64,000 nucleotides of DNA from Scyliorhinus canicula (lineage: Eukaryota): the NCBI RefSeq assembly GCF_902713615.1, contig NC_052171.1, positions 20,248,324-20,312,323 on the forward strand, written 5' to 3'. The notes under the pieces are model-generated. The model worked only from the letters and a program-made list of their open reading frames with translations. It did not search any database and was not told the origin of the DNA. A program made the translations under genes and the position numbers. Positions 1 to 64,000 of this stretch are shown here, one piece after another. Every line of letters starts with the position of its first letter. Position 1 is the stretch's first letter.

Positions 1-700
1 CCACACTCACCTTCCCCTCACACTCACCTTCCTCTCTCACACTCACCTTCCCCTCACACTCACCTTCCCCTCTCACACACTCACCTTCCCCTCTCACACT
101 CACCTTCCCCTCACACTCACCTTCCCCTCTCACACTCACCCTCCCCTCACACTCACCTTCCCCTCTCACACTCACCTTCCCCTCACACACTCACCTTCCC
201 CTCTCACACTCGCCTTCACTGCTCTCAGACTCACCTTCCCTCTCACACCTTCCCCGCTCTCACACACCTTCCCTCTCACACCTTCCCGCTCACACACTCA
301 CCTTCCCCTCACACACACACCTTCCCCGCTCACACACTCACCTTCCTCTCACACTCACCTTCCCCGCTCACACTCACCTTCCCCTCTCACACTCACCTTC
401 CCTCTCACACCTTCCCCTCACACACTCACCTTCCCCTCACACACTCACCTTCCCCTCTCACACTCACCTTCCTCTCACACACTCACCTTCCCCTCACTCA
501 CCTTCCCCTCTCACACTCACCTTCCTCACACACTCACCTTCCTCTCACACTCACCTTCCCCGCTCACACTCACCTTCCCCGCTCACACTCACCTTCCCCT
601 CTCACACTCACCTTCCCTCTCACACCTTCCCCTCACACACACACCTTCCCCGCTCACACCTTCCCTCTCACACTCACCTTCCCCTCTCACACCTTCCCCT
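1..700. repeat. Degenerate ~17-20 bp minisatellite (CACACTCACCTTCCCCT)n, intronic in DDHD2
   Basis: Dozens of variant copies of cacactcaccttcccct(ct); runs off the window start. Confidence 0.95.
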
Positions 701-1054
701 CATGTGCACGTGTACTCCACTCTTTCTCTCACTTCAGGGCCTCCTCCCCCTTTCCCAGAAGCCTGCAGTGGTTGTTTGCCAGTCCAGGGGCTCTGAGGGC
801 AGCTCGGGGTGCCCCCACCCTCTGGCCTCCCGCTCTGGAGTTCTGTCCCGAGACCCTCTCGTCCCATCTCGCTCCTGTCTGTGCTTTCCCTGAAGCCCAC
901 CTCTGCAGCATGAGCCTGTCTTGTCCCGTTCCCCCTCCCACCCCCCCGGGAGACCCCCGCGGATTGCAGTTTGGGGTGCACTGAGCTGGTGTGTTTGACC
1001 CATAGTGGTGTTGACCGTTTTGCTGTCTCTCTCTCTCTCTGTCTCCCTCCGCAG

Positions 1055-1157
1055 TTTGACCCTGTTGCTTACAGGATTGAACCCATGATTGTGCCGGACC
1101 TGGAATTGGAGCCGATGTTGATTCCTCATCACAAGGGCAGGAAGAGAATGCACCTGG
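1055..1157 (+). CDS. DDHD2: DDHD2 phospholipase internal exon ([34 protein letters not shown])
   Basis: Polypyrimidine tract + ccgcag acceptor, G|gtaagg donor; DDHD-domain motif DPVAYRIEP...[11 protein letters not shown]; 103 nt, phase 0->1. Confidence 0.93.
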
Positions 1158-1914
1158 GTAAGGGACCCTCGCCGCCCCTGCCTTTCCCACACTGGGTGTT
1201 GGGTCAGACTTTTGAATCAGAGGTAGAGCTGACCACGTTCAGTTAGCGATTTCCTATCTCTCCTCACCGTTAGTTCAAGTTTCTAAATGTTGAATCGGAG
1301 ATGGAACCATGAAAAGTATCGTGTTGGAAATGTAGAATCAATTGAATGAGGCCATTTGGCCCATCACGTCATTGTCTGACCCGTGCAAAGCACCAGCCAA
1401 ATACCATTGTTTCCCCTCCCCCACGTGACCCACCTGGTCCGTGTTCTCCCAGCTTCCATGGACCCTTCTGTAGTCAGGGCAGCCCCTGTCCCGGCTTCGG
1501 GTTAGTGAGGGCTGGCGCTGCCCCTTGGGAGCCGGTGACAGCCCACTCCCCCTGCACCCACCCCTCTGCCGGCCTCGGCAGTCACTGCCGGTAGTGACGG
1601 CCTCCTCGGGAAGCAGGGTTCGAAGGTTCCTCTCTGCCGGATGGGACGTTCTGTCTCAGCTCCATGTTGCCTGAGCAAAGAGGAGCATGAGTCCGCGGGT
1701 CATTGTGAACAACATCACAGGCAGGAGGCCTGTTCTCAACCCGTTCAATCCAGGCCCAACACTCGAGAATGGACAGTTCTTTGAAAGAATTAAATGCCCC
1801 TTTGAAGAGAGAACGGGTGTAAAATCCTGAGCAGAAAATCTCTTTCGTTTGCGAAACGCTTTATCGGAAATGCTGATTTACCATTCCAGTCTCTGGAAAC
1901 TAACACGAGCAGAG

Positions 1915-2200
1915 ATCCCAGGTTCGATTCCCGGCTGGGTCACTGTCTGTGCGGAGTCTGCACGTCCTCCCCGTCTGTGCGTGGGTTTCCTCCGGGTGCT
2001 CCGCTTTCCTCCCACAGTCCAAAGATGTGCGGGTTAGGTGGATTGGCCGTGATAAATTGCCCGTAGTGTCCTAAAAAGTAAGGTTAAGGGGGGGTTGTTG
2101 GGTTACGGGTATAGGGTGGATACGTGGGTTTGAGTAGGGTGATCATGGCTCGGCACAACATCGAGGGCCGAAGGGCCTGTTCTGTGCTGTACTGTTCTAT
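1915..2200 (+). mobile_element. 5'-truncated tRNA-derived V-SINE with CR1-type tail
   Basis: B-box GGTTCGATTCC, V-core, tail ggcacaacatcgagggccgaagggcctgttctgtgctgtactgttctat. Confidence 0.85.
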
Positions 2201-2244
2201 CTCTTCCTCCCCTCATCTCACTTTCTTTCTTTTTATGCAAACAG

Positions 2245-2412
2245 AACTGAAGGACAGTCTGACACGGATGGGTTCCGACCTAAAGAATGGTTTGTTCTGC
2301 TCCCTGAGGAATGCCTGGCAGTCGTTCACCAGGTTGCCCACGGCACAGCTGCTGCCGGAACCGAGCGCCACCAGTCCGCAAGCCAATGAGCCTTCGGTCA
2401 AGGACAAGCAAG
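2245..2412 (+). CDS. DDHD2: DDHD2 internal exon (ELKDSLTRMGSDLKNGLFCSLRNAWQSFTR...KDKQ)
   Basis: acag acceptor, G|gtgagc donor; 168 nt, phase 1->1; resembles DDHD2 [30 protein letters not shown]. Confidence 0.92.
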
Positions 2413-2566
2413 GTGAGCGGGACTCCCTCTGCTCCTTAACCCCCCCCCACCGCACCCTCACTCACCTTGCTCATGGGGTACGTCGACCGAAGCTGGAAAC
2501 CGGCAGCGACCCAGGAGCAGAGAGAGACACTGAGCCGCGAGCCGCTCTGAGGATTCACAGCAAAGG

Positions 2567-3800
2567 AACATAAGAACTAGGAGCAGGAGTCGGCCATCTG
2601 GCCCCTCGAGCCTGCTCCGCCATTCAATTAGATCATGGCTGATCTTTTGTGGACTCAGCTCCACTTTCCGGCCCGAACACCATAACCCTTAATCCCTTTA
2701 TTCTTCAAACAAACTATCTATCTTTACCTTAAAAACATGTAATGAAGGAGCCTCAACTGCTTCACTGGGCAAGGAATTCCATAGATTCACAACCCTTTGG
2801 GTGAAGAAGTTCCTCCTAAACTCAGTCCTAAATCTACTTCCCCTTATTTTGAGGCTATGCCCCCTAGTTCTGCTGTCACCCACCAGTGGAAACAACCTGC
2901 CCGCATCTATCCTATCTATTCCCTTCATAATTTTAAATGTTTCTATAAGATCCCCCCTCATCCTTCTAAATTCCAACGAGTATAGTCCCAGTCTATCCAA
3001 CCCCTTCAGCTCTGGGATTAACCTAGCGAATCTCCTCTGCACACCCTCCAGCGCCAGTATGTCCTTTCTCAACTAAGGAGACCAAAACTGAACACAATAC
3101 TCCAGCTGTGGCCTCACTAACACCTTATACAATTGCAGCATAACCTCCCTAGTCTTAAACTCCATCCCTCTAGCAATGAAGGACAAAATTCCATTCGCCT
3201 TCTTAATCACCTGTTGCACCTGTAAACCAACCTTCTGTGACTCATGCACTAGCACACCCAGGTCTCTCTGCACAGCAGCATGTTTTAATATTTTATCGTT
3301 TAAATAATAATCCCGTTTGCTGTTATTCCTCCCAAAATGGATAACCTCACATTTGTCAACATTGTATTCCATTTGCCAGACCCTAGCCCATTCACTTAAC
3401 CTATCCAAATCCCTCTGCAGACTTCCAGTATCCTCTGCACTTTTCGCTTTACCACTCATCTTAGTGTCGTCTGCAAACTTGGACACATTGCCCTTGGTCC
3501 CCAACTCCAAATCATCTATGTAAATTGTGAACAATTGTGGGCCCAACACAGATCCCTGAGGGACACCACTAGCTACTGATTGCCAACCAGAGAAACACCC
3601 ATTAATCCCCACTCTTTGCTTTCTATTAATTAACCAATCCTCTATCCATGCTACTACTTTACCCTTAATGCCATGCATCTTTATCTTATGCAGCAACCTT
3701 TTGTGTGGCACCTTGTCAAAGGCTTTCTGGAAATCCAGATATACCACATCCATTGGCCCCCCGTTATCTACTGCACTGGTAATGTCCTCCAAAAATTCCA
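2567..3800 (-). mobile_element. 5'-truncated CR1 LINE (RT C-terminal half + 3'UTR), disrupted
   Basis: ORFs 3073-3801 and 2698-3072 carry YLDFQKAFDKVPH, GVPQGSVLGP, FADDTK, FFTQRVVNLWNSLP; tail ends ...tcttatgttc on the minus strand. Confidence 0.93.
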
Positions 3801-3869
3801 CTAATCCACTTTATCCAGGACACTGGATAAATGTCAGCAATGCCAGCCCTGAAGTGTTGCTTCAATGAC

Positions 3870-6800
3870 CCGGTACAGCTGGCACTGAGCTTCCCATCTC
3901 GTATCTGAGCCTTCGCAAAGATTGCCTCTGTACACTCCTGTAACATCGCTGAACCTCCCTGCCGACCCAGCTGATCAGCTACGGAATTCCTCACCCATTC
4001 CTTTATCCCCTCACCACACATTCTGATTGGTGTCCCAGACTCTACCCTCAATACACGTCAGATCATTCAAACCCCCTGCTGTCCGGCTTTTTACCCTCAC
4101 CACGTCTTTGTTCCCCAGTCGATCCATTGTGATCACTGACCTACACTGGATCCCAGAACCCCCCCCCCCCTCCCCCCCCCCCGGATCACTGACCTACACT
4201 GGATCCCAGACACCCCCTGTGATCACTGACCAACACTGGATCCCACACACCCAACGATCACTGACCTACACTGGATCCCGGAAACCCCCCCCCGGATCAC
4301 TGACCTACACTGGATCCCAGACACCCCCTGAGATCACTGACCCACACTGGATCCCACACACCCAACGATCACTGACCTACACTGGATCCCGGAACCCCCC
4401 CCCCCCCGGATCACTGACCTACACTGGATCCCAGAAACCCCCTGCGATCACTGACCCACACTGGATCTCAGACACCCCCTGCGATCACTGACCCACACTG
4501 GATCCCACACACCCAACGATCACTGACCTACACTGGATCCCGGAACCCCCCCCGGATCACTGACCTACACTGGATCCCAGAAACCCCCTGCGATCACTGA
4601 CCCACACTGGATCTCAGACACCCACTGTGATCACTGACCTACACTGGATCGTCCTCATACCCCTGGGATCACTGACCGACACTGGATCCCACACACCCAA
4701 CGATCACTGACCTACACTGGATCCCGGAACCCCCCCCCCCACCCGGATCACTGACCTACACTGGATCCCAGACACCCCCTGTGATCACTGACCTACACTG
4801 GATCCCGGAACCCTCCCCCTCCCCCCGGATCACTGACCTACACTGGATCCCAGACACCCCCTGCGATCACTGACCCACACTGGATCCCACACACCCAACG
4901 ATCACTGACCTACACTGGATCCCGGAACCCCCCCCCCCGGATCACTGACCTACACTGGATCCCAGACACCCCCTGCGATCACTGACCCACACTGGATCTC
5001 GGACACCCACTGTGATCACTGACCTACACTGGATCGTCCTCATACCCCTGGGATCACTGACCTGCGCTGGATCCTGCCCACCCCCTGCGATCACTTACCT
5101 ACACTGGATCACGGACACCCCCTGGGATCACTGACCTACACTGGATCCCTCAACCCCCAACCCCGGGATCACTGACCTACACTGGATCCCGCTCACCCCC
5201 CGCTGTGATCACTGACCGACACTGGACCCCGGACACCCACTGTGATCACTGGCCTACACTGGATCGCCCTCATACCCCTGTGACCACTGACCTACACTGG
5301 ATCCCGCTCATACCCCTGTGATCACTGACCCACACTGGACCCTGGACACCCCCTGTGATCACTGACCCACACTGGACCCTGGACACCCCCTGTGAGCACT
5401 GACCTACAGTAGATCCCGGTCACCCCCCTGTGATCACTAACCTGCACTGGATTCCGGACACCCATTGTGATCACTCACCTCCACCGGATTGCCCTCACCC
5501 CCTGTGGTCACTGACCCACACTGGATCCTGGACACCCCCTGTGAGCACTGACCTACAGTAGATCCCGGTCACCCCCCTGTGATCACTAACCTGCACTGGA
5601 TTCCGGACACCCATTGTGATCACTCACCTACACCGGATTGCCCTCACCCCCTGTGGTCACTGACCCACACTGGATCCTGGACACCCCCTGGGATCACTGA
5701 CCTACACTGGATCCCGCTCACCCCCCGTGATCACTGACCTAAACTGGATCCTGCTCACCCCCTGTGATTACTGACCTACACTGGATCCCGCTCACCCCCC
5801 GTGATCACTGACCTAAACTGGATCCCACTCACGAACTGTGATCACTGACTACACTGGATCCCGCTCACCCCTTGTGATCACTCACCTACACTGGATCCCG
5901 CTCACACCCCGTGATCACTAACCTACACTGGATCCCGGTCACCCCCTGGGATCACTGACCCACACTGGATCCCTTCCCCCCCCCTGTGATCACTGACCTA
6001 CACTGGATCCCGCTCACCCCCTGTGATCACTGACCCACACTGGATCCCGCTCACCCCCTGTGATCACTGACCCACACTGGATCACGCTCACCCCCTGTGA
6101 TCACTGACCTACACTGGATCCCGCTCACCCCCTGTGATCACTGACCTACACTGGATCCCGCTCACCCCCTGTGATCACTGACCCACACTGGATCCCTCCT
6201 GGGATCACTGACCTACACTGAATTCCCCCGGGGATCACTGACCTACACTGGATCCCACTCACCCCCAGGGAACACTAACTTACACTGGATCCCAGACACC
6301 CCCCCTGTGATCACTGACCTACGGATCCCGCTCACCCCTATGATCACTGACCTACACTGGATCCCTCCTGTGATCACTGACCTACACTGGATCCCTCCCC
6401 CTGGGGATCACTGACCTACACTGGATCCCTCCCCCTGGGGATCACTGACCTACACTGGACCCCCCCCCCCCCCGGGATCACTGACGTACACTGGATCTCC
6501 CCCCTTCTCCCCCCGGCATCACTGACCTACACTGGATCCCTCCCCCTGGGGATCACTGACGTACACTGGATCCCCCCCCCCCCCCCCCGGATCACTGACC
6601 TACACTGGATCCCCCCACCCCGGATCACTGACCTACACTGGACACCCCCCCCCCCCCCCCCCCGGGATCACTGACCTACACTGGACCCCCCCCCCCCCCC
6701 CCCCCCCCCCCCCGGATCACTGGCCTACACTGGACCCCCCCCCCCCCGGATCACTGGCCTACACTGGATCTCCCCCCCCCCTCCCCGGGATTACTTACCT

Positions 6801-7130
6801 GCACTGGATCCCGGACACCCCCTGTGATCACTGACCTACACTGGCTGCTGGTCAAGTAACATCCAGGTTTCACAATGACCTTGTTTTCAAATCCCTCCGC
6901 GGCCCTTTGCCCTCCCCTCTGTGACCTCCTCCTGCCCCCACAACCCTTGGAGATAACTGAGCTCCCTCAATGGTGGCCTGTTCCTCATTCCCAATGATGA
7001 TCGCTTCACCAATGATGGCTGTGCCTCGAGTGGCCTCATTCCCAAGTCCCGGAATGTCATCCCTCCAGTTCTCCCAACAACCTGCCTCGTTATCCCCCCC
7101 CCCCCCCCCCCCGGGACCGATCTCTTTGAC
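3870..7130 (+). mobile_element. Decayed L2-type LINE 3' ORF fragment, split by the minisatellite
   Basis: Flanks read as degenerate ...IQxxAxRxxT...(V)ITDLHW...LVFKSLRGL, the L2 'PITPVLxxLHWLP...FKSLHGLAP' region. Confidence 0.6.
4126..6845. repeat. ~2.7-kb minisatellite, ~32-38 bp unit GATCACTGACCTACACTGGATCCC-N-(C)n-TGT
   Basis: Roughly 75-80 tandem units with a conserved core and variable C-rich linker; higher-order blocks at 4126-5000 and 5340-5690. Confidence 0.97.
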
Positions 7131-7292
7131 CAACGTTTTGGCCAGCTGACCTGAAATCTCTGGCCAGTGGTCTGGTTTGCTACTTCGACTGTTGCCGGGA
7201 GACGTGCACCGTGGGGCGTTTCGGGACATGAACATGTTTCGGGACATGTGTGAAGACGAGTTGATGTTTGACCTGCTAGTTTCTCCTTGTAG

Positions 7293-7467
7293 CTGTTCTG
7301 GAGTCGGACAGTAGCTGCTCTCTGGAGAAGGAGGAGGAGGAAGAGGAAGAGGAGATTAAGATTGGAAGGTTAAACGGTGGCCGTCGCATCGATTATGTGC
7401 TGCAGGAAAAGCCCATCGAGAGTTTCAACGAGTATCTCTTTGCCTTGCAGAGCCACCTCTGCTACTG
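7293..7467 (+). CDS. DDHD2: DDHD2 penultimate coding exon ([59 protein letters not shown])
   Basis: ttgtag acceptor, TG|gtaagg donor; 175 nt, phase 1->2; conserved [28 protein letters not shown]. Confidence 0.95.
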
Positions 7468-8115
7468 GTAAGGGAGCAATGGGCTGGGAGATTGGGGGGG
7501 GGGGGCAAGAATTGGGTCTGACGGTTAATTTGGGAGTTTGGAGACATTGGGTGACCCGGAGTCACTATCAAAACATGGGGCCAGGCGAGACGTTTGGCAA
7601 TCTCGGCCACCACGTCCCTGTGGTCAGTGTTAAAGGGTTCTCCGAGGGAGTGAGTGCAGTGGAACATCATTGCGTTCAGGGAAATGGGTTCTTCCCCGAG
7701 AAACAGCCCCAAGACGTTCTCCTTTGTTACGCTGTTCTGGTGGATCAAGTGGAGAGATACACAATGCAAATGCAGCGGATGACATTTATATGGACTTGCG
7801 TCCATGCTCCCATCCCCCCCACACAGGCTACCATTGGTGCTGTACCTACAGCTCTCTCAGACCCATGTTCTGGAGGAACCTCTCCTCTGGCCCCCCCCCC
7901 CCCCCCCCCCCCCCCCCGGTTGGTGTTTCTGACCCTCTCCCTCCATCAAGGTTTTTAATTTTTGTCGCCTCCCCAGATGTTCTCGTGTTGCACTGCCGTC
8001 CAATTTGATCTGGTGTAGACTTCTGACAATTGCCTTGGGCTCCACATTTCTGCGTTGACAGGTGCTGCGAAGTGCCTGTTGTTGTCGACTTGAGCCGGAT
8101 TTCTGGCAACAAGTT

Positions 8116-9215
8116 TCTTTTTAAATGTATTTTATTACAAACATGTATCAAAGTAGGTTACAGCGAATAAACGCCCCACGAAACATGCTTCCCAACAATC
8201 AACTATACAGTCTGTACAGATCGTTCCCCTTTTTCACCCCCCCCCCCCCCCCCTGCGACGAACAGCCCCTCAAACACGGTCACAAACATCCCCCAACTTT
8301 CCTCATAGAAGAGCCCCTTAACTCTAACTTTATCTTCTCTAACTGCAGGAAGCCGTACAGGCCACCCAACCGTGCTGCTACCCCCGGTGGCAATGCCGAC
8401 CGCCACTCCAGCAAAATTCGCCGCCATGAAATCAGAGAGGCGACGGCCAAGACATCGGCCTTCCTCCTCTCCATGAGCTCCGGCTTCTCTGAAACCCCAA
8501 ATATCGCCACCAAAGGGTCCGGGTCCACTCCCTCCTCCACTATCCTGGCTAAAACCACGAACACTCCCGCCCAGAATCTTCCCAATTTTTCACAACCCCA
8601 AAACATGTGCACATGATTCGCTGGCCCCCGCCCACACCTCTCACACTCATCTGCTACCCCCTGAAAGAACCCACTCATTCTCGCCCGAGCCATATGCACC
8701 CTGTGCACCATCTTAAACTGTATCAGGCTCAACCTTGCACAGGAGGAGACCCCGTTTACCCTTCGCAATGCCTCACTCCACACTCCCCAATTGATCTCCA
8801 TTCCCAACTCCCCTTCCCATTTCTCCTTGATCTTCACCACCCGCTCGCCTCCCTGCTCTCCCAGCCACTTGTATATATCCCCAATTCTTCCCTCCCTTTC
8901 CACATCCGGAAGCAGCAGTCGCTACAGCAGGGTGTATCTAGGGAACTCGTTCCAGACCTTTCGTGCAAAGTCCCGAACATGTAGATACCTGAACTCTCTA
9001 TCGCTCGGCAGCTCTACCCTCTCCCTGAGCTCCTCCAGACTGGTGAACCCTTCCTCCAAATACAAAATCCTCACCTTGACCAGCCCCACTTCCCTCTGCC
9101 TCCTGTATACACTATCCATCCCCCCCCCCCCCCCCCCCCCCCCCCCAAGCTCAAACCCATGATTCTCGCACAGCGGCGTTAGCACCGACATCCCTTCCAC
9201 CCTAAAATGCCTCCT
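8116..9215 (-). mobile_element. 5'-truncated L1/Tx1-like LINE (ORF2 C-terminus with CCHC finger)
   Basis: ORF 8280-8903 contains CERCGRGPANHVHMFWGC and IQFKMVHR; T-rich tail near 8116; imperfect flanking duplication ..ttctg.c.acaagtt. Confidence 0.88.
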
Positions 9216-9391
9216 CAGCTGATTCTTCTGCCGACAAGTTGACGCAGTGGCGGAACGAGGACCAGGGAGTTGGCAGGTGGTCCACCGAGCCTCTGCTTCG
9301 CTGAACAATTAGACGCGCGTTTTCTTGCCTTCACTGTCACTTGTTGCCATTCCCTCAGAGCCGGAGTTAAGCCTCTTGTCTGCCCCTCTAG

Positions 9392-9473
9392 GGAATCGGA
9401 GGACACCGCACTGTTAATCCTGAAGGAAATCTACCAGACGCTGGGAGTCAGCCTCGAACAAACGCACCACTGA
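9392..9473 (+). CDS. DDHD2: DDHD2 last coding exon (ESEDTALLILKEIYQTLGVSLEQTHH*)
   Basis: ctctag acceptor completes TGG (Trp); matches DDHD2 C-terminus ESEDTVLLVLKEIYQTQG; TGA at 9471-9473. Confidence 0.93.
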
Positions 9474-10216
9474 TGTGGACGTTGAATCTTATAACAATAG
9501 CACTAACACTGATGGGCCAAGGGAGGAGCTATGATCGCCCCCCCCCTGTTGTTTTTCACATTCAGTCACTGGTTTGCGGAGAAGTTTTTGCCTCATCATC
9601 CCTCGTTGGGGAAGCACTGAAATGAGGTGGACTCGCTGTGCCCTCCAGCGGAGAGTCGAGGTTGGTTTGACGTCCTGTGGAGGCTGGGTTTTCTTCCTGA
9701 GCAGCATGAGGCACTGAAGAGAGGCTTCCCTGGGGCTGTGGGAGGTGGGACCAGTTGTCCAGAGCTTCCACCTTGTGGGCAAACCGCTGGAAGGAATACA
9801 TGAATGTTTCCCGACATGAAAAGAATCGTCAATGGAGGCCCCTCTGGGTATTCGGTGAGGCGTGCAGCCTCCAGCAGCTGACAGTATGAATCGTCGGTGA
9901 CAAAATTTGGATACAGTTCGGGAACTGTGGCTCCGATTGGACCAGCCTGCGTGGACTTTATTAATGTTTATTTATTTATTTTTCTCCACTTGCATTGAAA
10001 TTGCACTCGTGACATGAGCGGGTTTGACCAGAAATGTTTCATATCTTTCTACTTGGTGAATCAGTCAGTGGTTTATCCCCCAGCCTCCTGGGACCTGACT
10101 GATGGTAACAGTGCTCTCCACGTGGCTTCCTAATCTGGACGCTCGCTCCAAACACACACCCTGCACACTCACTCAGTCTGTCTGAGCTGATTGTCAGTGA
10201 ACTAAATTGTACCAGC

Positions 10217-10222
10217 AATAAA
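10217..10222 (+). terminator. Probable DDHD2 polyadenylation signal
   Basis: AATAAA ~750 nt after the stop, followed by GT-rich sequence; AU-rich ATTTA cluster upstream at ~9957-9985. Confidence 0.6.
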
Positions 10223-10377
10223 CACCAGACTGTTTCTCAAGCCGGTGGCTGTGTGTTGCAGTTTTACTGAGTGTCTTTTCTCAAAGGCGGGGAGGTTGGC
10301 CGTGGTGAGCTTTGGATACTTTGCTGGGTGGTCTCCGCGACGTGAATGGACCCCTTTCCCCGTGTGGGGAACAGAAA

Positions 10378-10562
10378 GGGGCTGGTTTAGCTCACTCAGC
10401 TAAATCGCTGGCTTTTAAAGCAGACCAAGCAGGCCAGCAGCACGGTTCGATTCCCGTACCAGCCTCCCCGGACAGGCGCCGGAATGCGGCAACTAGGGGC
10501 TTTTCACAGTAACTTCATTGAAGCCTACTCGTGACAATAAGCGATTTTCATTTTTTCATTTC
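10378..10562 (+). mobile_element. Short tRNA-derived SINE, second family (also 34813-34995, 44694-44870; tail-only pieces ~35980, ~63616)
   Basis: Shared gggctggtttagc...ggttcgattcccgtaccagcc...gcttttcacagtaacttcattgaagcctact.gtgacaataagcgatttt. Confidence 0.85.
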
Positions 10563-10614
10563 AGAAAGCTAGTTGCTTTATGAGGTGTCGGTCATTGCTG
10601 CTGGAGCAGCTCTG

Positions 10615-11165
10615 GAACTTCACAGCTCCAGGGACCCAGGGTTCGATTCCGACCTCGGGCGACTGTGCAGAGTCTGCACTGCTCCCCATGTCGGCTTGGG
10701 TTTCCTCCAACAGTCCAAAGATGTGTCGGTTAGGTGGTGTTCTGGGGACAGGGTGGAGGTGGGATCTCTTGGGGGAACAGTGCAAGCTCGATGGAACGAA
10801 TGGCCTCTTTCTGCAATGTAGATTTTTACAGTTGAGGAAAAAGTGGGTTGAGCTGGTGCGACCCAGGGTGATGTACTGGGGGCGGTAGAGACTGCACAGT
10901 CAGGTGCCATTTTCAAGAGGTAGGTGTGTGGGGGGGGGGGGGGGGGGGGGATTGAAGTCACAAAGAGTTGAGCAGCTCGGTGGCGCAGTGGTTAGCACTG
11001 CTGCCTCATGGCACCGAGGACCCGGGTTCGATTCCGGCCCCAGGTCACTGTCCGTGTGCACATTCTCCCCATGTCTGAGTGGGTCACACCCCCCCACAAC
11101 CCAAAAAGATGTGCAGGGTTGGCCGTGTTAAATTGCCCCTTGATTAGAAAAAGGAATTGGGTACT
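10615..11165 (+). mobile_element. Two V-SINE copies (~10615-10825 decayed; ~10972-11165)
   Basis: tRNA-like head and V-core motifs. Confidence 0.75.
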
Positions 11166-11214
11166 GTAAATTTTTTTTCTTTTTAATTTGAGCAGCTGCA
11201 TTGGGATGTGGTGA

Positions 11215-13651
11215 GTGAGTGGGAGAATGTGTGTTATTGAGCGAGAACCAGGCCCCATGCCTCCACCAGGTTTGAGCCTGCCTGGGAGGCGGCTGGTGTG
11301 TGTCATACTCGGCTCAAGGGGGGAGTGAAGATGTGAAGTAAGAACTCGACAGGCCTATGGACAGGGCGCTCGGAGTGGCGAAGGAGTTGTGAGGTTGGTT
11401 TTGCAGAGCGTGGTCTTGAAGAACCCGGTTCAAAGCTCTCTTGGGCAACTTGCTGAGCTTTAATTAGACCAGGCAGCTGACTTTCATTTGGCTTACGGTA
11501 AAGGGAATGGAGAAATGAAGTGACTATTGCGGAAAGTCAGCTTGGACGGGTTGTCCTTCGAGAATTGGTAGGTGAGTGTGGGGTGAGTAGGTTTTGGTGG
11601 GGTACAATATTGGCAGCTCTTACGGGAACGCTGATGAAGTAATGAAGGTAGCAGAGATATGCCAGCAGTTCGCAGCCACCAAGCACACGTTGCAGCACCT
11701 CGGCCTTTGTTTCTTAACATCACGAAAATCAAACCCAAGGGATCAGGATTGTGTGGAACGGGTGTAAATGTCAAGTATCACCCAGTGAAGGTTGGAATAA
11801 GCAAGCTCCAGTGGCTTGGAGAGCTGTGCCAGTGTGTGTGTGGGAGAAGTGAGTTCAAATCCCAGGAAGGATTTTAGCCGGGTGCCCTTGTGTTTTCATC
11901 GACAGTCCCGGAGGCGGCAGAGATGTTAAATATAAGATCCAGACGTTAGGAAAGCATGGAAGGCAGCGTGGCTGAAAGGATGCACACTCACCTTCCTGCG
12001 ATTTGGGTGGTATGGAGGAGACAGGTTCAGGACTAGCTTCGGGTAGTCAAGTCAGAGCTGAAGGTGGTGTTAGGGGTAGAGTGAGTCAGAGCTGAAGGTG
12101 GTGTTAGGGGGTAGAGCTGAAGGTAGTGTTAGGGGTAAAGTGGACAGAGGGAGTCAGAGCTGAAGGTGGTGTTAGGGGTGGAGTTAAGCAGGGAACAGAG
12201 TGGCAGGAGAGGAGGAAGGTGTGATAGGACCCTGCCCGCCTGGGAGAGTTGGAAGGAGCACGGAATGCAAGCTTAAGGGCAGGGTCCTAGAGCCGAAGTG
12301 AGGGGGGGTGGTGGTTTTGGAGGAAGGCCAGAAAAGGTGGAGGACGGAGGCAAAAATGGATAGGGGAGGAAAGTAATAATAATAAAGTAGCTGCTTCACA
12401 GTTCCCGGGTCAGGGCACAACGCCTTATAGGGATTTTTGGCGGGGGGGGGTCCATGAGGGCTCCCTCAATTCCAGATTCTGGCCTCTCTCCAGGACCCTG
12501 CCCTTAAGCTTGCGCTCCTTCCAACTCTCCCAGGCGGGCAGGGTCCTGTCACACCTTCCTCCTCTCCTGCCACTCTGTCCCCTGCTTAACTCTACCCCTG
12601 ACACCACCTTCAGCTCTGACTCCCTCTATCCCTAACACCACCTTCAGCTCTGCCACTCTGACCCCTAACACCACCTTCAGCTCTGACTCCCTCTGTCCAC
12701 TCTACCCCTAACACCACCTTCAGCTCTGACTCCCTGTCTACTCTACCCCTAACACCACCTTCAGCTCTGACTCCCTCTGTCCACTCTACCCCTAACACCA
12801 CCTTCAGCTCTGACTTGACTACCCGCAGCTAGTCCTGAACCTGTCTCCTCCATACCACCCAAATCGCAGGAAGGTGAGTGTGCATCCTTTCAGCCACGCT
12901 GCCTTCCATGCTTTCCTAACGTCTGGATCTTATATTTAACATCTCTGCCGCCTCCGGGACTGTCGATGAAAACACAAGGGCACCCGGCTAAAATCCTTCC
13001 TGGGATTTGAACTCACTTCTCCCACACACACACTGGCACAGCTCTCCAAGCCACTGGAGCTTGCTTATTCCAACCTTCACTGGGTGATACTTGACATTTA
13101 CATCTGTTCCACACAATCCTGATCCCTTGGGTTTGATTTTCGTGATGTTAATAAACAAAGGCCGAGGTGCTGCAACGTGTGCTTGGTGGCTGCGAACTGC
13201 TGGCATATCTCTGCTACCTTCATTACTTCATCAGCGTTCCCGTAAGAGCTGCCAATATTGTACCCCACCAAAACCTACTCACCCCACACTCACCTACCAA
13301 TTCTCGAAGGACAATCCGTCCAAGGTGACTTTCCGCAATAGTCACTTCATTTCTCCATTCCCTTTACCGTAAGCCAAATGGAAGTCAGCTGCCTGGTCTA
13401 ATTAAAACTCAGCAAGTTGCCCAAGAGAGCTTTGAACCGGGTTCTCGCAAGACCATGCTCTGCAAAACCAACCTCACAACTCCTTCGCCACTCCGAGCGC
13501 CCTGTCCATAGGCCTGTCGAGTTCTTACTTCACATCTTCACTCCCCCCTTGAGCCGAGTATGACACACACCAGCCGCCTCCCAGGCAGGCTCAAACCTGG
13601 TGGAGGCGTGGGGCCTGGTTCTCGCTCAATAACACACATTCTCTCACTCAC
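11215..13651. repeat. Large inverted repeat: arms ~11215-12292 and ~12488-13651, ~195-bp spacer
   Basis: Arms are reverse complements with scattered substitutions; mirrored ORF pairs 11493-11774/13091-13372 and 11659-11877/12988-13206. Confidence 0.97.
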
Positions 13652-14526
13652 CCACCCAGTCCCCCTGCTTCCGAAAGCTCTCAATGTTAGAGGATTGGCA
13701 GATTAAATGTCCGCATCGCCATTCTGTCAGCTGGTCGCCACTCGCTGTTTGCTGCCCTGAACCCTGTCTCTCAGGTAGCACCAACACTGGAAGACAAACT
13801 TCAAACCTGCTCAGCACTTTGGTTTCCATTCCAGCAACAGCGCTTGCCTTCATCCTCAACATTGCCATGTCACACTCCCCATCACCACATGGAACCGAGC
13901 TGCTACGTTTCCATTTCCTCTCCTGGGTTTAACGATGACTTCACAACAACATTAGTATTATTGGAAAATAAATGTTCTACTTCTGGGAAGACTAAGGCTC
14001 AGATTTCAATGAGGTTCAAGTTCTCTTCATTTGGGGGCAGAGAGGGGAAACGCGATCAGGATTAGCAGAGTTTGAGGCTATTGAAGAATGGGTGGGGAGG
14101 GAGACACTGGAGGCAGTAACGGTCCCCAACACCCACCTCACTCAGCTGTGATGGTACAGAGTGCGGCACTGGCAGAGGTGCCATCTGTGACAAAACCTGA
14201 GGTCTGCTCTCTCTGACTGAAACAACAAAAGAGCAATGTCCTGACCACTCAACAGACACCCCGAGGAACAGAATCCCTGCTCTACATCGCACGGCTCGTT
14301 GAGGGATCTTGCTCTGTGCACAGTGGTCGCCATGTGGCCTCCATCCCTTCAGTGGGCGAGGTGAGTGCATTGCTCTGGGTCACATTCCCAGCTCCTGAGG
14401 AAAGAAGCGGGGGGCGTCACACCACCACCAGCAAACCACGCAGAATGCAAATAAAGGGAGGGAGATTAAGTTAACATCAATTTGCGACAATTCTATGTGC
14501 TGTGCACCTGATATTGTCAAACATAT

Positions 14527-14735
14527 GGGGCAGCGTGGCAGCCGAGGACCCACTCACGGCGCCGAGGACCCAGGTTCGATCCTGATCATGTCCGTGAGGA
14601 GTTCGCACATTCTCCCCGTGTGCTTGGGTTTCACCCCCACAGCCCAAAGAAGTGCAGGGTAGGTGGATTGGCCGTGCTAAATTGCCCCTTAATTGGACAA
14701 AAAATGAATTGGATACTCTAAATTTAGGGAAAAAA
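14527..14735 (+). mobile_element. V-SINE, short A-tailed subfamily
   Basis: V-core followed by ccttaattgg...actctaaattt A-rich tail. Confidence 0.8.
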
Positions 14736-14984
14736 AGTCAAACACTCGCTGACACCATTTCAGCTGTCAGACTGTTAGCAAGCCCCCACCCCGAGCTTTT
14801 CTCAGGGCCGTGTGTCTGCTTTCCATGCCACTTGACATGGGCTGATTCGCTGTTTTCCAATTATCCCGAGGGTTCATCCCCAACCCTGCAGATCACATCT
14901 CCCACGTCTCGCAGTGAAAGGTCAACCTCACGGAAAAAGGAGAGACCCACATTTACAGTGTGCCCGTTGCAACCTCAGAATGCG

Positions 14985-15021
<37 letters not shown>

Positions 15022-15775
15022 AGCGCAATGGCAGATGAAGCTCCCACAAACTGCAGCAACGTGACGGTGCACAGAATTCAGTGAGGCCAAAACACAAACT
15101 CCTGGAAACAAAGACCTGCGGAGAGACACACGCGCACACAGAGCGGGTTCCACCCGGCCCTGCTTGGCAATTGGAGAGAGGTGGCAAAGGGTGCTTTTTA
15201 ATGCTGCTGAGAAAGGGGTGGGGGTGCGGGTCAGAGAGCGGGAGAGATTAAATGGCAAAAGATGTTATTAACACCCAGAGGACAAGGAGATGACAGGATC
15301 AAAGTCTAACGTTTGATTTGAGTGACTCTGGGTCAGGAATAAACCACACCACCACCCTGCCCGCCTCAGAGTTGGCAATGAGATAGTTTACAAGGGCACC
15401 GTGGTGCCTCATACATGTGACAGCAGCACAGAGGGCAGCAGGGATACTCCCCACCCAGCGCTGCACCCCCAGGGTGTCAGCCTGGCTAATATGCCCACGT
15501 CTCTGAGGTGGAACATGATCCCGAGTGAGGACAATGAAGTGGTCAGTGTCACACATCACTCCACCTGGAGCTGTGCACAGACACATCCACTGCCGTGGTC
15601 TTCGGTCACAGTGTTGGTGCTGAGGTAGAGAGAGGCGCTGGGATTGACCTGCGAGAGAGAGAGAGTGTGGCAATCCACCCGGCCCTCCCAACAGCGCGCG
15701 ACGCAAGCGAAGCCTTCGTGGGGGAAAAACACCAGAGAGCACCCCCGAGTGTCTTTTTTAAATATCGGTCTTTGT

Positions 15776-15781
15776 TTTATT
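15776..15781 (-). terminator. Probable distal PLPP5 polyadenylation signal (alternatives at 17496-17501 and 17748-17753)
   Basis: TTTATT on plus = AATAAA on minus, at the end of a repeat-poor stretch; Pumilio-type TGTAAATA (minus) at 15898-15905. Confidence 0.55.
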
Positions 15782-17889
15782 TGAACACAAAGAGAATAGT
15801 TTCCATCAATCAGTACACAGGGTTGACGCGAGATTACTTCATTCAGATATTGCAACGAGACACAGGGACTAAAACTTGTCGAGTTTCCTTCCCTGGATAT
15901 TTACAGTACATTGAGTGAATCGATAACCACGAGAGACAATACTTGGTTCCTGCAACCACCAATTTCTGGGGGAAATGCACATTCTGTAAACACTGTGACT
16001 ATTGGAAAGATGAGAAAGAAGCAGCAGGTTTGGTAATCAGGAGGGTTGTTTATAGATATATATATTTCAGATACCTCCTGTGTGGAAGGTTGCTGCACCT
16101 TGGCCTGTGCCAACAAGGTTACTTTTCCTGCCAGGGGAAATCATTTCTCTTTGCCCCACCGCCGGCAAAGGAGAGAAATCGGGCGGAGACTTTCATTAGG
16201 AGGTCCAACCAGCAGAGAGCTCCGGGGTGACGGCCATGCAGCCCGCCAAGCACAAGACCAGTGTTGGGGAGAGGGATAGTGCCACCCTATTGTGACGGTG
16301 GGAATGTGTCCACCAAGGCTGTGTCCTTGGAGCAGCTGCGGAGCAAGGTGGGGGCAGGCGTGCAGCCTGTCCACTACTGCCCCCTCAAACCAATTTTCAA
16401 TCTGGAGCCTGTCTCGACACCAGCCTATGTCTGGACAGACGGTGCATTGCACTTGCCAGCCCTGTCTCCCCCCCCACACACAGCCAGGTCAAGACAGTTT
16501 CTGCAGGAAATGGAATGCTAACAGCTCAACTATGGTCACCGAGAAACAACCTCCCACTCCCCAAACACACACACACACATATGGGTGGGCAAGAGATGGT
16601 TCACGGAAACACGTAAAATTCAGTTCAAAATACACGAGGCAGTCACTCTGTCACACAACGACAACACAAACAAGCGGACAGACCCGAGAACAAACCCCGG
16701 GGGGGGGGGGGGGGGGGGTAGGGTTTGGCACTTCATTACTGGTCCATATGGAATGATGATTGGAACAGTCGAGGGTCTGTCTGCACCCAACACCTCAAAA
16801 TGCTCACAGCTCACGGCAATGGACACGTCCCCAGCAGAAAACAGACACCACTCACAGGGCCGAGAGCCATTCTTCGAATAGAATTCACACCCAATGGAGA
16901 ATTGGAACTAAACTTTGCGTTGGTTTTTTTAAAAAAAGATGTGCGAGGGTGAAGCAGTCCGATTTGGGTTAAAAACTTAATGCTTCAATGCCGTCCTTCC
17001 CCCCCCCCTCCTGGGCCTGTGTGTCACTTTGATTCTCAACCGTCCGGTCAAGCAACCGAGAAAAGCAATCAGCTGTCCTTCCCTGTTCAAGGTGATCATC
17101 TTAAACGAAAAGGATTTTCTTTCTTCAAACTTAAGTGTTCTGACACCGCACGGGGTAAGGGTGGAAACCTCACAGACAGCACCAGCTTCGTCCTTGTACC
17201 TTTGCCTGATGTGGTGCTTTCCAGAACCGTTTGAAAAGGGAGAGAGGATTGTCAGCTCACCTTGTCCAGGCCAGGGTGGGTTCAATTGCCCCCTCGTCAG
17301 AAGCCACGGTCGGAATGGGGCAATGAGGCACAGCCCGGGATTCTGGGTGCATCAACGTCAGAGACACTGAACTGACCTGGGAGTGATGTAAATAAGATTC
17401 TGTTAACGGAGCCTACTTTTAAGATGGTGGGCAATCGTACATCGCGCCTCCCCTCCCCTCTGCCTAGCCCCGTCACAATTCCAGCGATCGCCAGCTTTAT
17501 TTACGACAAGGTGCTCGCGTCAAGGGGCCTGATCGACCTCTCGTCCTGCGGAATAAACCTCAGCCATTTGGTCTAGGTGAAGAGGTCAGTTGTTCCCAGG
17601 CTGAAGTTCATTAATCCCGCAGGACAAGTGCTTCAGCGGGTAAATTATACTCAAACTGTCGTGACCTCGGTCAGGGGGGAGGGGGCCATCTCAAAGTCGC
17701 AACGTCTTACAACCATGGCGAAATATTGCCTTCATACTATCGGTTTTTTTATTTGCAAATTTTTAGATTCGAGCAAAAACGACAAAAAAAAATTGTTTAA
17801 AAATAAGTAAAATCAACTGCTTTAACTTTCATGAACCAATAAAATCTGAAATTCTCTGCTGCTTTGCTGGTCCATTTAATTCCCTTGCT

Positions 17890-17976
17890 TTGCACATGTT
17901 TTGTGTGAGTGTGTGTGTGTCAAGCGTGTGCATCTGTGTGTCTGCGAATGTGTGTCTGCGCCTGTGCATGTGCGTG

Positions 17977-18010
<34 letters not shown>

Positions 18011-18730
18011 AGAGAGAGTGGTGTGTGTGTATGTGCGTTCACGTGTGTGGGTGCCTGCATGTATGTGCCTTGTGTATGCGTGTGGAAGAGAGACAATGGG
18101 GTGTGTGTGTGTGCATGTGTGAGGGGGGGGGGGGGGTGTGCGTGTGTGAGAGGGTGGGTGTGTGCATGTGTGAGAGGGGGGGGTGTGTGCGTGTGTGAGA
18201 GGGGGGGTGTGTGCATGTGTGAGGGGGGGGTGTGCGTGTGTGAGAGGGTGGGTGTGCGCGTGTGTGAGAGGGTGGGTGTGTGCATGTGTGAGAGGGGAGG
18301 TGTGTGCGTGTGTGAGAGGGGGGGTGTGTGCATGTGAGAGAGGGGGAGTGTGTGCATGTGAGAGAGGGTGGGTGTGCGCATGTGAGAGAGGGGGGGTGTG
18401 TGCGTGTGTGAGAGGGTGGGTGTGTGCATGTGTGAGAGGGGGGTGTGTGCGTGTGTGAGAGGGGGGGTGTGTGCATGTGAGAGGGTGAGTGTGTGCGTGT
18501 GAGAGGGGGGGGTGTGTGCATGTGAGAGAGGGGGAGTGTGCGTGTGTGAGAGGGTGGGTGTGTGCATGTGAGAGGGGGGGTGTGTGCATGTGAGAGGGGG
18601 GGTGTGTGCGTGTGTGAGAGGGGGGGTGTGTGCATGTGTGAGAGGGGGGGTGTGTGCATGTGAGAGGGTGGGTGTGCATGTGAGAGAGGGGGGTGTGTGC
18701 GTGTGTGAGAGGGGGGGGTGTGCGTGTATA
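17890..18730. repeat. GT-rich compound micro/minisatellite (GTGTGCATGTGTGAGAGGGGGG-like units)
   Basis: Tandem ~20-bp GT/G-run units; lies ~130 nt downstream of the PLPP5 stop. Confidence 0.95.
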
Positions 18731-18858
18731 AATGTCCACTGATTACAAAGTTGAAGGTGGTCCCATTATAAATATGTGCATATAATGCCCAAAAAAAGGG
18801 GAAGGGAAAGCAAGTGAACATGGTGAGAGGGAGGTTGCAGACTCCTGGTGCAGGCTCT

Positions 18859-19025
18859 CTACACGTCCAGTTTGAAGCTGGGGTTTGACAGCTTCCGTTC
18901 CTGCGCCGGCGACAGTCTGGTCTTCAGGTAGGGTTTGTGGCAATCAGGGTCAGACAGACAGGGGTAGTGCTGTCGGTAGCAGGTGTATGCCACGGTCAGC
19001 CCAATCACAGAGCCAGCCAGCACAT
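18859..19025 (-). CDS. PLPP5: PLPP5 last coding exon ([33 protein letters not shown]...FKLDV*)
   Basis: ctgcag acceptor; 167 nt, phase 1; resembles PLPP5 DVLVGSMIG...CYRQYYPPL...CHKP. Confidence 0.92.
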
Positions 19026-19445
19026 CTGCAGGGAATAGAAAGAATATCACACTTTAGTCAAGGGCGGAACACCAGTTACCTGCCGCACACCAGTTGGGAA
19101 GCTGCACATTTGCATAGATTCCCGAGTCAACGTGAACATTCCAGTACCGGGGGAGTTTCCCAGACTTCCCGCACACCCAGCACCACGAGTGTCACAGAAA
19201 CGCCCCACCCCACCAACATTCTCATCATGCTGACGGCCTGTTTACACACAGAAATCCAATGTCTTTTCGAGCAATCTCTGTGCATATATCAGGAATGAGA
19301 ACAAGGCACAGTCACACATACAGTCACCAGCTTCACGAACCCCGCACATTAACCGCCGGCCGTGCCATCCTCCCACTGCTCCTTAACAATAACCCTGGAG
19401 GGACAGGGGAGGGGCTTTTGAGATGTGGTGTGGGGAGGGTCGATG

Positions 19446-19695
19446 ACAGGCCTGAGGGGGCGCGGGACTGAGGGGGCGCGGGTCTGAGGGGGCGCGGGTC
19501 TGAGGGGGCGCGGGTCTGAGGGGGCGCGGGTCTGAGGGGGCGCGGGCCTGAGGGGGCGCGGGCCTGAGGGGGCGCGGGTCTGAGGGGGCGCGGGTCTGAG
19601 GGGGTATGGGTCTGAGGGGGTGCGGGTCTGAGGGGGCGCGGGTCTGAGGGGGTGCGGGTCTGAGGGGGCGCGGGTCTGAGGGGGCGCGGGTCTGA
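19446..19695. repeat. 16-bp CpG/G-rich minisatellite (GGGTCTGAGGGGGCGC)n
   Basis: ~15 near-identical tandem copies in the last PLPP5 intron. Confidence 0.95.
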
Positions 19696-20202
19696 GAGAG
19701 AGAGAGAGACAGAGAGGGGTAGCGGGGTGAAGAGGGTTGGGGATGGGAATTCCTGAAACTGAAGGAGCAGGCTGCTGAGGAACAGGGGTCCGATGGAAGT
19801 GGGAAATGAGGGAGAGGCTCCCAGTGAGTTTCAGAGGGCGAATGGGACCCGGCCGTGAGGAAATCCTACAAAGGAGCAGGTTAACAGTGAGGCTGCGTGG
19901 GATTGGGAGCCATTGCAGGTGAGTGACGGGGGAGCCACACTTGGTGGGAGTTCGTACGACAGCAGCCGCGTGTCGCAGGAGCTGAAGCTGAGGACAGAGG
20001 GGGACAAAACCACAAGGTCGCTCCCAAGGTTAGGAGAGGACATCGCCTCCTGGAGACAGAGAGAAGGGAACAAAATCCAACTGGATTCCAATTCTCCCAT
20101 CGCTGCTCCAATTCTAATCGGGATGCCCAGATGGATCCCGGCATCAGAGGCTGGAAACAGTTCAACGCGAGGCGACGCACGCAAAGTGCCCGTACCCCTC
20201 AC

Positions 20203-20373
20203 CTTGCCAATGGTGCCGGTAGTCACAGGCCCGTGTCAGAGCAATGATGGCCGCCACGTAAAAGGGCATCAACATGGCGCACAGTCGCCATCCTTTCCCA
20301 CGGCCCCTCGACGTGAAGCAGTGGAGCTTACCTCCCAGGTAGAAGGCGGTGAAGCCAAGGCCGGTGAAGGCAA
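20203..20373 (-). CDS. PLPP5: PLPP5 exon ([57 protein letters not shown])
   Basis: ccgcag acceptor, G|gtgagg donor; 171 nt; PAP2 C3 motif (S/T)RxxDYxHHxxD. Confidence 0.95.
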
Positions 20374-20609
20374 CTGCGGGGGCAACCAGAGAACAAGTTT
20401 CAAAGACAATTCTGCCTCACCCTCCGGGCACATGTGCCGCCGAACCTGGCAATAAAGGGAAAGGGTTAATGTTGACAGGGCAGGACACCCACCCAGGTCA
20501 GGTCGATAGCAGGGGGCATTTGGAAAAGAACGATTACAGCAGCGTTCCCTCGGACTGCTGTCCGGTTAACAACGACAAAAGATTGCAGGTTAAGCTAACT
20601 TCTTTCATG

Positions 20610-21063
20610 GAAGCACGGTGGCACAGTGGTTAGCATTGCTGCCTCACGGCACCGAGGTCCCAGGTTCGATCCCGGCTCTGGGTCACTGTCCGTGTGGAGT
20701 TTGTACATTCTCCCCGTGTTTGCGTGGGTTTCGCCCCAACAACCCAAAGATGTGCAGGGTTGGTGGAATGACCACGCTAAATTGCACCTTAATTGGAAAA
20801 AATGAATTGGGTATTCTAAATTTATTTATTTTTTAAAAAATTTTTTAATAAATTTAGATTACCCAATTATTTTTTCTATTAAGGGGCAATTTAGCATGGC
20901 CAATCCACCTACTCTGCACATTTTTGGGTTGTGGGGGCGAAACCCACGCAGAAACGGGGAGAATGTGCAAACTCCACACGGACAGTGACCCAGAGCCGGG
21001 ATCGAACCTGGGACCTCAGCGCCGTGAGGCGGTTGTGCTAACCACTAGGCCACCGTGCTGCCC
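20610..21063. mobile_element. Nested tail-to-tail V-SINE pair (+ 20610-20840, - 20843-21063)
   Basis: Outer TSD AACTTCTTTCATG (20597-20609 / 21086-21098); inner duplication TCTAAATTTATT. Confidence 0.9.
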
Positions 21064-21689
21064 TCTAAATTTATTTTAAAAAGTGAACTTCTTTCATGTA
21101 CAGTTTTGCGTTGTTGCTGGGTCCATCCTTACCAGGAGCAAGTTAAATTGGGAGTGTTTAAGGCAGGAAGCCGCCCTACCAGCCCTGCATCGATGATGAG
21201 GATGGAGTAAAACTGCTACATCGATCCGGTGACATTGATGGAGTGTCAGAGAGCATCACACAGAGGGAAACATAGCTGACTTCACACACCAACTGGAGCA
21301 ATAACTTCCTTTGCTGCTGGAATCTGCCAATGAGTTTAAACAAGGCAATTCAGGGCAGACTGGCTCCGTACTGCTGCCACCTGCTGCAAACAGAGGAACT
21401 TGAGGCCATTGAGCCCTTCCAAGTCTGTTCCATTGAGATCCTGGCCACTGGACACCAAATTCCAAAGTTTCAGTCCGTGGAATCAGGCACCCACTAGTCA
21501 GTATCTTAGAACACAAAGAAACTTGTTGCGTAAAATATATATTACTCGAGTTGCACTCATCCAGGCAAGTGGAGAGTATTCCATCACACTCCTGACTTGG
21601 GCCTTGTTGGTGAAATAATCAATAGTCTTCTTTTAAAGATGAACTAATTTAATGAGTAATATAAATAATATTCTGTGAGCCCTTTGCAC

Positions 21690-22020
21690 TTAATAGAACA
21701 GACAGTGCAGAAGGAGGCCATTCGGTCCATCGAGTGCACCAACCCACTCAAGCCCTCACTTCCACCCTATCCCTGTAACCCAATAACCCCTCCGAACCTT
21801 TTTGGACACTAAGGGCAATTTTGGACACTAAGGGCAATTGATCATGGCCAATCCACCTAACCTGCACGTCTTTGGACTGTGGGAGGAAACCGGAGCACCC
21901 GGAGGAAACCCACGCAGACACAGGGAGAACGTGCAGACTCCGCACAGACAGTGACCCAGTGGGGAATTGAACCTGGGACCCTGGCGCTGTGAAGCCATAG
22001 TGCTATCCACTGTGCTACCC
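21690..22020 (-). mobile_element. V-SINE
   Basis: Reverse-complement tRNA head, V-core and LINE-like tail. Confidence 0.85.
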
Positions 22021-22404
22021 AAGGTAATACTCATCTAGTAAAATAAATAAAATACAGTAAAGATATCTAACTAACTGTACAATGTAATAATGAAAAAACT
22101 TATAATTTCTCTCTCTAGCTGATCTTTGTCTTGTCTGTTCACTCTCCTGAAGTAAACTCTCTGAGAAAGAGCGGGAAAGTCTTTCTTGTACCATCTGATA
22201 GTGAGACATCTAGTGTTGAATTGACTGTACTACATTTACATACATTGACCATGTATATTGATATACAGAGATCACTACAAAACTCAGCAAGCTAATGAAG
22301 TGAGGTGACCAAGAAAGAGCGGAACATTGCGTCAAATCTTTCAAAGTGCCATTGAATGGTCGCTTCATCCAGAATGTTGACCTTGCACCTCGGGCCGATT
22401 AATG

Positions 22405-23460
22405 GCATTTGCACCACTCCCAAGTGCCAGGCAATGACCATCTCCAACAAGAGAGTATCTAACCACCTCCCCCTAACATTCAATGGCATCGCCATCGCTG
22501 AATCCCCCACCATCAACATCCTGGGAGTTACCATTGACCAGAAACTGGGTGGGACAAGCTGTGGTGTACCATCGACAAGATGCACTGCAGAAACTCATCA
22601 AGGCTCCTTAGACTGCACCTTCTAATACCACGTCTACCATCTGGAAAGACAAGAGGTGGCACAGTGGTTACCACTGTTGCCTCACAGCACTGAGAATCCG
22701 GGTTTGATCCCGGCCACTGCCCGTGTGGAGTTTGCACATTCTCCCCGTGTCTGCGTGGGTTTCGCCCCCCACAACCCAAAGATGTGCAGGGTAGGTGGAT
22801 TGGCCATGCTAAATTGCCCCTTAATTGGGGGAAAAAAATTAGGTACTCTAAATTTATTTGTTTTTAAATACAAGGACAAGGGCAGCTGATGCCTGGGAAC
22901 CCCACCAGCTGGAGGGTCCCCTCCAACCCACACACCATCCTGACTGGGAAATATATCGGCCGTTCCTTCACTGTCACTGGGGCAACATCCTGAAACTCCC
23001 TCCCTAACAGCACAGTGGATCTACCTACAGCTCGGGGACTGCGGCGGTTCAAGAAGGTAACTCACCCACCACCTTCTCAAGGGGCAACTAGGGATGGGTA
23101 ATAAACGTTGACCCAGCCAGCGATGACCACATCCCGGAAATCTAAATACTGTGGCTGCAAGAGGTCAGAGGCTGGGAATCCTGTGGTGGGTAACTCACCT
23201 CCTGACCCCCCTCCCCAACTCCCTCAAAGCCTGTCCACCATCTACAAGGCACAAGTCAGGAGTGTGATGGAATACTCTCCACTTGCCTGGATGAGTGCAG
23301 CTCCAACAACACTCAAGAAGCTCGACACCATCCAGGACAAAGCAGCCCGGTTTGATTGGCTCCCCCTTCCACAAACATTCACTCCCTCCACCACCAACGC
23401 ACAGTGACAGCCGTGTGTACCATCTACAAGATGCACTGCAGCAAATCACCAAGGCTCCAA
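22405..23460 (+). mobile_element. Fragments of an older CR1-group LINE, with a V-SINE at ~22655-22870 (related fragments at ~50260-50520 and ~59460-59795)
   Basis: TIYKAQVRSVMEYSPLAWMSAAPTTLKKLDTIQDKAAR and ESPTINILGVTIDQKL recur at several places. Confidence 0.75.
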
Positions 23461-23564
23461 ATGCGATCGCTGAGGCTGACGCCAGCGACGCACACATTCC
23501 ATGAAAGACCTGGGCGTTCTTGATCTGTCTACTGGGCGAAACGATGAAGGTACGGTGAACTTAC

Positions 23565-23689
23565 ATGAAGAATGGCCACTGGGGAAACTCTTTCTTCCCT
23601 CCAATATGACGCCAGGGTTTCCCGTGCACTGCATGTCCTCGGTCACCACTCCGTCCGGGAAGCAGCGGTAGAAATAGTCTGGCCGTGGC
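23565..23689 (-). CDS. PLPP5: PLPP5 exon ([42 protein letters not shown])
   Basis: tcacag acceptor, T|gtaagt donor; 125 nt; PAP2 C1 (RP) and C2 (PSGH) motifs. Confidence 0.96.
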
Positions 23690-23844
23690 CTGTGAACGGG
23701 GAGAACCAAACAACAGCTTAACCATTCCCACCGCAAAGTACACTGCCACAATACTGCATTCTCCCACAAACACTGGGAGGCTGTGAGAGACGGACAATAA
23801 ACACATGTCATCGACTCACGCTCCAAATCAGAAACTCAGGCGTA

Positions 23845-24182
23845 ACATAGAACAGTACAGCACAGAACAGGCCCTTCGGCCCTCGATGTTGTGCCGAGCA
23901 ATGATCACCCTACTCAAACCCACGTATCCACCCTATACCCGTAACCCAACAACCCCTCCTTAACCTTACTTTTTAGGACACTACGGGCAATTTAGCATGG
24001 CCAATCCACCTAACCCGCACATCTTTGGACTGTGAGAGGAAACCGGAGCACCCGGAGGAAACCCACGCACACACGGGGAGGACGTGCAGACTCCGCACAG
24101 ACAGTGACCCAGCCGGGAACCGAACCTGGGACCCTGGAGCTGTGAAGCATTTATGCTAACCACAATGCTACCATGTTGCCCT
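23845..24182 (-). mobile_element. Full-length V-SINE with CR1-type tail
   Basis: Reverse complement of the family at 34441 and 40551. Confidence 0.9.
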
Positions 24183-24299
24183 TAAATCTTTACCCAGAGA
24201 GTGGGTGGCATGTGCAATGGTGACAGAGCTGAACAGCAAAGATGCGTTTAGGGAAGAGGCCGATAATCCTGAGTGAGGAACACTGACAGGGCGGAAAAA

Positions 24300-26040
24300 G
24301 GCCAACATGGACCAGAAGACATGGCAGCAGAGGTTGGGCCACGGACTTTGTTGAGAAGCTGTTTGCATCCATCCCAGACGAGGATTCATATCAGCTGATA
24401 ATTGGGGGCGGTTCTAATAGCGTGTTGGATCCTCGGAGGGATAGGTCCAGCCCCAAGCGAATGGCCAGGTCGGCTAACTCCCGTATTGATTTTATTGTGG
24501 CGGGGTAGTTGGGGGGGGGTCTGGGGGGGGAAGAATATGCAGGGATACTGATTTCAGACCATGCACCATGTCATGTGGACATGACGTTCGAATCGGTGCG
24601 GGCCCAGAGACACGGGTGGAGGTTTAATTCACCGCTCCTGGTGGGATTGGCGATAATGAACTCTGTGGAGCTCACTCAGAACAGGGAGGAATTGAATGTG
24701 GTGGTCCGGGGGGAGGCCCACAGGGACAACGTTGAGAGGGAGGAGAGGCAGAGGTTGGTGAATGTTATTGTAGAGGTGGATGGGGTGTACTCGCTGGCCC
24801 CAACTAGGGAGCTGTTGGCTGAAAGCAAGGTGCAGGGGCAGTTTCACTGAACGACAATAGGGAAAGCGGTGGGTCATCTTCGATGCTCCAGAGAGGGTTC
24901 AGCATTTTATTATTATTATCTTTGTTTCATGGGTGCAGTTGCTGTGTGCATCCCGCACGGTGAGTGTAAGGACGAACAAGATTGGGGTATTTTAGGTTGC
25001 ATTGGGAAACAAGGCAGGGATGCTTGATGTCCCCGTTAGTGTTTGCGTTGGCTATTGAGCTCCTGATGATGGCATTGTGGGCTTCAAGTGAAAGGGCATT
25101 GTGAGGGGAGGGAGGGAGCACAGGGTGTCACTTATGCAGGTGATTTATTGCTATACATTTCTTTTTTTTATAAATTTAGATTACCCAATTAATGTTTTCC
25201 AATTAAGGGGCAAACCGCCTACGCTGCACAACCTTCCGGGTCGTGGGGGTGGGACCCACGTAGACTCGGGGAGAATGTGCAAACTCCACACGGGCAGTGA
25301 CCCAGAGCCGGGATCGGACCCGGGTCCTCGGTGCCGTGAGGCAGCAGTGCTAACCACTGCGCCACCGTGCTGCCCCTTTGCTATACGTTTCTAACCCGCT
25401 GGATTGCATGGAGAAAATAATAGACCGACTGGGGAAGTTGGGGGCATTTGCTGGGTATCAACTGGACATGGCAAAATGTGAGGTGTTTCCGATGAATGCT
25501 GGGCCGCAATGGAACCTGGCCAGTCAGGTAGAGGGAGGGGGGGTCAGAGGGGATTTGACAAGGTGGGACATCCTGCTGCTGTCCCTGGTGGGGAAGGAGG
25601 GTATAAACCATGAAGCTGGACGTTTTGCCGAGGTTTCTATTTGTTTTTCAGTCCCTTCCAATATTCCTTCCAAAGGTGTTTTCCCGGAGGATGGATAAAT
25701 TAATCCCGGAGTTTGTTTGGGCAGGCAAGGTGCCCAGGATTCAGAGGAGAGAGGGCGGCAGGGTGACGTTCCCTGACCTGTTATTGGGCGGTGGGAACCA
25801 CAGGTTTATACCAGGAGGGGTGGATGCGATGGGAGTTGGCACACGGAAGGGATCGAGCAGGTTAGGGACCTGTTCATAGAGGGGAGGTTTGCGAGGCGAG
25901 ATGAATTGCAGGGGAAGTTTGAGCTGCAGGGCGCGGGATTCTGAGCCTTAATCTCTCGGCACGCGCTGTTGGATAAGTTGGCAACTTCAGATGGGCGGGG
26001 GGGGTGGGGACTGTTTGGGGTAATTTAGGGAAGAGAAAGG
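24300..26040 (+). mobile_element. Heavily decayed L1-like LINE ORF2 fragments, with a V-SINE at ~25160-25376 (-)
   Basis: Remnants ISDHAP, RIDF, LPRFLFVFQSLPIFLPK, FVWAGKVPRI. Confidence 0.75.
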
Positions 26041-26166
26041 GGAAGATTGACACACTGGTTGAGAAGTGTTTATATCTGGTGGCAGTTTGTGTATATTATC
26101 GATCGTGCTGGGAATAAAGTGGATATATGTTTAACCTGCAGCAAGCCAGCGCAGAGCCTTCCTTAC

Positions 26167-26230
26167 CTTCCGATCGCCAGTTTCAATGTGTTTGTAATCA
26201 CTCCGTTCAAAACCAGGCCCAGAGACGCGG
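26167..26230 (-). CDS. PLPP5: PLPP5 exon (AASLGLVLNGVITNTLKLAIGR)
   Basis: ttacag acceptor, AG|gtaagg donor; 64 nt, phase 1->2; contains the C1 lysine. Confidence 0.94.
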
Positions 26231-27541
26231 CTGTAAGTGGAAACACAACAATCACATGAGCTTTCAAACCAGAACAGAAAATCTGCTGAAGAGAATCACT
26301 GATCCGGCACTGCCTGGAGTTGAGGGAGTCCGGTACGGATGACGGATGTGCCTTCCAAAGAGAACAGCCACGCGGATGGGAACAGCTTCATCCTGGCCAT
26401 GGATGCTGCTCTCGGTAACAGTGACCACGGGAGTATCATCGATTATTGTCAAAACACCATCTGGTTCACTCATGTCCTTCAGGGAAGGAAATCTGCCGCC
26501 CTTACCTGGTCTGACCCACAGCGATATGGTTGACTCTTCACCACCCCCTCTCTGAAATGGCCAAGCGGGGCACTCAGTTGTATGAAAACAAGCGATCCAA
26601 GGTCACCCCTTCCTGGCGTTAGTGTTGTAATTCGCCAGGTAAATAAGTCAAGCAAGGCACCACAGGAACTATCTTGGACCCTGGATCAATCTAGATGAAC
26701 TGAAACTCCACTGGAGGCTGGAACTGAACCCAGGTCACTGGCGCTATGAGGCAGCAACGCCAACCACTGTGCCGCCCAATTGAACAGTTGCTGCTGGGGT
26801 CTGTTTCTCTCATCGTGACAGAATGTTGTCATTCCTTACAGGCCTGCCTAAGCAATCAGAATCGGCAGGAGGAGCAATCTCAACAGAGTTTACATGTAAA
26901 CAGAGGACACTGCCCAGTGAGATATCGAGCTGACTTCTTAACCCTTCACCAGGCCAGGAGAGTGGAGCTGACAACAGTAGCTCAACTGCTGACCCATTTG
27001 TGCCGGGTGCTGTCCACACGACACGCTGGCGTCACTGGATCAACGTCAGGAGCAGGATCAATATTGATTTGCTGCTTCCCCCCCCCAGACCAAGCAGCAC
27101 ACTTGCTCATGTGCCTCAAAGCAGGCCAAATTCAGGTCATCGAGGCCAACATTCCTGCGAAGCACTGAGGAAGGGCTGCACAGTCGGAGGTGCGGCCTTT
27201 CGCACGGGAATGTTAAACGCAAGCCAGATAATCCCCCCTCCCAGATAAATCCCCCCCATCCCATCGCACTAATTCCAACCGGAGTCAGGGAGTCTTCCCC
27301 CCCCAGTCGCCATCTCTCTACCGACGCCGCTGAAAGCAAAGGGACTATTGGTTGATTGATTGCCGGGATCCTGCTGTGCACGCGGTGGCTGCGGCGATTG
27401 CCGACATTACACCGGTGAGAATCGACCATTGCTGGGAAGCGATTTGGCATGTTCCGGGCACGAGCGGTTTTATTTTTTTGTCTGTCGATGCGGATTCATT
27501 TGAATCGGGATATTCACTGAGTTGAAATTGGCATCGCTCAC

Positions 27542-27632
27542 CTAAACAACCTTCCTTCACATCGTCGTTTTCTGTGCGATTCAGCACCTTCATCAGAAGT
27601 ATCACCATCAATGGCGTCAGGAAGGAAATGGC
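27542..27632 (-). CDS. PLPP5: PLPP5 exon (AISFLTPLMVILLMKVLNRTENDDVKEGCL)
   Basis: caacag acceptor, G|gtgagc donor; 91 nt, phase 0->1. Confidence 0.92.
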
Positions 27633-28595
27633 CTGTTGAAGGAAGAACGGTAATGGTTATTCCCCGAATTAGAAAACAGGCAAGCTGGCTCTGCACCTTG
27701 TATCGATGGAGAAGCGACAGAGAGGGGTTTTGATGACAAATAGCCCCGTTCCTCCGCCCGCTCACTGCGCTCGAGAACTGTACGAGTGAAGCTCAATCTC
27801 ACACAATCCAGCATCAGCTCTGCTGAGCCAGGCTGCCAGCTGGAGGGAGGCACCACACTCAGTTTCAGAGTCACTGTGTCTACCAGAGAGAACAATCTGC
27901 CCGACCCAACTTCCTCACTCTGTCCAGGTGGCTTGTTTGACTGAACTGATCTTCCGAAAAGCAAGGACAACCCGTTTCTTTTTTTTTTTAAACACACATT
28001 TTTGAAGGCATTTAATGGTTTGACAACAACAAAAGGTACAAATACAAATGTAAACATTATTCAGTGCGTAACACCCCGCACCCAACCAACAACCATACCC
28101 CGCCAACTTGTCCTGCACACACACTCCATAAGTCCCTCCATCTCTTCTTGCTGTTCCCGCTTAAACAAAACTAAACTAACTCCCCCTACCCCCATTCCCT
28201 AACCCCCCCCCCCCTTACTATATCTGCTAACAGTTTAGTTTTCCCCAAAGAAGTCGCTAAACGGCTGCCACCTCCGAACGAACCCTGACGCTGATCCTCT
28301 CAGGGCGAACTGAATTTTCCCCAGCCTGAGAAACCCGGCCAAGTCACTGACCCATTACCCCCCATTGCAGGGGTTCCGACTCCCTCCACGCCAATAAGAT
28401 CCGTCTCCGGGCTACCAAGGAGGCAAAGGCCAAAACGCCAGCCTCTCTTGTCCCCTGGACTCCCGGCTTTTCCGACACTCCACAAATCGCCACCTCCGGG
28501 CTCGGTGCCACCCTCGTTTTTAGGACAACCCCTTTCTTTGTTCACTGGGCAACACAACACCGCTTTACTCAGCATGGTGAAGTGTTCACACTTAC

Positions 28596-28704
28596 AAACA
28601 TGTGCCAAGTCGGGACAGTATCCCTCTCGCTACGAGGGTTCTTGTACAGCCACATCTCCTCCGGATGAATAATTCGATGGAACGGAGTTAATGTCTCAGT
28701 GATC
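28596..28704 (-). CDS. PLPP5: PLPP5 exon (ITETLTPFHRIIHPEEMWLYKNPRSERDTVPTWHMF)
   Basis: gtacag acceptor, |gtaagt donor; 109 nt, phase 2->0; PFxRxIxPEEMWLY. Confidence 0.95.
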
Positions 28705-28989
28705 CTGTACAATACAAACAGCAGACAATTACAACGCATGTTCATTCAATACCTCAACACCATTTTCATCCCTTACTCCATCAGGCAACCTGTTCTGAAG
28801 AATACTGCATTGCAATCAATCTGGACTTATAACTTCAAAAGATACAGGAGCACAATTAGGCCATTCGGCCTATCGAGTCTGCTCCGTCATTCTATCATGA
28901 CCGATGTGTTCCTCATCTGCTCCCTACAATCCTGCAGGCCAAGAGCTGGAATGTGAAATCAGCCGGAGCATCTCCTCCCTGGAACACAT

Positions 28990-29560
28990 GAGCTCGGAGC
29001 GGGAGGAGGCAATTTAGCTTCCCGAGCCTAACACCCTCAATGTGATCATGGCTGATCCCATCCTGGCCTCAACTCCACCATCCTCCCCGTTCTCCATAAC
29101 CCTTCAACCCATTACCAATAAAAAATCTGTCGAGGGCAGCACGGTGGCGCAGTGGTTAGCACTGCAGCCTCACGGCGCCGAGGACCCGGGTTCGATCCCG
29201 GCTCTGGGTCAGTGTCCGTGTTTGCACATTCTCCCCGTGTTTGCGTGGGATTCGCCCCCATAACCCAAAGATGTGCAGAGTAGATGGATTGGTCGCGCTA
29301 AATTGCCCTTTTGGAAATAATTAATTGGGTACTCTAAATTTATATATTTTTTAATCTGTCTAACTCCTCCTTAAATTTACTCACCGTCCCAGCATCCACC
29401 GCACTCTGGGGGAGCGAATTCCACAAATTCACAACCCTTTGGGAGCAGTTTCCCCTCCTGTTTTAAATTTGCTGCCTCTTATCCTCAGCCTGTGACCTCT
29501 CATTCTTGACTGCCCCACAAGAGGAAGCATCCGCTCCACGTCTACTTTATCCATACCTTT
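28990..29560 (-). mobile_element. CR1 3' fragment interrupted by a V-SINE (+, ~29133-29345)
   Basis: MKGMDKVDVERMLPLVGQSRMRGHRLRIRG-type remnant. Confidence 0.75.
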
Positions 29561-31160
29561 TAGCTGGCGTTCCCGAACTTGATAAATTATTGTTGGACAG
29601 CGAATATTGCGATGGTGAGGAAGTGGGCTTTGGAGGAGGGGTCGGTCTGGGGAAGGGTGGAGGCAGCATCGTGTCAGGGCACGGTTTTTAAAAAATATTT
29701 TTATTCTCCTCCTGTTTCGCATTTTCATCCAAATTTACACCCACCAACAAACAATCCGCAGTAACAAATACAATGTCAATCCCCTGGCCAACAATCCCCT
29801 CCTCTCAACAACCCTCAACATTTTAAATACAAATGTCAAAGAAAAGGTTTGAGGACTCCGCCATCTACCCCATACATAGTCACCAACAACGTACACAGTC
29901 CAACACCCCCCCCCCACCCACCCCATACATAGTCACCAACAACATACACAGTCCAACACCCCCCCCCACCCACCCCATACATAGTCACCAACAACATAGA
30001 CAGTCCAACACCCCCACCCACCCCATACATAGTCACCAACAACATACACAGTCCAACACCCCCCCATCCACCCCATACATAGTCACCAACAACATACACA
30101 GTCCAACACCCCCCCATCCACCCCATACATAGTCACCAACAACATACACAGTCCAACACCACCCCACCCACCCCATACATAGTCACCAACAACATACACA
30201 GTCCAACACCCCCCCCACCCACCCCATACATAGTCACCAACAACATACACAGTCCAACACCCCCCCCATCCACCCCATACATAGTCACCAACAACATACA
30301 CAGTCCAACACCCCCCCACCCACCACATACATAGTCACCAACAACATACACAGTCCAACACTCCCCCATCCACCCCATGCATAGTCACCAACAACATACA
30401 CAGTCCAACACTCCCCCATCCACCCCATACATAGTCACCAACAACATACATAGACCAACACCCCCCCACCCACCCCAACGCCCCTTCCCCCAATGTTCAA
30501 TGTCATCCAAATCTTGAAAAGTGCATAATAAACAAAGCCCGTGAATTGTAGAACTCTTCCATCCTTCCCCTCAACTCAAACTTCACCTTCTCGAGTGTTA
30601 AAAACTCCAACAGATCCCCCCACCACCCCAGGGCACAGGGTGGAGCGACTGACCTCCACCCCAACAGGACCTGCCTTCAGCCGATCAGCAAAGCGAAGGC
30701 TAAAACATCTGCCTCCGCACTCGCTTCCAATCCCGGTCGATCCGATATCCCGAACATGGCCTCCAGAGGACCCGGCTCAAGGCTCACGTGTACCACCTTC
30801 GAGATTACCCTGAACACCTCCCTCCAATACCTACAGCTTTGGGCTGATGAGTCTGAGGGCACTGCTGCTGGCGCCTTTGCGTTCTTGCCGGCCAGGTACT
30901 CTGTAAGCCCAGTGGTGGTGTGGGCTTTAAGGGTGTGGGGGCTGTGTCGCCAGCACTTTGGGCTGGATGGCATGTCGTTGTGACAATCACAGGTTTGTGC
31001 CGGCTGGGCTGGACGCGAGGTTTCGGGATTGGCGGTGGGCGGGAATTGAGTCCTTGAGACGCAAATTGGCGGAGCTGGCAGAGTTGGAGGAATTGTATAA
31101 CCTGCCCAAGGGGAATGCCTTTAGGTACCAGCAGTTTTGGGATTTCTGGGATGAAGTCTG
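29560..31160. mobile_element. Interleaved L1-like fragments (a minus-strand 3' end inserted within a plus-strand piece)
   Basis: YCWTANIAMVRKW (+), SLEPGPLEAMFGISD (-), CDNHRFVPAGLD (+). Confidence 0.7.
29868..30476. repeat. ~48-bp minisatellite (CCACCCCATACATAGTCACCAACAACATACACAGTCCAACACCCCCC)n
   Basis: ~12 near-identical tandem copies. Confidence 0.97.
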
Positions 31161-31199
31161 ATCTGGTAGCCCTGTTTTTTTTATAGATCAGAAGTAAAG

Positions 31200-32290
31200 G
31201 CAGTTTTCTGTCTCCGGAGAATAGTTAAAAAAAGAGTTATAACATTTGAAAGCAGAGCAATCTTGTTTGAAGATAAGCTGAAACAACCCAGTTTAAGCAG
31301 CTATATTAAGACATAGAATTATAGAATCCCTGCAGTGCCCATCCCGTCTGCACCGACCCTCTGAAAGAGCAGCCTTACCTCGGTCCTTTGCCCTGCACTA
31401 TCTCCGTAACCCCTCCTTACCGGCATATCTTTGGGCAGTGGGAGGAAACTGAAGCACCTGGAGGAAACCCGTACAGACACGGGGAGAAAGCGCAAACTCC
31501 AAAGACACTCCCTTAAGGTGGGATTTGAACGAGGGGACCTGGAGCTGTGAGGCAGGAGTGCTAACCACTGTGCCACCGTGCTGCCCCATTCAGCCAGAGT
31601 CTGCAGGGGTTCTAACTGGGACCCAAATCTGTTGTGCAGAGCAAGTATTGCTCTGTGCCCTGCTAGATTGAGAGCTGTATGTTTCTTGTTGTTTCATGGG
31701 GAATTGAGTAACAGTGTTAAGGGATAATTGCAAGCTGTCCTTTTCAGATGTGAAGTTAAAGCATTTAGTATTGTATTTATAATAAAGTTTGGTTTTAAAA
31801 ATACCAAATCCCTATTCCTTCGTGCAATCACTCCTGGAGTGAGGGCAGTACGGTAGCATTGTGGATAGCACAATTGCTTCACAGCTCCAGGGTCCCAGGT
31901 TCGATTCCCGGCTGGGTCACTGTCTGTGCGGAGTCTGCACGTTCTCCCCATGTCTGCGTGGGTTTCCTCCGGGTGCTCCGATTTCCTCTCACAGTCCAAA
32001 GATGTGCAGGTTAGGTGAATTGGCCGTGATAAATTGCCCTTAGAGTCCAAAATTGCCCTTAGTGTTGGGTGGGGTTACTGAGTTATGGGGATAGGGTGGA
32101 GGTGTTGACCTTGGGTAGGTTGCTCTTTCCAAGAGCCGGTGCAGACTCGATGGGCCGAATGGCCTCCTTCTGTACTGTAAATTCTATGATAATCTATGAA
32201 TCATTCTTTCCACACAGTCTTCCAAATAAACTAAAATAATGGGGTTTCGGACCTGTATCCTCACCGCTGTTGGGGTCTGGTCTGTATAAT
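31200..32290 (+). mobile_element. Old LTR-like element with two inserted SINEs (~31315-31587 -, ~31841-32198 +); related copy at ~44250-45152
   Basis: Shared ...taaagttt...aatcactcc..agtga...ctttccacacagtct...aaaata...gtttcgg.cc.gt...tgggg.ctggtc. Confidence 0.55.
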
Positions 32291-33126
32291 TCCTTGTTTG
32301 GCTCGGGGTTATTGAACTTAAAAGACGGTGAGTGTGTGAAATGTAATCGCGGGTGACTGGAGGTGGCTCTTGCAGTTGCAAAAATGTGTTTGTGTGTTGG
32401 AGCGATTACTCGGGATGGTTTGCAGAGGGAGACTAAAGCAAAACGTTTGGGTTTGGCGTTGAAGCTCCAGTTAACCTTGACTAAAGGGGTGAGGACGGAT
32501 TAATGTGGAGCAGAGATCCCCGTGTATAACCCAGGCTGGTACTCCCCGCACAGCGCTAATGGAATGCTACACCTCCGGACAAGCCCTCGCTCTGACCCAA
32601 TGTTAAACGGGGGACCCCATCCACGCTTTGCTGTCTGTGACAACTTGCTGTTTGAAAATAAGTCACGACACGTCATAGCAGCTTTGGGACATCCTGGGGC
32701 CATGCAAGGCGCTATTCAAATGCAGGACTTTCTCTGGTCCTGTGGCCACCAATGGGGTTCCGACCACACAAAGTGAGTTCACGCAACCTCCTCGCGGCCA
32801 CAGGACGCCGGACGTTCTGATAGTGAGCTGACTTTCACATCCGCCTGCACTCCAACCCGAACATCCATCACCGTCAAAAAACTCTCAGGCTGCAGCTGCT
32901 TCCTCGCTTCTTCAAACCACAGGCGGGGCATTGCTGCCTCACGGCGCCGAGGTCCCGGGTTCGAGTCCTGGCCCCGGGTCACTGTCCGTGTGGAGTTTGA
33001 ACATTCTCCCCGTGTCTGCGTGGGTTTCACCTCCCCCCCCCACACCCCAAAGATGTGCAGAGTTTTCGACGGTGACGGACGTTGGGAGTTGGAGCGCAGG
33101 CGGAGTCGGAAAGCTGAAACACTTAC

Positions 33127-33197
33127 AGGAATATGGCAAACAGGAGGAATCTCAGTGCCACTTCGCAGATCACATTGACGATGGCATTCCTCCGCAT
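33127..33197 (-). CDS. PLPP5: PLPP5 first coding exon (MRRNAIVNVICEVALRFLLFAIFL); exon extends to acceptor at 33238
   Basis: Kozak-like GTCACCATG, in-frame upstream TGA, CT|gtaagt donor; the seven exons total 798 nt = 265 aa + stop. Confidence 0.9.
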
Positions 33198-34440
33198 GGT
33201 GACCCGAGTTTGATTCCCTCGGACCTTTCAGTGCCAATCTGTTTGAAAAGACAAGGCCAACGAGTTAGGACATGCTGATACGCAAACAGATCAGTCATTG
33301 ACAGTCACGTGGGAGTACATGCTCTGTATCAGCCAAGCCAGATTGGGAAAGTGCAGGTTAGTGATTTATTTTTTAAAATATTTTCATTCAGATTTCAAAA
33401 TAGTACAAAACAGAATAACACGCTGGCACGCACATAAAACCTCAAAAAAACAGCCCAACCCTCCCACAACCTAACGCCTCATCCCGTCCCTTCTCCCCCC
33501 TCCCTTAACAACTGAGGGTGACCAACTCGTTAAACAATACACGGCTGCCACCTCTGGTGGAACCCCTCAACTGCCCGCCTGACGGTCTACTTGACTTTCT
33601 CGAGGTGTAGGAACTCTGCCAGATCTCCCAGCGACACTGGGGCGCTGGGTGGCGAAGCAGAACTCCTCCCCACCCCCCGCTCCCCCAGCAGTACTCCCCC
33701 TATCCCGGGGAATCAGTGAGGCGAAGGCCAGGACTTAGGCGCCCCCCTCATGCGAGGGTCGCAGCTCCGGCCAGTCTGAGACACCCCAAATATGGGTGAG
33801 GGGAAAACCGGAACGTCCGACCTCACTCAGGGGAGCTTTCAAATGGGGAAGGCAGTGTGTCCCTCTGTCTTTATGAGATTCAGAGGAATCTGCTTTTAAA
33901 TTCCAGGCAGTATGCGCGTGAAGTTGGTGCACCAACTCCGTCTCACGCAAGCTCCTGTGTGTAACCCACTACAGACAGTTACATGGGCAGGGTGGGTAGA
34001 GGGAGATATGGGCCAAATGCAGACAAGTGGGACTAACTCAGTGACAGAAACTGGGTGGCATGGACCAGCTGGGCCGAAGGGCCTGTTTCCTTGCTTTAAA
34101 CATCGAAGCTGCAACCCAACTGGGAGATATCAAACCTTGAGGTTGGTGTCGTTTAAAGGTTTAGTTGGAGCTTGTTCGCCCTTCTCCACCCTGCGATCGT
34201 CCGTGTGCTGACGACCACGGGTCACCTCGTCACCAAGCCAGGTGGAGCTCTGCCAACCCGATGAGGAGTTGAGGGCAAACACACAGCTCACAGGACTGCC
34301 AAAGCTCCCGTTTCAAAAAGGCTGAAACCACCTCCAACGACAGCCAAATTATATTTTACACACCCTCAGTTAGGTTTCACACCCACAGGAACTCAGCTTC
34401 AGAAGGCCATTCAGCCCCTTCAGTTTGCTGATTTGTAACA

Positions 34441-34770
34441 CGGCAGCACGGTGGTTAGCATAAATGCTTCACAGCTCCAGGGTCCCAGGTTCGATTCCCG
34501 GCTGGGTCACTGTTTGTGCGGAGTCTGCACGTCCTCCCCGTGTGTGCGTGGGTTTCCTCCGGGTGCTCCGGTTTCCTCCCACAGTCCAAAGATGTGCGGG
34601 TTAGGTGGATTGGCCATGATAAATTGCCCTTAGTGTCCTAAAAAATAAGGTTAATGGGGGGGTTGTTGGGTTAAGGGTATGGGGTGGATACGTGGGTTTG
34701 AGTAGGGTGATCATCACAACATCGAGGGCCGAAGGGCCTGTTCTGTGCTGTACTGTTCTATGTTCTATGT
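34441..34770 (+). mobile_element. Full-length V-SINE with CR1-type (TTCTATG)n tail
   Basis: A/B boxes, V-core, tail matching the CR1 3' end at 58940-59001. Confidence 0.9.
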
Positions 34771-36214
34771 AACGCAGTTCCATCTGTCTGCTCTTGCGCC
34801 ACCCTCCTCAACAGGCTATTTAGCACAGGGCTAAATCGCTGGCTTTGAAAGCAGACCAAGGCAGGCCAGCAGCACGGTTCGATTCCCGTAACAGCCTCCC
34901 TGAACAGGCGCCAGAATGTGGCGACTAGAGGCTTTTCACTGCAACTTCGTTTGAAGCCTACTTGTTACAATAAGCGATTTTCATTTCATTTCAAATAAGA
35001 ATTTACTGAGAAAGCTCCCCCAGCCTTTGGGAGGACAAAGCACTTTCCCCTCCAAATGGCAGCTCTGTCGTGTCCAGGTTATGCCCTTCTGCCCTGGATA
35101 CACCGCTCGCCCCCACCTCCACTGGAGATAGTTTCTGCTCCCTCCCCTGATTCTTTGATCAATTTGAACAGTCCTCACTGTGAAAACTGCTCGGTCGTTC
35201 TTTTAAACAGACTCACCAGCTGGAGTGCTGGAACCGCAAAGGAAACCTTGCAGGGAGGTGATGGATTCTGACAGCCCGTGGGCACACACAAATTCTACAC
35301 CCCTTAATCTTTTATACTCAAGGCAAAGTCAAGCTCATCCGACCAAACCGAACAATTTAACCCTCTGTTCCCCGTGCGGTAGACTCTGGGGAGCTGAAGC
35401 TTTCAGAGTGAAGGTGGATGGGGCCTGTGGTTATTGCAGCACAGTGGTTAGCATTTCTGCCTCACAATGCCAGAGACCCGGGTTCGATTCCGGCCTCGGG
35501 TGACGGTCTGTGCAGAGTCTGCACTTTCTCTCCGTGGCTGCGTGGGTTTCCTCCGGATGCTCCGGCTTCCTCCCACAGTCTGAAGATGTGCAGGTTAGAT
35601 GCTTTGGCCGCGCTAAATTTCCCCCTTGTGCCCCAAGGTTAGGTGGATTTACGAGGGTAGGGTGAGGAGGCAGGCCACAGTGAGGTGCGTTTTCAGAGGG
35701 TGGGTGCAGACCCGATGGGCCAAAAGGCCTCCTTCTGCACTGGGGGGGATTCCACGATCACGACAGGCATGTCAAACTAATCCCCCTTGTACATTTACCC
35801 AAGTGCGTGTCTGCAATGTTGATGGCAGTCGGTAATTTGGATCGCTCGCTGTGTAACGACACACCACAATCTGATCGGCAGGGAAAGGCCGCACTGCTTC
35901 TTCAGTCCTCGCTGTCACACAGCATGTTGTTTGAACGCGCTCGTTCAACGAGTTCATCCCAACTCCCTGTTCTTTTCCCGACTAGGGACTTTTCACAGTA
36001 ACTTCATTGGACGCCTACTTGTGACAATAAGCGTTTTCCATTCATTTTCAATTCAATATGTTAATTCCTTTTTGAAACTGTTTTGTTTCTAATAATTGCA
36101 AGGGATGTGGGCATCGCTGGGCTGGGCCAGCAGTTGCTGCCCATCCCTAATTGCCTTCCAACTGAGTGTGTCCCTCAGTCATTTCAGAAGGGGAGGCAGT
36201 TAACAGTCAACCAT

Positions 36215-36668
36215 GGGTTTTTTCCCCGGGTGGAACACACCATTACAAGGGGACATAAATTTAAGATAAATGGTGGAAGATATAGAGGGGATGTCAGAGG
36301 TAGGTTCTTTACCCAGAGAGTCGTGGGGGCATGGAATGCACTACCTGTGGAAGTAGTTGAGTCGGAAACGATAGGGACCTTCAAGCGGCTATTGGATAGG
36401 TACATGGATTAGGGTAGAATAATGGAGTGTAGGTTAACTTCTTAAGGGCAGCACGGTAGCATTGTGGATAGCACAATTGCTTCACAGCTCCAGGGTCCTG
36501 TGCGTGGGTTTCCTCCAGGCACTCCGGTTTCCTCCCACAGTCCAAAGATGTGCAGGTTGGGTGGATTGGCCATGAAAAATTGTCCAAAATTCTATGATTA
36601 ACCTAGGACAAAAGTTTGGCGCAACATTGTGGGCCGAAGGGCCTGTTCTGTGCTGTATTTCTCTCTCT
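36215..36668 (+). mobile_element. CR1 3' end carrying an embedded, internally deleted SINE
   Basis: TRGHKFK...FFTQRVVGAWNALP...LDRYMD*, then SINE head/core 36446-36597, then CR1 tail; flanked by AACCA. Confidence 0.8.
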
Positions 36669-37134
36669 AACCACACATTGCTGTGGGTATGGAGTCACGT
36701 GGAGGCCAGCTTGGGTAAGGCAGCAGATTTCTTTCCCAAACCAGCTGGGCTTTTACAGCAATCGATGACAGTTGCCGTTGTCACCACTGCTGAGACGAGC
36801 TTTATATTCCAGATTTTCTTTCAATTTATCAATTGATTTTGTTCGTCAACCGCATTCAAATTCCACCAGGTGGCACAGTGGGATTTGAACCCAAATTCGC
36901 CAGATATCATGTATCCCAACGTGATACACCAAGCGACGTTTCCAGTGCTTCCCAGATGACAACAGCCCACTGACTGCCAACATTTCCCATTGCCCCTCTG
37001 GTTCAGTCACAAGGGCACAGAAAGAGGCCATTTGGTCCATCGAGTCAATGCCAGCTCTCAGCGGAGCTACCTACAGTCCCACTCCAAACCGCAACCAGAA
37101 TTTCCTTTTGAAATCATTCATTGTGACACAGTGA

Positions 37135-37587
37135 TTGGCACCACTGCCTCACAGCGCCAAAGACCCGGGTTCAATTCCCCGCTGGGTCACTGTCTGTGCG
37201 GAGTCTGCACGTTCTCCCCGTGTGTGCGTGGGTTTCCCCCGGGTGCTCAGGTTTCCTCCCACGGTCCAAAGATGTGCAGGTTCGGTGGATTGGCCGTGAT
37301 CAATGCGCAGGGTGACAGGAATAGGGCAGGTGGAGCGCTCCTGGGTCGGAACAACATCTCGGTCAACCTCTTCTCCTTTTTGTTTCATAAATTTAGTGTA
37401 CCCAATTCATTTTTTCCCAATGAAGGGGCAATTTAGCGTGGCCAATCCACCTAGCCTTCTCATCTTTGGGTTGTGGGGGCGGAACCCACGCAGACACGGG
37501 GAGAATGTGCAAACTCCACACGGACAGTGACCCAGAGCCGGGATCGAACCTGGGACCTCGGCGCCGCGAGGCACTGTGCCACCCTGC
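37135..37587. mobile_element. Convergent V-SINE pair (+ ~37135-37310, - ~37385-37587)
   Basis: V-core in both orientations. Confidence 0.8.
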
Positions 37588-38139
37588 CAACCTCCTCCCC
37601 AGATAACCCAATCCATCACACCTCTCCCGAGCCTCCACCGGCTGGAAGGGGAAAGACCCCAGCTTCCCCACCCAACCCAACCCACCCCTGGGCACCTTTC
37701 CTGGTGTGACGTCCGTGGGTTTGGGGGGGGGGGGGCGCGGCGAGAAAGGGGAAGAGGGCCCGAATGGCCTCGTTGGCGGGGTTTTACGGGAGGACCGGGT
37801 TTTGGGGGGGGGGGGGTGGTCACAGAGACGGGGTGGGGGGGTCAGGAGAGCGAGAATCTGCAGTTGGATCCCCAGTCTGTACAGCAGGAGAGTGGGGGAA
37901 GGGTATTCAGCCCATTGAGCCCATGCTAGCCCTCCCCCCAGCTGGGGGCAGCTTTGTACAGGAGTGATGGAGGGGGTGGGGATGGGGGATGGGGGTGGGG
38001 GGGTTTAGAGGAAGGGGGACGCTGGGCAGTGCTGGGTTGTTGTTTGGGGGTGGGGGGTACACAAGGTGACATCCCCCCCAAAATGGGGGTAGTCCCTCCT
38101 TCCCCCCCCCCACCCCGGGTCTCCCGCTCCATCCCCCCC

Positions 38140-38320
38140 CCCGTTAACCGGGACCCCCAGCCGGCGGCAGCGGCATCCCCCTCCTCCCGCCGCCCTCCGC
38201 CTGCACTCACCGGCTCGCTCCCCCGGCAACCGCGACGTGGCAGCAAGAGCAGACCCGGCGCTCGGTCCTCCCGCCACAGCGCCACCCGCAGCTCGGGAGC
38301 GCCACTGCAGCCCTCAACCT
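38140..38320 (-). promoter_or_regulatory. PLPP5: CpG-rich patch: probable PLPP5 promoter and non-coding exon 1 (donor at 38211|38210)
   Basis: Dense CpG, GC boxes (GGGCGG on minus), CCG|gtgagt donor on minus; the ATG exon has an acceptor and needs an upstream exon. Confidence 0.65.
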
Positions 38321-39976
38321 CCAGCCAGCCTGGTCCTCCCTGTCTGTCCATGCACTGTCACCAACTTACCCCCCCCCCCCCAATCATACACACTCTTTGA
38401 CTTCAACCACTCCTTACCCCGCCCCCCCAAAAACAAAACTGGAATTTCCCCCCCCAACTTTTCAAACACCCTTAAAAACCTAGCCCCTTTCATCTGTCGA
38501 TGGGCCGAGTGGCCTGTTCCCTTCCCAGGCTCCTGGTTTTCTTGTGTGCTCCTCTCTCCCCCCCCCCCCCCCCCCCGCACATCACGCGGCTCGTTCCAAT
38601 GTCGGATCTTGTCTCGGGACCTGGGCACGTCATCCCAACATCGCTCCAGCTTTCATTCGGCCACCACCTTCACCATCAACCCCCCCCCCCCCCCCAGACA
38701 CTTGGCAGGAGGGTGGTCAAACGCAATTTCACACCGGGCCGCGCAATGCTCGGGGTGGGGGCGAATCGAAGAGAACACCTCGTCAAACGGGCGGATTTTA
38801 AGGGACGTCTTACAGGCCGAAGGGAAGACTTGGAGAGATCGGCGAATCGCCACAGTGCGGAAGAAGATATTCGACCCATCGAGTCTGCACCGACCCTCCG
38901 AAAGAGCGCCCAACCTGGGACTACTCCCCCACCCTATAACCTGTAACCCCCATCTTAGCCTGCACATCTCTGAATTGTGGGAGGAAGCCGGAGCACCCGG
39001 GGAGACGTGCAAAACTCGACGCAGACAGTTGACCCAAGCCGGAATTGAACCCGGGTCCCTGGCTCTGGGAGGCAGCAGTGCTAACCACCATGCCAGAGGG
39101 AATTACAGAACTGAGGCTCCAGGCAGCTGAAGACACAGCCACTATAATCGTTGAAAGGTTCAACACGTGGCAATTAACGTCACAAGGTGTGAACCGGATA
39201 CAGTTCAGCTGGTGGAGTGCCATGGGGGCCATTGTCCCTCCTTCACCTGAATGTGTATCTGCAAAGTGAACAGACCCATTGCTTTCACAACTGTTCACAA
39301 TCTGCGTCAATTGTGATGCTCGCCCTTAACATTTATACAATCGAAAATTTCAACACCAAGTCCTTATTTTGCGTGATTCTGTGACAATGATAATGATAAA
39401 AGTCATCTGTTTCCCTGGGTGGCCAGACAGGCTGAATGAGTGTGTCCAGCACTTTGTGGTGTTTTTTCCGATCTCAGGTATCCATACAGGATTTTAATTT
39501 CCTTCCTTGGCGTTGCTTCCTCCAGTCCTCACCCTGCAGTCTCCATTTCACAGTCCACTTCCCTGACACAACACATTGCTCTGTCACATTGCAGACCAGG
39601 TGACTTACGGTGCCACAGGTTCAGTGGGAGAGAGGAAAGAACCGGCGAGTAAAATGTCAGGAAAGGCTGGGCCAGTTTTAATGGAAACAAGTTGGGCAAT
39701 GCACGGATCCGTGCTCAATACTCTGAACGGGTTTGGCTGGAGTTACCAATTGGCAATGGAGCAGCAATATAACGATTGTCCGCAGACAGATAAAATGTCC
39801 TTGAAGCCCATTGTAAAGGAGTTGTATCATTTACTGACCTCGCCCATCCTTTCCTCCTGTACATTTACTTTGCTGTGTGGACCACGTTTATCAGAAGGGT
39901 GCCGTGGGTGGCTATTAGAAAGCAGAGGAAGATAAACCAGAATGGGGGATTGCTCTCATGAAGAAAAGGCCACGTT

Positions 39977-41190
39977 TCATAAGAACCAGGAGCAGGAGTA
40001 GGCCATTTGGCCCCTCGAGCCTGCTCCACCATTCAATAAGCTATTGGCCGGTCTTTTTGTGGACTCAGCTCCACTTACCCGCCCGCTCACCGTAACCCAT
40101 GATTCCTTTACTGTTCAAAAATCTGTCTGCCTTTGCCTTAAAAACATTTAACCAGGTAGCCTCAACTGCTTCACTGGGCAGGGACTTCACAAGATTCACA
40201 ACCCTTTGGGTGAAGAAGTTCCTCCTAAACTCAGTCCTAAATCTACTTCCCCTTATTTTGAGGCTATGCCCCCTAGTTCTGCTTTCACCCGCCAGTGGAA
40301 ACCTCCCTGCTTCTATCCTATTTATTCCCTTCATAATTTTATTTATTTCTATAAGATCCCCCTCTCATTCTTCTAAATTCCAATGAGTATGGCCCCAGTC
40401 TACTCAGTCTCTCCTCATTAGCTAATCCTCTCAACTCCGGAATCAACCTGGTGAATCTCCTCTGTACCCCCTCCAGGGCCAGTGCATCCTTTCTGAAGGA
40501 AGGAGACCGAAACTGTGCACAGTGCTCCAGGTGTCCAGTGCTTTAGGCCTCACGGTAGCATGGTGGTTAGCATCAATGCTTCACAGCTCCAGGGTCCCAG
40601 GTTCGATTCCTGGCTGGGTCACTGTCTGTGTGGAGTCTGCACGTCCTCCCCGTGTGTGCGTGGGTTTCCTCCGGGTGCTCCGGTTTCCTCCCACAGTCCA
40701 AAGATGTGCGGGTTAGGTGGATTGGCCATGCTAAATTGCCCATAGTGTAAGGTTAATGGGGGGGGATTGTTGGGTTACGGGTATACGGGTTACGTGGGTT
40801 TAAGTAGGGTGATCATTGCTCGGCACAACATCGAGGGCCGAAGGGCCTGTTCTGTGCTGTACTGTTCTATGTTCTATGTGTGGCCTCACCAGCACCCTGT
40901 ACAGCTGCAACATAACCTCTCTGCTTTTAAACTCTATCCCTCTAGCAATGGAGGACAAAGTTCCATTTACCTTCCGAATTACCTGCTGCACCTGCAAACC
41001 AACTTTTTGCGATACATTCACAAGGACACCCAGGTCCCTCTGCACAGCAGCATGCTAAATTTTTTTACCGTTTAATAATCGTCCATTTTGCTGTTTTTCC
41101 TCCCAAAATGGATGACCTCACTTTTACCAACATTGAACTCCATCTGCCAGACCCTTTCCCACTCACTTAAACTATCTATAATCCCTCTGC
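39977..41190 (-). mobile_element. CR1 3' fragment interrupted by a full V-SINE (+, ~40551-40877)
   Basis: WQMEFNVGKSEVIHFG, QRDLGVLV, FFTQRVVNL; same family as 2567-3800. Confidence 0.88.
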
Positions 41191-41794
41191 AGGGTTCATT
41201 TGACGCATCCTCTGTAACGTTACACAGAATACAGTAACATTGGAGTTGTTGACCCATCAACCTCGATCAATTGGTCCCTCACAGCCCAACGGGATAATTA
41301 AATCACAGAAACAAGGTGCTCTGATTCCAAACGTTAGGTGGATTGGATATGCTAAATTGGGTAGGGTTACAAGGATAGGGTGGGGACTGGTCCTCGGTTA
41401 GGGATGCTCTTTCGGAGGGTCGGTGCAGCCACGATGGGCCGAATGGCCTCCTTCTGCACTGTCGGTTTTGCCACTCTGCTGCATGCCCTTGCTTGCCTTG
41501 GGTTTCCTGGTGTTGGTCTCCACTACCCCTTTGCACTCCACCCATTTTCTCTACTCCTCCCTTCACTGGCCAGGACCCAAACAGATCTAATGAACAAATC
41601 AATTATTGTTTGTCAACAGTGTAGCAATCCTCCCAACCTGCTCGTGGCTTCTGAGGAACTCCCTGAACACTATTTTGGGGTTTAACGTCAACCTTTCTTG
41701 AATCTCAACCCTGAATGCTTCTTTATGTTTCTCATCGAGAGACAGAGAGAGAGAGAGAAACAAATCAAAACTTCTGATCTTCCTTTCCATTTAA

Positions 41795-42075
41795 TAAAAA
41801 TAATAATCGCCTTTATCAGTGTCACAAGTAGGCTTACATTAACACTGCAATGAAGTTACTGGTCAGGTACACAGAGGGAGAATTCAGCATGTTTAAGTCA
41901 CCCAACAAGCACGCCTTTCGGGACTTGTGGGAGGAAACCGGAGCACCCGGAAGAAACCCACGCAGACACGAGGAGAACGTGCAGACTCTGCACAGACAGT
42001 GACCCAAGCCGGGAATCGAACCCGAGACCCTAGCGCTGCAAAGCCACAGTGCTAACCACTGTGCTACCGTGCTGC
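41795..42075 (-). mobile_element. Mosaic SINE: V-SINE head/core joined to the tail type of the 10378 family
   Basis: Minus strand ends ...cagtaacttcattgcagtgttaatgtaagcctacttgtgaca...gcgattattatt; similar copy at ~46735-47425. Confidence 0.7.
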
Positions 42076-42104
42076 ACAAAGACATAAAGCGGCAGACTTG
42101 GTGC

Positions 42105-42612
42105 TGTCTGTTTCCTTATTGTGCCTTGGACACCAACGGCTGTGGCCGGTCGTGAGTCGCCACGCCATCAAGGTGGCTGATCTTAATTGGATCGATCAGG
42201 GTGATGGGGCCCTGACCGATGGATTGGGTATTCACCTGGGACCGCCTGGGACACCTGGGGATAAAAGGTGCTGCGCAGCCCACCACTCGCTCTCTCGACT
42301 GCCAACAACAACGGTGACCCTTCACCGGCCAAGAGGAAGACCATTCACGCCATCGACGGAAGGGCCAGTGCCAAGGAGACACGACCAGCAACAAACTTCC
42401 AACACTGCTGGACTGCAGACTCCAGATAAAGGCCCAGTACTTGCCTGTACACTGGAAGTTCATTTACGGTTTTTCTTGTATGTATCAGCTTACGGTTCAA
42501 CTTGCATGTGTGTGATTGATTAACGTTAACGATTGTGTACTTGTGAATAAAGTATATTATTGTCCCGAACAACTTGTGGTCATTTGTCCATCGTATACGG
42601 GTTAAAGACACA
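42105..42612 (+). mobile_element. Possible solo LTR
   Basis: GATAAAA TATA-like at ~42260, AATAAA at ~42546, ends ...GACACA; no TSD found. Confidence 0.35.
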
Positions 42613-45600
42613 CTGTGGTTTCAGCAAGCTCCCTTGCACTTTCCACCTCTCTGGTCTTTGACTCTGAAGAGCCGGAATTAAATTCGCACCTCGAGGGTTT
42701 GACCATCAACAGGAAGAAGTCAGGATGAGGAAATTGATCAACCGCCGACCTTACCTGGCACTGACTCAAAGGCGTGCGAAAGCGAGTCAATCCCTGGCAA
42801 GAATTGAAGTGCTTGTTGAAGATGACAGAGGGGGGAAATCCTGGAGGGAGGCAGAAAGCTGTCACGGGGTGACTTGGCTTTGATGTTTCCAAAATGAAGG
42901 GAGTGAGAAACAAAGGGCAGGGCGGGGGGGGAAGCAAATGAGGAAGAAGCAAATTCTCCAGCTCAGGCCCTGCCCAGGGGCTGTCAGGTTTCCCCACGAT
43001 GTCACAGAGGCAGGACACCATGATGTCAGTCCCAGCTCGTGTGTCTATCACAATGAGCAGGATCAGCAGGAAAGGGTTCGAGTAATGTGGGCTGGCTCTC
43101 TCTCTCACACACACAGCTAGGCTCTCTCTGTCACTCTCAGTGATCACAGAGTGCAACAACTAATCGTTCCTTTTTGAGAAGGGTGCATCTGGCTGCCAGC
43201 AGTGACACGCCAGCAGTCACTTTACTCCCCACCCCCCACACAACCCTCCCCACACACACCCACCCCACGTGCGACCCCACCCCCGTCACGATGCAGCTCA
43301 TTCAGCCCACCCCCAGCCTGATAAGAGGGTGTAACATTCCACAGACCCCAGTCGACGTGCTCGCAGAATCCCCACCGTTCTGAAGGAGGCCATTCGGCCC
43401 ATCGAGTCTGCACCGACCCTCCGAAAGAGGACCCTACCTCGGACCAATCACCTGTCCTCTCCCCGTAACCCCTCATGCCCGGGTCCATTTCGTGACCCTG
43501 AATACTTACGCCCAAAGCAAAAGTTTTTGGAATGAGCAAACAGGGTTAAATTCGGCTCTGAGCTCAGTCCACGGGCAAAACCAAATCCCTTTCAGTATCA
43601 GGGTTGAAGACGTTGTGAAACATGACGGCGGTACGAGCAGCACGGTGGCCAAGTGGTTAGCACTGCTGCCTCACGGCGCTGAGGACCCGGGTTCGATCTT
43701 GGCCCCAGGTCACCATCCGTGTACAGTTTGCACCTTCTCCCCGTTCCTGCGTGGGTCTCACCCCCACAACCCAAAGATGTGCAGGGTCGGTGACACTGGA
43801 CAGATGGTAGATTACAGAAGCCACCCACATTATGTGCAATGGCGGTGAACAGGGCAGATGTGATTTCGGGCCATGTAGCCAAAGGGATGAACAAAATTGA
43901 CGCACAGCAAAAGACCCAGTTGATCCATCAAGCTTTCCCCCACATCCTGATGATTGGACACCTCTCCTCTCGGGGGCACAGCTCCCCTGAACTCGGGGAG
44001 GGGGGGGGGACCCTCAGTTGAATATAAACCCCCCCCCCCCCCCCACCTGGAGCAGGTTGACCCCCTCGGGGAGTGGAAACTTATTGTGTATCGAATAACC
44101 GAAGTTATTGTTTACTCCCCGCAGGTTCAAGCGTGCAGATTGTACAATGTAGGACCTTCAATGAGGCAGAAGATCCCAATGATGCTTCACAGGAGTGACA
44201 GTATTGACGCTGGGCTGTGCGGAATGGAGCAATCTCAGATATATTGTATTGTAAGCACTTGATACAGTGAGATTTAAACGCCTGGAATAGCGTGTGTTTG
44301 ACTGCTGCAGGAGTGTTTCCAAAAATGTTGAAAGTTCCCAGTTACGGGTTATTGTGTGACTGTTGATCAGCATTAATGGGGAATTAATAGTCATCTATGT
44401 TCTGATGTGATGTTTTTTTTATAAATTTAGAGTACCCAATTAAGGGCCCATTTAGCATGGCCAATCCCACCTGCCCTGCACATCTTTGGGTTGTGGGGGT
44501 GAGACCCACGCAGACACGGGGAGAATGTGCAAACTCCACACGGGCAATGACCCAGAGCCGGGATCGAACCTGGGACCTCGGCGCCATGAGGCAGCAGTGC
44601 TAACCCACTGTGCCACCGTGTTGCCCCTGGTGTGATGTTAAAGATCTTTTAACACTGTGTTAGTAGTAAAGTTTGTTTAAATATACCATATTTAGGGCTG
44701 GTTTAGCACAGGGCTAAATCGCTGGCTTTGAAAGCAGACCAAGGCAGGCCAGTAGCATGGGTTCAATTCCCCTACCAACCTCCCCGAACAGGCGCTGGAA
44801 TGTGGCGACGAGGGGCTTTTCACAGTAACTTCATTTGAAGCCTACTTGTGACAATAAGTGATTTTTTTCTTTTTTTTTGAAGAATAAAGGGATTAAGGGT
44901 TATGGTGTTCGGGCCGGAAAGTGGAGCTGAGTCCACAAAAGATCAGCCATGATCTAATTGAATGGCGGAGCAGGCTCGAGGGGCCAGATGGCCTACTCCT
45001 GCTCCTAGTTCTTATGTTCTTATGTTCTTATATCCGTTAGTGAAATCACTCCCTGAGTGAGGAACGCTTTCCACACAGTCTGACAAAATTAAAATAAAAT
45101 ATCGGAGTTTCGGTCCAGTGTTCTCGACACTGCTGGGGCCTGGTCCAGTAACAGAACCACATAGAGAGATGATCAAATGTTTGGAACGGTGATAGGTTTC
45201 AAAGAGCGTCCTGCGGAAGGACAGCTGGAGGTGTTGTGTGTGTGTGTGTGTGCGGAGGGGAGGTGGGGGTGTGGATTTTTGGAGCTCAGGGTCAAGGCTG
45301 TCGGCAGGGCAGGGGGATTAAAATAAGAGGTGCCCAGGAGACCAAATCTGGAGCAGGGCAGAAGCCTTGGAGGCTCGTGGTGCAAGAGGGTGATGCAGAA
45401 ACAGGGAAGAGTGAGGTCTCGGAGGGTTTGAACACAAAGAGGGCAGGGTTACAATTGATGGGATGCTGTGTCCCCGAGCGCAGAGGAGATGGGTGTACCT
45501 CCAGTCCAGGCAGGTTGGTCAATGGAAGGCTGGCCACGAGTGAATTAGAACAGTCACGCCGAGAAGGAGACGATGGCAGGGGTGTTGGGTTTAGGCAGCA

Positions 45601-46784
45601 GCAACTGAGCTGAAACAGGGGCAGAGAGAGGTAACATTACAGAGGACGCGTCAAACATGGGGCCTTTCATTGCTCAGGTCAGCTGGTGGTCTTGGACTGA
45701 GAGAGGATGTCACGGCCCTTTGTCACTGCCGTAAGCATAACCTTGTTCGGAATTCTCTCTGTGGGAACAATGTGGTTGTTGTTTCCAGAGCCTTCAGCCT
45801 GTCACCATTTGTCAATTGGGTACATCGAGTCCCATCTCCCAAGGGCAGCACCAACAGATAGTGAGGGGGAATGGACAGCAGGGTTAAACAGGCCGGCTTC
45901 AGTTAGTTGGCCACTGTGAAGGTCTCCTTTCTGTTTGCGTCAGTGTGCTGTTTCATCTGGCTTCTGACAGTGAACATCTGTTAGGTTGAGGAGGCAGACC
46001 GATCGGAAAGGTGGGCTCCAGCAGTTCTATTCAGGATTATACAGAGGCTAAAGATTTTTCAAAAGTGCGAAAGTGTCAGTCAGGGAAGAGAAATACTTGG
46101 TGGCGGCACGGTGGCGCAGTGGTTAGCGCTGCGACCTCACGGCGCCCAGGACCCGGGTTCGATCCCAGCTCTGGGTCACAGTCCGTGTGGAGTTTGCACA
46201 TTCTCACCGTGTCTGCGTGGGTTTCACCCCCCCCCCCCCCACAACCCAAAGAGGTACAGGGTGGGTGGATTGGCCAGGCTAAATTGCCCCCCCCCGAATT
46301 GGTAAAAAAAAAGAATTGGAAACTCTAAATTTATTTTTTATAAAGAAGAGAAATAGTTGGCCTCTCAAACACTGGAAAAGAAACAAATGCTTGTGTCTCA
46401 AGACATCTCCGATTGCTTTCTGAAGTGTAGCCGCTGCCGGAATGTCGGGAACACCGAGGGTAACTGGTGCACAGGAAGCTCCCACGACAGCAACGCGAGC
46501 CTGAGCAAGTCTGTGTTCCGGTGATGTTGCTTGAGGGGGTACAATGTGGGCAGAACACCAAGGAGAAATCCCCTGCCACCTTGGAACTAACGCAGTGGAA
46601 TGATTTACAATCTATCCGGGAGAGGGGATGTGGGGCAGGAATCTCTGGGCCCCCAGCTGTGTTTGCAATATTCTGTATGTTAACAGCAAGACTTTATTCA
46701 CTATCAGTAGCTGCATACATACATAATAATAATCTTTATTATTGTCACAAGTGGGCTTACATTAACACTGCAATGAGGTTATAA

Positions 46785-47272
46785 AGAACAAGAAGAACAA
46801 AGAAAAATTACAGCACAGGAACAGGCCCTTCGGCCCTCCAAGCCTGCGCCGATCCAGATCCTCTATCTAAAACCGTCGCCTATTTTCTCAGGATCTGTAT
46901 CCCTCTGCTCCCTGCCCATTCATGTATCTGTCTGGATACATCTTAAATGATGCTATCGTGCCCGCCTCTACCACCTCCGCCGGCAATGCGTTCCAGGCAG
47001 CCACCACCCTCTGCGTAAAGAACTTTCCACGTATATCTCACTGAAACGTTTCCCCTCTCACCTTGAACTCGTGACCCCCAGTAATTGAGCCCCCACTCTG
47101 GGAAAAAGCTTCTTGCTATCCACCCTGACTATTCTGTGCTGTATTTCTCTATGATATGATACCTCTCATGATTTTGTAGACCTCAATGAGGTCCCCCCTC
47201 AACCTCCGTCTTTCTAATGAAAATTATCCTGACCTACTCAACCTCTCTTCATAGCTAGCGCCCTCCATACCA
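46785..47272 (-). mobile_element. CR1 3' fragment inserted into a SINE
   Basis: Flanked by GCAATG(A/T)GGTTA duplication; (AAGAACA)n tail. Confidence 0.75.
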
Positions 47273-50200
47273 GGCAATGTGGTTACTGTTACTGTGTCAA
47301 TCCCCTAGTTGCCACATTTCGGCGCCTGTTCGGGTACACAGAGGGAGCATTCAGAATGTCCAATGTCCCCAACAGCACGTCTTTCGGGATTTGTGGGAGG
47401 AAACTGGAGCCCCCGGAGGAAACTCGGGTCATGTACCTTCTGACATTACTGTGTGGGCAGTACTCTGCACACATTAACCCTGTATACACCAGACCCCTCC
47501 GCCATCAACCCGGCGAGAAGATTCTGGTAACCACAGCGGCAGCTGCAAGGACGAGGGAGTTCCAAGACACGTGTTGAAGCTGAGCGGAGTCTCAGACCAT
47601 CAGCTTACAGAAATGCCGCTGACCGTTTCTTCCGACAGCCCCCATGTTGTCCTGTGCAGGGCTGTACACCGGCCAGTTACTTCCCATTTGGCAACGGTCA
47701 AATTCAGATTGGTCAAAACGCATGCTGCGTGGAAACACCAAGGCTAAGAGGGGCGAATTAGTCTGAGGTCAGCTGCAGGAAAGCTCAGCAACAACACACC
47801 TGCGACCTCAATCCCACAGCGATTTGGGCTGAGCACCAACTACTGCGAGGCGGTAAACAATGTTTCTCGAGATGGTGTCTCACACATTGACGTTGCAATA
47901 GCAGAGCGCAGGGGCAGCACGGTGGCCTAGTGGTTAGCACAACCGCCTCACGGCGCTGAGGTCCCAGGTTCGATCCCGGCTCTGGGTCACTGTCCGTGTG
48001 GAGTTTGCACGTTCTCCCCGTGTCTGCGTGGGTTTCGCCCCCACAACCCAAAAATGTGCAGAGTAGGTGAATTGGCCACGCTAAATTGCCCCTTAATTGG
48101 AAAAAATAATTGGGTAATCTAAATTTATAAAAAAAAAAGTAAGAGCAGAGCGTTTATGTTGTACGTTTATAGTATTTTCAGAGATTCCTCAGCAGCAGCC
48201 TAGAACAGGGGCATTTTAAGAGAATGCTTGCGTGACGTCACCTCAGACGATGTCATAAGCGTAGGTAACTGGCCAGTGCGACATCACAGCCTTTATTCAT
48301 CGCCCGCACAAAGTTCTTACTTTCTGTTCAACCTTCACAGCCTCCTGAAGTCAATCCTGTCAACACGACCAGGTTGAGACAGACAGATTTTTAACCAGTG
48401 AGGGAAGCGAGGGTGACGGGAATAAGGCGGGAAAGTAGAGTTGAGGATTATCACGTCAGATCAGCCGTGACCTCATTGAATGGCGGAGCAGACTCGATGG
48501 GCCGAATGGCCCTGCTTCTGCTTCCGCGTCATGTCCTGATGGTAGAGGCACCCATTTTGTTGCCGTGGCTTTGGGACCCCCTGGGAGTGTGAAAGGCTCA
48601 CACACCATCTCTTGTGCAGCTTCGAAGATGAAGCTTGATTTCGATCTGGATTCTTGCAATGGAGTTCGCTCCTTGAATACCAGTTGTCCTACTTTAATGG
48701 GATCTGCTGTTCACGATTTGCGAATGTGAATAAATCCTGCGCAACGTTCCTCTGAGCTCCTCTGAAGGGTAAATGGTTTCAAATACTGAAACGTCTTATC
48801 CGCGAATTATCACGGAGCCTTGCAAGCCCAAGTCATTGATATATATCATGAAATCGGCCGGGGCAGGGGTGGGAGGGAAGCTGGTGGGTTTGCTAACCCG
48901 TGTATGTGCCATTGCACCCCCCCCCCCCCCCCCCCCCCCCCCCCGCCCAACCTGAAACACACTGGCAGGGGATTATAAAATCCATTCAAAATCTGCCTCT
49001 CTCTCCCCCCTCGTTACAGATACTGCCTGACCTGCGCAGAAGTTCCAACGTTTTCAGTCTGCATATCAGATTTTCCCCATCCACAGTATTTTGCTGGATT
49101 CAGCCAGTGAGTTCCATGGTCAATGCTGCCTGGAGGAGCCTTCATTAGCCAATTGAAGAATTCAAATCCATTGAACAGCGCAAAAGGGGGCCATTCGGTC
49201 CGTCAAGTCTGTGCTGACCCTCCGAAAGAGCGCCCTACCTCGGCCCACTCCCGTTGCCCTATCCCGCGTCACCCCACCTAACCTGTACATCTTGGACACT
49301 GAGGGCAATTTAGCGTGGCCAATCCACCTAACCCTGCTTCACCTTTGGACTGTGGGAGGAAACCGGAGCACCCGGAGGAAACCCACGCGGACACGGGGAG
49401 GACGTGATTGGACAAGTTACATCTAACCGATGCCTCAAGGGCGATTTACGAAAGTCCAGGAACACGTTGCGACCGGGACAAAACCGATGTTCGATCCTTG
49501 GCGACTCTCTCTGGCATTTAAGACAGTGCCTCACCCTGGACTGGCACTGAGGGTTTGACCGGGGCTATGTGCTCGAATCTCTGGAGTGGTGAACACACAG
49601 CTCTCTGACTCAGAGGCGGAGTGCTGACTGTGTGGAATTGGAGACGGGAAGAATTCTGTTCCCTCGCCTCTTGTCAGCAACCTCTGTCATAAAGGTGGTG
49701 TCGACCTGGATACCGAGGCCTGATGGAGGAGGCGCAAAGAACCCAAGGGTGTCACATCTGACAACATTATTGCAGCATTCCTTGAGGTGAAATCCATCTG
49801 CGAAAATCCCTCCAATGTCCTCATGAGAATGCGTGGGCGAGGAGTTCGAATGGATAAAATTAGCGCCACTGCTACAATGTCAAAGACTTGTTTATTTGCT
49901 GGAGTTGTATCTTTTAAACGGTTGACGAAGAGCAACGTTTTGTTTGCGACCACTGGTCAGATAAGGACCCAAGTGACAGTCAGGGATAAAAGCTGCAGAT
50001 ATTTAACGTTGATGATTTCGCCAAGCCCAATTCTGTCAGCACAGGGGGAGTGCAAAGTTGCAACTGAAGAGTTACTTCCAAAGCACTCAAGGACTCCACA
50101 TCACTGCCGCCTCCCGAAAACATACTGAAACTATCCAATCCTCCAGCGATCGAGTGGAATAGGATGTTAGAAGCTTGCACCTCCAAAGGAAGACGACTGC

Positions 50201-50339
50201 TACTTTGAAACCAAGGACGGCCAACCAATCTTGGAGATTGTATCGGTAAGTCGGGAGAGTGCCGTTGATGACATTTATTTTGGGGGGGGTTGAGGGGAAT
50301 GCCTGTAATGCTGACCTGTTACTGTGGCTGGTTTTTGCC

Positions 50340-50374
<35 letters not shown>

Positions 50375-50889
50375 GGCAGGATTCCCAGGCTCTGACCTGC
50401 TATTGTACCCACAGTATATATATATATGGTTAGGTCCAGTTAAGTTTCTGGTCAATGGTAATCCCCAGGATGATGCTAGTGGCGGATTCGGTGATGGTAA
50501 TGTCATTGAATGTCAAGGAGTGATATGCAGTTTGGCTTCTTTCGGTTTATTTGGACCACATGTTTCTTTCCGAGATTTGGGGTTCTTCGAGATTGGTAGC
50601 ACACTTGTAATGAATCTTCTTTGGTGACCTTGAGGATATTTTTTATTAATTGATGGGGTGTGGGTGACGTTGGTTGGACCAGCATTTATTGCCCATCCCT
50701 AGTGGCCCTTCAGAAGGTGGTGGGTGAGCTGTGTTCTTGAACCCGCTGCAGTCCCTGAGATGTAGGTACACCCACCGTGCTGTTAGGGAGGGAGTTCCAG
50801 GATGTTGCCCCAGCGACAGTGAAGGACGACAGGGTGGCATGTCACCTGGAGGGGAACCTCCAGACGATGGTGTTATTGTCAAACAACAT

Positions 50890-51985
50890 GTCGATTCCCA
50901 GCTGGGTCACTGTCTGTGTGGAGTCTGCACGTCCTCCCCCTGTGTGCGTGGGTTTCCTCCGGGTGCTCCGGTTTCCTCCCACAGTCCAAAGATGTGCGGG
51001 TTAGGTGGATTGGCCATGCTAAATTGCCCGTAGCGTCCTAATAAAAGTAAGGTTAAGGGAGGGGTTGTTAGGTTACGGGTATAGGGTGGATACGTGGGTT
51101 TGAGTAGGGTGATCATGGCTCGGCACAACATTGAGGGCCGAAGGCCCTGTTCTGTGCTGTACTGTTCTATGTTCTATGTTCTATGTGTCAGCATGGCATG
51201 ACTGCACCCACGTTTAACTCCAGCCACACCTCAGTTATACCGGAGACATCTCCAGCAGAGTTTTCTCCTGCCGATCTCGAAGTTTCGCCCTCACATTTCT
51301 TGCATGACTCAATCTCTGGCATTTTCAAAATTGGGGACAAGTCTGGGGAACACAATTTGTACGCAGTTGATTCCGAAGCAATGGGCTCAAAATAAACAGA
51401 ATTTAAATGAAAAAGTATTTTTATTGAGAAAAGTGTTTCATACGACACAATAAATACAACTGCAGACTCCTCAACCACACACATACTTCCCCCCCCCCCC
51501 CGTACCAACAAAGAAAAACAAGTGCAGCACGGTGGGGCAGTGGTTAGCACTGCTGCCTCACGGCACTGAGGTCCCAGATTCGATCCCGGCTCTGGGTCAC
51601 TGTCCGTGTGGAGTTTGCACATTCTCCCCGTGTCTGCGTGGGTTTCGCCCCCACAACCCAAAGATGTGTAAGGTAGGTGGATTGGCCGCGCTAAATTGCC
51701 CCTTAATTGGAAAAAATTATTGGGTACTCTAAATTTATTAAAAAAGAACAACCGATGGGCAGCACGGTGGCACAGTGGTTAGCATTGCTGCCTACGGCGC
51801 TGAGGACCCGGGTTCGAATCCCGGCCCTGGGTCACTGGCTGTGTGGAGTTTGCACATTCTCCCCGTGTTTGCGTGGGTTTCACCCCCACAACCCAAAAGA
51901 TGTGCAGGATAGGTGGATTGGCCACACTAAATTGCCCCTTAATTGGAAAAAATTGGGCACTCTAAATTTATTTTTAAAAAAAAAG
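50890..51985 (+). mobile_element. Three V-SINEs (~50890-51185, ~51523-51745, ~51757-51985); further copies at ~32925, 35436, 38860, 43636, 44415, 46103, 47911, 49170
   Basis: Recurrent tRNA head + V-core; ~35-40 SINE copies or fragments in the window. Confidence 0.85.
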
Positions 51986-52864
51986 AACAACCGAGGCAAA
52001 ACCCAAAACAAAACCCGGAACCCGCCCGCCCACTTCCCGAATATCAGACGGTGGCTGGCTCCTTGAAACAGGAAAATGAGAGGCTGCCGTCTAGAGTAGA
52101 ACCCTCATGCCGACCCCCTCATTGTGTACTTGACCTTTTCGAAGTGCGGGCAAGCCACCAATACAATCCCCAGAATGCCTTACACGGTGCTGAAGAAGGA
52201 GACCCAAAATCTCCCAGGTTTAGGGCAAGATGGGAACGTATGCGTGTGATTCGCAAGACCCCACTCGCACCAATCCTCCACTTCTGGAAAAAACCCACTC
52301 GTCGATGCCCTGGTCGGATGTGCCCGATGCACCGCCTTGAACTGTATCAAGCTGAGCCCAGCACACGAGCATCTTATCGGGCAATCTTATCTGAAGGCCA
52401 GCACTTTACCTCACTGCATTTTGACTGATTAAGTCAAGGCTGTGGATGGACAGAAGAGGCACATCACCTTGTCAGACAGCTTCACATTTGGATGTGTCAG
52501 ATTTACACAGCGAGAGGAGCCAGGACTGACAAAGCCAGATCCCGGAAATCCACTGCAGTCAACGTGAACAAGTGCAAAGTTTGATGTGTGGAGTGAGCCA
52601 GTTGTTCAGACCTGCACGGGGTTCAGTTCAGTCACTGGTCACACTGCTGTACACAAAGTGAAATTCAAGGTCATCCCTTTGATAATCGGGGAGTTTCTCC
52701 CGGGCCCAGCCCACACTTGGACATGTTTTCAGCAGCTGAACTCACCGGCGAGGCTGGCTCCTCGGAGATCGGGCCGCCATTTCTAAAGAGTGCCCTGATC
52801 TCTGAGTGAGCTTGAAGGTCACCTAGACCCCCCACCACCAACAATGCAACGCCCCCTGAGGCAC

Positions 52865-53500
52865 CCTCAATTACGACGCGAGAGTGAGGTTGGTAATCAA
52901 AAGGCTTTAATCTACAGAGAACTGAACAGCATCCGAGAGAAGTGTGCTCACCACATGGAGCCTTATCCTACATACCGTTTCCTGGGGGCGTAGCCAGAGG
53001 CGGAGTCCCCCAGGGTTCCAAGCCTCTTAAAGGGGCAAGGTATTAAAGGTCAGGTACCGTTTACAGCAGTTATTAATACCGTTCATCACCCCCCCCCCCC
53101 CCTCGTGAGTACACTCTGCTCTGGGGCCGCTGAGGACCCCATCTTTAGGGCCCTCACTTTCAGTCCCCCCCCCTCCTTCACCCCCACACCCTTCATACCC
53201 CCCTTTCATAGACACCTCCCCCCACCCCCCTCAGGCCCAGACCCTTAGTAGTTCTAACCTGGCACTGCAGGCATGCACTTGGGCAGTGCCTCTAACACTC
53301 TGGCAGCTCCTACCTGTCCCTCGCCACCCGGGAGCTCCAATGGTTTTCGAGACCCTCCCGGAGTGGACAACAGACCTGGTCTCCAGCTGTGGAGACTCGT
53401 GCGAAACGGAGCCCGGGACTTCGTGGGCACCGGAAGAGTTTCGAGGGGTTAATAATCTCTGGTTATGTATAAATAGAGTTGGCCAGTGAGGCACCGATTA
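52865..53500 (-). mobile_element. Possible Gypsy-type LTR plus adjacent internal remnant
   Basis: Minus strand shows a G-rich PPT-like run, then TGATGAA..., a GC box and ATTAAA. Confidence 0.4.
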
Positions 53501-54162
53501 ATACAGAACGGCCATTAGGGAACGTCTGGAGCTGTAAATAATAGTTATTGTAAAATAGAGTAAGTTTTGTTTTGTTTTGAACGGCTGGGTGAGGACTCTT
53601 TGCTATCCTGACACACACACTGATCAGACCCGTGGAGCAGTAGTGGGCTATCTCCTCAGTGCTTGTTCTCTGCCACTGCCACACGTCTTGCAGGAATTTG
53701 CCACAGGCACATTGCAATGCCCGACTTGCAGTCTGCAGCCAGGAGGCTGAGTTCAGTGTTGGGTTTCCATCTCAGCACATCCCAAAGAGCCCAACGTCGC
53801 GTCCACAACCCAGGAGCAGGTGAGCCCCTCCAATTGGCCGACTCTGGCACAGCTCAGTCCACACAAGGCTTCTCCCGTCGAACCCCAACATCACCTCCCC
53901 CCAGTCCGCATCCCCTTCCATTCCTTCATCTCACTTTCCCTCTCAGGCTTTAGTTTGAACTATTCCATGGCGATGGGTTCCGTGTTCTTCCCACTCTCCG
54001 GGTACTGCCAACAAAAATAGTTTTCATGTGTAGCCAGTATTGTCAGGGAGGGAGCAAGGCACACAATTTGGACACAGTAAGATCTGAATCACAGCAATCG
54101 GGCAATCGGTTTTCGTTACCTTGGCTGAGAGATCAATATTGACCAGAACACTGGGAATAACA

Positions 54163-54440
54163 TTGGATAAAAGCAAATTACTGCGGATGCTGGAATCTGA
54201 AACAAAAGAGAAAATGCTGGAATATCTCAGCAAGTCTGGCAGCATCTGTAGGGAGAGAAAACAGCTAACGTTTCGAGTCCGATGACTCTTTGACAAACTT
54301 TGTCAACTTTGACAAACTTTGTCAACTTTGACAAACTTTGTCAACTTTGACAAAGAGTCATCGGACTCTAAACGTTCGGTCTTTTCTCTCCCTACAGATG
54401 CTGCCAGGCGTGCTGAGATTTTCCAGCATTTTCTCTTTGG
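54163..54440. mobile_element. Penelope-like palindromic remnant
   Basis: 13-bp TSD ACTGGGAATAACA (54150-54162 / 54441-54453); ~95-bp inverted arms; central 19-bp repeats; related piece at ~49000-49095. Confidence 0.75.
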
Positions 54441-54990
54441 ACTGGGAATAACACCCCTGCTTTCTTCAGAGAAGCGCCGAGGGATCTTTTTCCACCCACC
54501 TGAGAGATCTAACCTGGTTTAATGTCTTGACGGAAAGCCGTAGAAACTGTCTTGTGGTCATTTTCACGGGCAGGTTGGGGAACTGTGAAAACACAGGCCA
54601 GTTAACCGCAGTACAGGGTCGGCTCCACCATCCCCACAGCTGGAGGCTGGTTTTTCAGCAGGCGAGGGTTACCTTGCCGTGTCACTGGGATCGGACTGGA
54701 GGTATGATGAACCTATCACACTGGCTCTGATTTCTCCTGACCGCCACACTGCCACACACTCCCCCCTTCCAAGCTGTGAAAGCTTATTCGTGCCTATGGT
54801 GGCGAAGATCACATGAAGGCAGTTCAATGCCTCGGCCCAATTTGAGAATCGACATGAGGAGGCAAGTAGCTGAGAGTATCGAAGCGAGGGATTCTGGCTC
54901 AACTGGCTAACGGCAAGACTTGTTAAAGGGTTCACAGACTACCTTTGTATTAACTATGCAGTAGACAATGCTTTTGTGGTGATTGTGTAT

Positions 54991-55024
<34 letters not shown>

Positions 55025-55092
55025 CTGTCCGTTGGATTGCTAAACTAACAACCTTTTTATTTTTCACTTGTTGGGAAGTTAGTCCAGTGGGA

Positions 55093-56028
55093 ATGGAGGC
55101 TAGGGCAGTTGAATGTTCCTCCTGCAGAATGTGGGAGGAAAGGGTCACCTCTAGTATCCCTTCTGACTACATCTGCGGGAAGTGCACCCAACTCCAGCTC
55201 CTCGAGAGCCGCATTAGGGACCTGGAGCTGGAGCTGGATGAACTTCGGATCATTCGGGAGGCGGAGGAGGTTATTGAGAGGAGTTATAGGGAGGTAGTCA
55301 CACCTCAGGTAAAAGAAGAAAGTAGATGGGTTACCGTCAGGGGAGGGAGAGGGAACCGGCAGGCAGTGCAGGGATCCCCTGTGGTCGTTCCCCTCTATAA
55401 CAAGTATACCGTTTTGGATACTGTTGCGGGGGACGACTTACCAGGGGTAAGCAATAGGGCGCAGGTCTCTGGCACAGAGTCTGTCCCTGTTGCTCAGACG
55501 GGAAGGGAGAAGAGGAACAGAGCACTTGTCATTGGGGACTCCATAGTTAGAGGAACAGACAGGAGGTTCTGTGGGAACGAAAGAGACTCACGGTTGGTAT
55601 GTTGCCTCCCAGGTGCCAGGGTTCGTGATGTCTCTGATCGTGTTTTTGGGATCCTTAAGGGGGAGGGGGAGCAGCCCCAAGTCGTGGTCCACATAGGTAC
55701 CAACGACATAGGTAGGAAGAGAGATGGGGATTTGAGACAGACATTCAGGGAGCTAGGGTGGAAGCTGAGAGCTAGAACAAACAGAGTTGTTATCTCTGGG
55801 TTGTTACCCATGCCACGTGCTAGCGAAGTGAGAAATAAGGAGAGAGAGGAGTTGAACACGTGGCTACAGGGATGGTGCAGGAGGGAGGGTTTTGGTTTCC
55901 TGGATAATTGGGGCTCATTCTGGGGTAGGTGGGACCTCTACAAACAGGATGGTCTTCACCTGAACCAGAGGGGTACCAATATCCTGGGGGGGAGATTTGC
56001 TAGTGCTCTTCGGGGGGGTTTAAACTAA
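55093..56028 (+). CDS. CR1 ORF1 (311 aa): zinc finger/leucine zipper + SGNH esterase
   Basis: CSSC...CGKC, heptad leucines, VIGDSIVRG, HIGTNDI, DGLHLN. Confidence 0.92.
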   Translation: MEARAVECSSCRMWEERVTSSIPSDYICGKCTQLQLLESRIRDLELELDELRIIREAEEVIERSYREVVTPQVKEESRWVTVRGGRGNRQAVQGSPVVVPLYNKYTVLDTVAGDDLPGVSNRAQVSGTESVPVAQTGREKRNRALVIGDSIVRGTDRRFCGNERDSRLVCCLPGARVRDVSDRVFGILKGEGEQPQVVVHIGTNDIGRKRDGDLRQTFRELGWKLRARTNRVVISGLLPMPRASEVRNKEREELNTWLQGWCRREGFGFLDNWGSFWGRWDLYKQDGLHLNQRGTNILGGRFASALRGGLN

Positions 56029-58910
56029 TTCAGCAGGGGGATGGGAACCTAAATTGTAGTCCCTGTGTACAGGATGTTGAGAGTAGTGAGGTCAGGGATA
56101 GGGTTAAAAGTTCGAAAGAGGGCACCGGCAAGCAGGACGCTGGTTTGAAGTGTGTCTACTTCAACGCCAGGAGCATCCGGAATAAGGTGGGTGAGCTTGC
56201 AGCATGGGTTGGTACCTGGGATCTCGATGTTGTGGCGATTTCGGAGACATGGGTAGAGCAGGGACAGGAATGGTTGTTGCAGGTTCCAGGATTTAGATGT
56301 TTCTGTAAGAACAGAGAAGATGGTAAAAGAGGAGGGGGTGTGGCATTGTTAATCAAGGAAAGTATTACGGCGGTAGAAAGGACGCTTGAGGACTCGTCTA
56401 CTGAGGCAGTACGGGCCGAGGTTAGGAACAGTAGAGGAGAGGTCACCCTGTTGGGAGTTGTCTATAGACCTCCGAATAGTCCCAGAGATGTCGAGGAAAG
56501 GATTGCAAAGATGATTCTTGACAGGAGCGAGAGTAACAGGGTAGTTGTTATGGGGGACTTTAACTTTCCAAATATTGACTGGAAATACTATAGTTCGAGT
56601 ACTATAGATGGGTCAGTTTTTGTGCAGTGTGTGCAGGAGGGTTTTCTGACACAGTATGTAGACAGACCAACAAGGGGCGAGGCCACATTGGATTTGGTAC
56701 TGGGTAATGAACCCGGCCAGGTGTTAGATTTAGATGTAGGTGAGCACTTTGGTGATAGTGATCACAACTCGGTTATGTTTACTTTAGCAATGGGCAGGGA
56801 TAGGTATATACCGCAAGGCAAGAATTATAGCTGGGGGAAAGGCAATTATGATGCTATTCGGCAAGATTTAGGAGGTATAGGATGGGGAAGGAAACTGCAG
56901 GGGATGGGTACAATCGAAATGTGGAGCTTTTTCAAGGAACAGCTACTGCGTGTCCTTGATAAGTATGTACCTGTCAGGCAGGGAGGAAGTTGTCGAGCAA
57001 GGGAGCCGTGGTTTACTAAGGAAGTTGAAGCACTTGTCAAGAGGAAGAAGAAGGCTTATGTTAGGATGAGACATGAAGGCTCAGTTAGGGCACTTGAGAG
57101 TTACAAGTTAGCCAGGAAGGACCTAAAGGGAGAGTTAAGAAGAGCAAGGAGAGGACACGAAAAGTCGTTGGCGGATAGGATCAAGGAAAACCCTAAGGCT
57201 TTCTATAGGTATATCAGGAACAAAAGAATGACTCGAGTAAGATTAGGGCCAATCAAGGATAGTAGTGGAAAGTTGTGTGTGGAATCAGAGGAGATAGGGG
57301 AAGCATTAAATGGATATTTTTCGTCAGTGTTTACACTGGAGAAAGACAATGTTGTCGAGGAGAACACTCAGGTTCAGTCGACCAGGCTAGATGGAATTGA
57401 GGTTCAAAAGGAGGAGGTGTGAGCAATTTTAGAAAATGTCAAAATAGATAAGTCCCCTGGGCCAGATGGGATTTATCCTAGGATTCTCTGGGAAGCCAGG
57501 GAGGAGATTGCAGAGCCTTTGTCCTTGATATTTATGTCGTCTTTGTCGACAGGAATAGTGCCGGAAGACTGGAGGATAGCAAATGTTGTCCCCTTGTTCA
57601 AGAAGGGGAGTAGAGACAACCCTGGTAATTATAGACCTGTGAGCCTTACTTCGGTTGTGGGTAAAATGTTGGAAAAGGTTATAAGAGATAGGGTTTATAA
57701 TCATCTTGAAAAGAACAAGTTGATTAGCGATACTCAACACGGTTTTGTGAAGGGTAGGTCATGTCTCACAAACCTTATTGAGTTTTTTGAGAAGGTGACC
57801 AAACAGGTGGATCAGGGTAAAGCTGTTGATGTGGTGTATATGGATTTCAGTAAGGCGTTTGATAAGGTTCCCCACGGTAGGCTTTTGCAGAAAATAAGGA
57901 AGTATGGAATTGAAGGTGATTTAGCGGTTTGGATCAGTAATTGGCTAGCTGAAAGAAGACAGAGGGTGGTGGTTGATGGCAAATGTTCATCCTGGAGTTC
58001 AGTTACTAGTGGTGTACCGCAAGGATCTGTTTTGGGGCCACTGCTGTTTGTAATTTTTATAAATGACCTGGAAGAGGGTGTAGAAGGATGGGTTAGTAAA
58101 TTTGCAGATGACACGAAGGTCGGTGGAGTTGTGGATAGTGCTGAAGGATGTTATAGGATACAGAGGGACATAGATAAGCTGCAGAGCTGGGCAGAGAGGT
58201 GGCAGATGGAGTTTAATGCGGAAAAGTGTGAGGTGGTTCACTTTGGAAGGAGTAACAGGAATGCAGAGTACTGGGCTAATGGCAAGATTCTTGGTAGTGT
58301 AGATGAACAGAGAGATCTCGGCATCCAGGTACATAAATCCCTGAAAGTTGCCACCCAGGTTAATAGGGCTGTTAAGAAGGCATATGGTGTGCTAGCCTTT
58401 ATAAGCAGGGGGATTGAGTTTCGGAACCACAGGGTCATGCTGCAGCTGTACATAACTCTGGTGCGGCCACACCTGGAGTACTGCGTGCAGTTCTGGTCAC
58501 CACATTATAGGAAGGATGTGGAAGCTTTGGAAAGGGTTCAGAGGAGATTTACTAGGATGTTGCCTGGTATGGAGGGAAGGTCTTACGAGGAAAGGCTCAG
58601 GGAATTGAGGTTGTTTTCGTTAGAGAGGAGAAGGCTGAGAGGTGACTTAATAGAGACATATAAGATAGTCAGAGGGTTAGATAGGGTGGACAGTGAGAGT
58701 CTTTTTCCTCGGATGGTGATGACCAACACGAGGGGACATAGCTTTAAATTGAGGGGTGAGAGATATAGGACAGATGTCAGAGGCAGTTTCTTTACTCAGA
58801 GAGTAGTAGGGGTGTGGAACGCCCTGCCTGCAACAGTAGTAGACTCGCCAACTTTAAGGGCATTTAAGTGGTCACTGGATAGACATATGGATGAAAATGG
58901 AATAGTGTAG
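56025..58910 (+). pseudogene. CR1 ORF2 (APE endonuclease + RT), one frame with a single TGA at 57420-57422
   Basis: YFNARS, ISETW, GDFN, SDHN, KAFDKVPH, GVPQGSVLGP, FADD; track ORFs 56145-57422 and 57519-58910 are in the same frame. Confidence 0.92.
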
Positions 58911-59855
58911 GTCAGATAGGCTTCAGATGGTTTCACAGGTCGGCGCAACATCGAGGGCCGAAGGGCCCGTACTGCGCTGTAGTGTTCTATGTTCTATGTT
59001 CAGTGTAGATGCAATACAACTGAGCAAGCACTAGAGGGAGCACGGGAGAGCTATAAATACAGAGGGACACTGGTTGGGTGGATTGGCCATGAAAAATTGT
59101 CCAAAATTCTATGATTAACCTAGGACAAAAGTTCGGCGCAACATCGTGGGCCGAAGGGCCTGTTCTGTGCTGTATTTCTCTATACTCTATACTTCACAGA
59201 AGGGGGATTTGGCAGTAGGACAGGCAAGCAGCATTGAGGTAGCGGTCAGTTGAGCTCTGAAGACAGAACAAATTCACAATAAAGCATCTTCTCCAACTTT
59301 GAGACTACTAGCTTTATTAAGACACAAGAAACAACACAGCTTTGATCAAGTATTTGGCCATTGAAATTTGGTAATTTTGCCACCATTCTAGACCCTTTGT
59401 TTGGTGGAATTTGTTGCATCCAAGATTCATTTCACAAATGGCAAATAAGACCTTCACAGAACTATCAACATCCTGGGGGTTACCAATGATCAGAAACTGA
59501 ACTGGACTCATCCATATTAATACTGTGGCTACCAGAGCTGGTCAGAGGCTGGGAGTCCTGCAGTGAATAACTCGCCTTGAGACCCCCCAAAGCCTGTCCA
59601 CCATCTACAAGGCACAAGTCAGGAGTGTGATGGAATACTCTCCACTTGCCTGGATGAGTGCAGCTCCAACAACACTCAAGAAGCTCAACACCATCCAGGA
59701 CAAAGCAGCCCCGCTTGATTGCTCCCCCTTCCACAAACATTCACTCCCTCCACCACCGACGCACAGTGGCAGCCGTGTGTACCATCCACAAGATGGGAAA
59801 ATCATTGCCCACGATATCTGCACTGGCCTTTCCCTCACTGAAGATAAGATGTCTT

Positions 59856-60449
59856 GGGCTGGATTCTCCGGTCGCCCACGGCAAAATCGTGATCGGCGAT
59901 TGGCCGGAGAATCAACGTTTCCGCCCAAATCGGGGGCAGCGCCGCTTTCGCAATACTCTAGGCGCACTCCGCGCCACGCATCGACGGCCTCAGCACATTT
60001 CCTGAGGCCCGCCCCCCCACGACGCTCCGCCCCTGACCAGCCGAGTCCCCGACCTCGTCGGTCGCGTGTGGCCCCAGCCAGTCAGGAACGCGGCTTGGCG
60101 GCTTTGGACTCAGTCCAGCACCGCCACAGTTGGGGGGGAGGGCCAATCCACGGGCAGTGGGGGGGGGGGGGGGGACGGACATTATTCAGGGCTGGGGGCA
60201 CTGTAAGGGGTGGTACGGGTGCGCGAGATGGGCACTATTTCACAGGCCAGTTCCACGAGCGGCTGCAGCAATAGAGCACAATGCGGCCACGGACCCACCA
60301 ATTCTCCGGGGTGCTCTACGCGGCCGGCATGCTCGTCCCCAGCAAAATGGGGAACCTGTGGCCGATGTGTGCCATTTGTTTCTGCCGTAAAATGCTGCCA
60401 TTTCCAAGCCGGCGTGGAGCCGGCGCCCCACAATTGGAGAATACAGCCC
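59856..60449. mobile_element. Non-autonomous DNA transposon (PIF/Harbinger-like MITE)
   Basis: 14-bp TIR GGGCTG(G/T)ATTCTCC, 3-bp TSD CTT (59853-59855 / 60450-60452), CpG-rich interior. Confidence 0.75.
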
Positions 60450-60604
60450 CTTGTCTCAGAACTGTGGACTGCTGCCGGGTTCCGCATTGATGAAGCCCCA
60501 CGACTGCATACGTTGCCCGAGTAAGAGGACGATCGAGTCACAGTTGGATTGGGTTTGGTGTGCCAAGAATTGGGTCTCATGTTACTCGCCGGCAGGAAGC
60601 TGCA

Positions 60605-61397
60605 GAGAATCCCGGCCCCGGGTTACTGTCCATGTGGGTGAGCTTGCACATTCTCCCCGTGTTTGCGTGGGTTTCGCCCCCAACAACCCAAAGATGTGCA
60701 GGGTAGGTGGATTGGCCACCCTAAATTGCCCCTTCATTGGAAAAAAAAGAATTGGTACTCTGAATGTATTCATTGAAAAAAAGAAAGCAGGGCAGCACGG
60801 TGACGCAGTGGGTTAGCATTGCTGCCTCACGGTGCCGAGGTCCCAGGTTCGATCCCGGCTCTGGGTCACTGTCCGTGTGGACTTTGCACATTCTCCCCGT
60901 GTTTGCATGGGTTTCGCCCCCACAACCCAAAGATGTGCCGGGCAGGTGGATTGGCCACGCTAAATTGCCCCTTAATTGGAAAAAATGAATTGGGTACTCT
61001 AAATTTATTTTTAAAAAGCTGTGGAGATATTTGGGAGGAGCTGGTTTCACACGCTCCACCTTCTTGGTTTACCGTTATAACTTCTGCAAGAAGGGGCAGC
61101 ACGGTGGCCTAGTGGTTAGCACAACCGCCTCACGGCGCTGAGCTCCCAGGTTCGATCCCGGCTCTGGGTCACTGTCCGTGTGGACTTTGCACATTCTCCC
61201 CGTGTTTGCATGGGTTTCACCCCCACAACCCAAAGATGTGCACGGTAGATGGATTGGCCACGCTAAATTGCCCCTTAATTGGAAAAAATGAATTGGGTAC
61301 TCTAAATTTATTTTTAAAAAGCTGTGGAGATATTTGGGAGGAGCTGGTTTCACACGAGGCACCTTCTTGGTTTACCGTGATAACTTCTGCAAGAGGG
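60605..61397 (+). mobile_element. Three tandem V-SINEs with a duplicated ~80-bp unique flank
   Basis: SINEs ~60605-60785, 60790-61017, 61093-61320; gctgtggagatatttggg...acttctgcaaga occurs twice. Confidence 0.85.
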
Positions 61398-61639
61398 AAC
61401 TTCCCTTACATAGAACACAATGCCGTAAATAAACCAGGGTGTGAAATGTTCGCTGTTTTGCATCGTGTGGAACAAACACCAGCTTCACCACTCTGCCAAA
61501 GGAGGACCAGCTGGATGTTTATTGCTCAACCTGCTTTAAAATGTGGCGGTGGACACATTAGTGACCAGCTCTCAAACCTTATTGTGGCTTGAGAAATCAC
61601 GCTCGTTAATTTGATGCATTACTCAGCTTTGGCTGTCAG

Positions 61640-61720
61640 GCATGTTCTTGACATTGTTTGGGTCACACCCATAAATCTTGGCACCTGACGTGAGTGTGTC
61701 CTTTGCAGAGTGTTTAAAAC
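61640..61720 (+). promoter_or_regulatory. STAR: STAR proximal promoter
   Basis: TTTAAAA TATA-like 61713-61719; CRE-like TGACGTGA 61686-61693; NR5A-like TGTCCTTTG 61697-61705 and TGTTCTTGA ~61643. Confidence 0.6.
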
Positions 61721-61777
61721 CAGGTGCCTGTCAGGGAACACAAGAAGATCCGAGTGAGAGAGTGATCAAGCTGCAAG

Positions 61778-61841
61778 ATGATACCAGCCACCTTCAAGCT
61801 CTGCGCAGCAATATCTTACCAGCATTTCCGAACTCTAACAG
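61778..61841 (+). CDS. STAR: STAR exon 1 coding part (MIPATFKLCAAISYQHFRTLT), mitochondrial presequence
   Basis: Matches StAR N-terminus MLxATFKLCAGxSYRH; 64 nt, G|gtaatt donor. Confidence 0.93.
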
Positions 61842-61879
61842 GTAATTATACCGGCTGAATTAAACGGTGATGAGCTGTT

Positions 61880-62648
61880 AAAACTCTTCCTCTGCGCCCC
61901 GGTTCCCTGTCCGTGTGGGTTGCACATTCTCCCCGTGTCTGCGTGTCTCCCAAAAGGATGTGCAGGGTTAGATGGATTGGCAACGCTAAATTGCCCCCTA
62001 ATTGGGGAAAAAAGAATTGGGTACTCGAAACTCTTCTGCTGTGATCTGTGGACAAGTGTGGAGGCAAATGCAGATTGTTTTTTTTTTAATTTAGAGTACC
62101 CAATTCAGTTTTTTCCAATTAAGGGGCAATTTAGCGTGGCCAATTCACCTACCCTGCACATCTTTGGGTTGTGGGGGTGAAACCCACGTAAACACGGGGA
62201 GAATGTGCAAACTCCACACAGACAGTGACCCAGAGCCGGGATCGAACCTGGGACCTCGGCGCCGTGAGGCACAGGGCTAACCCACTGCGCCACCGTGCTG
62301 CCCCAAATGCAGATTGTTGATGAACTGGCTTTTGCATTTCAAAGGTCGAGGATCTCAAAAACGAAAGGGTTTTGACGCCATTAAAGGGGCTGGCGATTTT
62401 AAAAAAAATTTAGAATACCCAATTATTATTTTGTTTCCAATTAAGGGGTGATTTAGCATGACTGTTTTAATAAAAATATATGGCCAATCCACCTACCCTG
62501 CACATCTTTGTGTTGTGGGGGTGAAACTCGCGCAGAGACGGGGAGAATGTGCAAACTCCACATGGACAGTGACCCAGAGCCGGGATTCGAACCCTGGCCC
62601 ATTCCTCACCGCATTCCCAGTGCTACCCACTGCGCCACCGTGCTGCCC
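61880..62648. mobile_element. Three V-SINEs in STAR intron 1 (+ ~61880-62030, - ~62080-62304, - ~62405-62648)
   Basis: V-core in both orientations. Confidence 0.8.
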
Positions 62649-63090
62649 TGGCTGCTGCTTTTAATAATAAGAAATCGGAAGAAGGTTTACATTGGCTTCC
62701 TTGCATAAGCTGTTGTTACTTTTCAATTAATTCGGGGATGGGTTGGAATCGATAAACATTCGGAGGGTCTGTGCAGACCAGATGGGCTGAATGGCCTCCG
62801 TCTGCATGGTCGGGATTCTATAATGTGCGCAGTTCACCAATCCCATCCCCCCCTCATTATTTCAGAGGAAGTCCCACCGGGTGACTAAGTTTCTTGGCCT
62901 GCTGTGTATCTGAGAGTGAAGCAGCAGCAGTTTGGGGGAGACCGAGGTTGTCCCCTACGTTCCTGGAACTGTGCCCTCATGAGCGGTGACTGGGGATACC
63001 ACAGTGTTGGCACTTTCAGAGTGGCAGGACTTTTGATTGAAGGTTCTGTGCTGAAAACATGACCATCTTTCTTCTTTTGGTCTTTTTCAG

Positions 63091-63204
63091 GTTTGAGGCA
63101 TTCTGCAGTGGCGGCTCTCGGACACAAACTTTATCAGGTCAGACTGCAGCACCAAGCGCCCAGCTCCTGGGTGAACCAGGTCCGCAGGAGGAGCTCCTTA
63201 ATCA
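63091..63204 (+). CDS. STAR: STAR exon 2 (GLRHSAVAALGHKLYQVRLQHQAPSSWVNQVRRRSSLI)
   Basis: Strong tttttcag acceptor, A|gtgagt donor; 114 nt, phase 1->1; matches PSTWINQVRRRSSLL including the PKA motif. Confidence 0.94.
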
Positions 63205-63779
63205 GTGAGTACAGATGTTTGGAGAACTCAGTTTTCACTCGTGTTTTACCGTTTTCGTGTTTTAAATATTCACTAAAGAAGAAATCGATAAACTTGTTGA
63301 AATACCGAAAGAAATAAACTTTGCAGAATGCACAAGTATATCAATATAGACAAGTGTTGCATTTTATTGGAAACTATTGGGAGGCAATCTGCTCCTTTTG
63401 GGTAGTAAGAGGGACAGACGATCAAAGGGATGTAGGGGAATCGATAAACAAAGTAAAAACGCAGATTAGGTTTGAAAAAACCCCCCCTCCCCAAAGATCC
63501 AGGCTGCACTTTTCAAAGAGACAGAATTGAAAAGCAGAGTTCAGTTAAACTTGTCGGAATCTTAGCTAAGCTACACTTGCAGTACTACAGTTCTAGTCTC
63601 CGTCTTAAAACAAAGCAGGGGCTTTTCACAGTAACTTCATTGAAGCCGACTTGTGACAATAAGCGATTATTATTATTATTATTATTAAAGCAAGCAGAGG
63701 AACTGGAGAAGGTATTAAAGAGGAATTAGGAAAGGCTGATACGAGAACTGAGAGGTGATATCTAACAGGGAAGATTGAA

Positions 63780-64000
63780 CAAGCCATATAGGAGCCGAAT
63801 TAGACCATTCGGCCCATCGAGTCTTCTCCGCCATTCGATCTTGGCTGATATTTTCTCATCCCCATTCTCCTGCCTTCTCCCCATAACCCCTGATCCCCTT
63901 ATTAATCAAGAACCTATCTATCTCTGTCTTAAAGACACTGTGATTTGGCCTCCACAGCCTTCTGCGGCAAAGAGTTCCACAGATTCACCAGCCTCTGGCT
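63780..64000 (-). mobile_element. CR1 3' end, running off the window
   Basis: CR1-type 3'UTR and LVNLWNSLP remnant. Confidence 0.8.

What the first reader, a model, noticed from the sequence alone, without database searches (positions are those of the whole stretch)
11215..13651. 2.4-kb near-perfect palindrome between the convergent DDHD2 and PLPP5 3' ends
Seen: ~1.1-kb arms of mostly non-SINE/LINE sequence, only a few percent diverged, with a ~195-bp spacer that contains AATAAA (12381-12386). The outer edges fade with no clear TSD or transposase. It sits ~1 kb past the DDHD2 poly(A) signal and ~2 kb past the PLPP5 one. Inference: read-through from either gene would form a >1-kb dsRNA hairpin (endo-siRNA or ADAR substrate), or the DNA could extrude a cruciform. 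It could alternatively be a Foldback-type element.
Basis: partly seen in the sequence, partly recalled or inferred. Interest (0 to 1): 0.72.

Follow-up and report, generated by a model that had tools for sequence, protein, structure and literature searches.

The report
Silent 2.5-kb palindrome between two genes
A real 2.5-kb mirror-image duplication of non-coding DNA lies between the DDHD2 and PLPP5 genes of the small-spotted catshark; it exists only at this locus, no RNA covers it in the libraries examined, and it is most likely an ordinary local inverted duplication, not a hairpin-RNA gene or a mobile element.

Summary
The palindrome is real. It runs 11188-13684, slightly wider than reported. 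The arms are about 1.1 and 1.2 kb and 98.3% identical outside a variable 34/43-bp minisatellite (4 versus 6 units). They flank a unique spacer of about 190 bp. DNA contigs from two samples of two studies hold it at single-copy word depth, while the flanking SINEs reach 1e5-1e6. These contigs bridge the right arm into its flank and the left arm into the spacer, so an assembly artefact or a multicopy transposon is unlikely.

As RNA it would fold into a stem of about 1,070 pairs (-2355 kcal/mol). However, one RNA contig set and one raw oligo-dT run show zero depth from 11300 to 14499, although both neighbouring 3' UTRs are covered. About 18 further probable RNA runs hold none of its words.

The layout resembles a Foldback element, but there is no target-site duplication and no other copy. 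The 190-bp spacer argues against a cruciform.

A SINE with a perfect 10-bp target duplication sits exactly on the left arm's end, and the outer 40 nt of the arms are 17 times more diverged than the interior. The age is therefore open: either a young duplication that broke at the SINE tail, or an older palindrome homogenised by gene conversion. Interest is low to moderate.

The parts
11188..12296 (.). Left arm of the palindrome. It has a unique outer part (11188-12049), a minisatellite (12050-12184) and a unique inner part (12185-12296). It is G-rich on the + strand (GC skew +0.37).
12050..12184 (.). Left minisatellite: 4 units of 25-44 bp with the core GAGCTGAAGGTGGTGTTAGGGG.
12297..12483 (.). 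Unique asymmetric spacer of about 190 bp, containing AATAAA at 12381-12386. An X1 DNA contig (12226-12450) joins it to the left arm's own sequence version.
12484..13684 (.). Right arm, the reverse complement of the left arm. It is longer because its minisatellite has 6 units. DNA contigs from X1 (13448-14234) and X5 (13476-13729) bridge it into the unique right flank.
12589..12815 (.). Right minisatellite: 6 units of 33-43 bp.
10978..11187 (+). tRNA-derived SINE copy abutting the left arm. It is flanked by a perfect 10-bp direct repeat TTGAGCAGCT (10968-10977 and 11188-11197). The second copy of that repeat is the outermost 10 bp of the left arm, and its reverse complement (TTGAG-AGCT, 13676-13684) ends the right arm.
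9243..10240 (+). DDHD2 last coding exon (stop at 9471-9473) and 3' UTR, with AATAAA at 10217. RNA contig depth is 153 at 9900-10099 and falls to about 10 by 10100-10299.
15755..19053 (-). PLPP5 last coding exon (stop at 18859-18861) and its roughly 3.1-kb 3' UTR, with AATAAA at 15781-15776. An RNA contig starts at 15770 (depth 109).

Best explanation
This is a genuine, single-locus, non-coding inverted duplication (quasi-palindrome) in the intergenic DNA between the convergent DDHD2 and PLPP5 genes of Scyliorhinus canicula. About 1.1 kb of unique sequence, including a short minisatellite, was copied in reverse orientation on the other side of a roughly 190-bp segment that became the spacer. 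The most likely mechanism is a replication or repair template switch (fold-back priming on a short inverted microhomology at the spacer ends). This step is inferred. Since then the arms have gained about 1.7% substitutions, mostly transitions, and their minisatellites have slipped to 4 and 6 units. The element is not transcribed at a detectable level in poly(A)-type RNA libraries and encodes nothing recognisable. It most likely has no function: it is a neutral structural feature that could form a hairpin only if it became single-stranded or transcribed. Its age is unresolved. One possibility is that the left arm was copied recently and the outer breakpoint fell at the T-rich tail of a pre-existing SINE. 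The other is that the palindrome predates the SINE insertion and its interior is kept alike by arm-to-arm gene conversion while its edges erode.
For: Structure and identity. Real DNA: two DNA runs from different samples and studies (X1/S1/P1, X5/S2/P2) hold the arms and spacer at word depth about 3-10, like the unique flanks (about 3-7), whereas the neighbouring SINEs reach 1e5-1e6. X1 and X5 contigs bridge the right arm into the right flank. An X1 contig bridges the left-arm version (with its 7-nt indel and the 12289 allele) into the spacer. Together these two junctions require two oppositely oriented arms. The differences between the arms look like germline mutations (15 of 18 transitions, 4 at CpG), not read errors. 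The X5 contigs carry left-type alleles at 13315, 13325, 13407 and 13652 and right-type alleles at neighbouring sites, so both allele sets exist in a second animal. Single locus: there is no other copy in the window and no excess depth. No coding or known RNA: Pfam found nothing in the arm ORFs, and Rfam found nothing even at E <= 1. Silent: X13 and X22 have zero depth over 11300-14499 while the adjacent UTRs are covered, and about 18 other probable RNA runs hold 0.00 of its words. Independent hint: the stop-to-stop DDHD2-PLPP5 spacing is 9,386 bp here and 9,786 bp in the separate S. torazame assembly.
Against: The left flank-to-left arm junction and the spacer-to-right arm junction were not among the contigs listed, and no long read spanning the whole structure was seen. 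X1 may come from the animal that was assembled. DNA coverage is low (3-10x words), so the 2x depth expected for collapsed arms cannot be verified. Copies diverged by more than 5% elsewhere in the genome would not have been laid, so an old transposon family is not excluded. The RNA evidence is limited to poly(A)/oligo-dT libraries of unknown tissues, one of them only guessed to be RNA. Small RNAs, nuclear RNA and germline-specific transcripts were not tested. The template-switch origin is inferred, not shown.
Confidence: 0.62

Rival explanations
1. It is an old palindrome under concerted evolution. The inverted repeat predates the SINE insertion at its left end, and its interior is kept about 98-99% identical by recurrent arm-to-arm gene conversion, while the outermost and innermost tens of bases escape conversion and decay. 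This is a variant of the best explanation that differs in age and dynamics.
For: The SINE's 10-bp target duplication consists of the terminal 10 bp of the left arm, and these bases are also present, reverse-complemented, at the end of the right arm. So the arm end existed as continuous DNA when the SINE inserted. The two SINE target copies are 10/10 identical, while the arm ends covering the same bases differ by an indel and the next 30 nt carry 7 more events. The outer 40 nt have 8 events against 12 in 822 nt (p = 9e-7). The inner 40 nt also have 3 events where 0.6 are expected. This SINE copy is 18.7% from a 13-copy window consensus, against 5-14% for the others. Gene conversion between palindrome arms is well documented in mammals (PMC8600007, PMC8981503). 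The S. torazame intergenic length is similar.
Against: The same facts fit a young copy of the left arm whose synthesis stopped at the SINE's T-rich tail and left untidy junctions. The perfect target duplication suggests the SINE is younger than its distance from my crude consensus implies. Once the outer 40 nt are removed there is no significant divergence gradient (p = 0.2). The shared alleles in X5 are also expected from ordinary polymorphism (about 0.6% in the flanks). No orthologous DNA could be obtained.
Confidence: 0.3
2. It is a non-autonomous Foldback-type DNA transposon: long terminal inverted repeats with an internal tandem-repeat domain and a short non-coding middle domain, inserted between the two genes.
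For: The layout (outer unique domain, tandem-repeat domain with a different copy number in the two arms, inner domain, non-coding middle) is the one described for Foldback elements such as Tetris (PMC4079207). Earlier unchecked notes of this scan list Foldback-like palindromes with mirrored minisatellites elsewhere in this genome.
Against: There is no target-site duplication at 11188/13684 or at nearby offsets, judged on the sequence as it was before the SINE inserted. The termini are the least conserved part of the arms, the opposite of functional TIRs. DNA word depth is single-copy in two animals. There is no second copy in 64 kb, no transposase, and no Pfam hit.
Confidence: 0.1
3. It is a hairpin-RNA (endo-siRNA or ADAR substrate) locus, fed by read-through from DDHD2 or PLPP5 or by a promoter of its own.
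For: The transcript would form a near-perfect stem of about 1,070 bp with uninterrupted runs up to 325 bp. It lies 1.0 and 2.1 kb downstream of two convergent poly(A) signals. A low-depth RNA contig reaches 10915 (about 3% of the UTR depth), 270 bp short of the left arm. hpRNA loci are known to arise as inverted duplications (PMC10317233).
Against: Depth is zero over 11300-14499 in X13 and X22 while the UTRs are covered. About 18 probable RNA runs hold 0.00 of its words. The arms match no gene that could be a target. Known hpRNAs derive from their target genes. Rfam finds nothing.
Confidence: 0.05
4. It is an assembly artefact: a chimeric fold-back long read or a mis-join created a second arm that does not exist in the animal.
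For: Long-read libraries can yield palindromic chimeras. No spanning read was inspected. Two of the four junctions were not among the contigs listed.
Against: An asymmetric 190-bp spacer, different minisatellite copy numbers, transition-biased differences between the arms, and correct syntenic flanks on both sides are not what a fold-back read gives. Contigs built from 31-letter words in two samples confirm orientation-specific junctions and both allele sets. An independent S. torazame assembly has a spacer of similar length.
Confidence: 0.05

Closest known systems
Closely spaced long inverted repeats (quasi-palindromes) formed by local inverted duplication, as catalogued in yeast and human genomes (review PMC7999016)
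   Same: It has two highly similar inverted arms around a spacer, it is non-coding and intergenic, and a single strand could form a hairpin. The arm length (about 1 kb) and identity (98%) are within the described range.
   Different: The 190-bp spacer puts it in the class reported as stable, not fragile, in eukaryotes. The origin by template switch is inferred here and not demonstrated.
Sex-chromosome palindromes of mammals maintained by arm-to-arm gene conversion (PMC8600007, PMC8981503, PMC8327919)
   Same: It is an inverted repeat with a unique spacer and more than 98% arm identity. Its edges are much more diverged than its interior, as expected if conversion homogenises the interior.
   Different: The arms are 10-1000 times shorter, there are no genes in the arms, and a sex-chromosome location is not indicated. 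Concerted evolution is not shown here, because no orthologous sequence was available.
Foldback transposons (Drosophila FB, Tetris, Galileo; PMC4079207, PMC3573991)
   Same: It shares the domain layout: long inverted arms with an internal tandem-repeat block of variable copy number and a short non-coding middle.
   Different: It has no target-site duplication, degenerate termini, single-copy depth, and no related copy in 64 kb.
hpRNA / endo-siRNA hairpin loci (Drosophila; PMC10317233, PMC10292708)
   Same: It is an inverted duplication able to give a long perfect RNA hairpin.
   Different: No transcript was detected, and there is no homology to a target gene. Small RNAs were not tested.

Membership tests
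Long inverted repeat / quasi-palindrome (structural class) | Two inverted arms of high identity separated by a short spacer, beyond chance | tested here: met
   The arms are 1.1 and 1.2 kb with 98.3% identity and a spacer of about 190 bp. The fold is -2355 kcal/mol against -847 for shuffles.
Long inverted repeat / quasi-palindrome (structural class) | Present in the organism's DNA, not only in the assembly | tested here: met
   Contigs from two samples bridge the right arm into its flank and the left arm into the spacer, and both arm allele sets are found. No full-length spanning read was seen.
Foldback transposon | Long TIRs with internal tandem subrepeats and a non-coding middle domain | tested here: met
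   Each arm has an outer unique domain, a 34/43-bp array (4 versus 6 units) and an inner domain, around a 190-bp middle. The layout is as in PMC4079207.
Foldback transposon | Target-site duplication flanking the element | tested here: not met
   No direct repeat flanks 11188/13684, taking the left flank as it was before the SINE inserted.
Foldback transposon | Multiple copies (a family) in the genome | tested here: not met
   Word depth is 3-10 in two DNA runs against 1e5-1e6 for SINEs, and there is no second copy in the window. Copies below 95% identity were not testable.
hpRNA / endo-siRNA locus | Transcription through both arms | tested here: not met
   Depth is zero over 11300-14499 in X13 and X22, and probable RNA runs hold 0.00 of the words. 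Only poly(A)-type libraries were examined.
hpRNA / endo-siRNA locus | Dicer-sized small RNAs from the stem | not testable with these tools
   No small-RNA run was offered.
hpRNA / endo-siRNA locus | Arms homologous to a target gene | tested here: inconclusive
   There is no match in the window, no Pfam domain and single-copy depth. The whole genome could not be searched.
Palindrome under arm-to-arm gene conversion | Arms more alike within a species than orthologous arms are between species | not testable with these tools
Only gene spacing was obtained.
Palindrome under arm-to-arm gene conversion | Heterogeneous divergence, with a homogenised interior and diverged edges | tested here: met
   The outer 40 nt have 8 events against 12 in the remaining 822 nt, p = 9e-7. 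This is also compatible with untidy duplication junctions.

The most novel reading that the evidence does not exclude
This is a small (1.1-kb arm), gene-free, autosomal palindrome that is older than the SINE lodged in its left end. Arm-to-arm gene conversion has kept it about 98-99% identical in a shark lineage while its edges erode. The SINE's target duplication would serve as a built-in time marker.
Probability: 0.3. Interest if true: 0.45.

Novelty: new member of a known kind. Interest (0 to 1): 0.25.

Why it matters
As it stands, it matters little. It is one more local inverted duplication in a repeat-rich shark genome, with no sign of expression or function. Its value is as a clean test case. 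The SINE target duplication that overlaps the arm end gives a relative time marker. A single comparison with the S. torazame locus would show whether short, gene-free palindromes in cartilaginous fishes undergo concerted evolution as the large mammalian sex-chromosome palindromes do. For annotators, it shows that the large hairpin predicted here is not a transcribed dsRNA source in the available libraries.

Tried and rejected
(1) Known RNA families. Rfam found nothing over the window at gathering threshold or over 11000-13900 at E <= 1. ARAGORN found only a SINE-like tRNA-Pro at 62571.
(2) Coding capacity. Three arm and spacer ORFs of 72-93 aa have no Pfam hit.
(3) Extension of the palindrome beyond the SINE or into the flanks. 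Sensitive blastn of 8000-11250 against 13600-17000 found only same-orientation SINE similarity and homopolymers. The 18 nt left of the SINE match the right flank at 5 of 18 positions.
(4) Target-site duplication for the whole element. None was found at several offsets.
(5) A termination zone prone to R-loops (RNA-DNA hybrids), proposed because each gene would meet a G-rich arm first. The arm GC skew (0.37) is matched by 15% of 1.1-kb windows here, and there is no G-quadruplex motif in the arms. RNA already falls off before the arms. I rejected this as unsupported.
(6) A divergence gradient along the arm. It is not significant once the outer 40 nt are removed (p = 0.2).
(7) The orthologous locus in other sharks. 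I reached PLPP5 proteins of S. torazame, S. canicula, Mustelus and others through, after a first search landed on the paralogue PLPP4. The look-up of encoding contigs returned gene positions but no DNA because the files were too large.
(8) The scan's own index. A look-up by sequence was blank, which means nothing. Look-ups by words gave only unchecked leads.
(9) SINE age as a clock. The 18.7% distance from a crude 13-copy consensus conflicts with the perfect 10-bp target duplication, so I do not rely on it.

Full report
OBSERVATION. An inverted-repeat search and gapped alignments confirm the palindrome. They move its limits slightly outward: the left arm is 11188-12296, the spacer is about 12297-12483, and the right arm is 12484-13684. 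Outside the tandem arrays the arms differ by 18 substitutions in about 1,080 aligned bases (98.3% identity). Fifteen of these are transitions and four lie at CpG sites. The inner part of each arm is a minisatellite with the core GAGCTGAAGGTGGTGTTAGGGG. It has four units on the left (12050-12184) and six on the right (12589-12815). No other copy of arm or spacer exists in the 64-kb window. As a single strand, the 2,471 nt from 11198 to 13668 fold at -2355 kcal/mol against about -847 for shuffled sequence. The fold has 1,069 inter-arm pairs and uninterrupted runs of up to 325 pairs.

CONTEXT. Exons of a DDHD-domain gene lie on the + strand (Pfam PF02862, E = 5e-15). Its stop is at 9471-9473 and an AATAAA is at 10217. 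Exons of a PAP2 gene lie on the - strand, with the stop at 18859-18861 and an AATAAA at 15781-15776. The PAP2 exons are identical to the Scyliorhinus canicula protein P0390. NCBI calls this protein 'phospholipid phosphatase 4-like' in catsharks and '5-like' in lamniform sharks. It clusters with PLPP5 of other vertebrates. The stop-to-stop distance between the two genes is 9,386 bp in the window and also in the S. canicula assembly record, so the window is small-spotted catshark.

IS IT REAL DNA, AND HOW MANY COPIES? I laid contigs of two DNA runs from different samples and studies (X1, X5), one probable RNA contig set (X13) and one raw oligo-dT RNA run (X22) on 9900-15890.
- The flanking stretches 10300-10700, 10900-11200 and 14500-14900 are SINEs at word depth 1e5-1e6. 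The arms and spacer sit at depth about 3-10, like the unique flanks (about 3-7). So the arm is not a multicopy element at 95% identity or more.
- An X1 contig (13448-14234) and an X5 contig (13476-13729) run from the right arm into the unique right flank.
- An X1 contig (12226-12450) runs from the left arm's own version, with its 7-nt indel and its allele at 12289, into the spacer. These two junctions are orientation-specific and together require two opposed arms.
- An X5 contig laid on 12998-13455 carries left-arm alleles at 13315, 13325 and 13407 and right-arm alleles at 13103, 13105, 13152, 13381 and 13446. The flank-anchored X5 contig carries the left allele at 13652. Both allele sets therefore exist in a second animal.

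The asymmetric spacer, the unequal minisatellites and the transition bias add to this. Together they make an assembly artefact unlikely (about 5%). Caveats: coverage is low, no spanning long read was seen, two of the four junctions were not among the contigs listed, and X1 may be the assembled animal.

IS IT TRANSCRIBED? X13 covers the DDHD2 3' UTR at depth 153 (9900-10099) and the PLPP5 3' UTR at 109 (from 15770). Weak contigs reach 10915 and 15326 at about 3% of those depths. X13 has zero depth from 11300 to 14499. The raw reads of X22 give 3-5x on the UTRs, antisense as expected for such a library, and nothing on the palindrome. A second run search restricted to the palindrome listed about 18 probable RNA runs of the species with 0.00 of its words, and one with 0.03. 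Read-through dsRNA is therefore not seen. The limits are that these are poly(A)-type libraries of unknown tissues, and small RNA and nuclear RNA could not be examined.

WHAT IT IS NOT.
- Rfam gives nothing even at E <= 1, and the arm ORFs have no Pfam domain.
- The Foldback layout is matched: outer domain, tandem-repeat domain of variable copy number, inner domain, non-coding middle, as described for Tetris (PMC4079207). But there is no target-site duplication, the termini are the least conserved part of the arms, and the depth is single-copy. Two defining features were tested and not met, so I do not file it as a Foldback element.
- Cruciform extrusion is improbable with a 190-bp spacer. A 52-bp spacer already abolishes fork stalling at inverted Alus in eukaryotic cells, and a 6-kb inverted repeat with a 280-bp spacer is stable in wild-type yeast (PMC7999016).
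- I also considered a termination zone prone to R-loops (RNA-DNA hybrids), because each gene would meet a G-rich arm first. The skew is not unusual for this window and there is no G-quadruplex motif in the arms.

A TIME MARKER AT THE LEFT END. A tRNA-derived SINE copy (10978-11187) abuts the left arm and is flanked by a perfect 10-bp direct repeat, TTGAGCAGCT (10968-10977 and 11188-11197). The downstream copy of that repeat is the outermost 10 bp of the left arm. Its reverse complement (TTGAG-AGCT, 13676-13684) ends the right arm. So the arm end was continuous with the DNA now left of the SINE when the SINE inserted. Two histories fit.
- (A) The palindrome is older than the SINE. Its interior must then have been homogenised.
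- (B) The SINE came first, and the left arm was later copied in reverse, with synthesis stopping exactly where the SINE's T-rich tail begins.

The outermost 40 nt carry 8 differences against 12 in the other 822 nt (odds ratio 17, p = 9e-7). The innermost 40 nt also carry more than expected. History A predicts this pattern, because edges escape conversion. History B can explain it by untidy template-switch junctions. The two SINE target copies are identical, while the arm ends covering the same bases are not. This mildly favours A. The shared alleles in X5 are expected under either history, given about 0.6% polymorphism in the flanks. This SINE copy's 18.7% distance from a crude window consensus conflicts with its perfect target duplication, so I do not use it as a clock.

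CROSS-SPECIES TEST. This test was attempted but could not be completed. I reached shark PLPP5 proteins through. For S. torazame (two assemblies), S. canicula and Mustelus the look-ups returned only gene positions, because the DNA files were too large. In the chromosome-level S. torazame assembly the stop-to-stop spacing is 9,786 bp against 9,386 bp here. So there is no net 1.3-2.5-kb difference. This is a weak hint that the structure is shared.

VERDICT. The most likely explanation (0.62) is a real, local, non-coding inverted duplication that is silent in the available RNA data and probably has no function. Whether it is young, or old and homogenised, is open (about 0.3 for the latter). The hairpin-RNA, Foldback and artefact readings each get 0.1 or less. 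It is a new member of a known kind, and interest is low to moderate. Comparison with the S. torazame locus is the single most informative next step.

Noticed in passing
window 10968-11197: A tRNA-derived SINE copy (10978-11187) with a perfect 10-bp target-site duplication TTGAGCAGCT. It is lodged exactly at the outer boundary of the left palindrome arm. About 33 related SINE pieces occur in the 64-kb window.
   Followed up: yes
window 9120-9146, 10930-10950, 14985-15021: Long homopolymers: C27 in the DDHD2 3' region, G21 just left of the SINE, and C37 or longer to the right. The reads tool reports that reads seem cut at 10916-10960 and 14976-15033.
   Followed up: no
window 4177-6822: A large tandem array (37-bp unit, about 67 copies, with a higher-order period of 149 bp) that runs into C-rich 75-125-bp repeats. 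It lies inside a DDHD2 intron.
   Followed up: no
window 18107-18727 and 19452-19696: A 24-bp repeat (about 26 copies) lies just downstream of the PLPP5 stop codon, in the 3' UTR. A very regular 16-bp GC-rich repeat (15 copies, 95% matches) lies in the last intron.
   Followed up: no
window 29861-30477 and 2-692: A 50-bp minisatellite (12 copies, 95% matches, higher-order period 252 bp) lies in the PLPP5 region. A 19-bp CT/CA-rich array lies at the window start.
   Followed up: no
window 60790-61394 and 62571-62652: Two SINE-containing units form a 303-bp tandem duplication (93% identical). ARAGORN calls a tRNA-Pro(GGG) at 62571-62652 inside a SINE hit, so it is probably a SINE head and not a tRNA gene.
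   Followed up: partly
proteins P0390, P0388, P0314: NCBI names the catshark orthologue next to DDHD2 'phospholipid phosphatase 4-like', while the >=90%-identical lamniform proteins in the same cluster are named '5-like'. Synteny with DDHD2 and clustering with PLPP5 suggest the catshark name is a mislabel.
   Followed up: partly
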